Source: Escherichia phage ES19. Taken from it: a DNA stretch of 64,000 bases. This document shows positions 1 to 64,000 of the stretch, piece by piece. The notes under the pieces are model-generated. The model made no database searches. It saw nothing but the letters and a program-made list of their open reading frames with translations, and was not told the DNA's origin. Where the stretch lies: the sequence record MN508616.2. The stretch is one strand, 5' to 3'. Within the stretch, counting starts at the first letter, position 1. Each line of letters begins with the position of its first letter. The translations under genes were made by a program, and so were the position numbers.

Positions 1-1041
1 TTACTATCAATAGCACCTAACTGATAAGCACGTTTAATAGCATCTCGGAATGGTTGATGCTTAAATAAAGGACCCCAGAATGTAGTGCAGTTAGTATCTT
101 TTGCACGCCAAGATTTTTCTTCGCGAATCATCTCGCCGGTTTCTTCGTCAAGAAATTCACGAGCATACCAACCATTCTTAGGTTTTACTACAAATCCTAA
201 TTCTAGAGCCATATCTAACAATCCAGAATAAGGATCGATACCACCGTCAAATTTAACATCAATAAAGAATTTACTTTTTTCTTTAACGGTACGAGATTTT
301 TCTATATTTAGAACAAATTGATACCCCTGAAGATCAGAACCATCTTTAATCTGGCGCTTACCGATAATGAATACAGTATCAGCCGAATACATTACGCCTG
401 TACCACCTGTCATCACGGTTTTACTAAACATTTCAATTGTTTCAATTGTATGGTTAACCGCAACACATGGAATGTTTTTAATACTAAAATAAGGAGTAAC
501 AATACGGAATAATGACTTCAGTGATTTAGCACGAGTCATATCTGCCACAGATTTTTCATTCAAGGCATCTTCCGTTTCTTTCTTAGAAGCCATATTACCA
601 ATTGAGTCGATGAATACAATAACTTTTTCACCGCGCTCAATAGCTTCAAGCTGATTCACCATATCAATTTTCAGCTGTTCAACTGACTGAATTGGTGTAT
701 GAATTACTCGTTCCGGGTCAACTCCCATGGATCGCAAATAAGCTGGAGTAATACCAAATTCGCTATCATAGAATAGACATACCGCGTCAGGATATTTGTT
801 CAAATACGCCGCAACCATAGTCAAAGACATATTTGATTTAAAGTGTTTAGAAGGACCTGCAAAAATGGTTAAACCAGACTGCATACCACCATCAATCGCA
901 CCAGAAATAGCGATATTAAGCATTGGGATTTTTGTACGGATTACATCCTTTTCATTAAAGAATTTAGATGTAGTCAGTTCAGCAGTCATTTTAGAAGTGG
1001 AAGCTTTAATCAAACGGGATTTTAAATCTGCAATAGACATT
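1..1041 (-). CDS. uvsX: UvsX RecA-like recombinase, C-terminal end cut by window edge
   Basis: Minus-strand translation from ATG at 1041 gives MSIADLKSRLIKAST...GPSKHFKSN (P-loop)...FIDVKFDGGIDPYSGLLDMALELGF; frame stays open to position 1. Confidence 0.9.
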
Positions 1042-1117
1042 CATTTTTTCCATAGGCATCATTATATTTTCCTCACTGGTTAAAGATAGAGTAATTATAA
1101 CACAATAAATTTAGGCA

Positions 1118-1966
1118 TTAATCAACTGCTATTGGATGAATAGCATTAAACTTATGAAATGCTTCTGATTTTTCTTTACGTGAAACGCACATGCGAAGAA
1201 CCTTTAATGGCTCGTCTTCTTCACCCAACGATTTTCGTTTTTCAATATTAGAAGTTTTCCAACGAGCTTGCTCTGGAAACTCTCTATTGATTTGCTCAAG
1301 CGCTCTATTATGTTTAGAATTACTACGAATTGAACTGCACCCGCCAGGAGCTTGTGCTTTTCCAGATACAACCAGATATTTGAACAAGGCCAAATGCGGA
1401 TAACCTTGATTAATTAAATTGAGAAATGCATACATATCTTCGCATAAATCAATTTTTCCATACCCAATTTGTTCTGTCGTAAGTTTTCCAAGGTCATACC
1501 ATGTATTCGTGAATCCATATGAATTTTCACGATAATTACCCCAAGATGAAGTAATTTTAAAAATTGGTAGACGAGCATGGCCATGATAATATCCGCAATC
1601 CATGGCATCCTCAACATATTGAATCAATTCATAGAACTGTTCACGAGTTAATTGATTAATTTTATCTACACATCGGCGATCATCTCTTTTTCGCATTGAA
1701 CTCATACGAATAGTAGTATCATCGTCAATCATCCAGATTCGTTGACCTGCATACATATCAGTAATTGCTTTACGAGTACCGGCAATTCCGTTTACATCAT
1801 CAGGAATAGTTATAATTTTAGCTCTAGACCCATAGGCATCATAATAAGCTTTTTCTTCGTGTTCACGCACTACAATATGGGGTTCATAATCAGTCGGAAA
1901 CATATCAAGGGCAGAAACTGCCCCTACGCGCTGATAGCTTGGAATTACGAATTGAATCATTTCCAC
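1118..1966 (-). CDS. DNA-modification glycosyltransferase at the beta-gt locus (not T4 beta-gt-like; possibly T2/T6-type beta-glucosyl-HMC-alpha-glucosyltransferase)
   Basis: 282-aa ORF between uvsX and gene 42 where T4 has the 351-aa beta-gt; sequence does not resemble T4 beta-gt as I recall it; function inferred from synteny. Confidence 0.5.
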   Translation of the reverse strand: MEMIQFVIPSYQRVGAVSALDMFPTDYEPHIVVREHEEKAYYDAYGSRAKIITIPDDVNGIAGTRKAITDMYAGQRIWMIDDDTTIRMSSMRKRDDRRCVDKINQLTREQFYELIQYVEDAMDCGYYHGHARLPIFKITSSWGNYRENSYGFTNTWYDLGKLTTEQIGYGKIDLCEDMYAFLNLINQGYPHLALFKYLVVSGKAQAPGGCSSIRSNSKHNRALEQINREFPEQARWKTSNIEKRKSLGEEDEPLKVLRMCVSRKEKSEAFHKFNAIHPIAVD

Positions 1967-2697
1967 TCACCGTTATAATCTTTTTTCGCAATATGAGTTT
2001 CGCCAGTTTTCAACCAATGATCAACCAAGTAAAAATGACGAGAATATACATGAAGACTTCCGACATTCCATATAATGGAACCTGCTTTATACTGACGAGT
2101 TGAATCACCTGCATTCAAATCAGATACTAATTTATCTAGTACGTATTTTTGCCACGCATAATCATTACGGAATCCGAAGACCACGTCATTTGAACGCATG
2201 CTTACTACTGCATTGACTTTCTTATCACGAATCAAGTACTGTACTGTATTCGTACACATGAAATCTGACATACCATCTTTACGGTAGTCAAACTGCATAG
2301 ATGGGCGAGTATAAATCATGATACCACGCCGAGAATCAGGATTTTGACCAAGTTCAAATAAACACATATCATACTGAGCATAGTTATCTTCTGACCAAAT
2401 AGCCCAACCATAATTCGAGTTAATTTCGCCTTTAGAAGATGCTACCTGCTGCCAAATCTTTGGTGTTTCACCTGGAATATCTTTAACAAACAAGCTCTTA
2501 GATTTATACCATTCAAGTTCACGCTGAATGTATTCATCATTAAGAGCGCCAAAAATAAACGGTTCATCTGCTACAAATGATGCGCCAATAATTTCAATAG
2601 TTTTAACACCAGTTTTATCAACTACGAAATCTTTTTCTTTTAATGCAAGCCCCAAATGAAGACGGATTTCTTCAACTGTCATAGAGTCACTAATCAT
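1957..2697 (-). CDS. 42: dCMP hydroxymethylase gp42
   Basis: 246-aa ORF MISDSMTVEEIRLHLGLALKEKDF...; thymidylate-synthase-like fold protein matching T4 gp42 in length and sequence. Confidence 0.9.
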   Translation of the reverse strand: MISDSMTVEEIRLHLGLALKEKDFVVDKTGVKTIEIIGASFVADEPFIFGALNDEYIQRELEWYKSKSLFVKDIPGETPKIWQQVASSKGEINSNYGWAIWSEDNYAQYDMCLFELGQNPDSRRGIMIYTRPSMQFDYRKDGMSDFMCTNTVQYLIRDKKVNAVVSMRSNDVVFGFRNDYAWQKYVLDKLVSDLNAGDSTRQYKAGSIIWNVGSLHVYSRHFYLVDHWLKTGETHIAKKDYNGEWK

Positions 2698-2850
2698 TTA
2701 AACCTCAATTGATACATTCATATTTAACTTGTAACAGTAATAAACCCCAACCTAAAATAATAGTTGGAATCATAAGAGGAACCGTTACACTATAGTATAT
2801 ACTTATTATAATCATCAAGATTAAAAGCAATGCTGTTATAATTTTGCTTT

Positions 2851-3102
2851 TCATTCCTTCTCTCTGATGATAATTACCTGATTTGGCTGCGCAGACTTTT
2901 TAGTTTCACCCGCAATTGACCAAATAAATGTAATAAACCAACCAATAATTGACCAGTTAAACAGTAAAGATGTGAAAAAGATTCCTACTGTCGATTTTGA
3001 CCCACGCATCAAAGCAATAAACCATGGAAGCATGTATATAATAATAGCCAACACACCTGAAACTAAAACCATAAAAATTGAACCTGCTACTAAAGTTTCC
3101 AT
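2851..3102 (-). CDS. imm: Imm superinfection immunity membrane protein
   Basis: 83-aa ORF with two hydrophobic helices (IFMVLVSGVLAIIIYMLPWFIALM; WSIIGWFITFIWSIAG); position next to gene 42. Confidence 0.8.
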   Translation of the reverse strand: METLVAGSIFMVLVSGVLAIIIYMLPWFIALMRGSKSTVGIFFTSLLFNWSIIGWFITFIWSIAGETKKSAQPNQVIIIREKE

Positions 3103-3109
3103 ATTTTCC

Positions 3110-3490
3110 TCACTTAGTCAAATTTTTTACACATGAATTATAAGAATTCACTACATACTCCATCGGAGCATTTTTACCAGTACGCCATTGGTAATTATTG
3201 GCCCAATTAGCCCAAAGCTCGGCGCAGTAGTTTTCAATTTTTTCTTCGCGTGTAATTACATCCGAATTACGATATGCTTGAGCAGATTCATCTGGACGAA
3301 TAGCTTCGTCAAAATTCGCCTGCATTTGTTCGACTGTTTGCTTTGGAGCTTCTTTATAACACTTGACATTAGGATTATAAAATTTGCTTGAACAGTTTAC
3401 AATTTTTCCTGCATCAGACTGATTTACTACCGGTCCTTGAGCTACACAACCAGTAAGACCTAATGCAATAACCAAAATAGCGATTTTCAT
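3110..3490 (-). CDS. hypothetical secreted/lipoprotein-like protein
   Basis: 126-aa ORF with N-terminal signal peptide MKIAILVIALGLTGC (lipobox-like LTGC); no recognised domain. Confidence 0.55.
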   Translation of the reverse strand: MKIAILVIALGLTGCVAQGPVVNQSDAGKIVNCSSKFYNPNVKCYKEAPKQTVEQMQANFDEAIRPDESAQAYRNSDVITREEKIENYCAELWANWANNYQWRTGKNAPMEYVVNSYNSCVKNLTK

Positions 3491-3500
3491 AATAATTTCC

Positions 3501-3737
3501 TCAAATGCAAGTAGTAATTACTCCAGTAGTGCTTATGCAGGTATTACCCATTTGCACACCTAAAGATCCATTTGTATTCACATGAAGATTATCATCAATT
3601 TTAACTGATATTTTACCATTAGTGTGAATAACAGTGCTAGATTCAATCACAGGTTGAGTATCATTTTCAACACTAACAAATGGAACTGCTGCTAATGCAA
3701 CTAAACAAACTGCTAAGCATCCCATAACAATTTTCAT
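3501..3737 (-). CDS. hypothetical small secreted protein
   Basis: Start placed at internal ATG (MKIVMGCLAVCLVALAAV signal peptide) preceded by GGAGAATAAA; upstream part of the tracked ORF is an early promoter repeat. Confidence 0.5.
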   Translation of the reverse strand: MKIVMGCLAVCLVALAAVPFVSVENDTQPVIESSTVIHTNGKISVKIDDNLHVNTNGSLGVQMGNTCISTTGVITTCI

Positions 3738-3774
3738 TTTATTCTCCAAATCCGTATCAGTAGTTGATAGTTGT

Positions 3775-3804
3775 ATAGTACCATGGAAGAACATTCTTGT
3801 AAAC
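3775..3804 (-). promoter_or_regulatory. T4-type early promoter (-35 GTTTAC, -10 TACTAT)
   Basis: Minus strand: AT-rich UP region, GTTTAC, 18-bp spacer, TACTAT, then RBS/ATG at 3737; member of a repeated promoter family. Confidence 0.6.
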
Positions 3805-3886
3805 AGTTTTGTGAAAATTTTTTAGGGAATTCTAAATGTCCAGAATCATCTGTTTTTCATAAGTATAGATTTATATTACTTGTATG

Positions 3887-3908
3887 AAAAAGGGACCCGG
3901 AGGTCCCT
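3887..3908 (-). terminator. intrinsic terminator downstream of gene 43
   Basis: Minus-strand hairpin GGGACCTCCGGGTCCC followed by TTTTT immediately after the gp43 stop. Confidence 0.6.
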
Positions 3909-3920
3909 AGATTTATTCTA

Positions 3921-6617
3921 TCAGCCAAACAGGAAGTCTAACGAAGCTTTTTCTTCATAGTCCATACCAGCCGATTCACACATGCCCGCAAGCGGTTTAA
4001 CAAACGATTTTTGGAACAAAGTTGAGTGGTCAATCCAAGATAGTACGTCAGAACGAATTTCTTTTGGAAGTTCTGTACCCGATGGCCAAGCAATGCACTT
4101 GTCACCAAATGGATTTCCTTCACGTAATGGAAGAACCATTACTTTATTTCCATCCAAAATTGGAGCTACACCCAGACCACTAACAGCTCGACGATAAGTT
4201 AGCACACCGCGAATATGGAACGGGCATTTAAATCCTGGCCAACCTTTATCATCATATTTCGCTATATCGTTCGCAGTTTTTACTTCAGCAATAACTTTAT
4301 AGTCGAGTTGACGATATTCTTTCTCGAAGTTCTTGTAATATTCTTGGACAGACTCTTCACCTTCCTGAAGAATACGACGAATACTTTCTTCGAGAGCTTC
4401 TTGTACTGCTTTTGGTGTTGAACTCTGCTGAGTTTCCATACCCATGATTTTTAGATGCGGTTCAGCAAATCGTTTATCTTCCATATCATAAACGTTCAGA
4501 GCATAACGCTTTTTCGCTTTCCAAAATCCACCAATACCCTTTGAACCAAGTGGAGGGCAAGAAATAGCTTCACGGTCCATATGCATCAGATGCTCGCGGT
4601 TATTCATATAATCACATAACTCACGATATGCAACATCAATCATAGGTTCCATCTTTTTCTTACCGAACTGATTCATAAATTCAACCAAATCGTTCTGCTC
4701 TTTGAATCGGTCAAGACCAACTTTTTCAATAACTTTATCTACACAAACATATACCGAATCAGTATCACCTGCTGCGATGAAATCTTCGCCATTAGTTCCA
4801 CATACTTTATTCAGATACTCATTAATTTTACGAGCAATCCACTGAATACCAACTTGGCCGAAAATTGTGATAGCAGTAGCATTTCGCAAATCATAGTAAC
4901 GGAAATGAATATTACCAAGAGCACCATAAAGACTGTTAATAAGAATTTTACGGTTCAGCTGATTTGTATTAGCAAGTGTAGCAGCTTTTTCACATTCCTC
5001 AATCAGACTATTGAGAACAGATTCAGTATAATTCGACAGTTCATTTAAGAAATCATCACTGAACTTAACATATCGTTCAACTTCTGGTTTAGTTGAACAA
5101 GACCCTGCGCCTTTCATAATAATCTTTTTAATAGCTTCGGCATTCATTTCTTCAGCGAACATTTTCTTTTTCCAGTCTTTACGCTGGAAAAATACTTTAG
5201 CGATTTCCTTTGGAATGATACCTTCTTGATGCTTATCATACATCCATCCATTCGGAGAACAAGAATATTCATCACTCGGTTTAGGAGCTGTTCCTGCAAT
5301 ATATTCATGAATTGGATGAACTTTAAACTGACCACGAATAGTCTCAGGACTAATGTTAACCTGACGAATAATGCTCGGATACAGAGACGTCAAGTCAAAA
5401 CTCATAATATATCGACGAGCAATTGGTTTAGGTTCAAATACGAATGCACCCGGAAAACTCTGTTTAACGTGCGAACCCTGTTGAGGAATAACCTTATGTT
5501 CACCTTTCAATGAGTTAAAAATAATAGCATCCCAAGTTTTAATAGGACTCATTACACCAGAAAAAGGCATTTTAGCATAATAAGACATACTTAAAACTAG
5601 ATCGATAAACCCGCGAATTTTATCAATTGCTTGAACTGATTCTACGTCAATGATGTTATAACTAATGTATCGTTGATGATTAGTCTCACGAAGTTTATTA
5701 ATAGGACCATCATACGGTAATTTACCTTTTTTGGTTTCATGTTGAGCAACTGATTCCAAAGAGAATGACGGCAAATTAGTAAAAGCGAATTTCTTGTACA
5801 AATCTAAATAATCAAGAATAGATACGCCATCAATAGAATAAATTTCTTTGCTACCGTACATATTTTGAATTAGTTTAGATTTTACTCGACCGATTGGAGA
5901 GAAGCGTTTCATACTACGTTCACCGAGAACCATTTTAACACGATTCATGATATACGGAACGTCAAATCCCTCAATATTCCAACCAGTAAAAATAGCAGGT
6001 CGTTTCTGTTCCCAGAGATTGATATATTCCATGAGCATATCACGCTCATTATCAAATGGCATATAAATTACTCGGTCAAGAATTTCTTGAGGAACTTCAT
6101 CACCACCTTCACAGTCAAGCTTAGCAGCTAACTTTGCATCCCATTTTGATACTGAACCGTACATTGAATTCAAAAGGTCGAAAACATAAAAACGATCATC
6201 AATTGAATCATAATGAGTGATAGCATCAATTTCATATTCAGCTTTCATTGGATCAGGAAATTTATCACCAGTAACCTCAATGTCACAGTTAGCTACACGA
6301 ACAAATTTTCGGTCATAAACAATTTCTGAACCATACGTATCACTGATATAAGCGAGTTTAAAATCGTTCATACCGAGAGCTTCGAGACCGATGTCTTCCA
6401 TTCGCTTCATCCAATCTCGAGCATCTTTCATTGATGGAAATTTTTGAGGAGCGCAATTTTTACCATAGATGTCTTTGTACTTTGACTCTTCCTTACAATG
6501 CCTAAACATAGTCGGAAGATATTCTACTTCACGAGTACGTTCCTTTCCGTTTTCATCAATATAACGTTCAACAATGTTATTTCCGACTGTTTCGATAGAG
6601 ATATAAAATTCTTTCAT
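3921..6617 (-). CDS. 43: DNA polymerase gp43 (family B, with 3'-5' exonuclease)
   Basis: 898-aa ORF MKEFYISIETVGNNIVERYIDENGKER...; polymerase motif IAAGDTDSVY; length equals T4 gp43. Confidence 0.95.
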   Translation of the reverse strand: MKEFYISIETVGNNIVERYIDENGKERTREVEYLPTMFRHCKEESKYKDIYGKNCAPQKFPSMKDARDWMKRMEDIGLEALGMNDFKLAYISDTYGSEIVYDRKFVRVANCDIEVTGDKFPDPMKAEYEIDAITHYDSIDDRFYVFDLLNSMYGSVSKWDAKLAAKLDCEGGDEVPQEILDRVIYMPFDNERDMLMEYINLWEQKRPAIFTGWNIEGFDVPYIMNRVKMVLGERSMKRFSPIGRVKSKLIQNMYGSKEIYSIDGVSILDYLDLYKKFAFTNLPSFSLESVAQHETKKGKLPYDGPINKLRETNHQRYISYNIIDVESVQAIDKIRGFIDLVLSMSYYAKMPFSGVMSPIKTWDAIIFNSLKGEHKVIPQQGSHVKQSFPGAFVFEPKPIARRYIMSFDLTSLYPSIIRQVNISPETIRGQFKVHPIHEYIAGTAPKPSDEYSCSPNGWMYDKHQEGIIPKEIAKVFFQRKDWKKKMFAEEMNAEAIKKIIMKGAGSCSTKPEVERYVKFSDDFLNELSNYTESVLNSLIEECEKAATLANTNQLNRKILINSLYGALGNIHFRYYDLRNATAITIFGQVGIQWIARKINEYLNKVCGTNGEDFIAAGDTDSVYVCVDKVIEKVGLDRFKEQNDLVEFMNQFGKKKMEPMIDVAYRELCDYMNNREHLMHMDREAISCPPLGSKGIGGFWKAKKRYALNVYDMEDKRFAEPHLKIMGMETQQSSTPKAVQEALEESIRRILQEGEESVQEYYKNFEKEYRQLDYKVIAEVKTANDIAKYDDKGWPGFKCPFHIRGVLTYRRAVSGLGVAPILDGNKVMVLPLREGNPFGDKCIAWPSGTELPKEIRSDVLSWIDHSTLFQKSFVKPLAGMCESAGMDYEEKASLDFLFG

Positions 6618-6635
6618 AGATATTCCTTAGTTTAT

Positions 6636-6654
6636 AGCCCGAGTTATTAGGCTC
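6636..6654 (-). promoter_or_regulatory. gene 43 translational operator hairpin (gp43 autoregulation site)
   Basis: Minus-strand GAGCCTAATAACTCGGGCT hairpin just 5' of the gene 43 Shine-Dalgarno (AAGGAATATCTATG), matching the known T4 operator arrangement. Confidence 0.55.
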
Positions 6655-6675
6655 TTGATATATTATACTCCAATT

Positions 6676-6693
6676 AAGGGGCCGAAGCCCCTT
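6676..6693 (-). other. intercistronic RNA hairpin with UUCG tetraloop
   Basis: Minus-strand AAGGGGC-UUCG-GCCCCTT; no U-run follows, so more likely a stability/processing element than a terminator. Confidence 0.5.
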
Positions 6694-6695
6694 GC

Positions 6696-6917
6696 TTAAA
6701 TTAGTACTATTTGTCGGGTGAAAATTGTCAATCCATCTGCATTAATTGACTTAACGACTGCAGTAAAGTGTTTTTGTTCTGGGTGAACTAATTTTTGAAA
6801 TTCTACCTGAAATTTTAGTTGAAGGTTTTCTGGTAAATCGAAAAGTGTTTCTGTTGCAGAAAGATTATATTTTTCTTTAAGAGACGCCATGTATTCTTGC
6901 GGAGTTATAGCAGTCAT
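6696..6917 (-). CDS. hypothetical small protein between regA and gene 43
   Basis: ORF MTAITPQEYMASLKEKYNLSATE... (73 aa from the ATG one base after the regA stop, TAAtATG); no recognised domain. Confidence 0.4.
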   Translation of the reverse strand: MTAITPQEYMASLKEKYNLSATETLFDLPENLQLKFQVEFQKLVHPEQKHFTAVVKSINADGLTIFTRQIVLI

Positions 6918-6918
6918 A

Positions 6919-7287
6919 TTAATTACCAATCGTATATTTAGGAACGAGTTTCCATTCATGTTTTTGTTTAAAAGAAATAACTCGGAAGTTATTAGTTAAA
7001 TCTTTCATAAAAGTTCTTTGACCAGGAACGATTTCAATCAGTCCCCAATCTTCTAATAGCCATGCAATCGAATCACGACGAACTTCATCTTCTTCTGTCA
7101 TTTCAACTTGGCGACCATCCATACGAAGCATTTCTTTAAAATGAACGATATAGTATAGTCCTTTTTTCTGAAGAATATGACAGGACTGATACAGAACTTT
7201 ATCTTTATTATTAGCAATTCCCATACGAGTCAAAGTTTCTTTTACTTTCAGAAAATCTTCAGGTTTTTTAAGAGTAATTTCAATCAT
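6919..7287 (-). CDS. regA: RegA translational repressor
   Basis: 122-aa ORF MIEITLKKPEDFLKVKETLTRMGIANNKDKVLYQSCHILQKKGLYYIVHFKEM...; matches T4 RegA. Confidence 0.9.
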   Translation of the reverse strand: MIEITLKKPEDFLKVKETLTRMGIANNKDKVLYQSCHILQKKGLYYIVHFKEMLRMDGRQVEMTEEDEVRRDSIAWLLEDWGLIEIVPGQRTFMKDLTNNFRVISFKQKHEWKLVPKYTIGN

Positions 7288-7288
7288 T

Positions 7289-7852
7289 TTACCATTCCAA
7301 TGCTAGTTTTTTGAGTTGTTTCTGTTCTTTTACGTTCTTAGTCACTTCTTTCAAAAAATCATCCGTGACTAAACCTTTTAGTTCTTTTAATACTAAAGGA
7401 AGTTTTCCATTTTTAGTAAGAATTGATTTATAGTTAATTGCATCATTTGTATTAACTTGATACCGCTTAGCAAGTAACTTAATAATCAATACTTCAGTAG
7501 AATCTTCGACCAGTTTTGCCCATTTACCATATCTTTTACCCCGAGGAACAGCAGCCATCAGATAATTAAAATGGGCTTCATCGCTTAAACCTGATCCAAT
7601 TAAATTCATCGCATATACAGCTGGCATGCATTCAGGAAATTGTGATAATGCATTCTCAACCATGTATTTTGAATAATCTTTTTGAGCAATAGAGCATTTA
7701 GTTTTATTATTAATAGCTCCAATTATTTCAAAAAACTCATTTTCAGCTTTTTCTTTAAAAGAATCAGCAGCGGATTGGACAGCTGTCCAATCTTTAGAAT
7801 ACCAAGCAACTTGATGCTCGTTTAATTGAATATCATCTTCAAATAAGCTCAT
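7289..7852 (-). CDS. 62: clamp-loader small subunit gp62
   Basis: Start placed at [25 protein letters not shown] (187 aa), overlapping the gp44 stop; tracked ORF extends 7 codons upstream. Confidence 0.85.
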
Positions 7853-7853
7853 A

Positions 7854-8813
7854 TCACTTCCACTGCATTTCACATGCTAATTGAATGAAAAGATATGCTA
7901 AATGTAATTCCGTATTAGCCGCAATTCCGTGATACTGGTTATTTTCACCAACAATTTCATACATACGAATAATACTTTGTGGAGTTACGCGTGTATAGAT
8001 TTCTTCGGCAAGTTTACCTACGAACCACGAATAATCAGCTGCATATTTTGGTGCTAAAGCTCTGAGCTGTTTAACATCTTTATTTTTGAGAGATTCAAGA
8101 ACATCATCAATAGCACCACGATCGTTAGTAACCAGTGATAAAATACCAGCATCCAAAACACCTTTAGACGAATAACTATCGAGCTCGCCAATAGTTTTAC
8201 GAAAATCAGGAAAATTCTTTTTAACCAAAGCTGCTACAACTTTCATATCAGCTATAGCAATTCCTTCATGCTTACAGATTTCAGTCAATCGACGAATCAT
8301 CTGCTTCATCATTTCAATTTTATCTTCATCGGTCGGTTGACCGAATGTAATAACTCGGCAGCGTGACTGAAGCGGTTTAATAATACCATCAATATTGTTA
8401 GCAGTAATAATAATACTACAGTTTGAACTATAAGCTTCCATAAATGAACGAAGATGTCGCTGAGACTCTGCTAGCCCTGAACGGTCAAATTCATCAATAA
8501 CGATTACTTTTTGACGACCATCAAATGAAGCTGCACTGGCAAAATTAGTCAAAGGACCGCGAACGAAATCAATTTTACAGTCTGATCCATTTACAAACAT
8601 CATATCAGCATTTACATCATGACACAATGCTTTTGCTACAGTTGTTTTACCTGTTCCTGGAGAAGGAGAATGAAGAATAATATGTGGAATCTTACCTTTA
8701 CTTGTAATAGATTTAAAGGTTTCTTTATCAAAGGCGGGAAGAATACATTCATCGATAGTAGATGGACGATATTTCTGTTCAAGAATGTGTTCTTTTTCAT
8801 TTACGGTAATCAT
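7854..8813 (-). CDS. 44: clamp-loader ATPase gp44 (AAA+)
   Basis: Start placed at [22 protein letters not shown] (319 aa) behind GAGGAAATT; Walker A GTGKTT, Walker [12 protein letters not shown] motif. Confidence 0.9.
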
Positions 8814-8846
8814 AATTTCCTCATTCAAGTTTTAGTGTAAATTATA

Positions 8847-8864
8847 AAGGGCCGAAGCCCTTTA
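8847..8864 (-). other. intercistronic RNA hairpin with UUCG tetraloop (between 45 and 44)
   Basis: Minus-strand AAAGGGC-UUCG-GCCCTTT overlapping the gp45 stop region. Confidence 0.5.
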
Positions 8865-9551
8865 TTAAAAATCGTGGGTAGAATCAGCTTCAAGAGCTAC
8901 CACATAATTCGCGTGTTCACCTTCAAATTTAGCAGCACCTTGTTTACCTTTTGCCCAGAGCAGAAGTTTATAATTTCCTGGTTGCATTTTCATATTTGCC
9001 ATATTGATAATGAAATTAAATGTATTTTCACCATCATAATCACCAAGAGTCAAAGAATATTTAACACGGGTCAGAGCAGAATCTTCTACTTTATTAAAAC
9101 CGTTAATTACGATTTTACCTTCTTTTACCGTGATAGCAATTGTATCAATTTGCAGACCACGAGATACACGCAACAGTTGTTGAAGGTCTTCAGCTTTAAT
9201 TTCAGTAACAACAGATGCTACCGGGAATGGAATTGGTTTATTAGGAGCAACTACTGTACTCGGATCGGCTGCTGGCCAAAAAATTGTTGAACGAGCATCA
9301 GCAATTTTAATATTTCCATCTTCTGACTGGGAAATTTCTGCGTCATCATTAACTAGAGACAGAATACCGAGAAAACCGTTCAAATCGTAAATTGCTACAT
9401 CAAAATCAATAACGTCAGAAATATTTGCTTCCGCATAAGTTGTACCATTAACTGCGCGAGTCATAATAAATTGACCGGATTTAAGCATAATACCGGAGTT
9501 AATAGTAGCGAAATTTTTAAGCAGAGCAGTAGTATCTTTAGACAGTTTCAT
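8865..9551 (-). CDS. 45: sliding clamp gp45
   Basis: 228-aa ORF MKLSKDTTALLKNFATINSGIMLKSGQFIMTRAVNGTTYAEANISD...; length and sequence match T4 gp45. Confidence 0.95.
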   Translation of the reverse strand: MKLSKDTTALLKNFATINSGIMLKSGQFIMTRAVNGTTYAEANISDVIDFDVAIYDLNGFLGILSLVNDDAEISQSEDGNIKIADARSTIFWPAADPSTVVAPNKPIPFPVASVVTEIKAEDLQQLLRVSRGLQIDTIAITVKEGKIVINGFNKVEDSALTRVKYSLTLGDYDGENTFNFIINMANMKMQPGNYKLLLWAKGKQGAAKFEGEHANYVVALEADSTHDF

Positions 9552-9606
9552 GTAATTTCCTTCAATTCAAATGAGATTTAATTTTATAACTAATTAAATA
9601 AAGCAA

Positions 9607-9996
9607 TTAACGATTAAAATCAGCTGCGATTGTTTCGGCAACAATTTGAGCAGCAACAATTAGACGTTCATCTGCATTACCGCAATATTCATCTTCAAGG
9701 CGTTCACCGCATGAAGTCATAATAAATTTAGCACCGGCGTTTAGGGATTCTGTAGTATGTTTGCGCATTAGTTCAATCCATTTATTACTTACTTCACGAT
9801 CGATAGCTTCATAATACGCATGACGAGCAGGTGCAGATTTAATTTTGTTCTGAATAACTTCCATTGCGTTATCAGAAAGAGACAAAACCCATGCTCGACG
9901 AATTTTATTTTGGTTTTGTGAATTTGATTCAGAACGCACGTGTTTTGGCTGAATATCTTTTACATCAACAGTATAATTCACAGTAATTTTAGTCAT
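9607..9996 (-). CDS. rpbA: RNA-polymerase-binding protein RpbA (assignment by position and size)
   Basis: 129-aa ORF immediately upstream of gene 45 on the early strand, as in T4. Confidence 0.6.
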
Positions 9997-10005
9997 AATA
10001 CACCT

Positions 10006-10194
10006 TTAGTCATAATAATCAGTAACAGTCCAAGCTTCATTTCTATTGGACATTATTTTTGTATATTCTGCTTTAAATGCATTCCTAAGCATAGATTCAG
10101 TAACTATATGCTCTTCATTAGAAAAATTATTTCTCAGAATATATCGTTTTATTTCAGGAATAGTTAATAGATGCTGTCCAGTTGAATATTCCAT
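10006..10194 (-). CDS. hypothetical small protein
   Basis: 62-aa ORF in the 46-rpbA interval; early-strand polarity. Confidence 0.45.
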   Translation of the reverse strand: MEYSTGQHLLTIPEIKRYILRNNFSNEEHIVTESMLRNAFKAEYTKIMSNRNEAWTVTDYYD

Positions 10195-10249
10195 GTTTTT
10201 CCTCCATAGAGATTATACTCTAATAAATTAAAGCATAATCTCTTATAAA

Positions 10250-11932
10250 TTAAACCATTACAGTAAATCGACCGACTTTCTTCATTTGAAGATGCTGACC
10301 ATATTCTTGCGGGTCATGGTCTTTATGCGAAATTATAAAAACATTAGTGTTTTTCATTGAATTTATAATATTAGCTACACCTTTAATACCTTCGGCATCA
10401 AATGACCCATCAAACACTTCATCGAGTATTAACGTACTAATACTAACACCAGATACAATAGAAGCAATATCACGCCAAGTAAATAAAAGAGCAATATCAA
10501 TTCGTGCTTTTTCACCTTCACTAAATGAAGCATAACTAAAATCTTCACGACCACGGGATTTAATTATCTCATTAAATTCTTCATCTAATGTAAACACATA
10601 ATCCGCTTCCATTATTTTAAGATAATGGTTAATCTGCTTATTAAATAATGGAATGTACTTTTTAATAATAGCACCTTTAATACCAGAATCTTTGAGCATA
10701 TCAGTCAAAATTCCTCGGTGGTATTTTTCCATTACTAAATTAGTTTTTGTCTTAACAATTTTATCAAGTTCTTCTTGAAGCAGTGCTATTTCATCAGCAT
10801 GGTCAATAAACTCAGAAGATGCTTTTTCTATAGCTGCTTTAACTTTTTTAGCTTTATCTACCGTCGTGATTAGAGATTGCTTTTTATTGCGAATATCATT
10901 TGCCAACGACTGCTGAGTTTTAATATTATCTCGGTATTCATCAACAAGAACTTTTAAATTATCACGGTGTGTTGAAAGCTGTTCAAACGAATGCGTACAT
11001 TCAGAAACTTTATCTTTAATTTTAGAAACAACTTTATCACCGGAACTTAATTGTGACAAGCAGGTTGGACATAATCCACCTTCGTGATACATATTAATGA
11101 CTTTATTATACGAGTCAATTTTTGATTTAATTAAAACTGCTTCTTGACCGATTTTATTAAATGCATCAGTCGGGTCTTCATCCAAAACAATATTAACTAA
11201 TCTTTCGTTAGCTTCTTCTATTTCCGATTTTAGCATTCTAGCTTCTTTTGCCAAATCATCATACATATTTTGTAGACGTGTAAGGTTGTCACCCGTTAAT
11301 TTTTTCTGGCGTTCAACGTTATCATTATATATTTTAATTTGTTGGATAATACTATCTTTTTTAACATCAAGCACTTGGTTTTGTGAATTTAATTCACGTA
11401 TTAGTGCTTTATTAAGCTTATCCATTTCAGCTAATGTTCCTACCTCAAGCAGGTCTTCCACAAGCTTTCTTCGCGCAGGGGTCGACAAACCCATGAAAGG
11501 GGTATACCCTGCTGTACCAAGGACAACAATCTGCTTGAAACTGGCATATGACATTCCGATAAGCTGTTCAAATTCTGCTTGGAAATCTTTACTGCTGGCA
11601 GATTCATTAAGACGTGTACCGTTAACGGTGATTTCGAAAACGTTTGGTTTTTGTCCTCTTTTGATATAGTACTTTTTCTCATCATATTCCATCCACAGTT
11701 CAACTAAAAGTTCTTTCTTATTTGTGCTGTTTATTAATTGGCCTTTCTTTACATCACGAAATGGCTTGCCAAAAAGCCCAAATGTGATGGCTTCTAACAT
11801 AGTAGACTTACCACCGCCATTTCGTCCAGTAATAAGAGTTTTTTGAACCTTATCTAATTGAATGTCAATAGGATTTCCACCTACTGACATTATATTTTGA
11901 TACCTAACTCGGTTTAGTTTAAAATTCTTCAC
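10250..11932 (-). CDS. 46: recombination/repair nuclease subunit gp46 (Rad50/SbcC-like ATPase)
   Basis: 560-aa ORF; Walker A GRNGGGKST near the N terminus, long coiled-coil middle, CPTC zinc hook, C-terminal signature/D-loop region. Confidence 0.9.
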   Translation of the reverse strand: MKNFKLNRVRYQNIMSVGGNPIDIQLDKVQKTLITGRNGGGKSTMLEAITFGLFGKPFRDVKKGQLINSTNKKELLVELWMEYDEKKYYIKRGQKPNVFEITVNGTRLNESASSKDFQAEFEQLIGMSYASFKQIVVLGTAGYTPFMGLSTPARRKLVEDLLEVGTLAEMDKLNKALIRELNSQNQVLDVKKDSIIQQIKIYNDNVERQKKLTGDNLTRLQNMYDDLAKEARMLKSEIEEANERLVNIVLDEDPTDAFNKIGQEAVLIKSKIDSYNKVINMYHEGGLCPTCLSQLSSGDKVVSKIKDKVSECTHSFEQLSTHRDNLKVLVDEYRDNIKTQQSLANDIRNKKQSLITTVDKAKKVKAAIEKASSEFIDHADEIALLQEELDKIVKTKTNLVMEKYHRGILTDMLKDSGIKGAIIKKYIPLFNKQINHYLKIMEADYVFTLDEEFNEIIKSRGREDFSYASFSEGEKARIDIALLFTWRDIASIVSGVSISTLILDEVFDGSFDAEGIKGVANIINSMKNTNVFIISHKDHDPQEYGQHLQMKKVGRFTVMV

Positions 11933-12192
11933 AAAAGATTCCTTTTAATGTATCTTTTAGACCATTCTATCATATCATCATAATCTAAAAAGTATTCATC
12001 AAATTCAGCCATGCAAACAACGCCTTGTGCTGTTTTTGATGTAATATAAATTATTCCAACATATCTAGAATCTTCTTCGGTATAATCAATGTTTGCTATG
12101 AATTCATCATTAATGTCAAATGTCGAAAACTTCACAGTATGCATCCTTAATACAAGATACGGCCATATCTCGCAATGATTTAGGTGTGTCAT
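11929..12192 (-). CDS. hypothetical small protein (start uncertain)
   Basis: 87-aa ORF; overlaps the next ORF, so the true start may be the internal ATG at 12141. Confidence 0.4.
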   Translation of the reverse strand: MTHLNHCEIWPYLVLRMHTVKFSTFDINDEFIANIDYTEEDSRYVGIIYITSKTAQGVVCMAEFDEYFLDYDDMIEWSKRYIKRNLL

Positions 12193-12379
12193 TATCTAAA
12201 ATGTTGAAGTTAAAAGATACAGCCCAGTCAGTGCAGACCGTGACCTTTTTAATACAATTATCTTCAACCTCTAGCGGTTCAAACCAATATTCAATAATTT
12301 CTTTATGCCCAATATCATCTTTTACTTCGCATTCAAAATGCTGACTCATCATAACATTTTTAAATTCATCAAAAGTCAT
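12116..12379 (-). CDS. hypothetical small protein
   Basis: 87-aa ORF MTFDEFKNVMMSQHFECEVKDDIGHKEII...; start overlaps the gene 47 stop. Confidence 0.45.
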   Translation of the reverse strand: MTFDEFKNVMMSQHFECEVKDDIGHKEIIEYWFEPLEVEDNCIKKVTVCTDWAVSFNFNILDNDTPKSLRDMAVSCIKDAYCEVFDI

Positions 12380-13395
12380 TGTGTTGCCTCTACATATAAC
12401 TGATTTGCATATTGAATAAGTGCTTCACGGTCAGAATCAGTGATGTCTGGAATTGCATTAATGTATTCTTCCATCAACGTCTGAAGAGATTGAACTTCAA
12501 CTTCTTCACTGTCATCTGACTCGACAGAGTTATCAATCTTTGACACAACTCGTAATGAATGCACAACTTTTTCTAGTTCAGATTCGAACTTCGTTAGATT
12601 TTTGTCTACTTCAGTTACTATAACACGTACTGATAGATTTGTAAAATCTTTATAGTCAATTTTTCCTTTAAATGGATAATGAATTCTACGATGCCAGGTA
12701 GTGTTGTTTGGAATAAATTCCATTCGTTCTGTTTCTGTATCAAACATCCAGAACCCACGAGGGTCATTCTCGTCACCTGCAGTTAGTGTCCATGGTGTCC
12801 CAATATATCTGACGTTAGCAGCCTCAGAGATAGTATGGAAGTGACCAGACCACACCTCTTTATAAGTCTTAAGGAAATCAGGTTCAAGACCGTGAGATTT
12901 CATTCCTTTATAAAAATAAAATCCATTCAGTTCCCAGTGACCAACACAAAAAGAAGCAGATGAAGTTTTAATATGTTCAAGAATTTCACCAGTATTTTCT
13001 TCGCACATCCAAGGAATTAAATCAATCAAACATCCGTCAAAATCTACTGTAGTAGGCTTATCATATACTTTAACATTAGGATATTTAGCCAAAAGCTCAG
13101 TAGAAGCATTTGGATGCATTACATTTTTGTAGTGAAGATCGTGATTTCCTACAATAGTATGTAATGTGATTCCAGCACCATCAAGTATTTGAACTATTTC
13201 ACGGGCAAACTCCATAGTTTTATGCGTGATCGCTTTTCGCACATCAAAAATATCACCGTATTGAATCCATACCGTAATTCCATTTTTCTTAGAATATTCT
13301 ATCGCTTGCTTAATTCCATCAATTTGAATACCGCGAATCCACTCATCATCAGCTTTAACGCCTAAATGCCAATCACCTAAATTTAAAATTTTCAT
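12376..13395 (-). CDS. 47: recombination/repair nuclease subunit gp47 (Mre11/SbcD-like)
   Basis: 339-aa ORF MKILNLGDWHLGVKADDEW...; calcineurin-like phosphoesterase motifs (GDWHLG, GDIFD, GNHD). Confidence 0.9.
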   Translation of the reverse strand: MKILNLGDWHLGVKADDEWIRGIQIDGIKQAIEYSKKNGITVWIQYGDIFDVRKAITHKTMEFAREIVQILDGAGITLHTIVGNHDLHYKNVMHPNASTELLAKYPNVKVYDKPTTVDFDGCLIDLIPWMCEENTGEILEHIKTSSASFCVGHWELNGFYFYKGMKSHGLEPDFLKTYKEVWSGHFHTISEAANVRYIGTPWTLTAGDENDPRGFWMFDTETERMEFIPNNTTWHRRIHYPFKGKIDYKDFTNLSVRVIVTEVDKNLTKFESELEKVVHSLRVVSKIDNSVESDDSEEVEVQSLQTLMEEYINAIPDITDSDREALIQYANQLYVEATQ

Positions 13396-13556
13396 ATATC
13401 AAGAACCGTCATTGAAATGCAAAATAAAATTATTGAAATAAACCCATCTGGTGTGCTAAAGAAACCAATCCAGCATGCTCTAGTGAATAGATAAAATGCA
13501 AGAAAAAGTATCACATATCCAAGAAATATCATTATATCAAACTCCGTATAAAGCTA

Positions 13557-13574
13557 AAGGGCCGAAGCCCTTTA
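13557..13574 (-). other. intercistronic RNA hairpin with UUCG tetraloop
   Basis: Minus-strand AAAGGGC-UUCG-GCCCTTT overlapping the a-gt stop; identical to the hairpin at 8847. Confidence 0.5.
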
Positions 13575-14774
13575 TTTTGTAATAATGTCAAACTGTTCTT
13601 TAAAGCAGAAGCTTGAATCTTGATGCTGATACAAAAATTCATATGCTTTTTCTCGCTCACGGTCATAAAGAGCTCGGTCAGATGACAGTTCTTTAATACG
13701 TTCAAACGTTGATTCCATATCATTTTCATCAAACCAAATGATACCGCTATCATGCGAGGTCAAAGGAGTATTATCAACACGGAATTTTAAATTTTCGCCA
13801 GTAGATTTCCAAAATACCGGAATTGTTCCACATGCACCAAGCTCGAGATGAGTATATTCTAAAGAACGTTGTAGATATTTTTTGTCCAACTTACTCAGCT
13901 GATAACCAAAACCGGATTTACTCATGCGTTCAAGCATTTCGCTATTTACATAACGGTCAAGAATTTGCGTTGGCAAATTAGGAGCAATTTTAATTTGGTC
14001 TACTTGATGAAGACGATAATACTCGTATGGAATTCCCTTTTCTTTAATAGGAATGAACGCTGGAGAACGTTCCAGACCTTCCATAATAGTACTTAGTCCT
14101 GCAGGTTTAAGATGTTTTTCATGAAAATCAAACATCTGGTAAAAACCTTTCCATGTAGTAGTACGACCAATCCAACGGTTGATATTCATGTTAATTTCAG
14201 AAACATCTTTCCAGTAGGTTGATCGAACCTTCGCAATATCCATAGGAGGCTGAAAGTTATATACGGTCGGTGCTTCTTCAATATCATCAAACAGAGAAAC
14301 GGTTTCTGGATACCATTCTTTCATCAGAACTTTATTAAAATCACCATTATCAGAATGGCTAAAAATAACATCAGCTCGACGAACAGTTTCTTCTAATCCC
14401 AAATTTCGGCGCAAAGAAAGAGAAGAATGGTCATGTTGATAAACTACAACACGAACAGAAGGTTTAATGTTATCAATAATTTTTTTATAGTTATTAATAG
14501 TGTCTTCTTCAACCGAAGTAGCAGGAACTGAATTGATAATTAGAATATCACAATCATTTACCAGCTTAAGTGTTTTATCATATTCTTTTGCCAATAAAAC
14601 CGGAATTGAAAATGATTTATAATCATGCGCGCAATTACGAGTAAATGATTTATCTTTAGCATAAACCAAAGTTACTTCATGACCATTCTTAATAAACCAA
14701 TCACGTTGCTCAAGAGAAAATTTAGTTACACCACAACCTTCAAGACCTCGAGCCATAAAAATACATACTTTCAT
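13572..14774 (-). CDS. a-gt: alpha-glucosyltransferase (HMC-DNA alpha-glucosylation)
   Basis: 400-aa ORF MKVCIFMARGLEGCGVTKFSLEQRDWFIKNGHEVTLVYAKD...; length and sequence match T4 alpha-gt. Confidence 0.9.
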   Translation of the reverse strand: MKVCIFMARGLEGCGVTKFSLEQRDWFIKNGHEVTLVYAKDKSFTRNCAHDYKSFSIPVLLAKEYDKTLKLVNDCDILIINSVPATSVEEDTINNYKKIIDNIKPSVRVVVYQHDHSSLSLRRNLGLEETVRRADVIFSHSDNGDFNKVLMKEWYPETVSLFDDIEEAPTVYNFQPPMDIAKVRSTYWKDVSEINMNINRWIGRTTTWKGFYQMFDFHEKHLKPAGLSTIMEGLERSPAFIPIKEKGIPYEYYRLHQVDQIKIAPNLPTQILDRYVNSEMLERMSKSGFGYQLSKLDKKYLQRSLEYTHLELGACGTIPVFWKSTGENLKFRVDNTPLTSHDSGIIWFDENDMESTFERIKELSSDRALYDREREKAYEFLYQHQDSSFCFKEQFDIITK

Positions 14775-14824
14775 TTAATATCCTCTTTATTTTGGTTTAT
14801 TTTACCAAAAAATTTATAAAGCAA

Positions 14825-14844
14825 TATAGGAGCCGAAGCTCCTA
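14825..14844 (-). other. intercistronic RNA hairpin with UUCG tetraloop
   Basis: Minus-strand ATAGGAGC-UUCG-GCTCCTAT. Confidence 0.45.
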
Positions 14845-15018
14845 TCCACATAATACGCCATACAGAGGCTCGTTAGAACTTTTAAATTTTATGCGCTTAT
14901 ATTTTATAGTTCCTTCTGCTTTAGCTTTATCATGAGACGCTTTAAAGAGTCTCATCATTTCCTCTTTAGAGGAACGAATTTTATTATAATCTATTTCAGA
15001 AGTCTGGGTGTTCATCTT

Positions 15019-15225
15019 TCATAACTGCCACCATTTTTTGACTTGATAAGAATCAACCCACACTTTCATATTAGGGTCTGCTCTTACAATAGGAGGATTA
15101 ACTTCTTTAATTGAACTATCATGGTATTCTTTTTCAGAAATTTTCACACAAAGATGACCATTCAGAGATTCAGTAAATCCTGCATTAATTTTAAGACGCT
15201 TGAATTTTACGTGTGTAAGCATCAA
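15019..15225 (-). CDS. hypothetical small protein
   Basis: 68-aa ORF between gene 55 and a-gt. Confidence 0.4.
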   Translation of the reverse strand: MMLTHVKFKRLKINAGFTESLNGHLCVKISEKEYHDSSIKEVNPPIVRADPNMKVWVDSYQVKKWWQL

Positions 15226-15508
15226 TCATATCCTCAATCTGCGATCTAGTAGTCTTCCAAAGAATACTAATGAGTTCATCGTTATATGGCTGTTTTAGAA
15301 TATCCCGACTTTTCTTGATAGCATATTCGTATTGAGCAAAATTATTATTTTCAGCTGCGATCTGAGCGTGCTTATAAAGACGATTCAGTTCGCGTTTGTT
15401 TTTAGACAATAACTTATTTGCTTTTCTTTCTGCTTCAAGACGGTTCTTTTCTTCAATAGAAGAAATAAGCTTTTCCACTTCATCATTAATTTCGGGTTTA
15501 TCAGTCAT
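15191..15508 (-). CDS. hypothetical small protein
   Basis: 105-aa ORF, charged/helical; start preceded by the stop of the upstream ORF. Confidence 0.45.
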   Translation of the reverse strand: MTDKPEINDEVEKLISSIEEKNRLEAERKANKLLSKNKRELNRLYKHAQIAAENNNFAQYEYAIKKSRDILKQPYNDELISILWKTTRSQIEDMIDAYTRKIQAS

Positions 15509-15509
15509 A

Positions 15510-15728
15510 TTATTTCTCTAATATAAAATAAAAATCATCATCTGTTAAATGATACCGATAGTTTAATTCTACACCATTAGATTTAAAAGCGGTATCATAC
15601 GGATTTTCTGGGTCAATATCAATGTCAAGAGCTAAAACTTCCCTGAGATACATTTTAAGTAAATAGGGAATAGCTTCAACTTCAGGTATTTCTTCCAAGA
15701 ATCCGGAGAGGTTAATCGTTAGCCTCAT
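15510..15728 (-). CDS. hypothetical small protein
   Basis: 72-aa ORF packed against gene 55. Confidence 0.45.
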
Positions 15729-16269
15729 ATAAAAAATCCAAACTAGGAGAATCGTCTACAACACTTTTCTTTTCAGCCCCCGGTGTTCTATAGGTTGATT
15801 CTTCGTAATGCGTCATTTTATCGTAGATGTCTTGAATAAAAGTTTCATCTACTAACGCAACCATATCGTCGTCACGACTGTCATAGACATTGTGAACGAA
15901 GTAACTATATTTCTTTGCAACTTCCTTACGTTCTTTTTTAATACGTTGGACGAATGCATTAAAACAAGCTTGAGTTATATATGCATGTGGGTTTTTATAT
16001 TTCGTTTCATCAAAATTATGAAGCCCCTTAATAGAAGCTTCTATACCATCTGCAATCATTTCTTGTTTCCAAGACTGGGTGTATCCTGAAAAGTTGAAAC
16101 GTTTAGATAAGCCTTCTGCAATAAGCATAATGGCTAATCCGATAGTATCATTCTGACGAACTACTTTATTTGGGTCTTTATTATTTGCTAATTCTGTTTT
16201 CCAATCAATAATAGCTTGTAAAAGCTCTTTATTGTTTACGTAATTATATTTAGGCTTAGTTTCTGACAT
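15712..16269 (-). CDS. 55: late-transcription sigma factor gp55
   Basis: Start placed at [33 protein letters not shown] (185 aa); matches T4 gp55. Confidence 0.9.
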
Positions 16270-16347
16270 TTTCACCTCTTAGCTCAATTCATAGATCTAT
16301 TATATCATAATATTTGAAGATCTATCTTAAAGCATAGAGGATATCAG

Positions 16348-16617
16348 TTATCTAAGTAAACAATATGCTTGGAATACTTTCTCCATCATCTTTTTAAATT
16401 CATGAATATCTATATAATGACTAGTTAAATCAGCATGATATAAAAAGTCTAAAAACTTTTCATGTGTGCTAACGTATTCACTTTCATTTAATTCAGAAAC
16501 ATGACTTTCCCAATATCCAACACCAGTCTTATTTGGGAAAAATGAAATTTTCATGTATTGGTCAACATAGAAAATGCCATAATTTTCAATAGTAATAGAA
16601 ATATTAATAAATTTCAT
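16348..16617 (-). CDS. hypothetical small protein
   Basis: 89-aa ORF on the early strand. Confidence 0.4.
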   Translation of the reverse strand: MKFINISITIENYGIFYVDQYMKISFFPNKTGVGYWESHVSELNESEYVSTHEKFLDFLYHADLTSHYIDIHEFKKMMEKVFQAYCLLR

Positions 16618-16829
16618 ACATTCATCAACTTAGCAGCTTCAAGAGCTGCATCTAGTGAATCAAATTGGTCAACATATTCAATCAATTCGCCGTAATTGGC
16701 ATATAACCACCATTGGCTAAATTCATACTCAAGGATGAATCCGTTTCCTTCAATTTGAGTTAAACCAATGCCATTTGTATTTACTTCATATCCAGCAAGA
16801 CGCAAATCGTTAATAAGAGCTTCGTTCAT
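16614..16829 (-). CDS. hypothetical small protein
   Basis: 71-aa ORF; stop/start overlap with neighbours. Confidence 0.4.
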   Translation of the reverse strand: MNEALINDLRLAGYEVNTNGIGLTQIEGNGFILEYEFSQWWLYANYGELIEYVDQFDSLDAALEAAKLMNV

Positions 16830-16831
16830 AA

Positions 16832-17101
16832 TTATACCTTAGTAATTTTCAGGTCTGCAAATTTTTTCTTGCGTTGATTTTTCATGCGACGAATAGTTTT
16901 ATCGGAAATTTCATGCTTTTGATAAGCTTTAGATTCTACACCAAAAGCTTTAACATCAAATTCTGACAAGATATATTGAACCAACAATTCACGGACAGTA
17001 TTGCGTCCAATCTTCTGATCATTCTGTTTCATCATCTGATGAAGCTCTTTTTCCCATTTATCCAAAATTTGAGGAGTTACAATATCGCCTTTTTCTAGCA
17101 A
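16832..17101 (-). CDS. hypothetical small protein
   Basis: 89-aa ORF, basic C terminus. Confidence 0.4.
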   Translation of the reverse strand: MLEKGDIVTPQILDKWEKELHQMMKQNDQKIGRNTVRELLVQYILSEFDVKAFGVESKAYQKHEISDKTIRRMKNQRKKKFADLKITKV

Positions 17102-17191
17102 AGAAACTACTTTATCATATGCGTAAGAATTAATGACGTTTTTAATCTAAATAGTCATACATTATCCTCAATTACGTTAAAATTTTATTAT

Positions 17192-17214
17192 CCAAAAAAG
17201 GGCCGAAGCCCTTA
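17192..17214 (-). terminator. intrinsic terminator (UUCG hairpin plus U-run)
   Basis: Minus-strand AAGGGC-UUCG-GCCCTT followed by TTTTTTGG, directly after the ORF ending at 17212. Confidence 0.55.
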
Positions 17215-17412
17215 GCTAAACTTTTTGGCACCCTTCCAGCCTTCGTACATCATTGCGACTGACAATGACAAAGCTCCTTCACATGCTGCATACTTATTAT
17301 TCCAGAACCAATTTAGAAAAACTTCATCCTCAATACCATTGTGTTTCATGTTCTGGAAAAATTTGGCGCGTTCTTCAGCAATTCGCTGCGATAATTTAGA
17401 TTCAGGATTCAT
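17212..17412 (-). CDS. hypothetical small protein
   Basis: 66-aa ORF. Confidence 0.4.
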   Translation of the reverse strand: MNPESKLSQRIAEERAKFFQNMKHNGIEDEVFLNWFWNNKYAACEGALSLSVAMMYEGWKGAKKFS

Positions 17413-17544
17413 TTAAATTTCCCAATTACCATTTTCATCAATAAATTTAATCCAGTCATTTACTGACCACTTAGTTGTATCGCCTTTTGGAGTAGCATTT
17501 AAAGTATATAGCCCTTGCTTAAAAAGCATTCGTTTGATATTCAT
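17413..17544 (-). CDS. hypothetical small protein (start at internal ATG)
   Basis: ATG at 17544 preceded by GAGGAAAAT; the longer tracked ORF would overlap the upstream gene. Confidence 0.4.
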   Translation of the reverse strand: MNIKRMLFKQGLYTLNATPKGDTTKWSVNDWIKFIDENGNWEI

Positions 17545-17551
17545 ATTTTCC

Positions 17552-17845
17552 TCAGCTGTAACGATAACACTCGTTTGATTTGCGTTTAGCAACTCGTTGA
17601 GAAGTATTATAATCAAAATCATCGTCAATGTAAACTGATTTTTTCAACTTTCTTACTTCACCACGTAATTGACGATTCAATTCATTCTTAACCTCTGAAT
17701 CAACACCTCGCATACGTCGCCATTTATCTGAGCGAAAAATGTTTTCAACCATATCTTTATGACTTACACCATCAGGAGCTTTACGCTTTCCGAAATAGTC
17801 ATAATCACGCACTTTTAAGTCTTTACGACGATACGTTTTACCCAT
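17552..17845 (-). CDS. hypothetical basic protein
   Basis: MGKTYRRKDLKVRDYDYFGKRKAPDG...; start chosen at an internal ATG to limit overlap. Confidence 0.4.
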   Translation of the reverse strand: MGKTYRRKDLKVRDYDYFGKRKAPDGVSHKDMVENIFRSDKWRRMRGVDSEVKNELNRQLRGEVRKLKKSVYIDDDFDYNTSQRVAKRKSNECYRYS

Positions 17846-18020
17846 GGAGTTTAATTTCCTTAGCAACTGAACTAAATGCAGCACGATCGCAAATCATGCG
17901 TTTATGTAACTTGAGTATAATATAGCAAACTTCAAAACTATTTACATGAGTAACACGAACAGCATTACCATTAATGAGATAATACTGTCCCTTTTTAATT
18001 TCTTTATCAACCATAACCAT
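17838..18020 (-). CDS. hypothetical small protein
   Basis: 60-aa ORF MVMVDKEIKKGQYYLING... immediately downstream of an early promoter. Confidence 0.45.
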   Translation of the reverse strand: MVMVDKEIKKGQYYLINGNAVRVTHVNSFEVCYIILKLHKRMICDRAAFSSVAKEIKLHG

Positions 18021-18050
18021 ATCAATTCCTCAAAGGTAATTCATATGTTA

Positions 18051-18080
18051 ATAATACCACGGTTTGAACTTGTTGTAAAC
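18051..18080 (-). promoter_or_regulatory. T4-type early promoter (-35 GTTTAC, -10 TATTAT)
   Basis: Minus strand AAAATATTTTTCACAAAGTTGTTTAC...TGGTATTAT upstream of the ATG at 18020. Confidence 0.55.
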
Positions 18081-18155
18081 AACTTTGTGAAAAATATTTT
18101 AGGGAATGATAAGAAAGGAACGATAGCTTAGAATGGTAATATACAGAATGTAAGA

Positions 18156-18175
18156 AAGAAAGGCCCAGAGGGCCC
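18156..18175 (-). terminator. putative intrinsic terminator after nrdH
   Basis: GC-rich 5-bp hairpin (GGCCC/GGGCC) followed on the minus strand by a U-rich run. Confidence 0.35.
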
Positions 18176-18178
18176 GTC

Positions 18179-18487
18179 TTAGTCTTCTATGATATCTCTA
18201 TCATATCCAAGTGAAATGAGAGTTTCTTTGAAGTGTTTAATGTTCTTTTGTCTAGAATCATTAATGAAAATGACTGGATAACGAATGTTAAGAGATGTGA
18301 ATCCAGCGCGTTTAGCAAGAGATACAATCAGTGGACGATCATACTCAATCTTACCATTATTTGTAAGAACTTTATAGAAAGTAAAAGGAGCATTGAGCTC
18401 CTTTAGAAGTTTTGTAACTGATTGACATCCAGGACAACGACCAACTTCATCTGGAATTCCATAGACTTCAATCTTATTTTGTTTCAC
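18179..18487 (-). CDS. nrdH: glutaredoxin-like protein NrdH
   Basis: 102-aa ORF with CPGC redox motif; position next to nrdG/nrdD. Confidence 0.75.
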   Translation of the reverse strand: MKQNKIEVYGIPDEVGRCPGCQSVTKLLKELNAPFTFYKVLTNNGKIEYDRPLIVSLAKRAGFTSLNIRYPVIFINDSRQKNIKHFKETLISLGYDRDIIED

Positions 18488-18489
18488 AA

Positions 18490-18702
18490 CTATTCCTTAC
18501 TAAGAGCAGCATTCAACTTATTAGTAATTTTATCCAAACGCTCATTAAACTCACTAGAAGATAAGCCCTTTTCTGGAGAAATCAAACTAATTACGAAAAA
18601 TATAACAATAAAAGGAATAAGGAAAATAGCTCCAACTGCCATAAACAGAAAGAATGTTACAGTTGTAAGAAAATCAGCTAAACCTTTACGAAATTTATAC
18701 AT
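18490..18702 (-). CDS. hypothetical small membrane protein
   Basis: 70-aa ORF with one hydrophobic helix (VTFFLFMAVGAIFLIPFIVIFFVISLI). Confidence 0.45.
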   Translation of the reverse strand: MYKFRKGLADFLTTVTFFLFMAVGAIFLIPFIVIFFVISLISPEKGLSSSEFNERLDKITNKLNAALSKE

Positions 18703-18817
18703 ATTTTACCCTTAATTAATTAACCAAGCATTGATAAGCACTAAACTATATTGGGAATAAAATTCTGGACCAAAATGAAAAATCATATCATTTATAGTAT
18801 CCATAATATAATTCAAT

Positions 18818-19288
18818 TTAATCATGTTTCCACACCCCATCGGTATTTGACCAAAGCCGCTGATTATCTGATCCTCGCCACAGCTTTTTAGTCGGAAGAT
18901 TTTTCTCATACTTCCCATCAATAATAACATCAACATATTTAAGCATTTCTAGTTGTTTAATATCTTCAAATTTATATCCTGTCCACAACCAAATGCTTTT
19001 ATTGGGATAAAGATTTTTTACTGTTTGAACAATGCAATGAATAACATCTCGATTATCAGGATAGAGAGGGTCACCTCCGGTTATAGTCAATCCTTCTATA
19101 TAATCATTATTCAAACATTCAATTAATTGCTCTAGTGTTTCACCAGTGAATGGAATACCATTTCTAGCATTCCATGTTGATTTATTATAACACCCTTCAC
19201 ATTTATGCAAACAACCTGTAACGAAAAGAACGACCCTACAACCAGGGCCATTCACAAAATCGCAAGGATAAAATCTATCATAATTCAT
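18818..19288 (-). CDS. nrdG: anaerobic ribonucleotide reductase activase NrdG (radical SAM)
   Basis: 156-aa ORF with CLHKCEGC radical-SAM cluster motif; overlaps the nrdD stop. Confidence 0.9.
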   Translation of the reverse strand: MNYDRFYPCDFVNGPGCRVVLFVTGCLHKCEGCYNKSTWNARNGIPFTGETLEQLIECLNNDYIEGLTITGGDPLYPDNRDVIHCIVQTVKNLYPNKSIWLWTGYKFEDIKQLEMLKYVDVIIDGKYEKNLPTKKLWRGSDNQRLWSNTDGVWKHD

Positions 19289-21102
19289 TGATGCTTAACC
19301 CTATGCATGATTTCTTTATTTTTACCGAGATTAAATCCGCGTTCGTTCGGATTTCCCAAATAACCACATGTTCTTCTTATTGTGTTCATCTTTTTAGGAT
19401 CAGTTTCTCCACAAATAGAACAAACAAATCCGTTTTCAGTAGGAGTCATTTCATGGGTGCTTCCGCATGTAAAACACTTATCTACTGGCATATTAACACC
19501 AAAATAATCTAAATGCTGTGCAGCATAATCCCACACGGCCTCAAGACCTTTTAAGTTATTTTTCATATCAGGAAGTTCAACATAAGAAATGTGACCACCT
19601 GTCGCAATGAAATGATATGGCGCTTCACGAGAAATCTTTTCAAACGGAGTAATATTTTCTTCTACTGAAACATGGAAACTGTTAGTATACCAGCCTTTAT
19701 CAGTAACATCCTTTACACTTCCATATTTTTCGGTATCAAGTTTACAGAAGCGATAACATAAGTTTTCAGCAGGAGTAGAATACAAACTAAAAGCAAATCC
19801 GGTTCTTTCAGTCCATTGTTTAAGATGAGTATTCATTTTAGTTAAAATTTCTTGTCCAATATCACGACCGACAAGAATATTCAATTCGTGAATACCAATG
19901 TATCCTAGAGACACTGAACTTCTACCGTTTTTAAATAACTCAATTATGTCGTCATCAGGTTTAAGACGAACCCCGAATGCACCTTCTTGGTAAAGAATAG
20001 GAGCAACAGTCGCTTTAACTCCTTTTAAGGAACTAATTCTACACATCAAAGCTTCAAAACATAAATCCATTCGCTCATTGAACAATTCAGTAAATTTCTG
20101 TTCATTGAACTGTGTTCCAATATAAGAATCTAATGCGATACGAGGAAGATTCAGTGTTACAACACCAAGATTATTACGTCCATCAAGAATTTCATTGCCA
20201 GTCGAATCTTTCCATACGCTCAAGAAACTACGGCAACCCATCGGAGAAACAGGAACAGATGAACCAGTGATAGCTTTATTGTTCTTAGCTGAAATAATAT
20301 CAGGATACATCCTTTTGCTTGCGCACTCTAGAGCAAGCTGTTTAATATCATAGTTCGGATCATCTTTATAAAGATTAACACCTTCTTCAACAAACATAAC
20401 AAGCTTAGGGAAAATAGGAGTTATCCCATCACGACCAAGACCTTTAATACGATTTTTCAGAATTGCTTTCTGAATCATTCGTTCAGTCCAGTCAGTTCCC
20501 GTACCAAATGTAATTGTTACAAAAGGCGTTTGTCCGTTTGAACTAAAGAGAGTGTTTACTTCATATTCATAAGCTTGAAATGCATCGTATACGTCTTTTT
20601 CTGTTTTAGATTGAGCATAATTCAACGCATCAGCGATTTGCCATTTTTCTGCATCCTCAATATGTTTTGCATAGGTGCGTTTAACATAAGGAGAAAGTAC
20701 TTTATCTACATTCGCAAAAGTCGTTCCGCCGTATTGATGGGAAGCAACTTGCGCAGTAATTTGCGCCATAATTGCAGTAGCAACGCCAATTGATTTAGGA
20801 GTTTCAATCTGTGCATTACCAAGCTTAAATCCGTTTTCAAGCATTCCTTTTAAATCTACTAAACAACAATTAGTAAATGGAAGAGCAGGGGAATAATCAA
20901 TATCATGGAAATGAATAATTCCGCTTTCATGCGCTTTCATAATAAAAGACGGGACCATATTTTTGGCAATGTGTTTAGACACAATACCAGCCATAAGGTC
21001 CCGTTGAGTTGGAAAAACACGAGAATCTTTATTAGCATTCTCGTTTAAAAGGTCTTTATTAGTTTTATGAATCAATCCTTCAATTTCTTTTTCAATTGTC
21101 AT
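19285..21102 (-). CDS. nrdD: anaerobic ribonucleotide reductase NrdD (uninterrupted)
   Basis: 605-aa continuous ORF; C-terminal CxxC zinc ribbon (CFTCGSTHEM...CSICGE) and glycyl-radical motif RTCGYLG. Confidence 0.95.
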   Translation of the reverse strand: MTIEKEIEGLIHKTNKDLLNENANKDSRVFPTQRDLMAGIVSKHIAKNMVPSFIMKAHESGIIHFHDIDYSPALPFTNCCLVDLKGMLENGFKLGNAQIETPKSIGVATAIMAQITAQVASHQYGGTTFANVDKVLSPYVKRTYAKHIEDAEKWQIADALNYAQSKTEKDVYDAFQAYEYEVNTLFSSNGQTPFVTITFGTGTDWTERMIQKAILKNRIKGLGRDGITPIFPKLVMFVEEGVNLYKDDPNYDIKQLALECASKRMYPDIISAKNNKAITGSSVPVSPMGCRSFLSVWKDSTGNEILDGRNNLGVVTLNLPRIALDSYIGTQFNEQKFTELFNERMDLCFEALMCRISSLKGVKATVAPILYQEGAFGVRLKPDDDIIELFKNGRSSVSLGYIGIHELNILVGRDIGQEILTKMNTHLKQWTERTGFAFSLYSTPAENLCYRFCKLDTEKYGSVKDVTDKGWYTNSFHVSVEENITPFEKISREAPYHFIATGGHISYVELPDMKNNLKGLEAVWDYAAQHLDYFGVNMPVDKCFTCGSTHEMTPTENGFVCSICGETDPKKMNTIRRTCGYLGNPNERGFNLGKNKEIMHRVKHQ

Positions 21103-21572
21103 TTTAAACTCTTTCTAAGCTGCTTCTTAAATGAAGCTATTAATTGTGTTTTAGTGTCAGATTCATTATATTCAAATCCTCTTTGAAGCATCTCGGCCAT
21201 CATTTCCTCTTTTCCTAAACGAGAAAATTCCTTTGATTTATCTCCAACAAAGTTAGGGTGAATATTATTTTGGGTGTAATCGGATTTTAAATAAGTAAGT
21301 AAATTTTCTAACCATTCAAGATAATCAACACCTTGCCCCTTTAATCCAGAACGATTAAATTTATGCTTCATTTGACCTTCTGCGGCATTGCAGAGATTAC
21401 AAAGCAATCCACGTACCTTTCCTGCTTTTGGTCCATTTAATTCATGGTCATGATCAAGATGATTAGCTTGAACATCAGGATTTAGTTCTCGTTGGCAAAT
21501 TAAACATTTACCGTTTTGTGCATCATAAAATTTCTGTTTTTCTTCTTTATATAATTTGCCAGTCAATAACAT
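21099..21572 (-). CDS. 49: endonuclease VII (Holliday-junction resolvase) gp49
   Basis: 157-aa ORF MLLTGKLYKEEKQKFYDAQNGKCLICQREL...HDHELNGPKAGKVRGLLCNLCN; matches T4 endo VII. Confidence 0.85.
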   Translation of the reverse strand: MLLTGKLYKEEKQKFYDAQNGKCLICQRELNPDVQANHLDHDHELNGPKAGKVRGLLCNLCNAAEGQMKHKFNRSGLKGQGVDYLEWLENLLTYLKSDYTQNNIHPNFVGDKSKEFSRLGKEEMMAEMLQRGFEYNESDTKTQLIASFKKQLRKSLK

Positions 21573-21613
21573 AATAAACCCTTACCTTAAATAGATAAGG
21601 GTATTTATTATTT

Positions 21614-22117
21614 TCAAGTATTGTAAAACATTTGATGCAATCGCTTATATTGCCGAATCTTTTGGTCAGAAAAAGAAATTTGAGTTTCAAGCCATTCAAT
21701 ATATTCTGCCGCAGCTTGCATCAAATTTCCTTCATAGCCATCGTTATTTTCTTGTGCAGCTAATTTAGCTAATGCATATGAAATACGTTCACCTTGAAAA
21801 CCGGCTTTAGGCTTCTGAACAACTTGATTAGTTCGCTCTACAACTTCTTCAATTTCGCCATTTTCTACTGATTCAGTATTCCACAAGCACCAATACGTAA
21901 TTGGCTTATCGTAGATGTTAATAATCTTTCCATCAGAAAGTTCAATTTCAATAATTCCAGTATCAGGCTCTATATCATCTTCACATTCTTTTGCAAGTTC
22001 ACGAACTTTAAAGACAGTACCTGCACTAAGTTCCGGCCAGTAATTACACAGCCCTGTATCAGCACGATTAATTCTAAACCACTTATCTACTGTAATCATG
22101 TCCCATCTCCATATCAA
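21614..22117 (-). CDS. hypothetical protein (pin-like position)
   Basis: 167-aa ORF downstream of gene 49; no recognised motif. Confidence 0.4.
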   Translation of the reverse strand: MIWRWDMITVDKWFRINRADTGLCNYWPELSAGTVFKVRELAKECEDDIEPDTGIIEIELSDGKIINIYDKPITYWCLWNTESVENGEIEEVVERTNQVVQKPKAGFQGERISYALAKLAAQENNDGYEGNLMQAAAEYIEWLETQISFSDQKIRQYKRLHQMFYNT

Positions 22118-22222
22118 TTAAGTCATTTATCGTTGGTTCATTATATATTGTTTCTTCATCAGTGTAAACCGGTTCTTCCGGCTCTGGCTCTACAGTTTCC
22201 CATCTAGCCGCCCACCAAGGTT

Positions 22223-22543
22223 TTATAGCGTAATCCATTCTCGTACTGTCTGAGTTACTACACGTTCATGGGGCTCGACTAGTTCAACAGTCGGAACTGC
22301 ATAATACCAGTCAGAATGATAAGAACCTGACCGAGATTCATTTACAGCCACATGTACATTATGTTTTGGACTAAAGTAAACACACTGACGATATTGACAT
22401 TTACCATCTTGCACCCAGTCTTCCATTTCGACAGGTTTAAGATAATCGGAAAAATCGAAATCATAGTTTTCCGAAAATGCATCATGGTCTTCAATGATTT
22501 CGCTCAGAACTGCATCAACATCTAATTTATTTTCAATAGTCAT
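22223..22543 (-). CDS. hypothetical acidic protein
   Basis: 106-aa ORF. Confidence 0.4.
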   Translation of the reverse strand: MTIENKLDVDAVLSEIIEDHDAFSENYDFDFSDYLKPVEMEDWVQDGKCQYRQCVYFSPKHNVHVAVNESRSGSYHSDWYYAVPTVELVEPHERVVTQTVREWITL

Positions 22544-22726
22544 TTTTCACCAATTAATTTCGCAATTTATTAAGTTCTTCATAATCAATCCAGGATTCTA
22601 ATCCTGATGGCAAATCAGATTCAATTTCCCAAAGAAGCTCTTCAATTTTCTGAAGACGATCTAGTTCTTCGGCTGGAATAGTAACCATTGACGGAGCTCG
22701 TGATACATTAATATCGTAAATCATAT

Positions 22727-22942
22727 TTACCCCAATTTAACCATACAATCGCCGTATTTCCACTTAGAAATAGACTTTTCACCATTAGAATAATAAACTT
22801 CGAGTTTAGCACGATTATTTTTAATTTGAATAACCTTGGCTGTCATCAAAGTTCCATACCCATAATAAACTGCAACTTCATCACCTACATATACCGCGCT
22901 TCCGCGGTAATCATGAATATAGTCAGTTCCTTCGAGCATCAT
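22727..22942 (-). CDS. hypothetical small protein
   Basis: 71-aa ORF overlapping the nrdC stop by 4 nt. Confidence 0.4.
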   Translation of the reverse strand: MMLEGTDYIHDYRGSAVYVGDEVAVYYGYGTLMTAKVIQIKNNRAKLEVYYSNGEKSISKWKYGDCMVKLG

Positions 22943-23202
22943 TTAAAATATTCTCGCAGTTGGTCAAATCCACCAATATGACTTCCATCAGGAGCAAATA
23001 CCTGAGGCATTGTCAAGCCGATTTGAGTATCACGACCTAGTTTAGTCAGAAGCTCAGCGATTTTCTCATCATCAAAAACACCTTTTTCCGGCATAATGTT
23101 GATAAATTCAAACGGCTGTTTCTTCACAGTCAAAAGACGTTTTGCATTATCGCAATACACGCATTTATGAATGTTGCTATCATAACCATATACTTTAAAC
23201 AT
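22939..23202 (-). CDS. nrdC: thioredoxin/glutaredoxin NrdC
   Basis: 87-aa ORF MFKVYGYDSNIHKCVYCDNAKRLL... with CVYC active site. Confidence 0.85.
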   Translation of the reverse strand: MFKVYGYDSNIHKCVYCDNAKRLLTVKKQPFEFINIMPEKGVFDDEKIAELLTKLGRDTQIGLTMPQVFAPDGSHIGGFDQLREYFK

Positions 23203-23203
23203 A

Positions 23204-23446
23204 TTATTCCTTAATTCCTAGTACTTGTTTAAAAGTCTCGTCGTAATCAAGACTTTGGCCCGTTTGTTCTTTATGTTTGTATATAATATCACTTACTTCT
23301 GATAGCATATTTTTATATGAACGAGTTAAAGCAGATTTAAGCACGCTGTATCTATCAGGAAATTTACCGTGTTCATTATAATAAGCTATTGCTAATTCAC
23401 GGACTGCCTTTTCAGCAGCCTCCATATATTCTTTACGATTGGTCAT
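23204..23446 (-). CDS. hypothetical small protein
   Basis: 80-aa ORF. Confidence 0.4.
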
Positions 23447-23448
23447 TT

Positions 23449-23838
23449 TTAATCCAAAATATTATTAGGCATTGGTTGAACACTCACAAGTTCTTTAAAG
23501 AACTCAGTAGAGTCAGGCAATTTAACCATTTCCGGAGCATGCTTACTGAATTTATGTTTACATTGACGGCATTTATATTCAAGCTCTGGTTTACGCCAGT
23601 TAATCAACTGAACTTGTTCAGTACCGCATTCAGGGCAATTAGGAACGTTTTTAGAAGCTCTTTCACGTCGTTCAACCATAGCCATAATAGCATCCCATGC
23701 TGGAGGTTTAAAATCTAAATCGTCGCAGCCGTGAATCTTTCCACGCATTTCCATATCATCTTCCTCACCAGCCATAATAATTTTAATTAAACTGGAATTA
23801 CTTGAAGCTGCAATGTCTTCTAATAAACGCTTTTTCAT
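23449..23838 (-). CDS. hypothetical zinc-ribbon protein
   Basis: 129-aa ORF with CPECG...CRQCKH four-Cys ribbon. Confidence 0.45.
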
Positions 23839-24764
23839 TTCAATACCTCAATAGCATTACGTAAACCATTTGCTTTTGCATTAAGAGCTTTTAACAATTT
23901 GGTGTGTTCTGCAATTTGGGCTTCAACTTCAATCAAACGGGCATTGAGATATTCACGTTCTTCACTCAGATTATCAACCTTTTCTACTTTAGGCTCTTTT
24001 ACAACTGTCTTATATGTATTAGGGTTCTTCAGTTTAATTAGAATGCGTGAACTGTATAACATTGAACCATTATCTTCGGTTTCGTCATACATTTCCACTA
24101 CGTCCATAATTTTTAACATCATGCGGAGTTTATAAGACAACGAACGAATAGTTTTGTTGTGCTTATTAATTTCTTTAGCTGTCATGGTGCCAAGATTACG
24201 TGAGTAATAATAAGGAACCTGGATATTAATTAATACTGATGAACCACCTGGCTTGTGTGTTACTTCATCAGCAATAACCCAGTCCTTAACATGAACTGTA
24301 TTTGTACGGTTATCGCCCGCGGTAAATAGTTTGCGAGCATGCTTAAAAAGCATATTCACTTGGTCATTGAATTGACAAGCAAATTTATCAGCAAATTTAG
24401 TTTCAGGAATGGTAGAAAACCAATCAGCCAAATGAGTCTTTTTAACATCATTAACAATAGTAAATTCAACCAAATCGGTTATAGATGTCTCAGATTTAAT
24501 GAAGCTCGGCTTCATAAAGTTTTTAATGTTCTCATGAGCTACAGTAGAAGATAACATACGAGAACGTTTAAACCATTCAAGCAAATTGCCTAACGAATGA
24601 GAATAAGCGTTTTGAGTATCTTTACAGATATGATTTTCCTGACCAACATATTGAAGGAAATCACGAAGAATATTATTGATTACTGCTCTGTGTCCTATCT
24701 GATAATTACGATGTTTAGTAATAAGACTGTCAAAATAATCAATATAATGTTTACGAGTTTTCAT
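23835..24764 (-). CDS. hypothetical protein, coiled-coil paralog family member A
   Basis: 309-aa ORF; C-terminal heptad coiled coil ([42 protein letters not shown]); internal FKHARKLFTAG motif shared with neighbours. Confidence 0.5.
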   Translation of the reverse strand: MKTRKHYIDYFDSLITKHRNYQIGHRAVINNILRDFLQYVGQENHICKDTQNAYSHSLGNLLEWFKRSRMLSSTVAHENIKNFMKPSFIKSETSITDLVEFTIVNDVKKTHLADWFSTIPETKFADKFACQFNDQVNMLFKHARKLFTAGDNRTNTVHVKDWVIADEVTHKPGGSSVLINIQVPYYYSRNLGTMTAKEINKHNKTIRSLSYKLRMMLKIMDVVEMYDETEDNGSMLYSSRILIKLKNPNTYKTVVKEPKVEKVDNLSEEREYLNARLIEVEAQIAEHTKLLKALNAKANGLRNAIEVLK

Positions 24765-24816
24765 GTTCTTCTCACTTGGTTAATGGTTTATACTCCAAGC
24801 CATCCTTGGCTTTAAA

Positions 24817-25818
24817 TTACTTAATTAACTGTAAAGCTTGTTCAAGACGATCAAGACGATTAACGGATTCTTCCCAAATCTTTTTAGCCTGCTCATATTC
24901 TTTCTGCGCTTTATTAGAAATTTCTAGAACTTCTTTATAAGCTTTTTCTAGTGCAATAACTTCTGGACGAATTTCTACTGGTTCAGGCGAATCGTCAAGA
25001 CATTCCATTAGTTCCTCAAGGGTAGTTTCTTCTTTAGGAGTATTCACAATTTCATCACATTTTTGTTGGTAAATTTCTTTATCAGTCGGTGAGTACGCAC
25101 ACTTTACTTCACGGAGACTAACTACAATTTTATATCCTTCCCAACCGCATATATTCTTAAAAGGATAAGTATGAATATTTTCTACTGTTTCCATACAAAG
25201 TAATGCGGTCTCTAACTGACGAGTTATATCGCTAGCAATTGAGAAAAATTTATTAATGTTCTTTTGATTAGCTTCTGGTGTAAAAAATTCATAATTCACA
25301 AAAATAGCTGCTTTATTTTTATCAAGCTCATATTCTTTTATGATAATCATATCAGAAGCCCAAGGATGGATTTGACGATAATCACCATAGCATAATTTAG
25401 AAGCTGATTTTAGAATTTGCTTCTTGAAAAGTCTAAAATTACTAATCCAACGACGAGTAAAAATATTCTCAGGGTCTTCTTTATTATTAAGATGATAAGA
25501 ATTAACATCACCGAACCAACTGTATCCTACTACATCTTTAGTTCGTTTAATTTCTTTCCCAAATTTACCAAGAATATCTTGATTAACTAAATATGAAAGA
25601 AGACGAGAACCTTTAAAAGTTTCCTTAATATCATCTTTATATTCGCGACTAGAAATTTTATGAACTTCATGAATAAATTTGCTTGAAGAAACAATACTTG
25701 CATCAATATTATTGAGCCATTGATTGATAATGGAAATAACACTATTCTGACTAAACACAGGTTTAACTTTATCATCAATAACGCTATTGAATGATTTGAT
25801 ATATTCGTTACGAGTCAT
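24817..25818 (-). CDS. hypothetical protein, coiled-coil paralog family member B
   Basis: Start at MTRNEYIKSF behind GAGGAGATTAAT and an early promoter; RLFKKQILKSASKL motif; C-terminal coiled coil. Confidence 0.5.
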   Translation of the reverse strand: MTRNEYIKSFNSVIDDKVKPVFSQNSVISIINQWLNNIDASIVSSSKFIHEVHKISSREYKDDIKETFKGSRLLSYLVNQDILGKFGKEIKRTKDVVGYSWFGDVNSYHLNNKEDPENIFTRRWISNFRLFKKQILKSASKLCYGDYRQIHPWASDMIIIKEYELDKNKAAIFVNYEFFTPEANQKNINKFFSIASDITRQLETALLCMETVENIHTYPFKNICGWEGYKIVVSLREVKCAYSPTDKEIYQQKCDEIVNTPKEETTLEELMECLDDSPEPVEIRPEVIALEKAYKEVLEISNKAQKEYEQAKKIWEESVNRLDRLEQALQLIK

Positions 25819-25846
25819 ATTAATCTCCTCAGTAGAAAGTAAGAAC

Positions 25847-25876
25847 ATTATACCACATCCTTGTGGCAAAGTAAAC
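25847..25876 (-). promoter_or_regulatory. T4-type early promoter (-35 GTTTAC, -10 TATAAT)
   Basis: Minus strand GTTTACTTTGCCACAAGGATGTGGTATAAT upstream of the ATG at 25818. Confidence 0.55.
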
Positions 25877-26898
25877 TAGTTTAGTGCATTTAGTGCGTTG
25901 TTCAGTTTAGAACGTTGCTTCGTAAGATTTTTGACTTTTTCTTGAGCTTTTTCTAGCATCTTTTCAGCTTCTAACACTTCATTAGTTGCTTTAACGAGTT
26001 CATCATCTACTGCCTTGATAGACTTCTCAATCGCATCCGCGTGCCATTTTTCAACAGGTTTAAGACTCGGATTTTCAACAGGAAGAAAATTCACTTTATT
26101 GAATTTCCATGTATCTTTATTACCTGAACTATACATCCAAAATTTAGGATCGTTTGATGAGTAATTGGATAAATTTAAGATATCTTGCACTTCCTGCTTT
26201 TTCTCTTGCGGGACTTCGTCCTTTCTCAAAAAATCGTATTTAAATGAAACGATCATATCAAGTTCATACGTTGTTGTATGTTCCCAATTTCGCTCAAAAT
26301 GAGGTAAAATCTTAGACTGAACCGCGGCAACTACATCCATATACTTAAATGCTTCTGTCAACTGTGATTTAAGGCATTCACAAATTGAAAGAGAATTTTT
26401 TGTATTAGGTTTAAAGCTAATTCGTGCAGTTCTGTTATTTTCTTTTAATGGTCTTACTTCCATCTGAAGAGTATAACCATCAAATTTCAGATTCTTTAAG
26501 TTAATATCAGAACCTTTTAATCGACTAGCAGTAGACAAAATTTGCTTTAATTGTTTACGGAATAGAGCAATAAATCTCCATTCAATACGATAATGATTTG
26601 GATTGAAAAATCCAGATGATAAATCGACCTTACTCTGACCAACACCTTGAACAAATAGAGGATTTTTATAATCAATAGTTTTACAGAAATCGGTGAGCTG
26701 TTCACGAGCAGTCATTTGAGTAATATACCCAGCTTCATTAAAATTACGCACCCATTCACTGCTGTTCAGATGTTTAAAGGCGTGAATGGAACAATTAACT
26801 TTACCAAGGTCTAAATTATTTTCACACAAAAATGTCATAGCATCACGAGTATAGCTGGCATTACGAACCATATCTTCAATTTGAGAACGAGTTTTCAT
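25876..26898 (-). CDS. hypothetical protein, coiled-coil paralog family member C
   Basis: 340-aa ORF; ALFRKQLKQILSTASRL motif homologous to member B; C-terminal coiled coil. Confidence 0.5.
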   Translation of the reverse strand: MKTRSQIEDMVRNASYTRDAMTFLCENNLDLGKVNCSIHAFKHLNSSEWVRNFNEAGYITQMTAREQLTDFCKTIDYKNPLFVQGVGQSKVDLSSGFFNPNHYRIEWRFIALFRKQLKQILSTASRLKGSDINLKNLKFDGYTLQMEVRPLKENNRTARISFKPNTKNSLSICECLKSQLTEAFKYMDVVAAVQSKILPHFERNWEHTTTYELDMIVSFKYDFLRKDEVPQEKKQEVQDILNLSNYSSNDPKFWMYSSGNKDTWKFNKVNFLPVENPSLKPVEKWHADAIEKSIKAVDDELVKATNEVLEAEKMLEKAQEKVKNLTKQRSKLNNALNALN

Positions 26899-26906
26899 AG
26901 TGTTCC

Positions 26907-27809
26907 TTAAGATTTAAGTAAATCAACAATTTTAATTAATTTTTCACGCTCAGATTTAGCTTTACTACTCAATCCAGATAGTCTGAAAATTTCATCGTCA
27001 TATTGTTGAATAGAAATATTCAGCTCTTCAATTTGCTTATTAAAATAATCAATTTGTTCAGAATGTTTTTCGTTACTACGAACTGGTACAGGTTTTGTAG
27101 GCAATTTAGTTGAACTGGATTCATCCGGGCGATAAATTAAAATACAACTTGAACCAATCGGACATTTAGCACCAGATGAATATTCTAATGTTCCGGCTTC
27201 TTTTAAAACTTCAAAAGCTAAACAGAGATGATGCCCCATATTAACATAATCTGTAGAGTGAGCTCTGATATAATAATCATCGCCACGAATACTAAATTTA
27301 AAGCATTTAAGGTCTTCTGTATTATTAGTTTTAAAAATCATCTGTTTATCTAAACCTTTAGCTAATCGAGCGCCTAATGCTAATAATCGTCGTTGATTTT
27401 CCCACAAATCTGCGATCATTTGGTCAAATGATAATTTCGGCATTAGTCGACCATAAAGGTCATATCCTTTATTATAATTGCGAAGGATTTCACTCGCATT
27501 AATACGAGACAACGCTCCAATTTTATTAAGGGCTTTCATGATGCGATTAGATAAACCCATTCCAGACCCATTTGTTCGTTGTAAATGTTTTTCTAATCCA
27601 AATCCAATATCAACTTTAAATTTATCTAAAATTTCAGCATGAACATCTCTGTCAATAACATTCAAATCCAAAGTTGGGTTAAATCTATGAAAAAATTTAT
27701 CTGGCTCTCCACGACGAAGTACAGTCCATTCATTTAATTTTTTATTAACTAAAGATTTAATTACTGCATTGACATTATTAATTACTACTGACATATTTTT
27801 CTCACTCAA
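26907..27809 (-). CDS. hypothetical protein, coiled-coil paralog family member D
   Basis: 300-aa ORF; QRRLLALGARLAKGL motif; C-terminal coiled coil (IEELNISIQQYDDEIFRLSGLSSKAKSEREKLIKIVDLLKS). Confidence 0.45.
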   Translation of the reverse strand: MSEKNMSVVINNVNAVIKSLVNKKLNEWTVLRRGEPDKFFHRFNPTLDLNVIDRDVHAEILDKFKVDIGFGLEKHLQRTNGSGMGLSNRIMKALNKIGALSRINASEILRNYNKGYDLYGRLMPKLSFDQMIADLWENQRRLLALGARLAKGLDKQMIFKTNNTEDLKCFKFSIRGDDYYIRAHSTDYVNMGHHLCLAFEVLKEAGTLEYSSGAKCPIGSSCILIYRPDESSSTKLPTKPVPVRSNEKHSEQIDYFNKQIEELNISIQQYDDEIFRLSGLSSKAKSEREKLIKIVDLLKS

Positions 27810-28210
27810 TTTTCAATTTTACTAAATACACAGAATATGATGGAAAAGACTATATAAGCACCGCATACAGATTGAACTAATACCATTCCAAAGAACCAAA
27901 CAATATTATCAAACAATGTCTGTTTTACGTCGAAAGGACGTAAACTTACAGTAATATTATCGCCTTTTTCTATTGATGAATACATCTCTGGTGAAATATA
28001 TTCACTAAATCTATAACCGTCTTTGAGTTCATATACGGCAATAAACGATAAACTAGACCCCTTTCCTTGAGTTCCTGTAAGGGTATTAACTACAGTAACA
28101 TCATAATCTTTATAATGCATATAATCATTAATTGCATAATAACCATATGCAACTACTACACATAAACAACATATCAATAAATTCAATCTTTTAATTATCA
28201 ACTGTTTCAT
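27806..28210 (-). CDS. hypothetical two-helix membrane protein
   Basis: 134-aa ORF with N- and C-terminal hydrophobic segments. Confidence 0.45.
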   Translation of the reverse strand: MKQLIIKRLNLLICCLCVVVAYGYYAINDYMHYKDYDVTVVNTLTGTQGKGSSLSFIAVYELKDGYRFSEYISPEMYSSIEKGDNITVSLRPFDVKQTLFDNIVWFFGMVLVQSVCGAYIVFSIIFCVFSKIEN

Positions 28211-28265
28211 AATAATCTCAATTAAAAGGGCTTAGAACCATTATACCATCCTTGGTATAAAGCGG

Positions 28266-28793
28266 TTATGCGAGTACCGTCTTTAACCGTTCTTCAAATT
28301 TCCGAAGAGTGTTCTGGCGTTCAGCTCTTTGCTTTTTATAAGTTTCAATACGCTCTGAAATGAGAGTGTATCGTTCATTTACTGATTCTTTCATAAAATC
28401 AGGAATTTCACGAGAAGCTTTAATCTCGTCAAATTTATCAATAACTGCTTGCTCTTCAGCAATTAAGTTATCATACATCAAAATATCTTTCTTGATGAAC
28501 TCAATATCTTCTTGAGTTACACGAGATAATTTAGATGCTTTATCCTTTTTGTACTGTTCGTTAGTATCACGAGACCAGTGTAATGTACGATTTTTATTCG
28601 TATTCTTGTAAATTTCTACAATACCAATCTCATCGATAATAACGATCCAATTCCAACGAGATTTGTAAATTTGTCCTCCGTCAACCGTGATTTCACCTCC
28701 GATTGAGATGTCATTAAAGAACTTGCTTTGTGCTTCAGATTTAAATTTACCATCATTGTAGTTTACCAAGTTGAAAATATCTTTAGCATTCAT
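28266..28793 (-). CDS. hypothetical protein
   Basis: Start at MNAKDIFNLVNY behind GGAGGAACAAAA and an early promoter; C-terminal charged helix. Confidence 0.45.
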   Translation of the reverse strand: MNAKDIFNLVNYNDGKFKSEAQSKFFNDISIGGEITVDGGQIYKSRWNWIVIIDEIGIVEIYKNTNKNRTLHWSRDTNEQYKKDKASKLSRVTQEDIEFIKKDILMYDNLIAEEQAVIDKFDEIKASREIPDFMKESVNERYTLISERIETYKKQRAERQNTLRKFEERLKTVLA

Positions 28794-28820
28794 TTTTGTT
28801 CCTCCGTAGTTGATAGTTGT

Positions 28821-28850
28821 ATAGTACCACAGAGGAATGGTCTTGTAAAC
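28821..28850 (-). promoter_or_regulatory. T4-type early promoter (-35 GTTTAC, -10 TACTAT)
   Basis: Same repeat family as 3775..3804; minus-strand GTTTACAAGACCATTCCTCTGTGGTACTAT. Confidence 0.55.
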
Positions 28851-28852
28851 CA

Positions 28853-29155
28853 CTAAAAGAAACTTCTTTCACAATTTTTTCCACTGAACCAAGCGCTCAC
28901 TGCTTTCTTAGTCTCAGGAGCAGTGTTATCCATAAACCATTCAAAAGCAGCCTTTTTATGATTCTGGAGGGCTTCTCGGGCTTTAATCTGCTCACGGTCT
29001 ATTAACACTAACATATGAGCCTTTCTTGTCACCAAGGGCTTCTTATGATTCTTGGAGTATTCCCAGTCATTTGTCCAACGCATTGTCGTTGCGAACTGAT
29101 GAACCGCGTCTTTAATTTTAGTTTCGTAAATTTCACGAGCCTTTGAGTATAACAT
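28853..29155 (-). CDS. hypothetical protein
   Basis: Start at MLYSKAREIY behind GGAGGTAGTG; 100 aa. Confidence 0.4.
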   Translation of the reverse strand: MLYSKAREIYETKIKDAVHQFATTMRWTNDWEYSKNHKKPLVTRKAHMLVLIDREQIKAREALQNHKKAAFEWFMDNTAPETKKAVSAWFSGKNCERSFF

Positions 29156-29256
29156 CACTACCTCCATTTACCAGTTTAATTCTAATCATCTTTTTGATGG
29201 CAGTCCATATAATCTATTTCTGAACTGCCTTTTTGTCATAGAAGGCCTCTTATGAA

Positions 29257-30225
29257 TTATTTCAGAAGAGTAACCTCAGCGATTTCTTCCCAACCGTTTT
29301 TGTCGGTCATAATAAAGTCAGCAAGATAAAGTGCAGTACGCAGTGAAACATTGCGTAAACGATTAACATTGACTTTCATCCATGATAATGCTTTATAAGT
29401 TTCTTCATCAGAAAGACCGCGTTTTTGCATCATGTCAGTTGAAAGAATAACATCTTCAACCCTGACCATAATTTCTTCATTAGTGTGAACACCCAAATCT
29501 AAATAAACCGAGCGGGAAACTAATGCTTGTAAATGTGGAGCAAGTTTAGTACCACGGTCTAATTCGCGGTCAATGTCAACGTTTGTGATAAAAACAATCG
29601 TTCCTTTAAATTCAAACTCACGCTCAATGCCTTTTTCTTCTAAGTAAGAAGATGCAGTGCTCCAGCAGACTTTGCGGGTCTCTCCGGTGTCCAGAGCAGC
29701 TTTCAGAAGATTAAGAATGTCCATATCAGAGAAAACATCCACATCATCAATCAAAAGTACAGAATTCTCTTCACGATTATTCCAAAGCTGCTCATAAAGA
29801 CCAATACCAGAGATTTTACCATTAATGCTTTTATATTCAATGTATCCAATATCATTTGCTTTATTTAAAGCTTTATCTAAAGAATACGTTTTACCAATAC
29901 CCGCCGCACCAGAGATAATTAATGAACGAATGTTTCCGTTAATAATACCATTCGTCATCATTCCCATAACATTAAATCTTTTATTAATGCGGGTTTTCAT
30001 ATCTTCATACGATTCTTTAACTTCTTCAACTTTTACACCATCATATGAAATGTCTGATTTGTAAACCCAAACACCGCGACGCTTACCGTCAATTTCAACA
30101 AAAACTTTACCATCTCCTTGTGCATCTACCGGAGCATTATCTGGGAACCATTCACCTAAGAGCTCAAAAGTTCCAGAGATTTCTTTACCGAAGTAGATAC
30201 CCTTATTGATAGTTACAGTTTTCAT
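29257..30225 (-). CDS. P-loop NTPase (AAA-like ATPase) of unknown function
   Basis: Walker A GAAGIGKTY, Walker B VLLIDDVDVF; start at MKTVTINKG behind GGAGAATAAA and an early promoter. Confidence 0.55.
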   Translation of the reverse strand: MKTVTINKGIYFGKEISGTFELLGEWFPDNAPVDAQGDGKVFVEIDGKRRGVWVYKSDISYDGVKVEEVKESYEDMKTRINKRFNVMGMMTNGIINGNIRSLIISGAAGIGKTYSLDKALNKANDIGYIEYKSINGKISGIGLYEQLWNNREENSVLLIDDVDVFSDMDILNLLKAALDTGETRKVCWSTASSYLEEKGIEREFEFKGTIVFITNVDIDRELDRGTKLAPHLQALVSRSVYLDLGVHTNEEIMVRVEDVILSTDMMQKRGLSDEETYKALSWMKVNVNRLRNVSLRTALYLADFIMTDKNGWEEIAEVTLLK

Positions 30226-30259
30226 TTTATTCTCCAAATCCGTATCAGTTGATAGTTGT

Positions 30260-30289
30260 ATAGTACCATAAAGCTTTATGTTTGTAAAC
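30260..30289 (-). promoter_or_regulatory. T4-type early promoter (-35 GTTTAC, -10 TACTAT)
   Basis: Minus strand GTTTACAAACATAAAGCTTTATGGTACTAT upstream of the ATPase gene. Confidence 0.55.
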
Positions 30290-30312
30290 CGTTTTGTGAA
30301 AAATTTTTGAAA

Positions 30313-30340
30313 TAAAAAAAAAGGGAGCCCGAAGGCTCCC
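30313..30340 (-). terminator. intrinsic terminator (UUCG hairpin plus U-run)
   Basis: Minus strand GGGAGCC-UUCG-GGCTCCC followed by TTTTTTTTT, directly after the nucleotidyltransferase-like gene. Confidence 0.6.
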
Positions 30341-30342
30341 TA

Positions 30343-31356
30343 TCATTTATAATAACTTCGGTGGTTTTCAAGATAGACCTTCTCAAGGAAGTCATCCCAG
30401 AAACCCATGTCTACTTTTTGCTGCATACCGTTCTTAGAAGCTTCAGTAGATGCTGCTTCTACTTGATCGACCACATCTTCCAAAAACTCTTGAACAGTTT
30501 TAAATGGATGTTTACCCAACTTCACGTCGAGAATAAATGGAGCGTCTTGAAGTGGATAGACTAAGTCACCAGTTTTGTAAATTTCCAATAGTTGGAGTCC
30601 ACCACGGCAAGCATGACTCAGAGCTTTCCAGTCAATGCCCTCATTCGCTTCAGCCTTACGAGCACGTTCGCCGTATTCAGCATCAAGTTTATTCAAAGAT
30701 TGCTTAAGCTCAATAAGAGAAAGTGTTGTTTGATATTTACGACCCAACACAGTGTAGAACGTTTGTGGGCCTGTTTTCTCATGATTATGGAATACCCATT
30801 CACAGAATTCGTTCTCTGGAAGACGATGCTTAATATCTTCAACTTTAGTTCGACGCTGCTTAATGGAACCGTCTTCTTGGTAATCAACCCATTGCTCAGG
30901 GATTTGATTAACTACTTTCAATACATCACGTAATGCGGCCAAACGAGAACCCTTAACACCGTATTTAGAAGCTTGCTTGCGAACATATCCTAAATAGGAT
31001 TTCATGTTAGTCGTATAAAAACGAGAACGATTATCTTGGATAAACTTCCATACATCAGGCAAATCAGATTTAACCACTAGTTCAGGCGGAGTGTGAAGCA
31101 TATCCAATGCTACAGTTTCACCATCTGCCGCTAATTTAAAGAAATACTTAAGACTGTATAGTTCATGGTCAATATCATCTTTAGTGTTTTTAGATGATGT
31201 GTTGTTAGTGTTTTTGCTCATATGCTCTTTAACATTTCCGATAAGAATATCGCGAGCAGGAGGAACAAAAATTTCTTTAAAATCTACATCAGATTCTGGA
31301 GTAGAAGTTCCATAAAGATGACTACCAAAATAGCTTTTCATTACTGTTTTCATCAT
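30343..31356 (-). CDS. polymerase-beta-superfamily nucleotidyltransferase-like protein
   Basis: 337-aa ORF with N-terminal GSHLYGTSTPESDVDF (GS-x10-DxD nucleotidyltransferase signature) and a later DIDHE acidic motif; large C-terminal helical domain. Confidence 0.5.
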   Translation of the reverse strand: MMKTVMKSYFGSHLYGTSTPESDVDFKEIFVPPARDILIGNVKEHMSKNTNNTSSKNTKDDIDHELYSLKYFFKLAADGETVALDMLHTPPELVVKSDLPDVWKFIQDNRSRFYTTNMKSYLGYVRKQASKYGVKGSRLAALRDVLKVVNQIPEQWVDYQEDGSIKQRRTKVEDIKHRLPENEFCEWVFHNHEKTGPQTFYTVLGRKYQTTLSLIELKQSLNKLDAEYGERARKAEANEGIDWKALSHACRGGLQLLEIYKTGDLVYPLQDAPFILDVKLGKHPFKTVQEFLEDVVDQVEAASTEASKNGMQQKVDMGFWDDFLEKVYLENHRSYYK

Positions 31357-31814
31357 TCAGCCTTATATTCAATAACAGGACATACTTTAGCTTTACGCGC
31401 TTTTAAAAATTCGACGATAATAGATTTCTTGGGTTGAATAGGAGGTAAACCTTTATACGCCCTATCAATATTTTCTACATGTAAAGCATAATCCTTTTTC
31501 CATTTATAATCTTTATATTTTTCATGCAGTTGTGCAGGAATAACAAATGAACCAATAATAAGTAAAATAAGCAAAATGGCAAGTATAAATGCTGATGGAA
31601 TAAGAGTCCATAAACTACCAAAAATAAGCCATTTCTGTATGATTTCTGCGCAGATAATAGTTAGACCTGCGAGTATAGTACATCCGAAAAAAGAAACGAA
31701 AAATGTAGGGATAACAATAGACCAAAAGTATGCACACAGTGTCTTAGGTCGTTTCCATTCGTCGTTAAACAGTTTGAATAATTTATAGTGCCAAGAGTTT
31801 TCATTAATAATCAT
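31353..31814 (-). CDS. hypothetical membrane protein
   Basis: 153-aa ORF with two long hydrophobic helices; translationally coupled to the downstream NTase gene (4-nt overlap). Confidence 0.45.
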   Translation of the reverse strand: MIINENSWHYKLFKLFNDEWKRPKTLCAYFWSIVIPTFFVSFFGCTILAGLTIICAEIIQKWLIFGSLWTLIPSAFILAILLILLIIGSFVIPAQLHEKYKDYKWKKDYALHVENIDRAYKGLPPIQPKKSIIVEFLKARKAKVCPVIEYKAE

Positions 31815-31816
31815 AA

Positions 31817-32338
31817 TTATCCTTTCATTGAAGGTGTAACAGTTGTTAAATACTTAATCATAGCTTCAGCTTCTGATTTTGATAATGAAATTTCTCCATT
31901 GTTTTGACGAATAGAAATAAAATCCGGATGACGGTCACCACCAGCTTTTAAAACACACATATAAGTATCAGTTTCATCTTCAATATCTGAAATGATTGAA
32001 GCAGTTCCACATGAATGTGGTTTTTGATAAATCAATACAGCTTTTCTTCCACCGTTTGACTGTTCATAAACTTTTAACACATCAAACAAATCGCTTCTTT
32101 TATCAATAGCTAAGATGTTGTTTTCATCTTCAATATTAAATCCTTCGGATACTTCATAAAGTGTCACCCATAAATCACCAATATCAATAACAGCGTTCAC
32201 TTTTCCATGACTTTCAAGAGCATTACAAATTTTCTTAATTTCATCATAACTCATTTTAATAATATCATCTCCTTGAATAAGGAAGATGTCATTTTTAAAT
32301 TCAACACGAATTAAACCACTTCCACTTGAAATAAACAT
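31817..32338 (-). CDS. hypothetical protein, tandem paralog pair member
   Basis: 173-aa ORF; C terminus SEAEAMIKYLTTVTPSMKG parallels DEAIALKTYLDSVIPTMISK of the next ORF. Confidence 0.45.
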   Translation of the reverse strand: MFISSGSGLIRVEFKNDIFLIQGDDIIKMSYDEIKKICNALESHGKVNAVIDIGDLWVTLYEVSEGFNIEDENNILAIDKRSDLFDVLKVYEQSNGGRKAVLIYQKPHSCGTASIISDIEDETDTYMCVLKAGGDRHPDFISIRQNNGEISLSKSEAEAMIKYLTTVTPSMKG

Positions 32339-32344
32339 ATTTCC

Positions 32345-32902
32345 TCACTTTGAAATCATAGTTGGAATGACAGAATCGAGATAAGTCTTTAGCGCAATAG
32401 CTTCGTCTTTGGTAAATGTGACAATATACGATCGAAAATCATCAATTTGACGAATAGTTAAGACATCACCATCTTCATAGCATTTTGATACGTTTAAAAC
32501 AGTTTCATCATTCTGATTGCAAGCGTTAGTAATAATAGCATTGCAATTTTTGAGCCATTTTAAACTATGTTTTCTTTCATTAGAATAATAAAAATATTTA
32601 ATCTTATCTATAAAACTATCCCAATGGATAACTGATAAACACATTGACTCACTTTTAATATTAAATCCTGGGCATGAAGAATAAAAATGAATTTTGTGCT
32701 CATCATTGATGCTTACTATTTTATCAGTATAAGGATATTCAATTTGGGTTAAATGAATGATTTCACTAGGCGTAAAATATAGCATATCGTCTTCTTGTGT
32801 CAAACGATACATATTATTTACTTTTTCTATAGCTAATTCACCAAAAAGCGGACTAACTTCTAATACTAATCGTTTCATATTGATTCTCTTCGACTCACCC
32901 AC
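32345..32902 (-). CDS. hypothetical protein, tandem paralog pair member
   Basis: 185-aa ORF; shared C-terminal motif with the 31817..32338 product. Confidence 0.45.
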   Translation of the reverse strand: MGESKRINMKRLVLEVSPLFGELAIEKVNNMYRLTQEDDMLYFTPSEIIHLTQIEYPYTDKIVSINDEHKIHFYSSCPGFNIKSESMCLSVIHWDSFIDKIKYFYYSNERKHSLKWLKNCNAIITNACNQNDETVLNVSKCYEDGDVLTIRQIDDFRSYIVTFTKDEAIALKTYLDSVIPTMISK

Positions 32903-33232
32903 AATTACATACTCCTTTGAATAATATCAATAATGTTGTTCACCAGATTATAAGTAAACATTGGATAATTATATTGAATCATCACATACACAACAAACAA
33001 AACTTTCATTCTCTTCTCCTTGGCAGTTGACAAGATTACTATATCATAACCTTGCCAACTTGTAAACCATTAAATGACGTTTTCAATAAAATTCTGAAGC
33101 TTTGTGTGAGCATCAACCATGATTTTCATTTCTTCCTTTGCGAAAGCTGTACCTCTTTCCCTAGCAGAATACTCATAGTCAGAAACTGCATTAGCATATT
33201 CTTCAATTAGCTTCATTAAAAACATCTGCTTT

Positions 33233-33427
33233 TCAGTTTTCATTATTCCACCTAATCATTTCAAGATATTGAACTAACTTAGCTTTGGATTTATCCAAAT
33301 CCTTTTTAGCTGCTTCTATACCATCGTATGAGTATCCTTCACAATGCTCAACTGCTAATTGATATGAATCTATTTCAACATCACGTGCTAATTTAATAAT
33401 TTTTTCAAACTGTTCACGTGTTAGCAT
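33233..33427 (-). CDS. hypothetical small protein
   Basis: 64-aa ORF. Confidence 0.4.
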   Translation of the reverse strand: MLTREQFEKIIKLARDVEIDSYQLAVEHCEGYSYDGIEAAKKDLDKSKAKLVQYLEMIRWNNEN

Positions 33428-33429
33428 AC

Positions 33430-33669
33430 TTAAACTCTCGTATTATGATCGATAATTTCATCAAGAAACATATCTAAAGCTTCTACAGCATTATCAACTT
33501 TAGCTTCAAATTTTTCAATACCTTTATTTGCAATGCCTGCCGAAAACCAAGCAAAGTCACTAAGTTCCTCATCTGCTTTGCGAATTAAAGCTACCAATTC
33601 TTTAATTTTATCTGCTTGTTCAATTCTAGTCATTATTCCACCACATATGAAAGAGAGAATATTGCACAC
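33430..33669 (-). CDS. hypothetical small protein
   Basis: 79-aa ORF. Confidence 0.4.
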
Positions 33670-33821
33670 GCCATATGAGTTGCAGCTTCATCACACATAT
33701 CATAACGTTTCTTAAGAAGTTCTACAAGTTCTTCACTAGTAACTTCATCCATGTCGACGAAAAAATCACCATTAATGATGACGTAGATATTTCCTTCTTG
33801 ATTGAGTGCTTCAATTTTCAT
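33633..33821 (-). CDS. hypothetical small acidic protein
   Basis: Start at [10 protein letters not shown] behind AAAGAGGAGAACATC and an early promoter. Confidence 0.4.
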
Positions 33822-33849
33822 GATGTTCTCCTCTTTATCCGATGGTTGT

Positions 33850-33879
33850 ATAGTATCACAGCTCAAATTGAAAGTAAAC
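33850..33879 (-). promoter_or_regulatory. T4-type early promoter (-35 GTTTAC, -10 TACTAT)
   Basis: Minus strand GTTTACTTTCAATTTGAGCTGTGATACTAT. Confidence 0.5.
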
Positions 33880-33889
33880 TGGTAAAATG

Positions 33890-33912
33890 AAAAAAGTCTC
33901 CCGAAGGAGACT
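33890..33912 (-). terminator. intrinsic terminator (UUCG hairpin plus U-run)
   Basis: Minus strand AGTCTCC-UUCG-GGAGACT followed by TTTTT, after the ORF ending at 33917. Confidence 0.55.
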
Positions 33913-33916
33913 AATG

Positions 33917-34303
33917 TTATTCGAGGGAAAGAAGATATTTGCTCTGGTAAAACATCCCAGTAATATCATCTATCGTGCTTTGAATGGCTGGAGGCATTTC
34001 TTTATAAATGCTGTTAGATTGGTCTAGTATGTGATCAATCATTCTAATTGTGTCGGTAGGAAGTTTACTGGCATCTGGAATAGAAGGCGTGTATTTTCTA
34101 CCAGAATACCCCAAATATTGCTCACCAAATTTATCAATCAAATCTGGCAACTCAGAGAAAATAAAATCGTATGCTTTGTGTCTAGCATAACTTTTAGTTT
34201 CAAAATGCGCAGAATGAAAATAAGCTTGTGCAGCCATTAATAAACCTAAGTATTCATCTGCCTTTGAAGGTTTTCCACTTTGTGAAAAGTCGCTGAATTT
34301 CAT
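33917..34303 (-). CDS. hypothetical protein downstream of rI
   Basis: 128-aa ORF overlapping the rI stop. Confidence 0.45.
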
Positions 34304-34593
34304 TCAGTCTCCAATTTAATGTTCATAATTCTAGCGTATGATTGTGCCATCTCCGCGCCTCGCTCTATACATTCAAAATCGGAAGAGCACGGGTCATTTT
34401 TATAAGTCGTTCGCATAAAACTATAGAACTGTTCAGATGATTCTACGCTTTTGTTTTCAAAAAGCATATAAACGTGTCTAATACCAGATTCCATAAATTT
34501 ATCAAAATGAGGATCGACATTCGCTTCAATTGGTGGAGATAAAGCAAACGCTAATCCTAGCATGGCAAATAGTGCCGTTGCTTTTAAGGCCAT
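34300..34593 (-). CDS. rI: lysis-inhibition regulator RI (periplasmic antiholin)
   Basis: 97-aa ORF MALKATALFAMLGLAFALSPPIEANVDPHFDKFMESGIRHV... with N-terminal signal-anchor; matches T4 RI. Confidence 0.85.
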   Translation of the reverse strand: MALKATALFAMLGLAFALSPPIEANVDPHFDKFMESGIRHVYMLFENKSVESSEQFYSFMRTTYKNDPCSSDFECIERGAEMAQSYARIMNIKLETE

Positions 34594-34605
34594 AAAGGCC
34601 TCCTA

Positions 34606-34818
34606 TCATTTTTGTCCTGTATTTACTTTATGCCGATGCACGGCCTTAACTTTATCAAGGTATTTTTCAAAATTTCGCAATCTAGTATAGTCTGCCGGAG
34701 ATTGGTTGAGTGATACTTCTCGACGCAAAGCTGAAATGATATTTCCAACTTCCCTACGAATTTCATCTAATTGAAGAACAGTAAGATTGCGAAGTTGCTT
34801 TTCAGTTAATTGTAGCAT
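34606..34818 (-). CDS. hypothetical small protein
   Basis: 70-aa ORF between tk and rI. Confidence 0.4.
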
Positions 34819-34860
34819 ATATACCCCTTTAGTTAGATAAACCTATTTATAACTTTTGCA

Positions 34861-35442
34861 CTAACCGAGCTTTTTAGTTAATTCATTCCAATGTTTTCTA
34901 CACAAAGAAACATAAATTTCATCACCAATACAGATTTGATTACCTTCTTTAACTGGTGTTCCATCTTCCATTAATCGAGCTGTCATAATAGCTTTTTTAC
35001 CACAATGACAAACTGCCTTTAGTTCAATAAGTTTATCTGCAATCGCCAAAAGTTCTTTAGAACCTTCAAATAATTTTCCAGCGAAATCAGTCCTTAGCCC
35101 ATAAGCCATAACAGGAACATTATATGTATCAACAATTCGACTTAATTGATGCACCTGTTCAGTTTTTAAAAACTGAGCTTCATCTACAAATACACAATGA
35201 ATATCTTTTTGTGCTTCAGCCCATTTATAGAACTCAAAAATATCCATATCATCCGTAATAATATTCGCTTCCTGCTTAATTCCAATGCGAGAAACGACTT
35301 CACAGACAGAATCGCGAGTATCAATAGCAGGCTTAAGAACTAATACACCCATTCCGCGTTCTTTATAATTATGTGCAGCAGTCAAAAGAGAAGCAGATTT
35401 TCCAGCATTCATTGCTGCGTAAGTAAAAATTAAACTCGCCAT
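34861..35442 (-). CDS. tk: thymidine kinase
   Basis: 193-aa ORF; P-loop MNAGKSASLL, VFVDEAQF, C-terminal Zn-binding CHCGKKA...C..C motifs. Confidence 0.9.
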   Translation of the reverse strand: MASLIFTYAAMNAGKSASLLTAAHNYKERGMGVLVLKPAIDTRDSVCEVVSRIGIKQEANIITDDMDIFEFYKWAEAQKDIHCVFVDEAQFLKTEQVHQLSRIVDTYNVPVMAYGLRTDFAGKLFEGSKELLAIADKLIELKAVCHCGKKAIMTARLMEDGTPVKEGNQICIGDEIYVSLCRKHWNELTKKLG

Positions 35443-35451
35443 ATCACCTTC

Positions 35452-35637
35452 TTAAAGCATATTCACATAAGCTATTAATTCGTTTTCTTTCTTATCAAAC
35501 CGATCAGCAAATTCTTCTTGCTGTTCGGGAGATAGCGGGCCGTATTCATCATAAAAGGTGTTTGCTTCTGTATGCTCATCTAGAAGTTCATGGATAAGCT
35601 CAAACAATTTATCTTTTTGTTCTTTACTCAGACTCAT
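35452..35637 (-). CDS. hypothetical small acidic protein
   Basis: 61-aa ORF. Confidence 0.4.
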   Translation of the reverse strand: MSLSKEQKDKLFELIHELLDEHTEANTFYDEYGPLSPEQQEEFADRFDKKENELIAYVNML

Positions 35638-35803
35638 ATATTAATTTCCAGGAGTTTTAAAATAATTCGCTTTTGCTTAAATATTTCCATAGTTAAATGA
35701 CCAGTATCTTTTTGACCGATTCCAATGGCAAAACCTTTATTGACAGCGAGTTCAATTAAATTATCAAGCTCACGTAACACTTCATACTGTAACTCAAAAC
35801 TAT

Positions 35804-36016
35804 TCATTTCGGTTTACCTTCTTTAACGAAATCTGGATAAGGATAAAATCCCGAATAAAATCCTTCACCTTTATGATTGATGCATCCTTTATTAGAACAA
35901 TAGCACCAATAATCGAAATCACAAGCCATTTCATCGTTGCATAAAGCAAAAACAACTGGCCATTTACACTTTTCACAATGGGCATTTTTAAGAATACTAG
36001 TTTGGCTCATAACCAT
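35804..36016 (-). CDS. hypothetical Cys-rich small protein (possible Zn-binding)
   Basis: 70-aa ORF with CEKCKW...C...C..WCYCSNKGC pattern. Confidence 0.4.
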   Translation of the reverse strand: MVMSQTSILKNAHCEKCKWPVVFALCNDEMACDFDYWCYCSNKGCINHKGEGFYSGFYPYPDFVKEGKPK

Positions 36017-36234
36017 GTAACCTTTAAGCAGTATTCTTCTACATGCTGTTTACGACCTTTCTTATCAATAAAGGTATATTCAACGAATGTTCCAATGTAG
36101 TCTTTATCTACATCATGCGGACTATTAATTGGACATTTAGTACGGCAAATGCGTTCCCATTGACGAATAATTACTGCCTTATTCTTTGGGTCATATGGAT
36201 GTGGATAATGTATATTCATAATAACGGTTCCCAA
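36007..36234 (-). CDS. hypothetical small protein
   Basis: 75-aa ORF. Confidence 0.4.
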   Translation of the reverse strand: MGTVIMNIHYPHPYDPKNKAVIIRQWERICRTKCPINSPHDVDKDYIGTFVEYTFIDKKGRKQHVEEYCLKVTWL

Positions 36235-36683
36235 TCAACAATCACAATTTCTAATTTAGAGGAATATGTATCTAAAATCCCCTCAATAATATCCCAGTTC
36301 CCTTTACCTATGCCTGCACCAATCCTAGGCATATAGATTGTAGGTTTAATCAGTTTATTTTCACCAAACTCATTTAATTCTAACATACAATTCATTAAAG
36401 CGGAATACTCAAAATTTGGCCCTGGTTGAAATTGAGTATAAAGGTTGAAGCAATACGCTTTATGAGTCCTAAAGTATTTTTCATAGACTGAGTAAGAACC
36501 GAGTTTAGTTACATCACCCCATTCAGTCTGTAATTTATCAGCTTCCAAAATTTTAGGGAAAGCTTTGGTTAATTGACCCGCTACGCCTGAACCCATAGTA
36601 TGAAAACAATTGCATCCATGCGCAATATTTTTACCTTCAGCGAAAAGGGTGACAATATCGCCCTTGATATATTTTACAATCAT
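36216..36683 (-). CDS. macro-domain-like (ADP-ribose-binding/processing) protein
   Basis: 155-aa ORF with Gly-rich motifs HTMGSGVAGQ and RIGAGIGKG resembling macro-domain ligand-binding loops; assignment from motif reading only. Confidence 0.4.
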   Translation of the reverse strand: MIVKYIKGDIVTLFAEGKNIAHGCNCFHTMGSGVAGQLTKAFPKILEADKLQTEWGDVTKLGSYSVYEKYFRTHKAYCFNLYTQFQPGPNFEYSALMNCMLELNEFGENKLIKPTIYMPRIGAGIGKGNWDIIEGILDTYSSKLEIVIVDWEPLL

Positions 36684-37021
36684 CTAGTACTCAATCCTCG
36701 ATTATAAGAATCTACCAAACGGTCAACCATTGAATGACAAGCGGCTTTATCTTTCTCCTCCGCAACTGAACATTCTAAGGTATTCCACTTTTTAGCATAT
36801 CGTTTTAATAATGTATCGTTTTTGTATCTGCTTGATTTATCTCTTTCTCCGTCTTTATATGCATATATTAATTTCTGCGCAAATTCAGCTTGGCATGCTT
36901 TATTTTTCCCACAATAATCCGCGGCAGTACGGTTTACATACTCTCTAATTTCAGTATATGATGTATCTGCTAACGCAGAAAATGAAATTAATCCTATACA
37001 TAAAACCAAAATTTTAGTCAT
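36680..37021 (-). CDS. hypothetical secreted protein
   Basis: 113-aa ORF with signal peptide MTKILVLCIGLISFSALA and four Cys. Confidence 0.45.
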   Translation of the reverse strand: MTKILVLCIGLISFSALADTSYTEIREYVNRTAADYCGKNKACQAEFAQKLIYAYKDGERDKSSRYKNDTLLKRYAKKWNTLECSVAEEKDKAACHSMVDRLVDSYNRGLSTR

Positions 37022-37559
37022 TTACTATTTCCAAAAGTTTATTATTTTTAAGGTAATTAGCCTTTTCTAGGACTTCAGAAGCATATTTAGAACCAGCTTT
37101 AACATTCCATCCCGAATTATAAGAGGATATTGCTTTTCTTATATCGCCCTTATGTATATTTAACCAATAAGAAAGTTCAATGTACGCCCAGGAAGCTGAA
37201 TTGGATCGTTTATTCAACATTCTTTTTATTTCAGCATCGGTCATATTATAACCAAGTTCCTTAACTCTTGCTCGCATAGTAGGCAAATAATTTTGGAACA
37301 TTCCATAAGCGTGATGCTTTGGTTTAGATTTTAAATTAACTCCGCCAGAGCTTTCTTGCCATAAAATGGCTGCCATTATATGGCCTAATCCGCTCTTGTG
37401 GATGTTTTTGTGTGTTTTATATTTTCCATCCTTAGAAAATTGTTCCCCGAATTGATACGCGTAACGCATGTTATCGAGTTGGACATTACTGAAAGTATGC
37501 TCGGAGCTATGTGCCATCATTGAAATGGCCAATAGACCAGCGAGTAGTGCTTTTCTCAT
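37014..37559 (-). CDS. secreted lytic-transglycosylase-like (SLT-fold) protein
   Basis: 181-aa ORF with signal peptide MRKALLAGLLAISMMAHS; ILWQESSGG...AYGMFQ...YNSG motifs resembling the SLT catalytic region. Confidence 0.5.
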   Translation of the reverse strand: MRKALLAGLLAISMMAHSSEHTFSNVQLDNMRYAYQFGEQFSKDGKYKTHKNIHKSGLGHIMAAILWQESSGGVNLKSKPKHHAYGMFQNYLPTMRARVKELGYNMTDAEIKRMLNKRSNSASWAYIELSYWLNIHKGDIRKAISSYNSGWNVKAGSKYASEVLEKANYLKNNKLLEIVND

Positions 37560-37566
37560 GCTTACC

Positions 37567-38028
37567 TCATTGAGTTTTAATTACTGCTTTAGAAGCCTTT
37601 CCTGGTAAACGACGACTGTTGATAATTGCCATCCTGCATTGAAGTGACGGGTTTTTGAACTTCTCATTAGGCTTACAAACCGTAAATCCAAGCCAAAGAT
37701 TTCCATCTGTGATTTCTAAACGTCCAGGACGATATTCAACCCCATCAATAAAATCCTCGTCAATGTCAGGACGCGGAGGCATACTCAGGAATTCATTAAC
37801 TTCTAAAACATGGTCTTTTATTTTATGGAATAATTCAAAAACATATGTCTCATCAATCTCCCGTTGAATTGCACGATCAAGAAGATGTTGAGAATATTTT
37901 AGATGAAACGATGAGACTCCTGCTGCTTTTGATGCCTCACGAATCTCATTGTTAATTTGACGAAACTCCGACTCAAAATGACGACGAAGCTTATTTCGAC
38001 GGATAAAAACTTCTGTATTGATAGTCAT
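37567..38028 (-). CDS. regB: RegB site-specific endoribonuclease
   Basis: 153-aa ORF MTINTEVFIRRNKLRRHFESEFRQINNEI...; length and sequence match T4 RegB; own early promoter. Confidence 0.85.
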   Translation of the reverse strand: MTINTEVFIRRNKLRRHFESEFRQINNEIREASKAAGVSSFHLKYSQHLLDRAIQREIDETYVFELFHKIKDHVLEVNEFLSMPPRPDIDEDFIDGVEYRPGRLEITDGNLWLGFTVCKPNEKFKNPSLQCRMAIINSRRLPGKASKAVIKTQ

Positions 38029-38056
38029 GTTGTTCTCCTCTTAACTGATAGAAAAA

Positions 38057-38085
38057 TTATACCACAGTCAAGAGGAAAAGTAAAC
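38057..38085 (-). promoter_or_regulatory. T4-type early promoter for regB (-35 GTTTAC, -10 TATAAT)
   Basis: Minus strand GTTTACTTTTCCTCTTGACTGTGGTATAAT followed by GAGGAGAACAAC ATG. Confidence 0.6.
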
Positions 38086-38087
38086 AG

Positions 38088-38366
38088 TTATTCTTTAAAT
38101 CTAATCAATTTATTCATAGACTTTGAAACTTCTGCACGAACCTCATGTAGATTTTTGAGCTGTTCAAGACGCTGCGTATAGTAAGCAATTTCATCTTCTT
38201 CGAGACAGTCCTGTGAATCTTCTTTAAGATACCGTGCATAGTCCTGGAAAGCGTTACGGACTACTTCCTGGAAGTCATCAAGACTTTGAATTTTCTTAGG
38301 AGCAGCAGACACACGACGAGGGGCAGTATAATACTCATAACCAAACCCTGCGCTTAATTGAGCCAT
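38088..38366 (-). CDS. hypothetical protein
   Basis: Start at [13 protein letters not shown] using the TAATG overlap with the upstream ORF. Confidence 0.4.
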
Positions 38367-38632
38367 TAGTATTTTTCCTCTGGTTGGAACACAGCACGAC
38401 AAGCCCACATACTGGCTTCTTTGAGTTTCGTTTTAGCAATAGCTAACTGATCGAGGCTTTCAGCATAATTCTTCGCGAGTTCAAAGTCTTCGCAATTATC
38501 TAGTGCTTCCCAGAATTCATCATATAAAGCATCAAAGATAAGTCCTAAACGAACTTCAGCGTCTTTAATAGCATTTACTTTACCGATTTTTTCGTCGGTA
38601 TGTGGCTTATAACCTTTAATATCTTCAATCAT
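38366..38632 (-). CDS. hypothetical protein
   Basis: Start at [11 protein letters not shown] (internal ATG). Confidence 0.4.
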
Positions 38633-38846
38633 ATTTGACTTCCTCACCAGTACATAAATCGTATTCAACTAAACGAATAGGTTCATGAATGCCATATCCC
38701 TGAACAGAAATTTCTGTCGTAGGATAAATTCCACTAATATCACCCATATTCCACGCTTCATTAAATTGCTGTTCGCCTGAATTACTAAACCATTCTGCGA
38801 AAGCATTTAACACATCTTTAGAACCTTCAATAATTATCTTTGCCAT
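38625..38846 (-). CDS. hypothetical small protein
   Basis: 73-aa ORF. Confidence 0.4.
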   Translation of the reverse strand: MAKIIIEGSKDVLNAFAEWFSNSGEQQFNEAWNMGDISGIYPTTEISVQGYGIHEPIRLVEYDLCTGEEVKYD

Positions 38847-38855
38847 TACAAGCTC

Positions 38856-39050
38856 TCAGTAAAGGTACGAGATTTTAACTGTAGGCTGTGGCTCAATTTC
38901 AATTTCACGGGCATGCAAACCGTAGAAAATTTCTGGGTCTACAAAAGAGTCCACTTTAAAGGTTTTAGAGACAATAATTCGTGCTTGAATACCATCTTCA
39001 AAATAAATAGTACCTTTATGTGTGCCTTCAAGAATTTGATATGCTTTCAT
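38856..39050 (-). CDS. hypothetical small protein
   Basis: 64-aa ORF. Confidence 0.4.
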
Positions 39051-39056
39051 ATAACC

Positions 39057-39386
39057 TCAATTAGAAAATAATTTTATCCAAGATTGTTCTTTAATTAAAA
39101 ATGGCTCAGAATCATATGCCATTAAACTTTGAGTAATTAATCCTTTAAATGGTCCATCAATAAATTCCATGGTAAAATATGGAATTTTATTCATTAATCT
39201 TGCATTAGGAGCAGTGCACAAAACTCTGCATCCTTTGAATACACCTTTTTGTAATTTGTATTGCTTGGGATAAAATTCGCTCAAGACGTTGTTATTTGCC
39301 AAAATTTCAAAATGATTCACCAATTTATTTTTAATAGTTTTTGGCGAAAAATAAAGATATTCGAAAAGTTGCGTATCTGTCATCAT
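39057..39386 (-). CDS. hypothetical protein
   Basis: Start at MMTDTQLFEY overlapping the upstream stop (TGATG). Confidence 0.4.
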   Translation of the reverse strand: MMTDTQLFEYLYFSPKTIKNKLVNHFEILANNNVLSEFYPKQYKLQKGVFKGCRVLCTAPNARLMNKIPYFTMEFIDGPFKGLITQSLMAYDSEPFLIKEQSWIKLFSN

Positions 39387-39922
39387 TGCATTCCAATTAC
39401 GAAAAACTGCGGACGAGTAATACCGCCAATGCAGCATTTACTATTGCAGCAGTGTTGCACAGTTTCAATATGAATATCGTAAATCTTATCCATATCAGGA
39501 GATTTGACAGGCTCATCAATTATATACAAAATTCGCGAAAGCGATAAACCTCTGAACTTGCTTCCTTTATTACCAATAAAACTGCGTACAGAATCAGTAA
39601 ATAAACGAAAACGTATATCATCATTAGAATAACGTGAAAATTCCTTTTTAATGTTATTTGCAGAAATTTTAGCGTAAGCTGAAGTATTAGAAAGAACAAT
39701 AACTGTTCCGCCATCATACAACCAATTAGCAGCAAAGTTAGTCACAGCAATTGATTTACCAGATTGACGTCCACCGTCTAGTCGAAGTGTGCAATACTGT
39801 TTAAGCAAGTCTTCAAATGGCAGGATATATTCGTTTTTACAAATTTCTTCTACTCTAGCATCAGAATGGTGTGTAAAAGCATTCATCAGGGATAGATAAG
39901 GACCAGTTAAAAATGTTCTCAT
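39383..39922 (-). CDS. hypothetical P-loop protein
   Basis: Start at MRTFLTGPY behind GAGAGAATAAA; Walker-A-like DGGRQSGKS. Confidence 0.45.
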   Translation of the reverse strand: MRTFLTGPYLSLMNAFTHHSDARVEEICKNEYILPFEDLLKQYCTLRLDGGRQSGKSIAVTNFAANWLYDGGTVIVLSNTSAYAKISANNIKKEFSRYSNDDIRFRLFTDSVRSFIGNKGSKFRGLSLSRILYIIDEPVKSPDMDKIYDIHIETVQHCCNSKCCIGGITRPQFFVIGMQ

Positions 39923-40067
39923 TTTATTCTCTCTAAATTTGGGCCATTCCATGGCGCATGAATTGTCCATTTCTGTATTTACCCATTACCGCACTTGGGC
40001 TCGACCTTATTACAGGTTGGTGGGAATCCCTCACAGAATCATGAGGTCCAGGTTATTCCCATGTTAT

Positions 40068-40484
40068 TTAAATGTAAATATTTTTGCCGTAATACTTATA
40101 CCAGTGTGGCTTCATTAAAATTTTTTCATCGAGTCGTTGTTGACTCAACTTAATAGCTGATTTGCATGGATTATAATCATTTTTCCATTCTACTGGAATA
40201 TCGCTGATGTCAGGAACTTCAGTATCTTTTATACTGAACCCGCGTTTTAAGCATTCCGTTATAATGTCCGATTGACGCTTTCGCAAAAATTCTAACTTAT
40301 CGTAAAAGAAAGTAACATGACCAGAACCTAAAATAAATTTAGAAGATATTTTAAAATCTTTAACGCGCTTACCGTTTGCCACATGCTTACGAACTATACC
40401 AAAAACACGCGGCAATTCACGGTATTCTGCGATTAAATGTTGATCAGCAAGTTCAGATACTAAAGTCAAATTAATACGAGTCAT
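40068..40484 (-). CDS. denV: endonuclease V (pyrimidine-dimer DNA glycosylase)
   Basis: 138-aa [32 protein letters not shown]...; matches T4 DenV. Confidence 0.9.
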
Positions 40485-40543
40485 TTTATCCCTCCAAGTA
40501 ACTGTGAATATACTATCACAATTCTAGGAGAAAGTAAATAGCT

Positions 40544-41074
<531 letters not shown>

Positions 41075-41530
41075 TTAAAAGAGGCTGTTCATTATTCGGT
41101 AAAGTGAAGGACCCATCACATATTGCCACTGAGTACGAGGAATAAGAGCAAAAGCATCCATCTCTGGAATCATAACGCCATCTTTATTTTCAAAATAAGA
41201 CTCGCAATGGCAATTTCTAAACATCTCATGCTCTACTGGAATCGTATAATAAAATAACTGTAAGTCTTTATTACTAGAATATTTAAATACACCTAAGTCT
41301 TCTAGAAGGTCTGGATTATAATCGATAAAACCAGTCTCTTCTGAGCATTCTCTTTTTGCAGCTTCCAGTGCATTCAAATCAGAACTTTCTACACGCCCCT
41401 TTGGAATATCCCAGCGATGTGCAATCATTCCAGGTTTACGAGAACCGGTAACTCGTCCCATAAATAAATCTTTATCTTCTGTCATAAAGATAATACCAGC
41501 TGATAATGTTTTCATTTTAATTTCCTGCAT
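41075..41530 (-). CDS. nudE: Nudix hydrolase NudE
   Basis: 151-aa ORF with Nudix box GRVESSDLNALEAAKRECSEETGF. Confidence 0.8.
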   Translation of the reverse strand: MQEIKMKTLSAGIIFMTEDKDLFMGRVTGSRKPGMIAHRWDIPKGRVESSDLNALEAAKRECSEETGFIDYNPDLLEDLGVFKYSSNKDLQLFYYTIPVEHEMFRNCHCESYFENKDGVMIPEMDAFALIPRTQWQYVMGPSLYRIMNSLF

Positions 41531-42000
41531 TCAGTGATAAAATTATTTAATTTTTGAGCATATTTCTTTTCATCAAAAATCTTTTGTTGTCTGCGTAAAC
41601 GCCATGGCATTTCAATGAACATACGCCATATTCCTGATAATACTGCTGCTGTAAAAATATTAACAAGTATAGTTAAAAGAACCCAATCTCCTATTCTGTC
41701 CATTGGATTTTTTATAAAAAAGTAAAATACGAACGATGATATAGGAAGACTAATGATATACCACAGAAGAACCTTCTTATCTGTGAACCAATCAGCATTC
41801 GTTAACTTAGCGCGACCGTTTTGAATACATACGAACTTATCATCTGTTACAGTAAATGGCTTAGCTGCTTGATATCCCATTCTAAACTCCCTAATCAACA
41901 AATTTTTCATATCTTCGGAACAACCATTCCAGTCAACTCTATCAACTGAAATGCCATCATCCCCATCATCTAAATCATACCAGCGAGTTTTTAAAATCAT
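41512..42000 (-). CDS. hypothetical membrane protein, tandem paralog 1
   Basis: 162-aa ORF; two helices then basic tail ending FITECRKLK. Confidence 0.45.
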   Translation of the reverse strand: MILKTRWYDLDDGDDGISVDRVDWNGCSEDMKNLLIREFRMGYQAAKPFTVTDDKFVCIQNGRAKLTNADWFTDKKVLLWYIISLPISSFVFYFFIKNPMDRIGDWVLLTILVNIFTAAVLSGIWRMFIEMPWRLRRQQKIFDEKKYAQKLNNFITECRKLK

Positions 42001-42359
42001 TTAATTTTCCTACAATCACTCACAAACTCTTTCATTGACTCATTTTCAATATAAGACATGTAGCTATTATATTCTTTTAATTGTATTTTGTAATCTTTTT
42101 TTCTTTGCCAATTTATTTTAAAATTATCATAATGAAAATATAAAATGATACCAAAGAATGAAAACAATGAAATAATTTTAGTATAACAAAGCTCACTCCA
42201 AACTTCTGTTATATTTACTGTGCCGTCGATGTTTAAAATAAGACAGTCAATTAACAATCCAAAAAGACTACCTGCAAGAGCTGCAGCCAACGCCACAGCA
42301 AAAATTAAAAATGACTCAGAAAACGAATATTTGACTTTATTTAGTTTTGGCTTTTGCAT
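41997..42359 (-). CDS. hypothetical membrane protein, tandem paralog 2
   Basis: 120-aa ORF; two helices then tail ending FVSDCRKIK. Confidence 0.45.
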   Translation of the reverse strand: MQKPKLNKVKYSFSESFLIFAVALAAALAGSLFGLLIDCLILNIDGTVNITEVWSELCYTKIISLFSFFGIILYFHYDNFKINWQRKKDYKIQLKEYNSYMSYIENESMKEFVSDCRKIK

Positions 42360-42754
42360 CGTGATTCCTTAACAAATTTCATAATTTCATCAAATTCATA
42401 CGCAGCAAGTTTAAGCTGATGTTCCTTTTTAATCTTTTTACACTGTGCTTTCCAATCACGTACGCGTTTACGATAATGCCTTCCTTGATACCAGTATCCT
42501 ACCCAATTTACGGGTACTAATAAAAGTGGAACTATTAATGGAAGAATTAGCATTAACACAAGTATTTCGCCAGAATCAATATCAGTCATAACATCTAAAA
42601 CACCTCCAATAATCAATAGAATTACAAATGATATGAGTATAACAGGACCTATTAACACATCAGTAGAAATTATCTGACGCTTTAATTCATACTTCAACGG
42701 TTTACTTGGAAGGTATAGTGATGGCTTTGACATATTCTCTACATTCCTTAACAA
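42341..42754 (-). CDS. hypothetical membrane protein, tandem paralog 3
   Basis: 137-aa ORF; two helices then tail ending FVKESRCKSQN. Confidence 0.45.
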   Translation of the reverse strand: MLRNVENMSKPSLYLPSKPLKYELKRQIISTDVLIGPVILISFVILLIIGGVLDVMTDIDSGEILVLMLILPLIVPLLLVPVNWVGYWYQGRHYRKRVRDWKAQCKKIKKEHQLKLAAYEFDEIMKFVKESRCKSQN

Positions 42755-43310
42755 ATTTTTCTAGTAATAAATCACTTTCAAAATTGGGATTTTCTACAAA
42801 TTTATCAAAAAGATCATCAACAATAGTTAAGATATTCTTTTTACTAAGAATACGTTTATTTTCATGCTTCGTTTCAGAATCAACTATAAGAGTAAAGAAA
42901 TATTTCTTGCCCTGAAATTTTACAGTAGTATCAATATAAAATAAATTTGACTTTTGTAAATTACGTTTAAACCATGCGTCACTTAAACTATAAACACCGA
43001 GATAATCAAAATCGTCGTTTAAATAACAAACCGTCCATTCAGGAGAAATGAAATCAGTAAATTCAACATCAAAATCACACGTCAATGAATGAATTGATTC
43101 AATACTGTTAATGAGTATTCCAGGACGTATTAAAGACTTTTTACCTCTAGAAAATCTTCCGGAAAGGCTTTCATCAGTTTCATATGAAGACCCCCAATAG
43201 TAATTACGTCCTTCTGCCATGCGTTTAAGAGCATTTAGTAATTGGTCTGGAACATCAACCTGTCTTTGAAACTCTTCAAACATTGAATTGAAATCACTTT
43301 GCATTTTCAT
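42702..43310 (-). CDS. hypothetical protein
   Basis: 202-aa ORF; start may be slightly downstream to reduce overlap. Confidence 0.4.
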   Translation of the reverse strand: MKMQSDFNSMFEEFQRQVDVPDQLLNALKRMAEGRNYYWGSSYETDESLSGRFSRGKKSLIRPGILINSIESIHSLTCDFDVEFTDFISPEWTVCYLNDDFDYLGVYSLSDAWFKRNLQKSNLFYIDTTVKFQGKKYFFTLIVDSETKHENKRILSKKNILTIVDDLFDKFVENPNFESDLLLEKFVKECREYVKAITIPSK

Positions 43311-43330
43311 TCCTATTTACTCCAAGTAAT

Positions 43331-43347
43331 AGGGGCCCGAAGCCCCT
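43331..43347 (-). other. intercistronic RNA hairpin with UUCG tetraloop
   Basis: Minus-strand AGGGGC-UUCG-GGCCCCT between two ORFs. Confidence 0.45.
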
Positions 43348-43352
43348 TATCA

Positions 43353-43946
43353 TTATTTCAGAGAATTAATATATTCCTGAACATCGGCAGAGGTAGTTTC
43401 AACCCCAGAAATATTACCATTAAAGGTTTCAACTCGAGCAAGAGTATCTTCAATATCAACCTTAGTCAGTGCTGCAATTTCAACTACATCATCAGCAGTA
43501 CTAATTCCAAGGGCATTCGCTGCACGAGTTTCACGGATATATTCCAATTTAACCGCAAGTTCTTGACGAGCATCATCTAACTCAACTACTTTCTTGGCGA
43601 TTTCAATTCGCATTTCAGCATAACCGTCAGCCTTAGTAGTCAACTGCTCAGCTGTTCGACGATATAGTAAACCGAGTTTAGCATGCATTGTTACATCTTG
43701 GCCTTCGGAAAGAAGTTTACGAATTTCACGCTCTTTTGATTCGGCCTGTCGATTCTTTTCGATAACAAGTTCACGAATACGTTTTTCTTCGTTAATAGAT
43801 TTAACAGAAGCAGTTTTTAGATCTTTAATTTTATCAAGTAGTTTTGCTGCTGCAGCAGTATACTGTTCTTCGACAGATAGATTTTTAGCCATAGCAGAAC
43901 CAAGTTTAGTGCGAATAAACTCAACAATTTTCTTCAGTGTGTTCAT
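43353..43946 (-). CDS. hypothetical coiled-coil protein (PspA/IM30-like architecture possible)
   Basis: 197-aa almost entirely helical, heptad-rich ORF; the similarity to PspA is only architectural. Confidence 0.4.
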
Positions 43947-44047
43947 AGTATTTCCTTAGGTTAATTGAGATTTAAAATCCGTAGGAGTATAATACTCTAT
44001 CGTCAAATTATAGGCTCATAATATCTCAATCATGAGCCTGCGTAAAC

Positions 44048-44311
44048 TTATTTCATATTATTGAAATATTCTTCTGCGATTTCGTCGTTATCATGGTAAA
44101 CTTTAGAAGACAGTTTAACATAACCTTCTGCTGTGAACATATTAATCACAACTTTTACAGTATACCACTGACCGTCTTCATTACCCATTACTGCGTAAGT
44201 TTCAAACATCGGATGATCAGGACCGATAACTTTAATATCATTCACTGTACGACCGAAATCTTCTGAAACGCATTTCATAAAGAAGTTGAACAGTTCGCCG
44301 TAATTATCCAT
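44048..44311 (-). CDS. hypothetical protein
   Basis: Start at MDNYGELFNFFMK behind GGAGAATGAA and an early promoter. Confidence 0.45.
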   Translation of the reverse strand: MDNYGELFNFFMKCVSEDFGRTVNDIKVIGPDHPMFETYAVMGNEDGQWYTVKVVINMFTAEGYVKLSSKVYHDNDEIAEEYFNNMK

Positions 44312-44354
44312 TTCATTCTCCAAGTTGTTTTCTGTATCAGTAGTTGATAGTTGT

Positions 44355-44384
44355 ATAGTACCATGGAAGAACAGAGATGTAAAC
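44355..44384 (-). promoter_or_regulatory. T4-type early promoter (-35 GTTTAC, -10 TACTAT)
   Basis: Near-identical copy of the 3775..3804 promoter. Confidence 0.55.
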
Positions 44385-44540
44385 AGTTTTGTGAAAAAAT
44401 TTTTAGGGAATTCTAGGGCAGGGATGGGCAATTAAAGGATAGGATAATATATTATAAAGGGTATAAACTAAATGATGCCTAGAGAGGTCCAGAAAGGCCT
44501 AGATACCAAAAAGCCCTATCATTTAGATAGGGATTTAAAA

Positions 44541-45104
44541 TTATTTACCTAGTTTACTTATTATAGCTTCTGCAGCAGCTTTTAGCTTAGATGCAGTGTT
44601 AATACGATTTTTAATTTCAGTATACGCATCGCCAAGAACATCAAGGCTATCAGAATAAACACTTACACTATTGCGTTCGCTATTTGAAATAGAACCTTTA
44701 GTTTTGCGGTCAAAATCGGTGTACACGTCTTGAAGATCGCGGGCTGCCTTCTTTGCATCATCCAATGCATCAAGAGCTTTATTCAAAGCATTAACGTATT
44801 TTTTAGTGTCGAACATATTCTTAGAAATTTTAACAGGTGCGCGTTCAGGAGTAGCTAACACAGATTTAGGAACCTGAGCGCCAGATGCCAATTTCTTAGA
44901 AATTTTGAAAAATGCTTTATTGAATTTATTTTCTTGACTCATTGTAAAAGAACTATTATCGATGTTGTACATTTCAATAGCTTTAGCTTTCCACTTAAGA
45001 AAATCGCCGCGGTCTTTTGGGTCCAATTGGAAGAATACTTTAGTAAGATCTGCTTCAGATGGTAATTTTGCTGCTTCGGTTAAAAATTCGGCATAGGTTT
45101 TCAT
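44541..45104 (-). CDS. internal protein candidate (IPIII-like) with capsid-targeting sequence
   Basis: N terminus MKTYAEFLTEA matches the T-even capsid-targeting sequence with an LxE prohead-protease site; basic, Ala/Lys-rich body. Confidence 0.6.
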   Translation of the reverse strand: MKTYAEFLTEAAKLPSEADLTKVFFQLDPKDRGDFLKWKAKAIEMYNIDNSSFTMSQENKFNKAFFKISKKLASGAQVPKSVLATPERAPVKISKNMFDTKKYVNALNKALDALDDAKKAARDLQDVYTDFDRKTKGSISNSERNSVSVYSDSLDVLGDAYTEIKNRINTASKLKAAAEAIISKLGK

Positions 45105-45194
45105 TTAAAATCCTTGAAATAATTTATCGGTTGGTTATTAATTATTTATTACTTTGTTACTATCCGTAACAGCGTTATCCGAGTGATTCAAACT

Positions 45195-45222
45195 AAAAAG
45201 CCCCAACCTTTCGGTCGGGGCT
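45195..45222 (-). terminator. intrinsic terminator
   Basis: Minus-strand GCCCCGACC-GAAA-GGTTGGGGC followed by TTTTT, after the IP gene ending at 45230. Confidence 0.6.
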
Positions 45223-45229
45223 AAGAATG

Positions 45230-45703
45230 TCATTTGATTTGTTTAGCAGACCAAATGCGGTCTTTAATAATTTTTTGGATGTCTTCAACATACTCAAGAG
45301 AGTGAACATGTGGATTATCTTTGAAACTATAAGCACGGGCTAACTTTTGGCCTTCGGTTTTGATTACTAAAAGCTCTTTAAGGATAGCTTCATATTTAGC
45401 GATAATTCCTTTAACGATATTTTTTTCTTGTGCCGCTTTAGGATCTGCTTTAGGAGCAGGTTTACCCGAAGCCTTTGCAAAAGCAGCGCCAGTAGCAACT
45501 AAACTTTTCCAGGCCATACTAACTGCATTTCCCGTAAATCCTTCCGCTTTCATGTCGCGTGCAAACTGGAATCGTGATTCATCAGAAGCATCTTTATAGG
45601 AATATTTACCCGCGGCAATGGCAGCTTTTGCAACAGCTTGAATTTCGGTGCTAGATGCTTCATTTAACACCGCTTCATTTAAAAATTGAGTATATGATTT
45701 CAT
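45230..45703 (-). CDS. internal protein candidate with capsid-targeting sequence
   Basis: Start at MKSYTQFLNEA (157 aa); late promoter TATAAATA upstream; the first 59 codons of the tracked ORF run across the terminator and promoter. Confidence 0.55.
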   Translation of the reverse strand: MKSYTQFLNEAVLNEASSTEIQAVAKAAIAAGKYSYKDASDESRFQFARDMKAEGFTGNAVSMAWKSLVATGAAFAKASGKPAPKADPKAAQEKNIVKGIIAKYEAILKELLVIKTEGQKLARAYSFKDNPHVHSLEYVEDIQKIIKDRIWSAKQIK

Positions 45704-45742
45704 CTTATTTCCTGTTTTAATTTGTAGATTTAATATACTAAT

Positions 45743-45750
45743 ATTTATAC
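45743..45750 (-). promoter_or_regulatory. late promoter (TATAAATA)
   Basis: Minus-strand TTGGTATAAATATT about 40 nt upstream of the IP start at 45703. Confidence 0.5.
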
Positions 45751-45751
45751 C

Positions 45752-45779
45752 AAAAAGCCCCAACCTTTCGGTCGGGGCT
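45752..45779 (-). terminator. intrinsic terminator (exact repeat of 45195..45222)
   Basis: Identical hairpin plus U-run at the 3' end of the non-coding region. Confidence 0.6.
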
Positions 45780-45830
45780 AAGCCTTGCGGCAACCTTGTC
45801 GGGGTTCCACCTGCTAAGGCAAGTGTTTGT

Positions 45831-45922
45831 ACGAAACGCCGGGATTCGAACCCGGTTATTAAGTAGTTGACGCTACTCAATATTTTTAAAAGGCCATATC
45901 TCGACCATATCCGAACGTTCCG
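45831..45922 (-). ncRNA. tRNA-like element (acceptor stem plus canonical T-arm, aberrant body)
   Basis: Minus strand: 7-bp acceptor CGGAACG/CGTTTCG and T-arm CCGGG-TTCGAAT-CCCGG; no regular D or anticodon arm; lies in a 300-nt ORF-free interval. Confidence 0.3.
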
Positions 45923-46086
45923 TCAAAAACGCTACTCGGCTTACGGCAAAGATATTTCCTCGAATCGATAATTCGGTGCGCCGTTTCTGCTGTGATAGTA
46001 AAGAGCCAGAACACAGTAAAACTGTGGGAGGAAACTATACTCCAGGGAACATCAGTCCGACGACTTACCGGTAGCGACCCGGTTTC

Positions 46087-46437
46087 TTAATATTCTTTTA
46101 AAGAATCAATATATTCACGGCGTTTACGCCACAAATCAATTGCTTCATACGCGGATTCAGCATTTCGAATTAGCCGGCATTTATGTAAAGACTTATGATT
46201 TTGATATTGTGTAGATAACGGAATTGTATCTAAAAGGTCTTTACGATCAAAATATTCGTAACCATCTAAACCAAATGAACGATTTTTGAGAAATTGCCAA
46301 TGACCATATTCGTTTTCGACATAAACATAATCTGCATGCTGATAAAGCAAATTAATTACACGTTCAGAAATAACAGTATCATTATGATTAAAATAGAATG
46401 TTAAATCATGAACTACTAAATAAACATTACCTTTCAT
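46087..46437 (-). CDS. hypothetical protein
   Basis: 116-aa ORF immediately downstream of tRNA-Arg; start preceded by GTGAGGAAAAT. Confidence 0.5.
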   Translation of the reverse strand: MKGNVYLVVHDLTFYFNHNDTVISERVINLLYQHADYVYVENEYGHWQFLKNRSFGLDGYEYFDRKDLLDTIPLSTQYQNHKSLHKCRLIRNAESAYEAIDLWRKRREYIDSLKEY

Positions 46438-46455
46438 ATTTTCCTCACTTATAAT

Positions 46456-46531
46456 TGGTCGAGGCAGTAGGGATCGAACCTACGACCTAGGACTTAGAAG
46501 GTCCTTGCTCTTCCTTCTGAGCTATGCCCCG
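46456..46531 (-). tRNA. tRNA-Arg (anticodon TCT)
   Basis: Hand-folded cloverleaf: acceptor CGGGGCA/TGCCTCG, anticodon loop CTTCTAA, T-loop GGTTCGATC; CCA encoded. Confidence 0.8.
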
Positions 46532-46535
46532 TAAT

Positions 46536-46611
46536 TGGGGTGACCGATGGGAGTCGAACCCATGACTACGAGAATCACAATCTCGAGTTCTACCAACTGA
46601 ACTACGGCCAC
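46536..46611 (-). tRNA. tRNA-His (anticodon GTG)
   Basis: Acceptor GTGGCCG/CGGTCAC, anticodon stem CGAGA/TCTCG with loop TTGTGAT, T-loop GGGTTCGACTCCC, discriminator C, CCA encoded. Confidence 0.75.
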
Positions 46612-46725
46612 ATTAATACCTACTCCAACAATCAAGATGTCTTCACACGAAATTAAGAGAAGAGTGATCAGTTCAACCCCTATAATCGCGTCAAGTAGAT
46701 ATTAATGTGACAGTTGTCACAAATT

Positions 46726-46800
46726 TGGCGGACGTGATAGGATTCGAACCTATAACCAATCGCTTAACAGGCGATCGCTCTGCCATTGAGCTACACATCC
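46726..46800 (-). tRNA. tRNA-Asn (anticodon GTT)
   Basis: Acceptor GGATGTG/CACGTCC, anticodon stem ATCGC/GCGAT with loop CTGTTAA, T-loop AGGTTCGAATCCT; CCA encoded. Confidence 0.75.
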
Positions 46801-46805
46801 AAATT

Positions 46806-46891
46806 GGTGGGGAGTGGTGGAGTCGAACCACCCGAGTCGCAATGACAATGGATTTACAGTCCACACCGCTACCTCTACGGGATAACTCCCC
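46806..46891 (-). tRNA. tRNA-Tyr (anticodon GTA), long variable arm
   Basis: Acceptor GGGGAGT/ACTCCCC, anticodon loop CTGTAAA, long variable arm, T-loop GGTTCGACTCC; CCA encoded. Confidence 0.75.
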
Positions 46892-46900
46892 AAATTAATT

Positions 46901-46975
46901 TGGTGGCCCTGGGTGGAATTGAACCACCATCTGGCGATTATGAGTCGCTTGCTTGAACCTTCCAGCTACAGGGCC
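46901..46975 (-). tRNA. tRNA with CAT anticodon (Ile by analogy with T4 tRNA-Ile, otherwise Met)
   Basis: Acceptor GGCCCTG/CAGGGCC, anticodon stem AGCGA/TCGCC region with loop CTCATAA, T-loop GGTTCAATTCC; CCA encoded. Confidence 0.7.
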
Positions 46976-46976
46976 T

Positions 46977-47052
46977 TGGTGCTGATTGACGGAATCGAAC
47001 CGCCGACCTTCTCATTACAAGTGAGTTGCTCTACCTACTGAGCTAAATCAGC
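46977..47052 (-). tRNA. tRNA-Thr (anticodon TGT)
   Basis: Acceptor GCTGATT/AATCAGC, anticodon loop CTTGTAA, T-loop GGTTCGATTCC; CCA encoded. Confidence 0.8.
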
Positions 47053-47057
47053 AAAAC

Positions 47058-47147
47058 TGGCGGAGGCGATAGGATTTGAACCTATGAGTCGCCGGAGCGA
47101 CTGCCGGTTTTCAAGACCGGTGCATTAAACCACTCTGCCACGCCTCC
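47058..47147 (-). tRNA. tRNA-Ser (anticodon TGA), long variable arm
   Basis: Acceptor GGAGGCG/CGCCTCC, anticodon stem CCGGT/ACCGG with loop CTTGAAA, long variable arm, T-loop GGTTCAAATCC; CCA encoded. Confidence 0.8.
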
Positions 47148-47149
47148 AG

Positions 47150-47223
47150 TCTCCGTGGCAGGATTTGAACCTACGACATTCTGCTCCCAAAGCAGACGCT
47201 CTACCAAACTGAGCTACACGGAG
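47150..47223 (-). tRNA. tRNA-Pro (anticodon TGG)
   Basis: Acceptor CTCCGTG/CACGGAG, anticodon stem TCTGC/GCAGA with loop TTTGGGA, T-loop GGTTCAAATCC; CCA not encoded. Confidence 0.8.
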
Positions 47224-47233
47224 TAAATTAAAT

Positions 47234-47307
<74 letters not shown>

Positions 47308-47312
47308 AAATT

Positions 47313-47399
47313 TGGTGCGAGAAGTGGGACTCGAACCCACAAGGAAATCATTCCGCAGCATTTTAAGTGCTGTGCCTTTACCAATTTGGCCATTCTCGC
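47313..47399 (-). tRNA. tRNA-Leu (anticodon TAA), long variable arm
   Basis: Acceptor GCGAGAA/TTCTCGC, anticodon stem CAGCA/TGCTG with loop CTTAAAA, long variable arm, T-loop GGTTCGAGTCC; CCA encoded. Confidence 0.8.
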
Positions 47400-47400
47400 G

Positions 47401-47473
47401 CTGGGAATAAAGGACTCGAACCTTTGCATCCTGGAATCAAAATCCAGTGCCTTACCAACTTGGCTAATTCCCA
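47401..47473 (-). tRNA. tRNA-Gln (anticodon TTG)
   Basis: Acceptor TGGGAAT/ATTCCCA, anticodon stem CTGGA/TCCAG with loop TTTTGAT, T-loop GGTTCGAGTCC; abuts tRNA-Leu with a 1-nt spacer; CCA not encoded. Confidence 0.8.
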
Positions 47474-47570
47474 ATTATTAACAAAGGCTCTTAAGCAAGA
47501 ACCCTTGATGATAGAGGGTATTAATCAGTGCGATATGAGTTAATAATAACAAATAATTCTTAAAGCATAT

Positions 47571-47858
47571 TTACCATTTATAATAATACATATTTACGAT
47601 GCATTCAAGACCCAAAGGATTCTTGAAAATATCATATTCAAGAGGACCTTTTTCTGTTTCAATAAAGAAATCAAAATTTACTGTATTAAATTTACGTTCT
47701 TCCTTCACTAATTTAACTTGAGAAGATGAACGGTCAATGTAAACCTTTTCAACTTCAAAACATGTTAAAATGCCATAATCATCAATCAAAGCTTTAGCCG
47801 CGTCTTGATCATATTTATATCCATTTTCAATGGATGATACTTTCGCATAAAGAATCAT
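47571..47858 (-). CDS. hypothetical protein
   Basis: 95-aa ORF upstream of the tRNA cluster. Confidence 0.4.
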   Translation of the reverse strand: MILYAKVSSIENGYKYDQDAAKALIDDYGILTCFEVEKVYIDRSSSQVKLVKEERKFNTVNFDFFIETEKGPLEYDIFKNPLGLECIVNMYYYKW

Positions 47859-47860
47859 TA

Positions 47861-48259
47861 TCAGCCTTCATCAACAATAGTGTGAGTATTAGCATTTACG
47901 ATTTGCCACCAATCAAAGCGATTAGAATCCATCGGTTTGTTTTCATTTTCTTTGATAATGTCACGGAGTTCATCTTCAGAGAATGCTTTAGCAATTAAAT
48001 CGGTATACCCACCACGGGGATAATAATTATCACCTGCAAACAAAAGGAAATTTACCTTCCCGGAAGCAACATATGCTTCCTTAGGATACTTGTTTCCTGC
48101 GTGGTCAACCACTTCAATATAACGGTAAGGAATATCGGTTCTTTCAGCCCATTGCCATGCCGCCGCAGGGGAATCGAAAGCATCTACACCTAAACGATTA
48201 TCTTCATCTTTAGACGGATTATTTTCGTAATCCGCATATACATAATATTCAACGTTCAT
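47861..48259 (-). CDS. hypothetical protein
   Basis: 132-aa ORF. Confidence 0.45.
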   Translation of the reverse strand: MNVEYYVYADYENNPSKDEDNRLGVDAFDSPAAAWQWAERTDIPYRYIEVVDHAGNKYPKEAYVASGKVNFLLFAGDNYYPRGGYTDLIAKAFSEDELRDIIKENENKPMDSNRFDWWQIVNANTHTIVDEG

Positions 48260-48444
48260 TATTCACCTTTAGAAATTTTATCCATAACAATAGCAATTAA
48301 ACCAATTAAAAATGCTACTACAAGTGAAAACACATTTTCTGCTGTAGTCAATAATCCACATATAAATCCAACAAACATTGAAAAACTAAAAGCGGAAGCA
48401 GAAATTGCAATAGCAACATTTCGAATTAATTCACAACGTTTCAT
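48259..48444 (-). CDS. hypothetical small membrane protein
   Basis: 61-aa ORF MKRCELIRNVAIAISASAFSFSMFVGFICGLL...; own early promoter. Confidence 0.45.
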   Translation of the reverse strand: MKRCELIRNVAIAISASAFSFSMFVGFICGLLTTAENVFSLVVAFLIGLIAIVMDKISKGE

Positions 48445-48472
48445 TTTATTCTCCTCAGTAGTAGATAGGGTA

Positions 48473-48503
48473 ATAGTATCACTACCCTATCTAAAAGTAA
48501 ACT
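48473..48503 (-). promoter_or_regulatory. T4-type early promoter with palindrome-flanked -10
   Basis: Minus strand GTTTAC...GATAGGGTAGTGATACTATTACCCTATC; -10 TACTAT sits inside an inverted repeat. Confidence 0.55.
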
Positions 48504-48736
48504 TATTTTTTACGAAAAATTGATTTATTTTCTGCTGCCCATTTTTCAATAACTGCAGCAGGACCAGTAACAACAATTTTATCACCGTAATCTTCTGCGG
48601 CGAGTTGACCGAAATTATCTAATGCATCACGAAGAACTCCATGAGGCATTTCACCCATTTTATCTTTCTTGCCAGTGTAAATAAACTCAACTTTTACATC
48701 AGCAGTTTCAGCAATAAATTCTTGGTAAGTTTTCAT
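48503..48736 (-). CDS. internal protein candidate (IPI-like) with capsid-targeting sequence
   Basis: Start at MKTYQEFIAETADV (77 aa), a textbook T-even capsid-targeting N terminus; own early promoter. Confidence 0.6.
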   Translation of the reverse strand: MKTYQEFIAETADVKVEFIYTGKKDKMGEMPHGVLRDALDNFGQLAAEDYGDKIVVTGPAAVIEKWAAENKSIFRKK

Positions 48737-48770
48737 TTTGATTTCCATTTGGTTTTGTTTTGATAGGGTA

Positions 48771-48800
48771 ATAGTATCACAACTAAAACCCTATGTAAAC
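48771..48800 (-). promoter_or_regulatory. T4-type early promoter with palindrome-flanked -10
   Basis: Minus strand GTTTACATAGGGTTTTAGTTGTGATACTATTACCCTATC. Confidence 0.55.
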
Positions 48801-48812
48801 AACTTTGTGAAA

Positions 48813-49070
48813 TTATTTTAAATCTTCTAATCGTTTCTTCATCTTAGAACCATTTTTAGCAATTTCTCCTGCATCGGAGCATAATGCTAAAAGTGCTTTA
48901 ACTTTAGTTTGGTCTCCTTTAAAAGATGAAGGATCGACCGCAGCAGCAAGTTCTTTAATACGAGAGAAAAGACGCTCAGCTTCAGCTAAAGCCATTCCAA
49001 GCTTTACTTCCATACCGTGGGAAGATTCAGTGATAGTAGTTTTTGTAGCAAACTCTTTGAAAGTTTTCAT
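48813..49070 (-). CDS. hypothetical small protein, possible internal protein
   Basis: 85-aa ORF starting MKTFKEFATKT (capsid-targeting-like but lacks the Glu at position 10); own early promoter. Confidence 0.4.
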   Translation of the reverse strand: MKTFKEFATKTTITESSHGMEVKLGMALAEAERLFSRIKELAAAVDPSSFKGDQTKVKALLALCSDAGEIAKNGSKMKKRLEDLK

Positions 49071-49101
49071 TTTTATTTTCCTAATTAATTTTGATGAGGT
49101 A

Positions 49102-49131
49102 ATAGTATCACTACCTCATCAGTATGTAAAC
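49102..49131 (-). promoter_or_regulatory. T4-type early promoter with palindrome-flanked -10
   Basis: Minus strand GTTTACATACTGATGAGGTAGTGATACTATTACCTCATC; palindrome arms differ from 48473 but stay complementary. Confidence 0.55.
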
Positions 49132-49143
49132 AACTTTGTGAAA

Positions 49144-49828
<685 letters not shown>

Positions 49829-49829
<1 letters not shown>

Positions 49830-50554
49830 TATAGTACCTTTAGTGTATTTTTAATTTTAGAAAAAAGTTCTTCAAGAGAACCATCGTTTGTAATTACTAA
49901 ATCGCCATCACGAATTGGCAATCCAGCTTCTGTAATATGTGTATCATTGGATTTTTGACCAGGACGAACTACATGAATTACTGTAGCACCCATCGCCCTA
50001 GCCGCATCCATTTCATGATCTTGACGGGTATCAGGAACGATATAATAATCATAACCTGAGTTAAATTTATCAAGATAATCTAAAGCAAATAATTTTACCC
50101 AGTACATGCGGTCGAAGTTATTAACAATCAAATCCGTACCTAGGGCTTGCATCAGACGACGGACTGACCATTGATCTTCAATATTATTTATAACGTCAGT
50201 AATTTTGTTAAATGCTACGAAATTAACTGATTCTTTTCCTTCGTCATCAAAAACAAACACACCTTTAATTGGGCTTTTACCATTAAGATAGCAAAATGCT
50301 TGTTCCATAATCATAATTACTTCTAATTTAGTCAAATTCAAATTAGTCTCACGATCATAGTCAATTCCTTCAAACTCTCTACGAGTTAAGCAAGGATAGT
50401 CAGTGTTTGCTGCAAATACACCCCATGCATAAGCCAATGCATCTTTAATAGGACCAGCAAGTTGATATTTAACTGCAGAATAATTATTCATGATAAAATC
50501 TGCAGTAGTATCTTTTCCACTACGCTTTACACCACTTAAAAAGATTAGTTTCAT
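49829..50554 (-). CDS. 1: deoxynucleoside monophosphate kinase gp1
   Basis: 241-aa ORF with P-loop GVKRSGKDT; length matches T4 gp1. Confidence 0.85.
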
Positions 50555-50603
50555 GTGTTTCTCCTCAAATTTAGTTAAGATTATAACACATGAAACTGAA
50601 GCA

Positions 50604-51134
50604 TTAAACTTCTGCTATAATTTTGCCATCTTTTTCTACTTGAAAATACGTATAAGGAATCGTTGCTGTGCATACTAAAGCTGGGTCTGAATCTTCCGTG
50701 TAGCTAAATTCTACTTCAGACAGGTCAGAAACCCAAGGCTTATAAAAATTTATTGACATCACGATTTCAGTTTTACTATTATCTAAAATGTAAAGCGTAA
50801 TGTATTCAGGACCTGTTTTTTGGGCAGTATTTTCGCCTGTAAGATAGTTACTAGTTCCTAGCATCCATTCATACATTCCTATCCACGACTTAAGCTCTTC
50901 GTCAACTATAAATCTCACGATGAGTGGATCGTATTCAAATGTAACTCCTGGACGTTGTGCTCTGCCTAGTCCAAACGGCCCAGTCACGGTATCAGTAACA
51001 GGTATCCTAATTCCTGGAATAGGAACTGACTGAGCATTTAAAGTAAAAGCAGATGTAGTATTACTATGTGGTATTGATACTACAAAGTTAGTTGTATTTG
51101 CTTGGTTAAAAATTTGTTGCAGAGCTTGCGACAT
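50604..51134 (-). CDS. 3: tail completion/sheath stabiliser gp3
   Basis: Start placed at MSQALQQIFNQANTTNFVVS (176 aa); the tracked ORF extends 27 codons upstream, so the start is uncertain. Confidence 0.7.
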   Translation of the reverse strand: MSQALQQIFNQANTTNFVVSIPHSNTTSAFTLNAQSVPIPGIRIPVTDTVTGPFGLGRAQRPGVTFEYDPLIVRFIVDEELKSWIGMYEWMLGTSNYLTGENTAQKTGPEYITLYILDNSKTEIVMSINFYKPWVSDLSEVEFSYTEDSDPALVCTATIPYTYFQVEKDGKIIAEV

Positions 51135-51240
51135 ATATTCCTCATAATGCTTTATAACTGTTGGTGGTATAATGGGTCTAAGTCCCTTCCATTCAATTCC
51201 ATTTAGAACAAACAACAGAAAAGAATGGAAGATAATAGAA

Positions 51241-52065
51241 TTAAATATTTGACCAGACTTTGTTTGCAGAGAAACGTTTTCCTTTTGAAACGAACTGCTG
51301 AAGTGGCATCAATACAACGTTCGCCCAGTCTTTCGGGGCGATTTCAACAAGGCTACCCATAATATTACCAGGTATATATGCCTTAATCATTTGGTCTGCA
51401 CCCCTAAATCCTTTCACTTGACTCCAATCAATTTTTAATTTCGTTTTATTAGTAATAGTAGGTGTATTTGAATATTGCTTTAAAAGCTCTTCTAGGAATT
51501 GCTGGCGAGCTTTAGGTGGAATATAGTGCAAGTTCAATCCGTACATTAAATTATGCTTACCTAAACCAAGGTAAATTATCAAAGGAAATTTATCCCAGTA
51601 AGGAAGAGTTTCCTTGTGTTTAGCATCATAAGCAAAAGCATATATTCGTCCCGGCTGCGGGCGAACAACTTTATGTCCTTTTACTTGCTTAATAGTTTCA
51701 GCAAACCACTTTCTGGTTTTATTATTAATTGCTGCGCCTTCATTACGAATTTTATCACGCAATGTTTGCCTGAATGAATTTATCATAAGCAGTTGTCTTT
51801 CTTGCTTATTGAGTTTATTCATTGGTTTTGATTCAAGCTTTTGAATCTTTTCAGCTGTTTTAATTCCTGAAGCATATTTTGACATTGCCGAAGTAAACGT
51901 AGAGTATTTGATTCCTCTTTCTTCAGCAAATTGCTTTCCTGTCATTCCTTTTGCTTTGGCCTTTTTATATTCAAGACCTATCTGAATCCATTTCTTTTCG
52001 TTTAATGATTGCTTAACCTTTGGAACTTGGGGAGTGCTTTCATTAATTATTTGAAAAATAGCCAT
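51241..52065 (-). CDS. 2: DNA end-protector protein gp2
   Basis: 274-aa ORF; length and position between genes 3 and 4 match T4 gp2. Confidence 0.8.
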
Positions 52066-52517
52066 TATGCCCCCTTAAAGCCAAGAGCTCGTAATCCATC
52101 TTCTGTCAGAATTCTAAATTTTATTCCACGCTTTTCAGCTAAAGCTTGAGCTGCTTTCCATTTGTCGGTATTAACAGAATATGTATAAATTTCATTCATA
52201 AATCTTTTCTTCGCTGCGGTTGTTAGATGTGCTGGTTTAACTGGTGGTTGTGTTTCTTTTTTAGGTTTTATTTCAATAAAAAATTCTTGTCCAGAAGAAT
52301 CTTTCATCCAAATATCCATGAAGTATCTACGTTTTTTCCCTTCTGCATTACAAAAATAAGGAATTACTGCTGTTTCACTACCCCATGCAATAATTTCTGG
52401 ATTTTTATCTAACCATTCAAAAAAGAATTTTTCCCAATTTGATCTATACGTAATTTTTTTAGGGTCACCTCTATACTTTGATATATTTTTAGGAACCCAT
52501 TTTCCAGAATATGCCAT
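52065..52517 (-). CDS. 4: head completion protein gp4
   Basis: 150-aa ORF; 1-nt overlap with gene 2; late promoter upstream. Confidence 0.8.
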
Positions 52518-52528
52518 TGGATTCTCCT

Positions 52529-52536
52529 TATAAATA
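52529..52536 (+). promoter_or_regulatory. late promoter (TATAAATA) for the gene 53 operon
   Basis: Plus-strand TATAAATA about 30 nt upstream of the gene 53 ATG. Confidence 0.6.
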
Positions 52537-52543
52537 GATAATA

Positions 52544-52551
52544 TATTTATA
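52544..52551 (-). promoter_or_regulatory. late promoter (TATAAATA) for genes 4-2-3
   Basis: Minus-strand TATAAATA about 27 nt upstream of the gene 4 ATG; divergent from the gene 53 promoter. Confidence 0.6.
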
Positions 52552-52564
52552 AACAGGAGGGCCC

Positions 52565-53155
52565 ATGCTCTTTACATTTTTTGATCCGATTGAATATGCG
52601 GCCAAAACGGTGAATAAAAACGCGCCGACTATTCCTATGACAGATATTTTTAGAAACTATAAAGACTATTTTAAACGCGCTCTTGCGGGATACCGATTAC
52701 GTACTTATTATATCAAAGGTTCACCACGCCCGGAAGAATTAGCAAATACTATATATGGAAATCCACAGTTGTATTGGGTTTTATTGATGTGTAATGATAA
52801 TTATGACCCATATTATGGATGGATTACTTCACAAGAAGCAGCTTATCAAGCATCTATACAAAAATACAAAAATGTAGGTGGAGACCAAATAGTATATCAT
52901 GTGAATGAGAACGGTGAAAAATTTTATAATTTAATATCATACGATGATAATCCATATGTTTGGTATGATAAAGGTGATAAAGCTAGAAAATATCCTCAAT
53001 ATGAAGGAGCACTTGCTGCTGTTAATACGTATGAAGATGCTGTTCTTGAAAATGAAAAACTTCGTCAAATAAAAATAATAGCAAAATCAGACATTAATTC
53101 ATTTATGAACGACCTTATACGTATAATGGAGAAATCTTATGGAAATGATAAGTAA
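52565..53155 (+). CDS. 53: baseplate wedge protein gp53
   Basis: 196-aa ORF at the head of the plus-strand late block. Confidence 0.85.
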   Translation: MLFTFFDPIEYAAKTVNKNAPTIPMTDIFRNYKDYFKRALAGYRLRTYYIKGSPRPEELANTIYGNPQLYWVLLMCNDNYDPYYGWITSQEAAYQASIQKYKNVGGDQIVYHVNENGEKFYNLISYDDNPYVWYDKGDKARKYPQYEGALAAVNTYEDAVLENEKLRQIKIIAKSDINSFMNDLIRIMEKSYGNDK

Positions 53156-54866
53156 TAACCTTAATTGGTTTGTTGGTGTTGTTGAAGATAGAATGGACCC
53201 ATTAAAATTAGGTCGTGTTCGTGTTCGTGTGGTTGGTCTGCATCCACCTCAAAGAGCACAAGGCGATGTAATGGGTATTCCAACTGAAAAATTACCATGG
53301 ATGTCAGTTATTCAACCTATAACTTCTGCAGCAATGTCTGGAATTGGAGGTTCTGTTACTGGACCGGTAGAAGGAACTAGAGTTTATGGTCATTTTTTAG
53401 ACAAATGGAAAACTAACGGAATTGTCCTTGGCACGTATGGTGGAATAGTTCGCGAAAAACCGAATAGACTTGAAGGATTTTCTGACCCAACTGGGCAATA
53501 TCCTAGACGTTTAGGAAATGATACTAATGTATTAAACCAAGGCGGAGAAGTAGGATATGATTCGTCTTCTAACATTATCCAAGATAGTAACTTAGACACT
53601 GCAATAAATCCCGATGATAGACCACTATCAGAGATTCCAACCGATGATAATCCAAATATGTCAATGGCTGAAATGCTTCGCCGTGATGAAGGATTAAGAT
53701 TAAAAGTTTATTGGGATACCGAAGGATATCCGACAATTGGTATTGGTCATCTTATCATGAAGCAGCCAGTTCGTGATATGGCTCAAATTAATAAAGTTTT
53801 ATCAAAACAAGTTGGTCGTGAAATTACTGGAAACCCAGGTTCTATTACGATGGAAGAGGCGACGACTTTATTTGAACGTGATTTGGCTGATATGCAACGG
53901 GACATTAAATCACATTCTAAAGTAGGACCAGTCTGGCAAGCTGTCAACCGTTCTCGTCAAATGGCGTTAGAAAATATGGCATTTCAGATGGGTGTTGGTG
54001 GTGTAGCTAAATTTAACACAATGTTAACTGCTATGTTAGCAGGAGATTGGGAAAAAGCGTATAAAGCTGGTCGTGATTCATTATGGTATCAACAAACAAA
54101 AGGCCGTGCATCCCGTGTTACCATGATTATTCTTACGGGAAATTTAGAATCATATGGCGTTGAAGTGAAAACCCCAGCTAGGTCTCTATCAGCAATGGCT
54201 GCTACTGTAGCTAAATCTTCTGACCCTGCTGACCCTCCTATTCCAAATGACTCGAGAATTTTATTCAAAGAACCAGTTTCTTCATATAAAGGTGAATATC
54301 CTTATGTGCATACAATGGAAACTGAAAGTGGACATATTCAGGAATTTGATGATACCCCTGGGCAAGAACGATACAGATTAGTTCATCCAACTGGAACTTA
54401 TGAAGAAGTATCACCGTCAGGAAGAAGAACAAGAAAAACTGTTGATAATTTGTATGATATAACCAACGCTGATGGTAATTTTTTGGTAGCCGGTGATAAA
54501 AAGACTAACGTCGGTGGATCAGAAATTTATTACAACATGGATAATCGTCTTCACCAGATAGATGGAAGCAATACAATATTTGTACGTGGCGACGAAACGA
54601 AAACTGTTGAAGGCAATGGAACTATCCTAGTTAAAGGTAATGTTACTATTGTAGTTGAAGGTAATGCTGACATTACAGTTAAAGGAGATGCTACCACTTT
54701 AGTTGAAGGAAATCAAACTAACACAGTAAATGGAAATCTTTCTTGGAAAGTTGCTGGGACAGTTGATTGGGACGTTGGTGGTGATTGGACAGAAAAAATG
54801 GCATCTATGAGTTCTATTTCATCTGGTCAATACACAATTGATGGATCGAGGATTGACATTGGCTAA
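53139..54866 (+). CDS. 5: baseplate hub/tail lysozyme gp5
   Basis: 575-aa ORF; lysozyme domain MAEMLRRDEGLRLKVYWDTEGYPTIGIGHLI parallels endolysin e; C-terminal VxGxxxV beta-helix repeats. Confidence 0.95.
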   Translation: MEMISNNLNWFVGVVEDRMDPLKLGRVRVRVVGLHPPQRAQGDVMGIPTEKLPWMSVIQPITSAAMSGIGGSVTGPVEGTRVYGHFLDKWKTNGIVLGTYGGIVREKPNRLEGFSDPTGQYPRRLGNDTNVLNQGGEVGYDSSSNIIQDSNLDTAINPDDRPLSEIPTDDNPNMSMAEMLRRDEGLRLKVYWDTEGYPTIGIGHLIMKQPVRDMAQINKVLSKQVGREITGNPGSITMEEATTLFERDLADMQRDIKSHSKVGPVWQAVNRSRQMALENMAFQMGVGGVAKFNTMLTAMLAGDWEKAYKAGRDSLWYQQTKGRASRVTMIILTGNLESYGVEVKTPARSLSAMAATVAKSSDPADPPIPNDSRILFKEPVSSYKGEYPYVHTMETESGHIQEFDDTPGQERYRLVHPTGTYEEVSPSGRRTRKTVDNLYDITNADGNFLVAGDKKTNVGGSEIYYNMDNRLHQIDGSNTIFVRGDETKTVEGNGTILVKGNVTIVVEGNADITVKGDATTLVEGNQTNTVNGNLSWKVAGTVDWDVGGDWTEKMASMSSISSGQYTIDGSRIDIG

Positions 54867-54900
54867 TATACTTCCAATGAGCGCTGATTTAGGAGAATCC

Positions 54901-55395
54901 ATGGAAGGTTCTTCTATCGACGTCACCTTTACCGCTCAATTAGAAACAGGTGAAACGTTAGTATCTATAAATATAACTAGTTACGAAGAAACTCCTGGGG
55001 TTTTAGTAGAAGAAAATCGCTTATACGGAACATATGAATCTGTGTTTGGATTTGGAAATGACGCGTTGAAATATCGTTTAGGCGATGAATTTAAAACTGC
55101 TGCTTCATGGGAAGAACTTCCTACTGATTCTGATACTCAGTTGTATTTATGGAAAGCTCCTCAAAACCTCCAGAAGACATTCACTTACGAAGTAACATTA
55201 ATATATGACTACCAAGAACAAAGTGAATCTGGAGGTTCTGGCAGTAATTCTAGGTCATCTTCTGATACTACTGAACCGACAGATCCTCCTGCTCCAGTAA
55301 GAAAAACTCTCGTTAAAAATTATACTAAAACTATAGTTGGAAATTGGAGTCGTTGGGCTAATAAATTAAGAAGCTATGTGTATGAGAGGTCATAG
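54901..55395 (+). CDS. baseplate-associated protein gp5.1
   Basis: Start placed at [10 protein letters not shown] behind GGAGAATCC; the tracked ORF starts earlier, inside gene 5. Confidence 0.55.
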
Positions 55396-55689
55396 ATGTC
55401 AGGATTAAGTTATGATAAGTGTGTTACTGCCGGCCATGAAGCATGGCCTCCAACAGTTGTGAATGCTACACAAAGTAAAGTATTCACTGGAGGAATTGCT
55501 GTTCTCGTAGCAGGTGATCCAATTACAGAACATACAGAAATTAAAAAGCCATATGAAACACATGGCGGAGTGACACAACCTAGAACTTCTAAGGTATATG
55601 TCACTGGAAAGAAAGCGGTTCAAATGGCTGATCCAATATCATGCGGTGATACTGTGGCTCAGGCATCATCTAAAGTATTCATTAAATAG
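55396..55689 (+). CDS. 5.4: PAAR-repeat spike-tip protein gp5.4
   Basis: 97-aa ORF; size and position match T4 gp5.4. Confidence 0.75.
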
Positions 55690-55697
55690 GATTTAAA

Positions 55698-57680
55698 ATG
55701 GCAAATACCCCTGTAAATTATCAATTAACAAGAACAGCAAATGCTATTCCCGAGATATTCGTCGGGGGTACATTTGCTGAAATAAAACAAAACCTCATTG
55801 AATGGCTTAATGGCCAAAATGAATTTTTGGATTATGATTTTGAAGGCTCAAGATTAAACGTTCTGTGCGACCTTTTGGCTTATAATACGCTGTACATTCA
55901 ACAGTTTGGTAATGCTGCTGTGTATGAAAGCTTTATGCGTACTGCTAACTTACGAAGTTCAGTTGTTCAAGCTGCACAAGATAACGGATATTTACCTACT
56001 TCAAAATCCGCTGCGCAGACCGAAATTATGTTAACATGCACCGACGCATTGAATAGGAATTACATTACTATTCCTCGCGGAACTCGCTTTTTAGCATATG
56101 CAAAAGATACTTCTGTTAATCCATATAACTTCGTTTCTACCGAAGACGTTATTGCTATTCGTGATAAAAATAACCAATATTTTCCGCGTTTAAAATTGGC
56201 CCAGGGACGTATAGTAAGAACTGAAATCATTTATGATAAATTAACACCTATTATCATTTATGATAAAAATATTGATAGAAACCAGGTTAAATTATACGTT
56301 GATGGAGCAGAATGGATTAACTGGACAAGAAAGTCAATGGTTCATGCTGGTTCTACATCGACAATTTACTACATGCGTGAAACTATTGATGGAAATACTG
56401 AATTCTATTTTGGTGAAGGTGAAATTTCTGTTAATGCTTCTGAAGGAGCTTTGACCGCTAATTATATCGGAGGTCTTAAACCTACTCAGAACTCTACGAT
56501 TGTTATTGAGTACATCAGTACTAATGGCGCTGACGCGAACGGAGCAGTCGGATTTTCATACGCAGATACATTAACAAATATAACTGTCATCAATATTAAT
56601 GAAAATCCAAACGATGACCCAGATTTTGTTGGGGCAGATGGCGGCGGTGATCCAGAAGATATTGAGCGTATCCGCGAATTGGGTACTATTAAACGCGAAA
56701 CCCAGCAACGCTGCGTAACTGCGACTGACTATGATACATTCGTTTCAGAGAGATTTGGTTCTATTATTCAAGCAGTTCAGACTTTCACTGATTCTACTAA
56801 ACCTGGTTATGCATTTATTGCTGCTAAACCTAAATCAGGTCTGTATTTAACTACTGTACAGCGTGAAGATATTAAAAATTATCTCAAAGACTATAATTTA
56901 GCTCCTATTACGCCATCAATTATTTCTCCTAATTATCTTTTTATTAAGACTAATTTAAAAGTCACATATGCTTTAAATAAGCTGCAAGAATCCGAACAGT
57001 GGCTCGAAGGTCAAATAATTGATAAAATTGATCGTTATTATACCGAAGACGTAGAAATTTTTAATTCATCTTTCGCTAAATCTAAGATGTTGACATATGT
57101 AGATGATGCAGATCATTCTATCATTGGCTCATCAGCGACAATTCAAATTGTTCGTGAAGTACAAAACTTCTATAAAACGCCTGAAGCAGGTATTAAATAC
57201 AATAATCAAATAAAAGATCGTTCTATGGAATCTAATACGTTTTCATTTAATTCTGGACGAAAGGTTGTAAATCCTGATACTGGTTTAGAAGAAGATGTAT
57301 TATATGACGTTCGCATAGTATCAACAGACCGAGATTCTAAAGGAATTGGTAAAGTTATTATTGGTCCATTTGCTTCTGGCGATGTTACAGAAAATGAAAA
57401 CATTCAGCCATATACAGGCAACGATTTTAACAAATTAGCAAATTCTGATGGACGCGACAAATACTATGTTATCGGTGAAATAAATTATCCAGCTGATGTG
57501 ATTTATTGGAATATCGCTAAAATTAATTTAACATCTGAAAAATTTGAAGTTCAGACCATCGAATTATATTCTGACCCAACCGATGATGTTATCTTTACTC
57601 GCGACGGTTCACTGATTGTATTTGAAAATGACTTACGTCCACAATACTTAACTATCGATTTGGAGCCTATATCACAATGA
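55698..57680 (+). CDS. 6: baseplate wedge protein gp6
   Basis: 660-aa ORF; length matches T4 gp6. Confidence 0.9.
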   Translation: MANTPVNYQLTRTANAIPEIFVGGTFAEIKQNLIEWLNGQNEFLDYDFEGSRLNVLCDLLAYNTLYIQQFGNAAVYESFMRTANLRSSVVQAAQDNGYLPTSKSAAQTEIMLTCTDALNRNYITIPRGTRFLAYAKDTSVNPYNFVSTEDVIAIRDKNNQYFPRLKLAQGRIVRTEIIYDKLTPIIIYDKNIDRNQVKLYVDGAEWINWTRKSMVHAGSTSTIYYMRETIDGNTEFYFGEGEISVNASEGALTANYIGGLKPTQNSTIVIEYISTNGADANGAVGFSYADTLTNITVININENPNDDPDFVGADGGGDPEDIERIRELGTIKRETQQRCVTATDYDTFVSERFGSIIQAVQTFTDSTKPGYAFIAAKPKSGLYLTTVQREDIKNYLKDYNLAPITPSIISPNYLFIKTNLKVTYALNKLQESEQWLEGQIIDKIDRYYTEDVEIFNSSFAKSKMLTYVDDADHSIIGSSATIQIVREVQNFYKTPEAGIKYNNQIKDRSMESNTFSFNSGRKVVNPDTGLEEDVLYDVRIVSTDRDSKGIGKVIIGPFASGDVTENENIQPYTGNDFNKLANSDGRDKYYVIGEINYPADVIYWNIAKINLTSEKFEVQTIELYSDPTDDVIFTRDGSLIVFENDLRPQYLTIDLEPISQ

Positions 57681-60600
57681 CAGTAAAAGCACCTTCAGTC
57701 ACTAGTCTCAGAATTTCCAAGTTATCCGCAAATCAGGTGCAAGTACGCTGGGATGACGTTGGTGCTAATTTCTACTATTTTGTAGAAATCGCTGAGACAA
57801 AAACGAACTCGGGGGAAAATCTCCCGAGTAATCAATACAGATGGATTAACTTAGGATATACTGCAAATAACAGCTTCTTTTTTGATGATGCTGACCCATT
57901 GACATCATACATTATCAGAGTAGCTACAGCTGCGCAAGATTTTGAGCAGTCTGATTGGATTTATACCGAAGAGTTTGAAACTTTTGCTACAAATGCTTAT
58001 ACATTTCAAAACATGATTGAAATGCAATTAGCCAATAAATTCATTCAGGAAAAATTTACTCTTAATAATTCTGATTATGTTAATTTTAACAATGACACTA
58101 TAATGGCTGCATTGATGAATGAATCATTTCAATTCAGCCCATCGTATGTTGATGTTTCATCAATAAGTAATTTTATTATTGGTGAAAATGAGTATCATGA
58201 AATACAAGGTTCTATTCAGCAAGTATGTAAGGATATTAACCGAGTTTATTTGATGGAATCAGAAGGAATTCTATATCTTTTTGAGCGCTATCAACCTGTA
58301 GTTAAAGTATCCAATGATAAAGGACAAACCTGGAAAGCCGTAAAGCTCTTCAATGACCGTGTAGGATATCCTTTATCTAAGACAGTATATTACCAATCTG
58401 CGAACACAACATACGTTCTAGGATACGACAAGATTTTCTATGGCCGTAAATCGACTGACGTTAGATGGTCAGCAGATGATGTCAGATTCAGTTCGCAGGA
58501 TATAACATTTGCTAAACTTGGCGACCAGTTACATTTAGGATTTGATGTAGAAATCTTTGGTACTTATGCGACTTTACCAGCGAATGTATATCGTATAGCT
58601 GAAGCCATTACTTGTACGGATGATTATATCTATGTTGTTGCCAGAGATAAAGTTAGATATATAAAAACGAGCAATGCACCTATAGATTCTGATCCATTAT
58701 TTCCAACATATTCGGAAAGGCTATTTGAACCTGATACAATGACTATAACTGGAAATCCTAAAGCAGTATGCTATAAAATGGATTCTATTGGTGATAAAGT
58801 TTTTGCTCTTATTATCGGTGAAGTTGAAACATTAAATGCTAATCCTAGAACGTCAAAAATAATTGATTCTACTGATAAAGGAATATATGTTTTAAATCAT
58901 GACACAAAAACGTGGAAAAGAGTTTTTGGCAACACTGAAGAAGAAAGAAGACGTATTCAACCTGGGTATGCGAATATGTCAACTGATGGTAAATTAGTTT
59001 CTCTATCTTCGAGTAATTTTAAATTTTTAAATGATAACGTTGTTAATGACCCTGAAACTGTAGCAAAATATCAGTTAATCGGTGCCGTTAAATATGAATT
59101 TCCTCGTGAATGGTTAGCTGATAAGCATTATCATATGATGGCATTTATAGCAGATGAAAAGTCTGATTGGGAAACTTTTACGCCTCAGCCAATGAAATAC
59201 TATGCAGAACCATTCTTTAACTGGTCTAAAAAGTCTAATACACGGTGCTGGATAAACAACTCTAATAGAGCTGTAGTAGTTTATGCTGATTTAAAATACA
59301 CTAAAGTTATAGAAAATATTCCGGAAACATCACCAGATAGATTAGTTCATGAATACTGGGATGATGGTGATTGTACGATAGTAATGCCAAATGTTAAATT
59401 CACGGGATTTAAAAAATATGCGTCTGGGATGCTTTTTTATAAATCTTCTGGTGAAATAATTTCTTATTATGATTTTAACTATCGTGTGAGAGATACAGTA
59501 GAAATTATTTGGAAGCCGACTGGAGTATTTTTAAAAGCATTTTTACAAAACCAAGAGCATGAGACTCCTTGGTCGCCAGAAGAAGAGCATGGATTAGCTG
59601 ACCCTGATTTAAGACCATTAATTGGCACAATGATGCCTGATTCTTATTTGTTGCAGGATTCGAATTTTGAGGCATTTTGTGAAGCATATATTCAATATCT
59701 TTCTGACGGATACGGAACTCAGTATAATAATTTACGAAATTTAATTCGTAATCAGTATCCACGAGAAGAGCATGCGTGGGAATATTTGTGGTCAGAGATA
59801 TATAAAAGAAACATTTATTTAAATGCTGACAAACGTGATGCTGTTGCAAGATTTTTTGAATCACGTAGTTATGATTTTTATTCTACTAAAGGAATTGAAG
59901 CATCATACAAATTTCTTTTTAAAGTTCTTTATAATGAAGAAGTTGAAATTGAAATTGAATCTGGGGCTGGTACTGAATATGACATAATCGTTCAATCTGA
60001 TTCTTTGACTGAAGATTTAGTAGGACAAACGATTTATACAGCCACAGGAAGATGTAATGTTACTTATATAGAAAGAAGTTATTCTAATGGTAAATTGCAA
60101 TGGACCGTAACTATTCATAATCTTTTGGGAAGATTAATTGCTGGTCAAGAAGTTAAAGCAGAAAGACTCCCTAGTTTTGAAGGCGAAATTATTCGTGGAG
60201 TTAAAGGAAAGGATTTGCTTCAAAACAATATAGACTATATTAATAGAAGTAGATCATACTATGTAATGAAAATTAAATCCAATTTACCTTCTTCCCGCTG
60301 GAAATCTGACGTTATTCGTTTTGTTCATCCAGTAGGATTTGGATTTATAGCAATTACCCTTTTAACGATGTTTATTAATGTTGGTTTAACTCTTAAACAT
60401 ACAGAGACTATAATTAATAAATACAAAAACTATAAATGGGATTCTGGATTGCCTACTGAATATGCTGATAGAGTAGCTAAATTAACTCCAACCGGTGAAA
60501 TTGAGTATGATTCAGTAACAGGCGAAGCAATTTATGAGCCTGGCCCAATGGCTGGTGTAGAATATCCTCTTCCTGATGACTATAATGCTGAAAATAATAA

Positions 60601-60775
60601 TTCAATATTTCAAGGTCAATTGCCGTCTGAACGACGTAAATTAATGAGTCCCCTATTTGATGCTTCTGGAACAACATTTGCGCAATTTAGGGATTTAGTT
60701 AATAAACGTCTAAAAGATAATATAGGAAATCCAAGAGACCCTGAAAATCCAACACAGGTTAAAATAGATGAATGA
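57677..60775 (+). CDS. 7: baseplate wedge protein gp7
   Basis: 1032-aa ORF; length matches T4 gp7. Confidence 0.9.
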   Translation: MTVKAPSVTSLRISKLSANQVQVRWDDVGANFYYFVEIAETKTNSGENLPSNQYRWINLGYTANNSFFFDDADPLTSYIIRVATAAQDFEQSDWIYTEEFETFATNAYTFQNMIEMQLANKFIQEKFTLNNSDYVNFNNDTIMAALMNESFQFSPSYVDVSSISNFIIGENEYHEIQGSIQQVCKDINRVYLMESEGILYLFERYQPVVKVSNDKGQTWKAVKLFNDRVGYPLSKTVYYQSANTTYVLGYDKIFYGRKSTDVRWSADDVRFSSQDITFAKLGDQLHLGFDVEIFGTYATLPANVYRIAEAITCTDDYIYVVARDKVRYIKTSNAPIDSDPLFPTYSERLFEPDTMTITGNPKAVCYKMDSIGDKVFALIIGEVETLNANPRTSKIIDSTDKGIYVLNHDTKTWKRVFGNTEEERRRIQPGYANMSTDGKLVSLSSSNFKFLNDNVVNDPETVAKYQLIGAVKYEFPREWLADKHYHMMAFIADEKSDWETFTPQPMKYYAEPFFNWSKKSNTRCWINNSNRAVVVYADLKYTKVIENIPETSPDRLVHEYWDDGDCTIVMPNVKFTGFKKYASGMLFYKSSGEIISYYDFNYRVRDTVEIIWKPTGVFLKAFLQNQEHETPWSPEEEHGLADPDLRPLIGTMMPDSYLLQDSNFEAFCEAYIQYLSDGYGTQYNNLRNLIRNQYPREEHAWEYLWSEIYKRNIYLNADKRDAVARFFESRSYDFYSTKGIEASYKFLFKVLYNEEVEIEIESGAGTEYDIIVQSDSLTEDLVGQTIYTATGRCNVTYIERSYSNGKLQWTVTIHNLLGRLIAGQEVKAERLPSFEGEIIRGVKGKDLLQNNIDYINRSRSYYVMKIKSNLPSSRWKSDVIRFVHPVGFGFIAITLLTMFINVGLTLKHTETIINKYKNYKWDSGLPTEYADRVAKLTPTGEIEYDSVTGEAIYEPGPMAGVEYPLPDDYNAENNNSIFQGQLPSERRKLMSPLFDASGTTFAQFRDLVNKRLKDNIGNPRDPENPTQVKIDE

Positions 60776-61772
60776 TTCAAGTGTTATCTATCGTGCGATA
60801 GTTACTTCAAAATTTAGAACAGAAAAAATGCTGAATTTTTATAATTCAATTGGAAGTGGTCCGGATAAAAACACTATCTTTATCACATTTGGAAGATCAG
60901 AACCGTGGTCATCAAATGAAAATGAGGTGGGCTTTGCCCCACCTTATCCAACCGATTCTGTATTAGGCGTAACTGACATGTGGACGCATATGATGGGAAC
61001 AGTAAAAGTTCTTCCATCAATGCTTGATGCTGTTATTCCTCGCAGAGATTGGGGAGATACTAGATATCCGGATCCATACACATTTAGAATTAACGATATT
61101 GTAGTGTGTAACTCAGCTCCTTACAACGCTACTGAATCAGGCGCAGGCTGGTTAGTATATCGTTGTTTAGATGTTCCTGATACCGGAATGTGTTCAATAG
61201 CATCTTTAACTAATAAGGATGAATGCCTCAAATTAGGCGGAAAATGGACTCCTTCTGTTAGGTCAATGACTCCTCCTGAAGGTCGAGGAGATGCGGAAGG
61301 AACAATCGAACCTGGAGACGGATATGTTTGGGAATATCTTTTTGAGATTCCGCCCGATGTATCTATAAATAGATGCACAAATGAATATATCGTAGTTCCT
61401 TGGCCTGAGGAATTAAAAGAAGACCCAACTAGATGGGGGTATGAAGATAATCTCACTTGGCAACAAGATGATTTTGGATTAATTTACCGGGTTAAGGCAA
61501 ATACTATCCGTTTTAAAGCATATTTAGATTCAGTTTACTTTCCTGATGCTGCATTGCCAGGAAATAAAGGATTTAGACAAATATCAATAATCACAAATCC
61601 TCTTGAAGCTAAAGCTCATCCAAATGACCCAAATGTTAAAGCTGAAAAGGATTATTATGATCCAGAAGATTTAATGAGGCATTCGGGCGAAATGATTTAT
61701 ATGGAAAATAGGCCACCTATTATCATGGCAATGGATCAGACAGAAGAAATCAATATTCTGTTTACATTTTAA
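60768..61772 (+). CDS. 8: baseplate wedge protein gp8
   Basis: 334-aa ORF; length matches T4 gp8. Confidence 0.9.
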   Translation: MNDSSVIYRAIVTSKFRTEKMLNFYNSIGSGPDKNTIFITFGRSEPWSSNENEVGFAPPYPTDSVLGVTDMWTHMMGTVKVLPSMLDAVIPRRDWGDTRYPDPYTFRINDIVVCNSAPYNATESGAGWLVYRCLDVPDTGMCSIASLTNKDECLKLGGKWTPSVRSMTPPEGRGDAEGTIEPGDGYVWEYLFEIPPDVSINRCTNEYIVVPWPEELKEDPTRWGYEDNLTWQQDDFGLIYRVKANTIRFKAYLDSVYFPDAALPGNKGFRQISIITNPLEAKAHPNDPNVKAEKDYYDPEDLMRHSGEMIYMENRPPIIMAMDQTEEINILFTF

Positions 61773-61777
61773 ATTAA

Positions 61778-61803
61778 GGGAGCCCATGGGCTCCCTTTTT
61801 CTT
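61778..61803 (+). terminator. intrinsic terminator after gene 8
   Basis: Plus-strand GGGAGCCCATGGGCTCCC hairpin followed by TTTTTCTTT. Confidence 0.65.
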
Positions 61804-61811
61804 TATAAATA
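61804..61811 (+). promoter_or_regulatory. late promoter (TATAAATA) for gene 9
   Basis: Plus-strand TATAAATA about 25 nt upstream of the gene 9 ATG. Confidence 0.6.
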
Positions 61812-61835
61812 CTATAAACTCATAAGGAAACCGCT

Positions 61836-62702
61836 ATGTTCATTCAAGAACCAAAGAAATTGATTGATACCGGCGAAATTGGTAACGCTTCTACTGGTGA
61901 TATCTTATTCGACGGTGGTAATAAAATTAATAGTGATTTTAACGCAATTTATAATGCGTTTGGCGATCAGCGTAAAATGGCAGTAGCAAATGGCACTGGA
62001 GCAGATGGTCAAATTATCCATGCTACTGGATATTATCAAAAGCACTCTATCGCGGAGTACGCAACTCCAGTGAAAGTTGGCACTAGACATGATATTGATA
62101 CCTCTACTGTAGGTGTTAAAGTTATTATTGAAAGAGGAGAACTTGGCGATTGTGTTGAATTCATTAACTCTAATGGATCAATATCAGTTACTAATCCTTT
62201 AACGATTCAGGCTATTGATTCAATTAAAGGTGTTTCGGGTAATTTGGTAGTAACTAGCCCATATAGTAAAGTTACTTTACGTTGTATTTCATCTGATAAT
62301 TCTACGTCAGTTTGGAATTATTCTATTGAAAGTATGTTTGGCCAAAAGGAATCACCGGCCGAAGGTACATGGAATATTTCTACATCTGGGTCAGTTGACA
62401 TTCCATTGTTTCATCGTACTGAATATAACATGGCTAAATTGTTAGTTACATGCCAATCAGTAGATGGAAGAAAAATTAAAACGGCAGAAATAAATATTCT
62501 TGTAGATACTGTTAATTCAGCGGTCATTTCTTCTGAATATGCTGTCATGCGGGTTGGAAATGAAACAGAAGAAGACGAAATCGCTAATATTGCATTTAGT
62601 ATTAAAGAAAATTATGTAACGGCAACTATAAGTTCTTCAACTGTCGGTATGAGAGCAGCAGTTAAAGTTATCGCTACGCAGAAAATCGGGGTGGCTCAAT
62701 AA
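61836..62702 (+). CDS. 9: baseplate protein gp9 (long-tail-fibre socket)
   Basis: 288-aa ORF MFIQEPKKLIDTGEIGNASTGDILFDGGNKINSDFNAIYNAFG...; matches T4 gp9. Confidence 0.9.
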   Translation: MFIQEPKKLIDTGEIGNASTGDILFDGGNKINSDFNAIYNAFGDQRKMAVANGTGADGQIIHATGYYQKHSIAEYATPVKVGTRHDIDTSTVGVKVIIERGELGDCVEFINSNGSISVTNPLTIQAIDSIKGVSGNLVVTSPYSKVTLRCISSDNSTSVWNYSIESMFGQKESPAEGTWNISTSGSVDIPLFHRTEYNMAKLLVTCQSVDGRKIKTAEINILVDTVNSAVISSEYAVMRVGNETEEDEIANIAFSIKENYVTATISSSTVGMRAAVKVIATQKIGVAQ

Positions 62703-64000
62703 TGAAACAAAATATTAATATCGGTAATGTTGTTGATGATGGTACCGGTGACTACCTGCGTAAAGGTGGTATAAAAATAAATGAAAACTTTGATGAACTT
62801 TATTATGAACTTGGCGATGGAGATGTTCCATATTCAGCCGGTGCCTGGAAAACTTATAATGCTTCATCCGGTCAAACATTAAAAGCTAAGTGGGGAAAAT
62901 CATACGCTATTAATACCTCTTCTGGAAGAGTAACTTTACAACTTCCTAAAGGAACTGTTAATGATTATAATAAAGTAATTAGAGCTAGGGATGTATTTGC
63001 AACATGGAACATTAATCCAGTTACTTTAGTAGCTGCTTCTGGGGATACAATTAAAGGGTCGTCATCGTCAGTTGAAATTAATATTCAATTTAGTGATTTA
63101 GAGCTCGTTTATTGTGCTCCAGGACGTTGGGAATATGTCAAAAACAAACAAATTGACAAAATTATTAGTTCAGATATTAGTAATGTAGCACGTAAAGAAT
63201 TTTTAGTCGAAGTTCAAGGACAAACAGACTTTTTAGATGTTTTCCGCGGAACTAGCTATAATGTTAATAACATCCGAGTAAAACACCGCGGTAACGAATT
63301 ATATTACGGCGATGTATTTAGTGAAAACAGTGACTTTGGCTCTCCTGGGGAAAATGAAGGAGAATTAATTCCTCTTGATGGATTTAATATTAGGTTAAGA
63401 CAGCCTTGTAATATTGGCGACACTGTTCAAATTGAAACGTTTATGGATGGTGTATCACAATGGAGAAGTTCATATACAAGACGCCAAATAAAAGTGTTAG
63501 ATTCAAAACTAACATCAAAGACTTCTTTAGAAGGAAGCATTTATGTTACTGATTTATCGGCGATGAAATCAATTCCATTTTCAGCTTTTGGATTAATTCC
63601 TGGCGAACCCATTAATCCTAATTCTCTTGAGGTTCGTTTTAATGGAATTTTACAGCAACAGGCTGGAACAGCTGGGTATCCTCTGTTTTTGTGCGAAGGC
63701 GCTAATTCAGATACGCAAGAAGGATGTATATCTCTTGGTGGCGAATGGAAAGAATCAAATACAGATTATTCTATAGAATATGAAGATGGAAAACCTACCA
63801 GTCTTTTATTTGATAGAAAATTTGAATCAGGCGATATAATCGTTATAACGTGGTTCAATAATGATTTAGGAACTCTTTTAGAAAAAGATGACATCATTGA
63901 ATTGACTGATGACCGTTATGTTAGCAAAGGATCGTCTACCGAAGTTACTGGCGATGTAGCCTTAACAGATTTTGATAAAATTGGCTGGCCAAATGTTGAA
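62702..64000 (+). CDS. 10: baseplate protein gp10, N-terminal part (runs off the window end)
   Basis: ATG overlaps the gp9 stop (TAATG); frame MKQNINIGNVVDDGTGDYLRKGG... is absent from the ORF track, consistent with no stop before 64000. Confidence 0.85.
   Translation, partial: MKQNINIGNVVDDGTGDYLRKGGIKINENFDELYYELGDGDVPYSAGAWKTYNASSGQTLKAKWGKSYAINTSSGRVTLQLPKGTVNDYNKVIRARDVFATWNINPVTLVAASGDTIKGSSSSVEINIQFSDLELVYCAPGRWEYVKNKQIDKIISSDISNVARKEFLVEVQGQTDFLDVFRGTSYNVNNIRVKHRGNELYYGDVFSENSDFGSPGENEGELIPLDGFNIRLRQPCNIGDTVQIETFMDGVSQWRSSYTRRQIKVLDSKLTSKTSLEGSIYVTDLSAMKSIPFSAFGLIPGEPINPNSLEVRFNGILQQQAGTAGYPLFLCEGANSDTQEGCISLGGEWKESNTDYSIEYEDGKPTSLLFDRKFESGDIIVITWFNNDLGTLLEKDDIIELTDDRYVSKGSSTEVTGDVALTDFDKIGWPNVE

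Follow-up and report, generated by a model that had tools for sequence, protein, structure and literature searches.

In this study, we found that four open reading frames (ORFs) in the window, i.e. the whole 64-kb stretch of DNA analysed, start with the capsid-targeting sequence (CTS) of T-even internal proteins (IPs), and that they lie in pairs at two loci, 57B-trna.4 and rnaC-e.8 (Table 1). The window phage is a Tequatrovirus of the ES21/HP3/YUEEL01 type. Judged by sequence identity, two of the ORFs are the already known internal proteins IpV (Ip5) and IpVI. The new element is the CTS reading of the rnaC-e.8 pair (44541 and 45230 below, after their left coordinates) as further members of the internal-protein kind. 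We consider it fairly probable that the products of both loci are packaged and co-injected with the DNA, with inhibition of GmrSD as their likeliest role.

Table 1. Features at and around the CTS gene loci (positions are those of the window; a slash marks a predicted cleavage site).
Feature	Position	Strand	Remarks
denV-e intergenic region	40485..40543	minus	single early-promoter/stem-loop; hairpin -18.3 kcal/mol
Terminator hairpin ending the 44541 cassette	44514..44532	minus	3' part GGGCTTTTTGGTAT
Candidate internal protein ORF (44541)	44541-45104	minus	187 aa, start MKTYAEFLTE/A
AATAAATA	45143-45150	minus	39 nt before ATG of 44541-45104
Second rnaC terminator copy	45199-45222	minus	identical hairpin; ends the 45230 cassette; repeat D5; element 45143..45222
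Candidate internal protein ORF (45230)	45230-45703	minus	157 aa, start MKSYTQFLNE/A
Exact late promoter TATAAATA	45742-45749	minus	directly after rnaC terminator; 39 nt before ATG of 45230-45703
rnaC terminator hairpin	45756-45779	minus	within element 45742..45779
rnaC stable RNA	45830-45968	minus	99% identity to T4 rnaC
rnaD stable RNA	45975-46087	minus	79% identity to T4 rnaD
11 tRNA genes	46456..47473	minus	ARAGORN, Rfam
Early-promoter/stem-loop copy 3	48460..48530	minus	upstream of trna.4; hairpin -18.5 kcal/mol; family D2
IpVI ORF	48503-48736	minus	77 aa, start MKTYQEFIAE/T
Early-promoter/stem-loop copy 2	48758..48828	minus	upstream of IpVI; promoter 48799..48771; hairpin; family D2
IpV (Ip5) ORF	48813-49070	minus	85 aa, start MKTFKEFATKTTITE/S
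Early-promoter/stem-loop copy 1 of 3	49089..49159	minus	upstream of IpV; repeat family D2

When the six-frame translation of the whole window was searched with the regular expression MK[TS][YFW]..F, exactly four ORFs of at least 40 codons were returned, whereas dinucleotide-preserving shuffling gave a mean of 0.025 such ORFs (maximum 1) and none of the 200 shuffles reached four. In the whole ES21 genome there are only five CTS-start ORFs. Chance resemblance to the CTS was thus refuted by the shuffles, and we give it practically no weight. The first-pass annotation had read a CTS at these N-termini, hesitating over 48813-49070, and had the ORFs flanking the tRNA cluster; all four starts were confirmed and the 11 tRNA genes do lie between the two pairs. 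Targeting by the CTS depends on an aromatic fourth residue and on Phe7, and processing on [IL]-x-E (PMC9026906). Both targeting determinants are present in all four ORFs. Cleavage sites of the gp21 prohead protease were predicted at residues 8-10 in three of them (LTE/A in 44541, LNE/A in 45230, IAE/T in IpVI) and at residues 13-15 in IpV (ITE/S, the IPI type); 45230 has a second LNE/A at residues 13-15. The predicted mature products of 44541, 45230 and IpV are of 19.6, 16.0 and 7.5 kDa with pI values of 9.54, 9.50 and 9.21, respectively, and that of IpVI is the exception with pI 6.5. Over about 42 nt including the RBS, the start regions of the four ORFs are 64-77% identical in nucleotide sequence (repeat families D4 and D6), and no similarity among the four bodies was found by BLASTP. 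The earlier statement that the bodies are unrelated holds for such pairwise comparison but not for 44541 and 45230, whose relationship was found by profile comparison (see below).

At 57B-trna.4, the internal-protein identity claimed earlier was borne out. The 48813-49070 product was 100% identical to IpV of Yersinia phage PST, is annotated as Ip5 in RB3 and matched phrog_3499, 'internal head protein' (E = 1e-49), and the 48503-48736 product was 95% identical to PST IpVI and matched phrog_8111, 'internal virion protein' (E = 1e-52). The predicted propeptide of IpV is long and of the IPI type (MKTFKEFATKTTITE/SSHG), giving a predicted mature form of 70 aa; that of IpVI, MKTYQEFIAE, is the propeptide of T4 IPII and IPIII and gives a predicted mature form of 67 aa. 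A Shine-Dalgarno-like GGAAA element precedes the ATG of IpVI at 48736, and none precedes the upstream ATG at 48748. Both genes occupy the canonical ipI locus with its early-promoter/stem-loop elements, the copies of which match the IP-locus elements as given in PMC2839356, where they are credited to Repoila 1994. In copy 1, the promoter scan found a T4-type early promoter at 49130..49102 (TTTACA-17-TACTAT, extended TG), with the -10 in the loop of a hairpin of -17.4 kcal/mol (z -4.6), and copy 3 closes the cassette array of the locus.

The second pair is placed between rnaC and e.8, beside the tRNA genes, and the locus is bounded on the tRNA side by rnaC and rnaD. Residues 1-181 of 44541 aligned with positions 1-178 of phrog_2280 (E = 2e-53) and residues 1-157 of 45230 with positions 1-172 (E = 2.3e-60). 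PHROG 2280, whose members include RB32ORF133c, fD1 g140 and IME08 orf129, has no functional label. The 45230 gene was found in 511 phage records and the 44541 gene in 164; the 40 listed for the former were all named 'hypothetical protein' or 'Phage protein' and the 40 listed for the latter all 'hypothetical protein'. A CTS reading of this family was absent from every record and library inspected. When 44541 and 45230 were aligned pairwise, their score was equalled or exceeded in 404 of 2000 shuffles; hhalign of the two family profiles gave a probability of 96% (E = 3e-9), and still 82% (E = 1e-5) when the CTS columns were removed. On these alignments, the two genes are probably distant paralogs within PHROG 2280. 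The N-terminus of 44541 reads MKTYAEFLTE/AAKL and that of 45230 MKSYTQFLNE/AVLNE/ASS with its two LxE sites, followed in the AF2 model (pLDDT 72.6) by a small helical domain, a Pro/Ala/Lys-rich linker and a long helical hairpin. Confidence of the structure models of PHROG-2280 proteins was modest (72.6) or low (58.5), and their structure matches gave nothing informative; for the CTS proteins here, neither sequence nor fold comparison revealed a resemblance to IPI* or to any solved structure. The predicted mature PHROG-2280 products (pI 9.5, 16-20 kDa) resemble T4 IPII* and IPIII*.

Within the PHROG-2280 family, conservation is strongest in the CTS. Homologs of 44541 in Mosig-, Dhaka-, Karam- and Jiaodavirus have 22-31% identity and keep the CTS, their starts in the four genera and a metagenome being MLNFKEFIAE, MKTYNEFLNE, MKFKDFLTE, MYTFNEFLAE and MITFNEFLNE; M1, F7 and E10 are invariant, and each homolog has a second [ILF]-x-E/A site. 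Members of the 45230 family also keep it (MKFKEFLAE, MLEYSEFLKE). In Dhaka-, Mosig- and Jiaodavirus (IME08, ESh15, ATCCa), the homologs lie just downstream of tRNA genes, and in IME08 the adjoining gene is annotated as e.8; the Karamvirus record has no tRNAs annotated in the stretch shown around its homolog.

In T4, there are 284 bp of non-coding DNA between rnaC and e.8. Alignment to T4 revealed that the block 44533-45746 is inserted in the window phage. Each of the two genes forms a cassette complete in itself, with copies of the rnaC terminator on either side and a terminator of its own at the end; GGGCTTTTTGGTAT brings the junction back to the T4 type, CTAGGCCTTTC. Because AATAAATA has the same spacing to the ATG of 44541 as TATAAATA to that of 45230, it is possibly a variant late promoter. 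The occupancy of the locus among relatives showed four states (both genes, either alone, neither), with the junctions inside the terminator repeat. Since the genes are lost singly, they are dispensable, and such presence and absence is a pattern typical of IP genes. In the literature, IP genes are confined to two hyperplastic loci, 57B-trna.4 and vs.8/denV-e (PMC2839356, PMC12373910). IpV and IpVI are in a described IP locus and have the early-promoter/stem-loop flanks, whereas 44541 and 45230 lie outside the two described loci and have no such elements, which speaks against their being IPs. However, location in a described IP locus is a trait of description, not of mechanism.

In the model that we propose, the N-terminal M-K-T/S-Y/F-x-E/Q-F motif would bind the gp22 scaffolding core in prohead assembly, gp21 would cut after [IL]-x-E, and the small mature proteins, three of the four basic, would remain in the head with the DNA and be co-injected. 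One locus, the classical ipI locus, would supply IpV and IpVI, both genes being preceded by a T4 early-promoter/stem-loop repeat of their own. The other would supply two distant PHROG-2280 paralogs, each CTS gene having its own promoter and terminator in a monocistronic cassette. In the cell, each IP would most likely neutralise a first-response defence; if T4 Ip1-3 are taken as the analogy, a particular GmrSD type IV variant attacking glucosyl-hmC DNA would be the likeliest target. The cassettes may be gained and lost when the repeated hairpins that flank them undergo homologous recombination. T4 Ip1, Ip2 and Ip3 each inhibit a different GmrSD enzyme (PMC12373910; also PMC9391042), and the case for anti-restriction is thus stronger than the first-pass annotation, which cited T4 IPI alone, had put it. 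The gp42 hydroxymethylase, an alpha-glucosyltransferase and one further glycosyltransferase are encoded by the window phage, whose DNA is thus expected to be a target of type IV restriction. By analogy, an anti-restriction role is reasonable for all four proteins, and the rnaC-e.8 pair are good candidates for injected anti-restriction proteins.

Virion data were found for a close relative: fD1 g140, which is 98% identical to the 45230 product, was detected by LC-MS/MS in ultracentrifuged virions, and the same list names Ip4 and ipI-locus proteins. However, the list is unspecific, taking in 113 of the 277 gene products, denV, lysozyme and NudE among them, and records presence rather than N-termini, so the detection weighs little. 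Nor is the motif alone proof of packaging, since the early T4 gene 61.1, whose product is not known from virions, starts MKTYKEFIKE. The PHROG-2280 family, conserved across genera unlike the hypervariable anti-GmrSD IPs, may be doing something else. We tentatively suggest, as a possibility short of an even chance, that rnaC-e.8 is a third IP locus older than the Tevenvirinae genus split, the conserved two-domain CTS family of which would be packaged and injected and would have been overlooked because T4 itself lost PHROG 2280. The window phage has two diverged paralogs of this family and no classical IPII/IPIII-type genes. If this is true, the proteins might form an injected class distinct from the hypervariable GmrSD inhibitors, and PHROG 2280 might be a more general counter-defence factor or head-core factor.

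The PHROG-2280 proteins might also be packaged through the CTS but serve as structural or assembly parts of the head core rather than as anti-defence effectors, taking the place of the missing IPII/IPIII and, like IPIII, affecting how fast proheads assemble or else neutralising and organising packaged DNA. We regard this as unlikely. The family is conserved, unlike the hypervariable arms-race IPs, and lies just downstream of tRNA genes in three genera, which is consistent with it, as is the predicted mature 44541 product, which is close to T4 IPIII* in mass (19.6 vs 20.4 kDa), pI (9.54 vs 9.65), K+R (32 vs 33) and D+E (23 vs 23). In IPIII mutants of T4, head assembly runs at about half its normal speed, the burst falls to about 40% of normal and polyheads build up (PMC9026906). 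The modelled helical domain, basic linker and hairpin may fit such a role too, and so does the total of 3 or 4 CTS genes in all six sampled phages with the three loci covered (the ipI locus of HY03 was uncovered). However, T4, RB3 and PST manage without the family, and close relatives have lost one gene while keeping the other. IPIII has itself turned out to inhibit GmrSD (PMC12373910, PMC9391042), which makes head-core and anti-defence roles compatible.

Less probable still, the rnaC-e.8 genes could encode ordinary cytoplasmic late proteins that are never packaged, their CTS-like 5' ends being kept as a shared module of RBS and about 11 codons for recombination or translation initiation in T-even accessory genes. 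The nucleotide identity of the four start regions would agree with this, and the first 16 residues of P0014 (45230 family) equal those of IME08 orf129 (44541 family), which suggests 5'-end exchange; T4 61.1 bears the motif with no known virion role, and annotators of the inspected records never called these proteins IPs though some labelled Ip4, Ip5 and Ip9 there. However, it is the amino-acid motif that is kept: the codons differ, and residues are substituted only where the motif permits it. Although the homologs are 22-31% identical, determinant positions 4, 7, 8 and 10 are the same throughout, a sign that selection acts on the peptide. A small residue follows the Glu of the predicted cleavage site in every case, and the fD1 ortholog was present in virion preparations. 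We favour packaged and injected proteins with GmrSD as the likeliest target.

Compared with T4, the repertoire was not 'enlarged', as had been proposed earlier: T4 has three IP genes, and the window phage has four, as does PST. Its description as rearranged was right only in part: IpV and IpVI are at the canonical locus, but the ipII/ipIII slot between denV and e, occupied in T4, is empty here, and two CTS genes are at rnaC-e.8, where T4 has no gene. The T4 map given in the first-pass annotation, with the IP genes between denV and e, was wrong for ipI, which in T4 adjoins 57B, beyond the tRNA cluster. In the window phage denV abuts e, no CTS ORF was found between vs.8 and e, and the denV-e element aligned with the one preceding ipIII in T4. 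The contents of the other two IP loci vary across T4, PST, RB3, RB27, wV7, HY03 and the window phage. The alignment with T4 IPs that had been suggested revealed a common CTS, identical in 48503-48736 and with 7-8 of 10 residues the same in the other three ORFs, but no body homology to any T4 IP. Like T4 IPs, the four have the [IL]-x-E motif, small and mostly basic predicted mature products, bodies mutually dissimilar by BLASTP, and dispensable, polymorphic genes. Packaging and anti-GmrSD activity are established for T4 Ip1-3, whereas the window proteins are known from sequence. The ipI-locus pair showed no material difference from PST IpV/IpVI (Ip5 of RB3), with the same order from 57B to trna.4 and the same early-promoter/stem-loop repeats. 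Both loci recall the PeSL, or promoter/stem-loop, cassettes of IP loci (Arbiol 2010, PMC2839356; Comeau 2014, PMC4122927; Repoila 1994, as cited), in which repeated regulatory hairpins bracket genes and recombination between repeats explains how individual ORFs come and go; there are three such copies at the ipI locus. However, PeSL cassettes consist of an early promoter and an AT-rich stem-loop, whereas the rnaC-e.8 repeat is a G+C-rich intrinsic terminator with a late promoter. The genes that it brackets match the PHROG 2280 profile end to end.

Six-frame translation of the 64-kb window gave four ORFs, and no more, that had 40 or more codons and began with MK[TS][YFW]..F. Dinucleotide-preserving shuffles gave a mean of 0.025 such ORFs, and 0/200 shuffles reached four. 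On recheck, the four ORFs and N-termini listed in the first-pass annotation matched exactly. Mutational work on the capsid-targeting sequence (CTS), summarized in PMC9026906, showed that targeting depends on residues 4 and 7 and processing on residues 8 and 10. Three of our four ORFs carried Y/F4, F7, L/I8 and E10, and the fourth (IpV) had a longer, IPI-type propeptide with ITE at residues 13-15, compared with 17-19 in IPI of T4. None of the four proteins had an informative match in Pfam, NCBIfam, a PDB sequence search or Foldseek (PDB and BFVD). All genes discussed here lie on the minus strand and follow the transcription order 1, 57A, 57B, two CTS ORFs, trna.4/3/2, eleven tRNAs, a 116-aa ORF, rnaD, rnaC, two CTS ORFs, e.8, e.6-e.2, nudE, e and denV. 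The region 44000-49700 was 100% identical in ES21 and 99.9% in HP3 and YUEEL01, all of the genus Tequatrovirus. The whole ES21 genome had five motif occurrences; the fifth, outside the window, was the homolog of gene 61.1, an early gene adjoining the primase gene and conserved in 1396 T4-like records. Its N-terminus (MKTYKEFIKE|D) was CTS-like with an IKE site, and in distant phages the match began only at residue 4-10. To our knowledge, packaging of 61.1 has not been reported.

Positions of the features discussed (window coordinates unless another record is named)
Feature	Record	Position (strand)	Remark
Gene 42 and the two glycosyltransferase genes	window	1118-1960 (-), 1957-2697 (-), 13572-14774 (-)	
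denV	window	40068-40484 (-)	
e	window	40544-41038 (-)	
e.6	window	43353-43946 (-)	
e.6-e.8 gap	window	43947-44047	~100 nt
e.8	window	44048-44311 (-)	
e.8 early promoter	window	44355-44403 (-)	repeat family D7
Inserted block	window	44533-45746	in e.8-rnaC spacer
ORF 44541	window	44541-45104 (-)	187 aa, MKTYAEFLTE|A
ORF 45230	window	45230-45703 (-)	157 aa, MKSYTQFLNE|A
116-aa ORF	window	46087-46437 (-)	phrog_3355
tRNA genes	window	46456-47473 (-)	11 genes
Inverted repeat	window	46601-46624 / 46694-46717	24 nt
tRNA-His to tRNA-Asn gap	window	46612-46725	114 nt
IpVI	window	48503-48736 (-)	77 aa
IpV	window	48813-49070 (-)	85 aa
61.1 homolog	ES21 (L011)	26364-26528 (-)	54 aa, ~3.5 kb ahead of window start
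CTS ORFs	IME08 (L014)	720-929, 1008-1232 (+)	69 and 74 aa
ADP-ribosyltransferase ORF	HY03 (L005)	7436-8080 (+)	annotated as packaged

Two of the four ORFs are already known genes, in the canonical ipI locus (trna.4-57B). One was 100% identical to IpV of Yersinia phage PST (labelled Ip5 in RB3) and the other 95% identical to IpVI of the same phage; the PHROGs category of both is internal head/virion protein. Upstream of each of IpV, IpVI and trna.4 lay an element of ~70 nt, a T4 early promoter (TTTACA-17-TACTAT, extended TG) with its -10 in the loop formed by a stable hairpin. Arbiol et al. attributed such IP-locus elements to Repoila et al. 1994 and regarded them as PeSL analogues (PMC2839356). 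The early promoter of e.8, its upstream AT-rich part included, shared 85% identity with the IpV and IpVI promoters, so the 'IP-locus repeat' is in part just the consensus of T4 early promoters. In IME08, two unannotated ORFs between 57B and the annotated Ip9 began with MKTYNEFLTEA and MKTYQEFITEA, which brings the CTS genes in this Dhakavirus ipI locus to three, only one of them annotated.

The first-pass annotation had placed the internal proteins (IPs) of T4 between denV and e. However, the T4 record gave the order denV-ipII-ipIII-e, then e.8, a 284 bp spacer, rnaC, rnaD, tRNAs with segB, trna.2-4, ipI and 57B, so in T4, too, one IP gene lies past the tRNA cluster. In the window, denV and e were 59 nt apart, and this gap consisted of one promoter/stem-loop element homologous to that ahead of T4 ipIII. 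No CTS ORF was found from vs.8 to e; the classical second IP locus (denV-e) is empty. Counted per phage, a total of four CTS genes was ordinary. The observation was confirmed and its interpretation partly supported, IpV and IpVI being known IPs; the counts support a redistributed repertoire but not, as had been claimed, an enlarged one.

CTS genes by locus in the window and in related phages
Phage	vs.8/denV-e	rnaC-e.8	trna.4-57B
T4	IPII + IPIII	none	IPI
PST	IpIV + IpIII	none	IpVI + IpV
RB3	Ip4	none	IpI + Ip5
RB27	Ip4	45230-type	IpI
wV7	Ip4	45230	Ip5
HY03	Ip4	44541	not covered
Window	none	45230 + 44541	IpVI + IpV

The other two ORFs occupied a third locus between rnaC and e.8. Rfam holds no model of rnaC or rnaD, and both were placed by alignment to T4. 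Relative to T4, a block was inserted in the e.8-rnaC spacer and flanked by a ~30-nt repeat, which is the rnaC terminator's 3' half. In transcription order, the rnaC terminator was followed by the exact late promoter TATAAATA, 39 nt upstream of the ATG of ORF 45230, by this gene and by a second terminator copy identical to that of rnaC. Then came AATAAATA, likewise 39 nt upstream of the ATG of ORF 44541, the gene itself and a third hairpin, which ended in GGGCTTTTTGGTAT and rejoined the T4-type sequence CTAGGCC. All four occupancy states were found among relatives: both genes (the window and about 127 records), ORF 44541 alone (HY03, FL23), ORF 45230 alone (wV7, RB27, fD1) and neither (T4, RB3, PST). 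Every junction fell within the terminator repeat, and the polymorphism is one of cassette gain and loss through recombination between repeated hairpins.

T4 e.7 was absent between e.6 and e.8, where relatives carried other small ORFs (PST ORF130, wV7 gp139); this gap is a further small hyperplastic spot adjoining the third locus. The tRNA region lacked the T4 homing endonuclease segB, had the 116-aa ORF between rnaD and tRNA-Arg, and contained 11 tRNA genes compared with 8 in T4 (extra His, Asn, Tyr and Met; Ile missing). The gap between tRNA-His and tRNA-Asn, which bore the inverted repeat, received no tRNA call from ARAGORN or Rfam; it may represent a small RNA or the remnant of a tRNA. In HY03, beyond the 116-aa ORF, an ORF annotated as packaged ADP-ribosyltransferase and then baseplate genes replaced the tRNA cluster and ipI locus, which may reflect genome rearrangement or an assembly artefact of the record.

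ORFs 44541 and 45230 both matched phrog_2280 end to end (E 2e-53 and 2e-60). The bodies had been described as unrelated, and indeed no pairwise relation was seen outside the CTS, shuffling being negative. A first profile comparison using near-identical ORF 44541 homologs only also gave no relation to the 45230 family (21%). However, the relationship emerged once distant homologs joined the profile. A 204-aa relative at 31% identity came out of an exhaustive HMMER search, and tblastn with this relative hit 350 phage records from the genera Tequatro-, Mosig-, Dhaka-, Karam- and Jiaodavirus, a spread of the 44541 family that the k-mer-based homolog search underestimated. With distant members included, hhalign aligned the two families over full length (96% probability, E 3e-9), and still over 100 columns without the CTS (82%, E 1e-5). 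In both AF2 models, a disordered CTS that included a short helix was followed by a ~55-residue helical domain, a linker rich in Pro, Ala and Lys, and finally a long hairpin of helices, at modest confidence for ORF 45230 (72.6) and low confidence for ORF 44541 (pLDDT 58.5, too poor to warrant a fold search). The two are probably ancient paralogs. PST IpIV, of the same length as ORF 45230 (157 aa), was unrelated to it.

Evidence for a working CTS came from retention of the N-terminus across the 44541 family, in which members share 22-31% identity and only eleven columns are invariant, M1, F7 and E10 among them. Homologs began MLNFKEFIAE-SDSDMITE|AG in Karamvirus, MKTYNEFLNE-SVLTE|AG in Dhakavirus IME08 (orf129), MKFKDFLTE-EELFE|AA in Jiaodavirus, MYTFNEFLAE-TEVITE|AG in Mosigvirus and MITFNEFLNE-SEMINE|AG in a metagenome; Klebsiella and Yersinia phage members of the 45230 family retained MKFKEFLAE and MLEYSEFLKE. 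The homolog came right after the tRNA genes in IME08, ESh15 and ATCCa, with e.8 annotated beside it in IME08, and no tRNAs were annotated in the stretch of the Karamvirus record shown. This conserved position in other genera indicates that the locus is old and was lost by T4, rather than being a recent insertion in the window phage. The predicted mature products of ORFs 44541 and 45230 are basic, and that of ORF 44541 is similar to T4 IPIII* in mass and charge.

On sequence grounds, ORFs 44541 and 45230 are new, unannotated putative members of the IP kind. The best-supported reading of all four proteins is that they would be packaged by means of the CTS, processed by gp21 and co-injected with the DNA, and would then act in the cell as counter-defence factors. 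Injected IPs work ahead of any phage gene expression. Each of T4 Ip1, Ip2 and Ip3 blocks a single type IV restriction enzyme of the GmrSD type and gives no cross-protection (PMC12373910), and T4 infection of ECOR17 needs IPIII (PMC9391042). A serious alternative for the phrog_2280 pair is that it plays an IPIII-like part in the head core; a cytoplasmic role with no packaging would be a lesser one. In Yersinia phage fD1, g140, at the same position and 98% identical to ORF 45230, was particle-associated by LC-MS/MS (at least 2 peptides, mean spectral count at least 2; fD1 Table S3, public virion dataset PXD026812). The same table noted 'no similar protein in T4' for g140 and called Ip4 and the ipI-locus proteins head proteins. 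The particle list comprised 113/277 products, including denV, lysozyme and NudE, and was silent on N-terminal processing, so the detection of g140 fits packaging only weakly. The predicted cleaved peptides are AVLNEASSTEIQAVAK or ASSTEIQAVAK for g140, and the predicted N-terminal peptides are AAKLPSEADLTK for ORF 44541, AVLNE... or ASSTE... for ORF 45230, TADVK... for IpVI and SSHGMEVK for IpV.

If CTS packaging and counter-defence is the role, GmrSD-type enzymes are plausible opponents. The window phage has a gene 42 hydroxymethylase, an alpha-glucosyltransferase (matching Pfam AGT) and a second, TAGT-family glycosyltransferase, so its DNA should be a target of such enzymes. The TAGT-family enzyme has 280 aa and adjoins gene 42, the dCMP hydroxymethylase; T4 beta-glucosyltransferase has ~351 aa, which suggests a T2/T6-like glucosylation pattern and not that of T4.

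Among the rows listed, every name in the two families was 'hypothetical protein' or 'Phage protein', even in records where the same authors labelled Ip4, Ip5, IpI or Ip9 (RB27, RB3, IME08), and Pfam, NCBIfam and PDB held nothing for either family. Comeau, in 2007, reportedly spoke of '>30 IP variants'. Arbiol et al. (PMC2839356) confine IP genes to two loci, Silas et al. (2025) still speak of 'the two Ip loci' (PMC12373910), and the sequences of these proteins are absent from their supplements. The third locus is undescribed but widespread; it may have been recognized in older IP literature (Repoila 1994; Rifat 2008; Comeau 2007). The result is unsurprising in principle and directly testable, and it bears on host range. 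According to recent work, Ip1-3 determine the range of wild E. coli strains open to infection by a T-even phage, and the carriers of the present arrangement, HP3 and ES21 for example, are candidates for therapy. If packaged, ORFs 44541 and 45230 would be candidates for new anti-restriction specificities, and the IP system would gain a third locus beside the known two, holding a family common to five genera. The classical IP loci follow the same cassette logic, but the repeat there is an early promoter stem-loop, whereas the third locus repeats a G+C-rich terminator together with a late promoter.

What the first reader, a model, noticed from the sequence alone, without database searches (positions are those of the whole stretch)
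45783..46086. ORF-free 300-nt interval with a tRNA-like minihelix, bracketed by a duplicated terminator
Between the 116-aa ORF after tRNA-Arg and an internal-protein gene there is no ORF of 60 codons or more. The minus strand carries a 7-bp acceptor-like stem (CGGAACG/CGTTTCG) stacked on a canonical T-arm (CCGGG-TTCGAAT-CCCGG), but the D and anticodon regions are aberrant. Exactly the same terminator hairpin is repeated at 45195..45222 and 45752..45779. This could be a stable RNA analogous to the T4 species 1 and 2 RNAs, an RNase P substrate mimic, or a decayed tRNA gene.
Basis: seen in the sequence. Interest (0 to 1): 0.6.

Follow-up and report, generated by a model that had tools for sequence, protein, structure and literature searches.

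The report
Phage T4 small RNAs rnaC, rnaD
The ORF-free interval holds this phage's copies of two small stable RNAs that have been known in phage T4 for about 50 years (species 1 and 2, rnaC and rnaD); their function is still unknown, but comparison across phages shows that rnaC is a large tRNA-shaped RNA with two loops that pair with each other.

Summary
On the minus strand, window 45975-46091 is the orthologue of T4 rnaD (species 2 RNA) and 45830-45968 is the orthologue of T4 rnaC (species 1 RNA). A conserved trailer hairpin and an intrinsic terminator (45752-45779) follow. T4 annotates both genes as misc_RNA directly after tRNA-Arg; here a 116-aa ORF lies between tRNA-Arg and rnaD.

"Decayed tRNA" is refuted by conservation and compensatory changes across about ten phage genera. 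The T-arm and the 3' acceptor strand are correct, but the proposed 5' partner, CGGAACG, is not supported. It lies inside another conserved hairpin. The covarying partner is the RNA's own 5' end, CGAUUCG.

rnaC folds into a 139-nt cloverleaf: an acceptor stem with two U.U mismatches, a long composite arm, a 10-bp arm and a T-arm. The loops UUGACG and CGUCAA are complementary, with two independent compensated changes, which suggests a kissing interaction.

The duplicated terminators do not bracket the interval. They flank the next gene, one of two paralogous cassettes. Rfam has no matching family.

Function remains unknown. My best guess is a tRNA-like accessory RNA made by the tRNA-processing enzymes, possibly a decoy.

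The parts
45975..46091 (-). rnaD (species 2 RNA) orthologue, about 117 nt. It has a 5' hairpin ACCGG/CCGGU with the invariant loop GUCGCUA (46067-46083). A long rod is closed by GUCGUCG (46058-46064) pairing with CGGCG(C)AC (45976-45983). The apical hairpin is lineage-specific (CACAG/CUGUG, 46012-46026). The 5' end overlaps the TAA stop of the 116-aa ORF.
   Evidence: Alignment to T4 rnaD, annotated at 71053-71171. RNAalifold on 12 variants gives 25 pairs, 6 of them with double changes. Five variants with four different apical sequences fold to the same architecture. Thermodynamic support is weak, with z from -0.2 to -2.2.
45969..45974 (-). Spacer GAAUUA between rnaD and rnaC. It resembles the 4-7 nt spacers between tRNAs in these clusters.
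45830..45968 (-). rnaC (species 1 RNA) orthologue, 139 nt by the T4 annotation. It forms a tRNA-like cloverleaf.
   Evidence: About 99% identical to T4 rnaC, 70908-71046. The covariance model scores 177.5 bits at 45824-45973. Single-sequence MFE is -50.2 kcal/mol, z = -4.56. RNAalifold on a MAFFT alignment predicts the same fold.
45961..45967 (-). rnaC acceptor stem, 5' strand CGAUUCG. It pairs with 45832-45838 to give 7 pairs, with two conserved U.U mismatches at pairs 4 and 5.
   Evidence: Pair 3 covaries without exception (G-C in 19, A-U in 10, none broken). Tegunavirus has CGGUCCG/CGGACUG, which fills pairs 4 and 5 with U-A and C-G to give 7 standard pairs, one of them G.U.
45832..45838 (-). 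rnaC acceptor stem, 3' strand CGUUUCG. It is followed by U and then ACA, not CCA.
   Evidence: The 3' tail is U-ACA in the T4 type, U-UCA in Tegunavirus and U-CCA in Marfavirus.
45839..45855 (-). rnaC T-arm, CCGGG-UUCGAAU-CCCGG, stacked directly on the acceptor 3' strand.
   Evidence: 99% of cells paired, and 2 of 5 pairs carry compensatory changes (CCUGG/CCAGG, CUUGG/CCAAG).
45857..45882 (-). rnaC arm P4: a 10-bp stem UAUUGAGUAG/CUACUUAAUA with the 6-nt loop CGUCAA (45867-45872).
   Evidence: 9 of 10 pairs show compensatory changes and 95% of cells are paired.
45896..45955 (-). rnaC long composite arm. P2 is AUAUCUUUGCC (45945-45955) paired with GGUCGAGAUAU (45896-45906). It encloses hairpin P3 (45911-45939: CCG, AGU bulge, AGCGUU / AACGUU, CGG) with the loop UUGACG (45921-45926).
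   Evidence: P2 has 7 of 8 and P3 has 6 of 7 pairs with compensatory changes. The 'type 2' homologues (Gelderland-, Kanagawa-, Moon- and Marfavirus) replace the sequence but keep the hairpin (AGCAU/AUGCU, CACGU/ACGUG).
45921..45926 (-). P3 loop UUGACG, proposed to kiss the P4 loop CGUCAA (45867-45872).
   Evidence: The two loops are perfectly complementary in all 29 distinct sequences. There are two independent compensated changes: Marfavirus UUGGCG/CGCCAA and Tegunavirus UUGAUG/CAUCAA. No uncompensated change was seen. Duplex energy is -5.5 kcal/mol.
45783..45829 (-). Conserved 3' trailer with a 7-bp hairpin CACUUGC-CUUA-GCAGGUG (45808-45825).
   Evidence: It is conserved in T4. It is also kept in phages that lack rnaC (Dhakavirus C6, Mosigvirus AV114). 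Fold. No covariation is available.
45752..45779 (-). Intrinsic terminator of the tRNA/rnaD/rnaC transcription unit: AGCCCCGACC-GAAA-GGUUGGGGCU followed by a U run.
   Evidence: Terminator scan. Also present in T4. Published model: transcription terminates after the species I gene (PMC2330249).
45195..45222 (-). Second, identical terminator after the 157-aa ORF (45230-45703). It belongs to a duplicated gene cassette, not to the RNA genes.
   Evidence: The two ORFs 45230-45703 and 44541-45104 both match PHROG 2280.

Best explanation
What it is (shown). The interval carries the orthologues of the phage T4 genes rnaD (species 2 RNA) and rnaC (species 1 RNA), at the 3' end of the phage tRNA transcription unit, followed by a conserved trailer hairpin and an intrinsic terminator.

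Structure of rnaC (shown by covariation).
- rnaC is a 139-nt tRNA-shaped RNA.
- Its 5' end (CGAUUCG) pairs with CGUUUCG to form a 7-position acceptor stem that carries two conserved U.U mismatches. This stem stacks on a canonical T-arm.
- The D-arm position is occupied by a long composite arm (P2-P3).
- The anticodon-arm position is occupied by a 10-bp hairpin (P4) with a 6-nt loop.
- The P3 loop UUGACG and the P4 loop CGUCAA are complementary and change together, so they most likely form a kissing interaction that buries the 'anticodon-like' loop.

Structure of rnaD (shown, more weakly). rnaD is a 5' hairpin plus a long rod. Its ends are invariant and its tip is swapped between lineages.

How the RNAs are made (inferred from position and from established knowledge of tRNA processing).
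- Both RNAs are cut out of the long tRNA-operon transcript.
- RNase P recognises the acceptor/T minihelix of rnaC and cleaves at its first acceptor base. That one cut creates the rnaC 5' end and frees the rnaD 3' end.
- 3' trimming removes the trailer.

What they do (speculative).
- rnaC is not a decoding tRNA. It has no 7-nt anticodon loop and no D loop, and it ends in NCA rather than CCA.
- It most likely acts as a tRNA look-alike that binds or titrates a factor recognising the acceptor/T half of tRNAs, for example a host tRNA-targeting defence or a processing enzyme. That would give a host-dependent, dispensable advantage.
For: Identity.
- T4 annotates rnaD at 71053-71171 and rnaC at 70908-71046 as small stable RNAs.
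- The window aligns to them base for base, except for the central part of rnaD.
- 819 phage records carry the stretch.

rnaC structure.
- RNAalifold on an unbiased MAFFT alignment and the single-sequence MFE (z = -4.56) give the same cloverleaf.
- Pair counts: 91.7% of cells paired, 32 of 52 pairs with changes on both sides, 0 of 500 shuffles reach the observed values, and slid controls give about 40% paired.
- Kissing loops: 100% complementary, with 2 independent compensated changes.

Processing.
- In Winkler-, Karam- and Gelderlandvirus the rnaC homologue sits between tRNA genes with 4-7 nt spacers.
- PMC2330249 states that species I and II RNAs are made from the same ~1.75-kb precursor as the eight T4 tRNAs and that transcription ends after species I.
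- Acceptor-plus-T-stem molecules are accepted RNase P model substrates (PMC11143913).

Expression. RNAC was detected by northern blot in T4, and RNAC and RNAD were classed as late RNAs (PMC9697503).

Not coding. No frame stays open across homologues.

Accessory, host-linked role.
- Natural loss of rnaC in Dhakavirus C6, and of both RNAs in Mosigvirus AV114.
- The core motif is absent from one genome each of 185,579 bacterial and archaeal species.
- A convergent SNP arose in rnaD when a T4-like phage adapted to a semi-permissive E. coli strain (PMC12685909).
Against: - No function has ever been shown; reviews call it unknown (PMC3014915, PMC9697503). The decoy idea has no direct support.
- The acceptor stem has two U.U mismatches in 27 of 29 sequences, and the tail is NCA. 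RNase P recognition and any CCA-dependent activity are therefore assumptions.
- The kissing interaction rests on only two compensated events. A DNA-level inverted repeat (TTGACG...CGTCAA) bound by a dimeric protein would give the same pattern.
- The two arms differ greatly in length (about 25 bp against 10 bp), so the contact needs a sharp bend.
- The rnaD fold has weak thermodynamic support, and its closing helix is invariant, so it is uninformative.
- The exact mature ends in this phage are unknown. Here rnaD follows an ORF rather than a tRNA, so its 5' end must be made in a different way than in T4.
- Alignments A4 and A5 were fitted to the model structure and lean towards it.
Confidence: 0.85

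Rival explanations
1. A decayed tRNA gene: a pseudogene left after rearrangement of the tRNA cluster, with only the T-arm and the 3' acceptor strand surviving.
For: ARAGORN and the Rfam tRNA model do not recognise it. Recombination at T loops does occur in this region: Mosigvirus AV114 carries a chimera of a tRNA 5' part with the rnaC 3' part. rnaC may ultimately descend from a tRNA.
Against: The whole 139 nt is conserved in about 820 phage records from about ten sampled genera. 32 of 52 pairs have compensatory changes, including pairs in the non-tRNA arms. It is an abundant discrete RNA in T4 (PMC9697503).
Confidence: 0.02
2. The tRNA-like minihelix as drawn by the first reader: the internal CGGAACG pairs with CGUUUCG and stacks on the T-arm, leaving a long 5' extension. 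This could be an alternative conformer or a switch.
For: In T4-type sequences the stem is 7 of 7 pairs with one G.U, better than the terminal stem with its two U.U mismatches. 83.7% of cells are paired across homologues.
Against: There are no compensatory changes. Pair 3 is unpaired in 17 of 29 sequences, and the stem is broken in Tegunavirus, where the terminal stem is complete. The same bases covary with P3 partners. The constrained fold is 13 kcal/mol worse.
Confidence: 0.06
3. A short protein-coding gene. Several GenBank records annotate 'hypothetical protein' across this stretch.
For: ORFs of 32-42 aa exist in the interval. Automatic annotations call hypothetical proteins here.
Against: No reading frame is free of stops across homologues, and length differences of 1-3 nt shift the frames. 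Substitutions follow base pairs, not codons. T4 curators annotate RNAs here.
Confidence: 0.02
4. The complementary hexamers TTGACG and CGTCAA act at the DNA level, as an inverted-repeat protein-binding site, rather than as an RNA kissing loop.
For: Symmetric changes in both half-sites (Marfavirus, Tegunavirus) are also what a dimeric DNA-binding protein with altered specificity would produce.
Against: The hexamers lie exactly in the terminal loops of two covariation-supported hairpins, 48 nt apart, inside a transcribed stable RNA. No such binding protein is known. This argument is an inference, not a test.
Confidence: 0.1

Closest known systems
Phage T4 rnaC (species 1 RNA, T4s001)
   Same: Orthologous. 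It is about 99% identical over 139 nt, with the same position before the trailer and terminator and the same strand relative to the tRNA cluster.
   Different: One base differs in P2 (U in T4, C here). The surrounding genes differ: two PHROG 2280 cassettes follow here, whereas e.8 follows in T4.
Phage T4 rnaD (species 2 RNA, T4s002)
   Same: Orthologous. The 5' 45 nt and the 3' 25 nt are nearly identical, and the overall architecture is the same.
   Different: The apical hairpin is replaced by an unrelated sequence (CACAG-UUUUA-CUGUG). Here rnaD follows the stop codon of a 116-aa ORF instead of tRNA-Arg, and the base after the 3' end is G rather than A (..CACCG against ..CACCA).
Transfer RNA
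   Same: A 7-position acceptor stem stacked on a 5-bp T stem with the loop UUCGAAU. A four-way junction. Location inside tRNA gene clusters with tRNA-like spacers.
   Different: About 139 nt long. No D loop. A 10-bp 'anticodon' stem with a 6-nt loop that appears to be paired. Two U.U mismatches in the acceptor stem. NCA instead of CCA. Not detected by ARAGORN or RF00005.
tRNA-like domains of other non-decoding RNAs (tmRNA tRNA-like domain; YrlA/Y RNA-like; viral tRNA-like structures)
   Same: The same logic: an acceptor/T half that engages tRNA-processing or tRNA-binding factors, joined to a non-tRNA body.
   Different: No tag ORF or tmRNA pseudoknots were found (ARAGORN). No Rfam hit to tmRNA or YrlA fell in the interval at E up to 10. 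The resemblance is by analogy only.

Membership tests
T4 rnaC / species 1 RNA | Sequence homology to the T4 rnaC gene over its full length | tested here: met
   Pairwise alignment is nearly identical. The covariance model built from homologues scores 177.5 bits, E = 7e-45.
T4 rnaC / species 1 RNA | Position at the distal end of the tRNA transcription unit, after rnaD and before the terminator | tested here: met
   On the minus strand the order is tRNAs 46456-47473, ORF116, rnaD, rnaC, trailer, terminator 45752-45779.
T4 rnaC / species 1 RNA | Accumulates as a discrete, stable RNA of about 140 nt in infected cells | not testable with these tools
   Shown for T4 itself by northern blot (PMC9697503). 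No expression data exist for this phage.
T4 rnaD / species 2 RNA | Sequence homology to T4 rnaD, immediately upstream of rnaC | tested here: met
   The conserved 5' and 3' thirds align. The centre is replaced but still folds as a hairpin.
tRNA (RF00005) | Cloverleaf with a D arm and a 5-bp anticodon stem with a 7-nt loop, detectable by tRNA models | tested here: not met
   ARAGORN finds 11 tRNAs in the window and none in the interval. RF00005 gives no hit there at E up to 10. P4 is 10 bp with a 6-nt loop.
tRNA (RF00005) | Acceptor stem stacked on a T-arm with a T-loop consensus | tested here: met
   T-arm CCGGG-UUCGAAU-CCCGG is contiguous with CGUUUCG. Acceptor pair 3 covaries, G-C in 19 and A-U in 10.
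tmRNA | tRNA-like domain plus a tag-peptide reading frame and pseudoknots | tested here: not met
   ARAGORN finds no tmRNA. No Rfam tmRNA hit falls in the interval.
RNase P minihelix-type substrate | About 12 bp of coaxial acceptor plus T stem with a T loop, a 5' leader and a 3' RCCA | tested here: inconclusive
   7 + 5 stacked positions and a leader are present. Two positions are U.U mismatches and the tail is UACA, not RCCA. Cleavage was not assayed.
YrlA / Y RNA-like | Match to RF02553 | tested here: not met
   YrlA hits at E 0.065-4.6 fall on the true tRNAs only, none in 45783-46091.

The most novel reading that the evidence does not exclude
rnaC defines an uncurated RNA family, absent from Rfam, that is found in T4-like phages of Enterobacterales from about ten genera, including Marfavirus. 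It is a tRNA mimic in which an extended 'D arm' folds back and kisses the 'anticodon' loop, leaving only the acceptor/T half exposed. In this reading it works as a decoy or sponge for a host factor that recognises that half of tRNAs: a tRNA-targeting defence nuclease, a 3'-end-modifying toxin, or a processing enzyme. rnaD, with its swappable tip, would be a second host-specificity determinant. The kissing-loop architecture may itself be undescribed; I could not check the 1970s-80s literature.
Probability: 0.15. Interest if true: 0.7.

Novelty: already known. Interest (0 to 1): 0.3.

Why it matters
As a discovery it does not matter much. The genes have been known since the 1970s and are annotated in the T4 reference genome.

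It still has some value for three reasons.
- Their function is one of the oldest unanswered questions about T4.
- Most GenBank records of T4-like phages leave the region blank or call spurious 'hypothetical proteins' there, and Rfam has no model for it.
- The comparative analysis gives concrete handles for experiments: a covariation-backed cloverleaf with a probable loop-loop contact, the correct acceptor pairing, natural deletion variants (rnaC lost in a Dhakavirus, both RNAs lost in a Mosigvirus), and a family range that reaches Marfavirus.

Tried and rejected
- Rfam at permissive thresholds gave nothing in the interval except a 16-bit isrK match on the wrong strand, which I treat as chance.
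- The metagenome scan with TTCGAGGA-N(98-128)-GGCGTTYCGT was too weak.
- The first gapped viral scan used a gap range one base too short. It found two chance hits in coding DNA (L028, L029).
- The genome-contig scan for the rnaC core motif found 0 hits.
- Older primary papers and the 2003 T4 genome review are not held. Full-text searches for 'species 1 RNA' found nothing specific. I therefore could not check the published RNA ends, the base modifications, or any earlier secondary-structure model. My memory that species 1 is 140 nt long with a T-Psi-C loop is unverified.
- A weak model hit in L019 (26.5 bits) is an ordinary tRNA-Gln.
- I considered pairing between the invariant rnaD loop GUCGCUA and the UAGCG motifs of rnaC. 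I dropped the idea because UAGCG is equally conserved in the rnaC of Karam-, Winkler- and Tegunavirus loci that show no rnaD, and it is absent from some type-2 rnaC sequences.
- The 'internal protein' label for the neighbouring ORFs rests only on their N-termini (MKSYTQFLNEA and MKTYAEFLTEA; T4 IPI starts MKTFKEF). Pfam gives nothing and PHROG 2280 has no assigned function.

Full report
**What is there**

The window is a T4-like (Tequatrovirus) genome segment. On the minus strand ARAGORN finds eleven tRNA genes at 46456-47473: Gln, Leu, Gly, Pro, Ser, Thr, Met, Tyr, Asn, His and Arg. A 116-aa ORF follows at 46087-46437 (PHROG 3355, unknown function). Next comes the flagged interval.

Inside 45783-46086 the longest ORFs are 42, 34, 32 and 32 aa. 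The only longer one is a mechanical TTG extension of the next gene. The "ORF-free" observation therefore holds.

**Identity**

The T4 reference genome annotates two misc_RNA genes directly after tRNA-Arg: rnaD (species 2 RNA, 71053-71171) and rnaC (species 1 RNA, 70908-71046). The minus strand of the window aligns to this T4 stretch almost base for base. The only exception is the central ~55 nt of rnaD, which differ.

By that alignment:
- rnaD occupies window 45975-46091, and its first bases overlap the TAA stop of the 116-aa ORF.
- A 6-nt spacer follows.
- rnaC occupies 45830-45968.
- A conserved 47-nt trailer fills 45783-45829.
- The intrinsic terminator lies at 45752-45779.

About 820 phage genome records carry the stretch. 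Only a few annotate rnaC or rnaD; most show nothing or "hypothetical protein".

The literature held here agrees on three points:
- Species I and II RNAs are cut from the same ~1.75-kb precursor as the T4 tRNAs, and transcription ends after species I. T2L, RB1 and RB3 have them too (PMC2330249).
- RNAC was detected by northern blot, and both RNAs behave as late RNAs (PMC9697503).
- Their function is unknown (PMC3014915).

Rfam 15 has no family that matches the interval, even at E up to 10.

**The tRNA-like part, and a correction to it**

I collected homologues from these genera: Tequatro-, Gapriver-, Karam-, Winkler-, Moon-, Kanagawa-, Gelderland- and Tegunavirus, plus Marfavirus. On a plain MAFFT alignment of 19 sequences, RNAalifold predicts a cloverleaf. 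The minimum-free-energy fold of the window sequence alone gives the same fold (-50.2 kcal/mol, z = -4.56). Its parts are:
- The RNA's 5' end, CGAUUCG, pairs with CGUUUCG as the acceptor stem.
- A long arm consists of P2 enclosing hairpin P3.
- An A-rich linker follows.
- P4 is a 10-bp hairpin.
- One nucleotide separates P4 from the T-arm, which stacks on the acceptor 3' strand.

Pair counts on 29 distinct sequences (similar):

| Measure | Result |
|---|---|
| Cells forming a standard pair | 91.7% (about 40% when partners are slid) |
| Pairs with changes on both sides | 32 of 52 |
| Shuffles reaching the observed values | 0 of 500 |

In the acceptor stem, pair 3 is G-C in 19 sequences and A-U in 10, and is never broken. 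Pairs 4 and 5 are U.U in 27 sequences but U-A and C-G in Tegunavirus.

- It shows no compensatory change.
- Its third pair is unpaired in 17 of 29 sequences.
- The stem collapses in Tegunavirus.
- Its bases covary instead within P3, where 6 of 7 pairs show double changes.
- Forcing the stem costs 13 kcal/mol.

So the T-arm and the 3' strand are right, and the 5' partner is wrong.

**A probable loop-loop contact**

The P3 loop is UUGACG and the P4 loop is CGUCAA. They are exact reverse complements in all 29 sequences.

Two lineages changed both loops together. Marfavirus has UUGGCG/CGCCAA and Tegunavirus has UUGAUG/CAUCAA. No lineage changed only one loop.

The "type 2" homologues (Gelderland-, Kanagawa-, Moon- and Marfavirus) have an almost unrelated sequence in the long arm. 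They nevertheless keep a hairpin that presents the same loop.

I read this as a kissing interaction that sequesters the anticodon-like loop. Three caveats apply:
- There are only two independent events.
- A DNA-level inverted repeat would leave the same signature.
- The two arms are of very different length.

**rnaD**

Twelve variants share three features:
- an invariant 5' hairpin (ACCGG/CCGGU, loop GUCGCUA);
- an invariant closing helix, GUCGUCG paired with CGGCG(C)AC;
- an apical hairpin with four unrelated sequences in different lineages, all folding into the same rod.

Thermodynamic support is weak, with z from -0.2 to -2.2.

A 2025 study reports the same SNP arising in rnaD in all lines of a T4-like phage adapted to the semi-permissive host ECOR34 (PMC12685909).

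**How the RNAs are probably made**

In Winkler-, Karam- and Gelderlandvirus the rnaC homologue sits between tRNA genes, 4-7 nt from each neighbour. An acceptor-plus-T minihelix is a recognised RNase P substrate type (PMC11143913).

I infer that RNase P cuts at the first acceptor base of rnaC. That cut also frees the rnaD 3' end. Exonucleases then trim the trailer. This was not tested.

The 3' tail after the discriminator U is ACA in the T4 type, UCA in Tegunavirus and CCA in Marfavirus. Charging or CCA-dependent functions therefore cannot be assumed.

**What they probably do**

Nothing is established. These observations bear on the question:
- rnaC is conserved yet occasionally lost. Dhakavirus C6 keeps rnaD and the trailer but lacks rnaC, and Mosigvirus AV114 lacks both.
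- The rnaC core motif is absent from one genome each of 185,579 bacterial and archaeal species.
- The RNAs accumulate late in infection (PMC9697503).
- rnaD carries a host-adaptation SNP (PMC12685909).

Together these fit an accessory, host-dependent role. My preferred guess is a tRNA look-alike that titrates a factor recognising the acceptor/T half of tRNAs. I give that specific idea about 15%.

**The terminators**

The two hairpins are identical, and the 40-nt blocks containing them are 93% alike. Both lie downstream of the interval. They flank the 157-aa ORF at 45230-45703.

That ORF and the ORF at 44541-45104 are paralogues (PHROG 2280). Their N-termini resemble those of T4 internal proteins. 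The duplication reflects a repeated gene cassette, not a property of the RNA locus.

**Verdict**

The finding is real and correctly sensed, but already known. The interval is the rnaD-rnaC pair of T-even phages. The new content is secondary: a corrected and covariation-supported structure for rnaC, a candidate kissing loop, the family's range, and the gap in Rfam and in genome annotations.

Noticed in passing
window 46612-46725 (minus strand): A 114-nt non-tRNA spacer lies between tRNA-Asn and tRNA-His and folds into a long imperfect hairpin (-37.9 kcal/mol). It is 81-89% conserved in Karamvirus and in Klebsiella T4-like phages and is unannotated almost everywhere. It may be a third stable RNA of the tRNA cluster.
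   Followed up: partly
L004:229-330 and L006:166-270 (Karamvirus AS6, Gelderlandvirus Melville): A further ~100-nt conserved element lies between tRNA-Gln and tRNA-His. Its ends pair (GAGUGUAAC/GUUACUC) and its 3' tail, CCGUACAAG, resembles the rnaC 3' end. It is another candidate processed RNA.
   Followed up: no
L008:651-722 (Mosigvirus AV114, OR352944.1): The annotated 'tRNA-Asn' is a chimera. The 5' part of a tRNA is fused inside the T loop to the rnaC T-arm 3' half, acceptor 3' strand and trailer (100% identical to window 45783-45852). The acceptor strands no longer match, and ARAGORN does not call it. This is evidence of recombination at T loops that deleted rnaD and most of rnaC.
   Followed up: partly
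L007:698-880 (Dhakavirus C6, MW679410.1): rnaD is present directly after tRNA-Arg, but rnaC is missing. The conserved trailer and terminator follow rnaD. This is a natural rnaC deletion.
   Followed up: partly
window 44541-45104 and 45230-45703 (minus strand): Two paralogous ORFs (PHROG 2280, unknown function) have N-termini MKTYAEFLTEA and MKSYTQFLNEA, which resemble the start of T4 internal proteins. The upstream ORF (45230-45703) is flanked by the two near-identical terminators (its own and the one after rnaC); the downstream ORF (44541-45104) ends at a more diverged one (63%), which points to a duplicated cassette.
   Followed up: partly
L003:626-700 (Winklervirus Virsaitis27): Between tRNA-Ile and rnaC there is a 75-nt tRNA-like sequence. 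It has a 7-bp acceptor stem (GGGAGUU/AGCUCCC) and an ACCA end but an unusual T loop (AUCGUUA). It is neither annotated nor called by ARAGORN.
   Followed up: no
window 45783-45829 (minus strand): The trailer between rnaC and the terminator is conserved even in phages that lack rnaC. It contains a 7-bp hairpin, CACUUGC-CUUA-GCAGGUG. Its role is unknown; it could be a processing signal or a protective hairpin.
   Followed up: no

Follow-up and report, generated by a model that had tools for sequence, protein, structure and literature searches.

Why should the early promoters of a phage lie inside inverted repeats, and why should the arms of these repeats differ from one promoter to the next and yet stay complementary? 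This question is raised by a short segment (positions 48460-49135) of the 64,000-nucleotide stretch of Escherichia phage ES19 DNA (record MN508616.2) that is called the window below. A sequence-only reading of the segment had noticed three successive promoters with a common -10 core, each flanked by an inverted repeat, and had proposed selection on a hairpin or on a site for a dimeric protein. The window comes from a Tequatrovirus (a T4-like phage) and the segment corresponds to an internal-protein (IP) locus whose genes are encoded on the minus strand. Over ∼1.2 kb surrounding the three promoters, the sequence is 100% identical in the Tequatrovirus genomes Pinarejo, Yersinia phage PYPS2T, and vB_EcoM_G9062. 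An annotated relative has the minus-strand order gene 1, 57A, 57B, two IP genes, trna.4, trna.3, trna.2, and the tRNA cluster, and the arrangement found in the window is kept in 166 of 740 related genomes. Both ORFs between the conserved flanks share a MKT(F/Y)(K/Q)EF capsid-targeting leader and, because they match PHROG families of internal head or virion proteins, the promoters are placed within what is, judging from its gene content, the ipI-type IP locus of a T4-like phage. Internal proteins are injected anti-defense factors; GmrSD is blocked by IPI, and IPIII is required on some hosts.

Promoter-hairpin elements of the window

Each of the three linkers, named elements 1 to 3 here, contains a putative early promoter on the minus strand with the layout GTTTAC-N18-TACTAT, TG at the extended -10 position, and the identical block GTGATACTAT, in line with the common core described earlier. 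As had also been reported, an inverted repeat overlaps every one of them, perfect at elements 1 and 3 and shorter or imperfect, depending on the register, at element 2 (Table 1). The arms of elements 1 and 3 directly adjoin the 10-nt GTGATACTAT block. Comparison of these two copies shows differences at arm positions 1, 5, and 6, and all three are compensatory (A-T to T-A, A-T to G-C, and G-C to A-T), which bears out the observation that the arms differ between copies but remain complementary. In length, these two perfect repeats rank first among all perfect inverted repeats with short loops in the 64-kb window. Shuffles of 64 kb not infrequently contain a 10-bp repeat; two perfect repeats in the same register at the same promoter motif are far beyond chance (∼2e-6 per site from a base-composition estimate). 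The sense-RNA folds of elements 1, 2, and 3 have predicted energies of -19.8, -18.1, and -20.5 kcal/mol (z = -3.6, -2.95, and -4.65, respectively).

Table 1. Coordinates of the promoter-hairpin elements and neighboring genes in the window.
Feature	Position	Strand	Description
Element 1 (copy 1)	48445..48502	-	linker between second IP gene (cassette b) and trna.4 homologue
Element 1 promoter	-35 48497-48502; GTGATACTAT 48473-48482	-	upstream TAA stop abuts -35
Element 1 arms	5' TAGATAGGGTA 48483-48493; 3' TACCCTATCTA 48462-48472	-	11 bp perfect, 10-nt loop
Element 2 (copy 2)	48737..48812	-	linker between the two IP genes
Element 2 promoter	-35 48795-48800; GTGATACTAT 48771-48780	-	
Element 2 outer arms	ATAGGGT 48788-48794 / ACCCTAT 48763-48769	-	7 bp, displaced 5 nt upstream; inner UAGU/ACUA
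Element 2 alternative repeat	48755-48775 / 48782-48802	-	21 nt, 81% complementary (17 bp imperfect), shifted register
Element 3 (copy 3)	49071..49143	-	linker between 57B/Acb1-like gene and first IP gene (cassette a)
Element 3 promoter	-35 GTTTAC 49126-49131; extended -10 GTGATACTAT 49102-49111	-	
Element 3 arms	5' TGATGAGGTA 49112-49121; 3' TACCTCATCA 49092-49101	-	10 bp perfect
Fourth palindromic early promoter	44012..44047	-	-35 GTTTAC 44042-44047; -10 TATTAT 44018-44023
Fourth promoter arms	AGGCTCAT 44032-44039 / ATGAGCCT 44012-44019	-	-17.6 kcal/mol, z -4.2
IP cassette a	48813..49070	-	85 aa, N terminus MKTFKEF, capsid-targeting leader; phrog_3499 internal head protein, 1e-49
IP cassette b	48503..48736	-	77 aa from MKTYQEFIAE start at 48736; phrog_8111 internal virion protein, 1.5e-52
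57B/Acb1-like gene	49144..49602	-	'RNA ligase'/Acb1 in relative; conserved flank upstream of locus
trna.4 homologue	48259..48444	-	conserved flank downstream of locus

The intergenic spacers at the elements are 58-76 nt long and hold a stop codon, the promoter, a ribosome-binding site, and a start codon. At element 1, the ribosome-binding site GGAGAATAAAA (48448-48458) is a perfect match to the strong RegB cleavage consensus GG*AGRAYARAA. A fourth palindromic promoter at 44018-44047 on the minus strand, which the sequence-only reading had left out, resembles element 1 in that an upstream stop codon, here that of an e.8-like gene, abuts the -35. Among the ∼20 strong minus-strand early promoters in the window, at least 7 bp of pairing around the -10 was found in the three elements and the 44018 promoter only, with 3-6 bp in the rest. 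The family members at 3775, 28821, 30260, 33850, and 44355 have at most 3 bp around the -10, which agrees with the earlier statement that they have no palindrome. An Rfam covariance-model scan of positions 43000-50000 returned tRNAs and chance-level matches, with none at the elements.

The sense RNA stem runs into the '-10 loop', where two G.U pairs and one U-A pair join the GUG of the extended -10 to the UAU within TACTAT, resulting in an extended stem of 13-14 bp with an AUAC tetraloop; the antisense strand cannot form an equivalent. Compared with the sense strand, antisense folding loses 4-7 kcal/mol at three of the four elements in the window; for copy 2, the two strands fold about equally well. 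T4 early transcripts begin ∼7 nt after the -10, a distance that Liebig and Ruger in 1989 and Wilkens and Ruger in 1996 are said to have found. The predicted start therefore lies inside the 3' arm and the promoter's own transcript cannot form the hairpin. For this reason, the suggestion that the structure might fold in the promoters' own 5' leaders is not supported, as such a leader does not hold both arms. We infer instead that the hairpin is confined to read-through RNA from the gene upstream and, with a distance of 0-12 nt between that gene's stop codon and the -35, that it would occupy the 3' untranslated part of that cistron.

A promoter embedded in a hairpin, with the structure present only in upstream-initiated RNA, is established for the T4 genes e, soc, 49, and I-TevI. 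If this logic applied to the IP locus, the read-through RNA would be untranslated downstream, and the RNA started at the embedded promoter, which has no 5' arm, would be translated. It apparently does apply elsewhere in the window, at the denV and 28821 promoters, where the promoter spacer pairs with the ribosome-binding site of denV (-18.3 kcal/mol, z -3.55) or with the downstream ribosome-binding site (-19.7 kcal/mol, z -3.4), and both resemble the T4 class. The denV palindrome had been taken for a simpler member of the same class as the three elements; its TGTGA/TCACA arms pair over only 5 bp, which is background, and they belong to this different, larger hairpin that sequesters the ribosome-binding site. 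At the IP-locus elements, by contrast, neither the ribosome-binding site nor the start codon is paired in the stem and the ribosome-binding site is left free. Furthermore, the embedded promoters of e, soc, 49, and I-TevI are late promoters whose stem sequesters the ribosome-binding site or AUG, whereas the IP-locus promoters are of the early type. A translational switch is, in our estimate, very unlikely at this locus.

Selection on pairing

A scan of IMG/VR for GTTTAC-N14-GTGATACTAT returned 112 loci with 91-93 unique elements, many of which have a hairpin centered on the -10 with quite different arms. Examples of such arm pairs are GGTGTAGGAGC/GCTCCTACAC, TGGTAGAAGAC/GTCTTCTACCA, GGTGTAGGATG/CATCTTACACC, CCGGAAGT/ACTTCCGG, AAGGCTATGGTA/TACTATAGCCTT, and GGGTAGTAGT/ACTATTACCC. 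The search was widened to any promoter of the form GTTTAC-N15-TGnTAnnnT among the matches listed, which include contigs that in many cases are possibly not T4-like and that served solely as additional sequence for this generic promoter search. A promoter was counted as hairpin-positive if it had at least 8 Watson-Crick pairs around the -10 and a loop of at most 14 nt, with all mismatch types treated equally; the loop limit was tightened to this value because an earlier stem count with very long loops had a high background. By this measure, 51 of the 328 unique promoters among the matches listed were hairpin-positive, as compared to 8.5 (maximum 16) with shuffled flanks and 9.7 (maximum 17) when the 5' and 3' halves were re-paired between elements. 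Following the addition of annotated IP loci, the count was 56 of 340 unique promoters among the matches listed, with 43 distinct stems, where ∼9 hairpin-positive promoters are expected.

Pairing was also counted at fixed register in an alignment of 91 sequences that had not been selected for hairpins, with 500 shuffles and slid controls. Register-0 pairing occupied 46.3% of cells versus 41.3 ± 1.2% in the shuffles, none of which was as high (0/500), and it exceeded every slid control (35.5-41.9%). The register-0 covariation score was 0.248 versus 0.183. When 16 orthologous linkers of six phages were given to RNAalifold, no consensus fold emerged; this is because the elements use at least three 5'-arm registers, so that covariation fails when it is read column by column. 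The hairpin is selected as a structure, not as a sequence. Approximately 85% of early promoters of the same type are without any hairpin, and it is therefore not needed for promoter function.

The strand on which pairing is selected was read from the mismatches. Isolated mismatches at variable stem positions, with at least two Watson-Crick pairs on both sides, were counted, and the stems were found to contain 13 G.T, 1 A.C, and 8 other mismatches (binomial p ∼0.001 for G.T versus A.C). When related elements are discounted, about ten independent G.T events are left. Since transitions from a Watson-Crick pair yield G.T and A.C equally, the bias toward G.T indicates that pairing is selected on the sense strand. 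This strand could be either read-through RNA or single-stranded non-template DNA, and the tolerance of G.T is equally compatible with both. The polarity of the arms (G:C of 139:20 in the 5' arm and C:G of 128:19 in the 3' arm) was considered as proof of strand specificity and rejected, as a G-rich 5' arm and a C-rich 3' arm are unchanged by reverse complementation. The polarity is explained by the stretch lying downstream of the -10, which is G-poor in all T4 early promoters (12% G in the hairpin-less ones).

The same data bear on the proposed dimeric protein. The perfect dyads centered on the -10 would suit a promoter-overlapping operator to which a dimeric protein binds in a sequence-specific manner. 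However, the arms are almost unconstrained beyond complementarity, the register of the dyad moves by 2-5 nt between elements, and the mismatch spectrum is strand-asymmetric, which is unexpected for a symmetric duplex site. Because the arms are kept as pairs and not as sequences, an operator of this type is ruled out as a sequence-specific site; we regard it as extremely unlikely, close to refuted by the arm diversity and the mismatch asymmetry. Of the two targets of selection first proposed, the hairpin is thus retained and the dimeric site is not.

Cassette junctions and a proposed linker role

The interval between 57B and trna.4 varies in content among related phages. It contains only ipI in T4, Ip5 and ipI in RB14, two other IPs in Shigella phage SH_GT, three IPs in Mosigvirus ESCO47, two IP-like ORFs without annotation in Dhakavirus JS98, and no IP gene in Klebsiella phage Roth77. 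A promoter-hairpin is found at every junction in these six phages, with arms that differ and stay complementary. Conservation of the arms as a pair had been named beforehand by the sequence-only reading as the comparison on which its proposal should be judged, and complementarity is indeed kept across Tequatrovirus, Mosigvirus, Dhakavirus, and the Klebsiella phage. In ESCO47, the position of the hairpin relative to the -10 is kept despite a different -10 sequence.

The exceptions to arm-pair conservation look like recombinant hybrids. T4 has an identical copy of element 3 upstream of ipI and an element of the same class as element 2 downstream of it, and the T4 element upstream of trna.4 switches from the left half of copy 2 to the right half of copy 1 within their common GTGATACTATTACCCTATC. 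Hybrids with mismatched arms were found in IMG/VR (ATAGGGTA...TACCTCATCA) and in ESCO47 (GGGCTCTAGTG...TACCCTATC, -11 kcal/mol). A hybrid in RB14 has regained pairing via a compensatory A-to-G change and G.U pairs (ATGGGGT/ATCTCAT). T4 conserves the 44018 promoter between its e.8 and e.7 genes; e.7 is missing from the window, where homology to T4 stops immediately past the 3' arm of this element, so that the indel junction lies at the element edge. In these alignments, hybrid elements and indel breakpoints fall inside the elements or at their edge. The T4 evolution paper of Srikant et al., which was checked for promoter-mediated recombination, offered general context only.

Hybrids such as these leave room for a reading without function, in which repeated recombination or template switching among promoter copies generates the palindromes as a by-product, and they hitch-hike with the cassettes. 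Broken-stem hybrids exist and persist, and the registers vary among elements, as this reading would have it. Nonetheless, it is difficult to reconcile with the compensatory changes, the presence of 43 unrelated stems at one position, a hairpin count above that of the re-paired controls, and the bias of G.T over A.C, which together argue for purifying selection on pairing. We therefore deem it improbable that the palindromes have no function of their own.

Selection could instead act on DNA, with a non-template hairpin or a cruciform that exposes or conceals the -10 and thereby tunes promoter activity, or that attracts structure-specific nucleases such as endonuclease VII and serves as a recombination hot spot. 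Several observations are consistent with this: the loop in the commonest register is exactly the extended -10, the hairpin keeps its place where the -10 sequence differs, as in ESCO47, breakpoints map to the elements, and G.T is also the least destabilizing DNA mismatch, so that the strand bias is compatible with a hairpin in the non-template strand. A cruciform, however, requires both strands, and the other strand would hold A.C mismatches. In addition, stems of 10-14 bp with loops of 4-10 nt extrude poorly, the 5' arm is duplex while polymerase is bound, and most promoters that look equally strong have no repeat. The placement of the arms in the spacer and discriminator has a simple explanation in compaction as well. 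A DNA-level element is consequently unlikely in our view, if less so than an operator.

The explanation we hold to be probable, with some reserve, is that the elements are the T-even version of the PeSL-type (promoter-early stem-loop) cassette linkers, which would act as insulators in read-through RNA and as homology for recombination. The stem-loop would be built from the sequence-free parts of the promoter, namely the spacer, which precedes the extended -10, and the discriminator and start region, which follow it, with transcription from each promoter beginning inside the 3' arm. In read-through RNA, the hairpin could then insulate neighboring cassettes by attenuating or pausing the read-through, by giving the upstream message an exonuclease-resistant 3' end, or both, and every cassette would have its own expression signals. 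The conserved promoter core (∼30-70 bp) would meanwhile serve as homology with which the T4 recombination machinery may delete, duplicate, or exchange IP genes. Linkers of this kind allow IP genes to be swapped with independent expression, which is of relevance to host-range evolution and phage engineering.

How insulation might be achieved is constrained by what follows the stem. TTTT was found in 0 of 56 tails, the 10 nt past the stem are A-rich, and a terminator scan of the window found canonical terminators elsewhere and none at the elements. Based on the missing T-run and the empty scan, the elements are not canonical intrinsic terminators, and classical intrinsic termination at the T-even elements appears unlikely from their sequence. 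The hairpin might cause pausing or attenuation, assist Rho on the C/A-rich tail, or protect the 3' end of the upstream message. The last of these gains some color from the predicted RegB consensus at element 1, where a cut at GGAGAATAAAA would leave an IP message ending just past the hairpin.

A bolder reading is that the T-even hairpins, rather than having any terminator role, form a switch through which promoter use depends on upstream transcription or on whether the DNA is single-stranded. The grounds offered for it are the lack of a U-tract, a loop that is exactly the extended -10, and strand-specific selection. In one version, the switch would be a hairpin in non-template-strand DNA, loosely like the hairpin promoters of phage N4; in the other, a structure in read-through RNA would mark polycistronic versus cassette-initiated transcripts for decay by RegB or RNase E. 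We consider a switch of either type quite unlikely. If it were true, the published 'promoter-terminator' label would be wrong for the T-even class.

Comparison with known systems

Elements of this kind have been described before, which the sequence-only reading did not recognize. Repoila, Tetart, Bouet, and Krisch (EMBO J 13:4181, 1994) reportedly found most IP ORFs to be bordered on their 5' and 3' sides by a sequence of ∼70 bp. This repeat is said to combine an early promoter of T4 with an inverted repeat that overlaps it. According to the portion of that work relayed in PMC2839356 and PMC4122927, such elements were present in the two IP loci. As far as the relayed portion goes, the 1994 repeats come from the same locus (ipI, from 57B to trna.4), the same phage group, and the same element, and shuffling of IP cassettes was proposed for them; nothing substantive in it differs from the window, and copies 3 and 2 have identical or near-identical counterparts in T4. 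The elements are thus of an already published kind and the present observation is a rediscovery.

PeSLs were defined in RB49/phi1 by Arbiol et al. 2010 (PMC2839356) as a strong promoter and a stem-loop in one of five positions, overlap with the -10 included. They are located between a stop codon and a ribosome-binding site, are concentrated in hyperplastic regions, and were proposed to act both as a terminator/attenuator, that is an expression insulator, and as a recombination linker for cassette shuffling. The evidence in PMC2839356 comprises promoter and terminator reporters, with termination for one G/C-rich phi1 stem, and cassette mini-circles. The same paper treats the T-even IP elements as analogues, not homologues, of the RB49/phi1 PeSLs, with T4 early promoters and weaker AT-rich stems. 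PeSLs were later described for the PST/T4 pair as well (Comeau et al. 2014, PMC4122927), where the promoter consensus is TTTACW-N17-TAYWAT, a pattern that the window elements fit.

The window elements share with PeSLs a strong early promoter, predicted here to be of the sigma-70 type, and a stem-loop between stop codon and ribosome-binding site, which in the window straddles the -10, one of the placements allowed. Further points of likeness are the hyperplastic locus with adjacent variable genes, a G-rich 5' arm with a C-rich 3' arm, and junctions of indels, replacements, and recombination that coincide with the elements in our comparisons. In contrast, most stem-loops in the PST figure (figure 3 of PMC4122927) lie just upstream of the promoter, and terminator activity has been demonstrated for the phi1 stem only, whereas the window elements have no T-run. 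The intrinsic terminators of T4 likewise place a stable intergenic RNA hairpin right after a stop codon. Those found in the window (for example, 45779-45756 and 45222-45199) have G/C-rich stems, tetraloops, and a T-run, and differ in this from the IP elements, which are without a U-tract.

An analogy to integron attC sites, drawn in PMC2839356, extends to small single-gene cassettes and to imperfect palindromes that conserve structure and not sequence. Unlike attC sites, the IP linkers involve no integrase, exchange being thought to proceed by general homologous recombination on the promoter core, and each linker has its own promoter.

Set against this literature, the additions made here are modest: a quantification of strand-specific selection on the stem, and the observation that the T-even versions have no terminator-type T-run. 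The quantification, with its 43 stems, G.T bias, and absence of T-runs, may go beyond Repoila 1994, and the sequences of the T-even class do not suggest the terminator function that the literature assumes for it.

Conservation and folding of the promoter-hairpin linkers

Part of the linker upstream of the trna.4 homologue, in the T4-like internal protein (IP) locus, is conserved in Klebsiella and Raoultella phages. More than 100 records of such phages match the locus over only 73 nt (48413-48485), with 93% identity; the matching stretch runs from the 3' half of the promoter-hairpin through the trna.4 leader into the first part of trna.4. Because the match is confined to these 73 nt, the linker is conserved more than the adjacent cassettes.

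For an alignment of 16 linkers from six phages, RNAalifold predicted no consensus structure. When folded individually, every linker in the alignment formed a strong hairpin, and the position of the 5' arm with respect to the fixed promoter varied among at least three registers. A conserved structure whose 5' arm shifts in register is missed by column-based covariation tools.

In the record of phage JS98 (EF469154.1), the 648 nt gap between 57B and trna.4 (locus positions 2746-3393) appears as intergenic. The gap contains two unannotated IP-like ORFs, MKSYKEFLTEA... and MKTYQEFIKES..., the first of which starts immediately at the 57B stop codon. One promoter-hairpin element precedes the second ORF and another precedes trna.4.

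In the window, the ribosome-binding site next to element 1, the linker between the second IP gene and trna.4, matches the strong RegB cleavage consensus. It lies ∼6 nt past the hairpin (48448-48458, minus strand), and the predicted RegB cut position is another ∼5 nt downstream. The ribosome-binding sites of the two IP genes are GGAA/AGGA, without GGAG.

A fourth palindromic promoter and terminator-type hairpins

A palindrome also encloses a fourth promoter, at 44012-44047. Its T4 counterpart lies between e.8 and e.7 (T4 locus 305-360) and has the arms ATAGGCTnAT/ATGAGCCTAT, the "n" being present in the T4 reference sequence. The window lacks e.7, and its similarity to T4 ends where the 3' arm ends.

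Promoter and hairpin features of the window
Feature	Position	Strand	Location	Method
Fourth palindrome-embedded promoter, arms AGGCTCAT/ATGAGCCT	44012-44047	-	between e.8-like and e.6-like genes	
denV early promoter within 17-bp RNA hairpin	40485-40545	-		RNA folding
Early promoter 28821-28850 with spacer/ribosome-binding-site pairing	28800-28865	-		RNA folding
Two identical 24-nt terminator hairpins, AGCCCCGACCGAAAGGTTGGGGCT + T-run	45756-45779, 45199-45222	-		terminator scan
Terminator-like hairpin CCCTATC-taaat-GATAGGG + T-run	44514-44532	-		terminator scan
Perfect G/C-rich hairpins, 8-9 bp	8844-8865, 13555-13574, 14826-14845, 30322-30341			inverted-repeat search

The 24-nt terminator hairpins lie one upstream of each member of a paralogous pair of IP-like genes (phrog_2280; leaders MKSYTQF/MKTYAEF). 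This arrangement looks like a second IP locus, in which the cassette linkers are true intrinsic terminators followed by late-promoter-like TATAAATA instead of promoter-hairpins. The two words of the single terminator-like hairpin also make up arms of element 1 and element 2, where their order is reversed; the hairpin may have been left behind when a deletion joined two linkers, or may have arisen by chance. The G/C-rich hairpins have the plus-strand loop cgaa, read on the minus (sense) strand as a UUCG tetraloop, and resemble the terminator or stabiliser hairpins typical of T4.

Spacer pairing with ribosome-binding sites

At denV, the hairpin (-18.3 kcal/mol, z -3.55; none of 200 shuffles folded as well) is formed between the promoter spacer, CUUUCUCC...AAUUGUGA, and the denV ribosome-binding site, UCACAGUU...GGAGGG. 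No palindrome surrounds the -10 region of the early promoter at 28821-28850, but the spacer of this promoter, UCCUCUGUGGU, pairs with ACUACGGAGGA, a stretch that takes in the ribosome-binding site downstream (-19.7 kcal/mol, z -3.4). RNA folding gave no structure for the sibling promoters at 33850, 44355, 3775, and 30260.

With the denV fold, the ribosome-binding site would be sequestered in read-through RNA and free in RNA initiated at the embedded promoter. This logic is the same as that of the T4 genes e, soc, 49, and I-TevI; the denV hairpin differs from these in that it embeds an early promoter.
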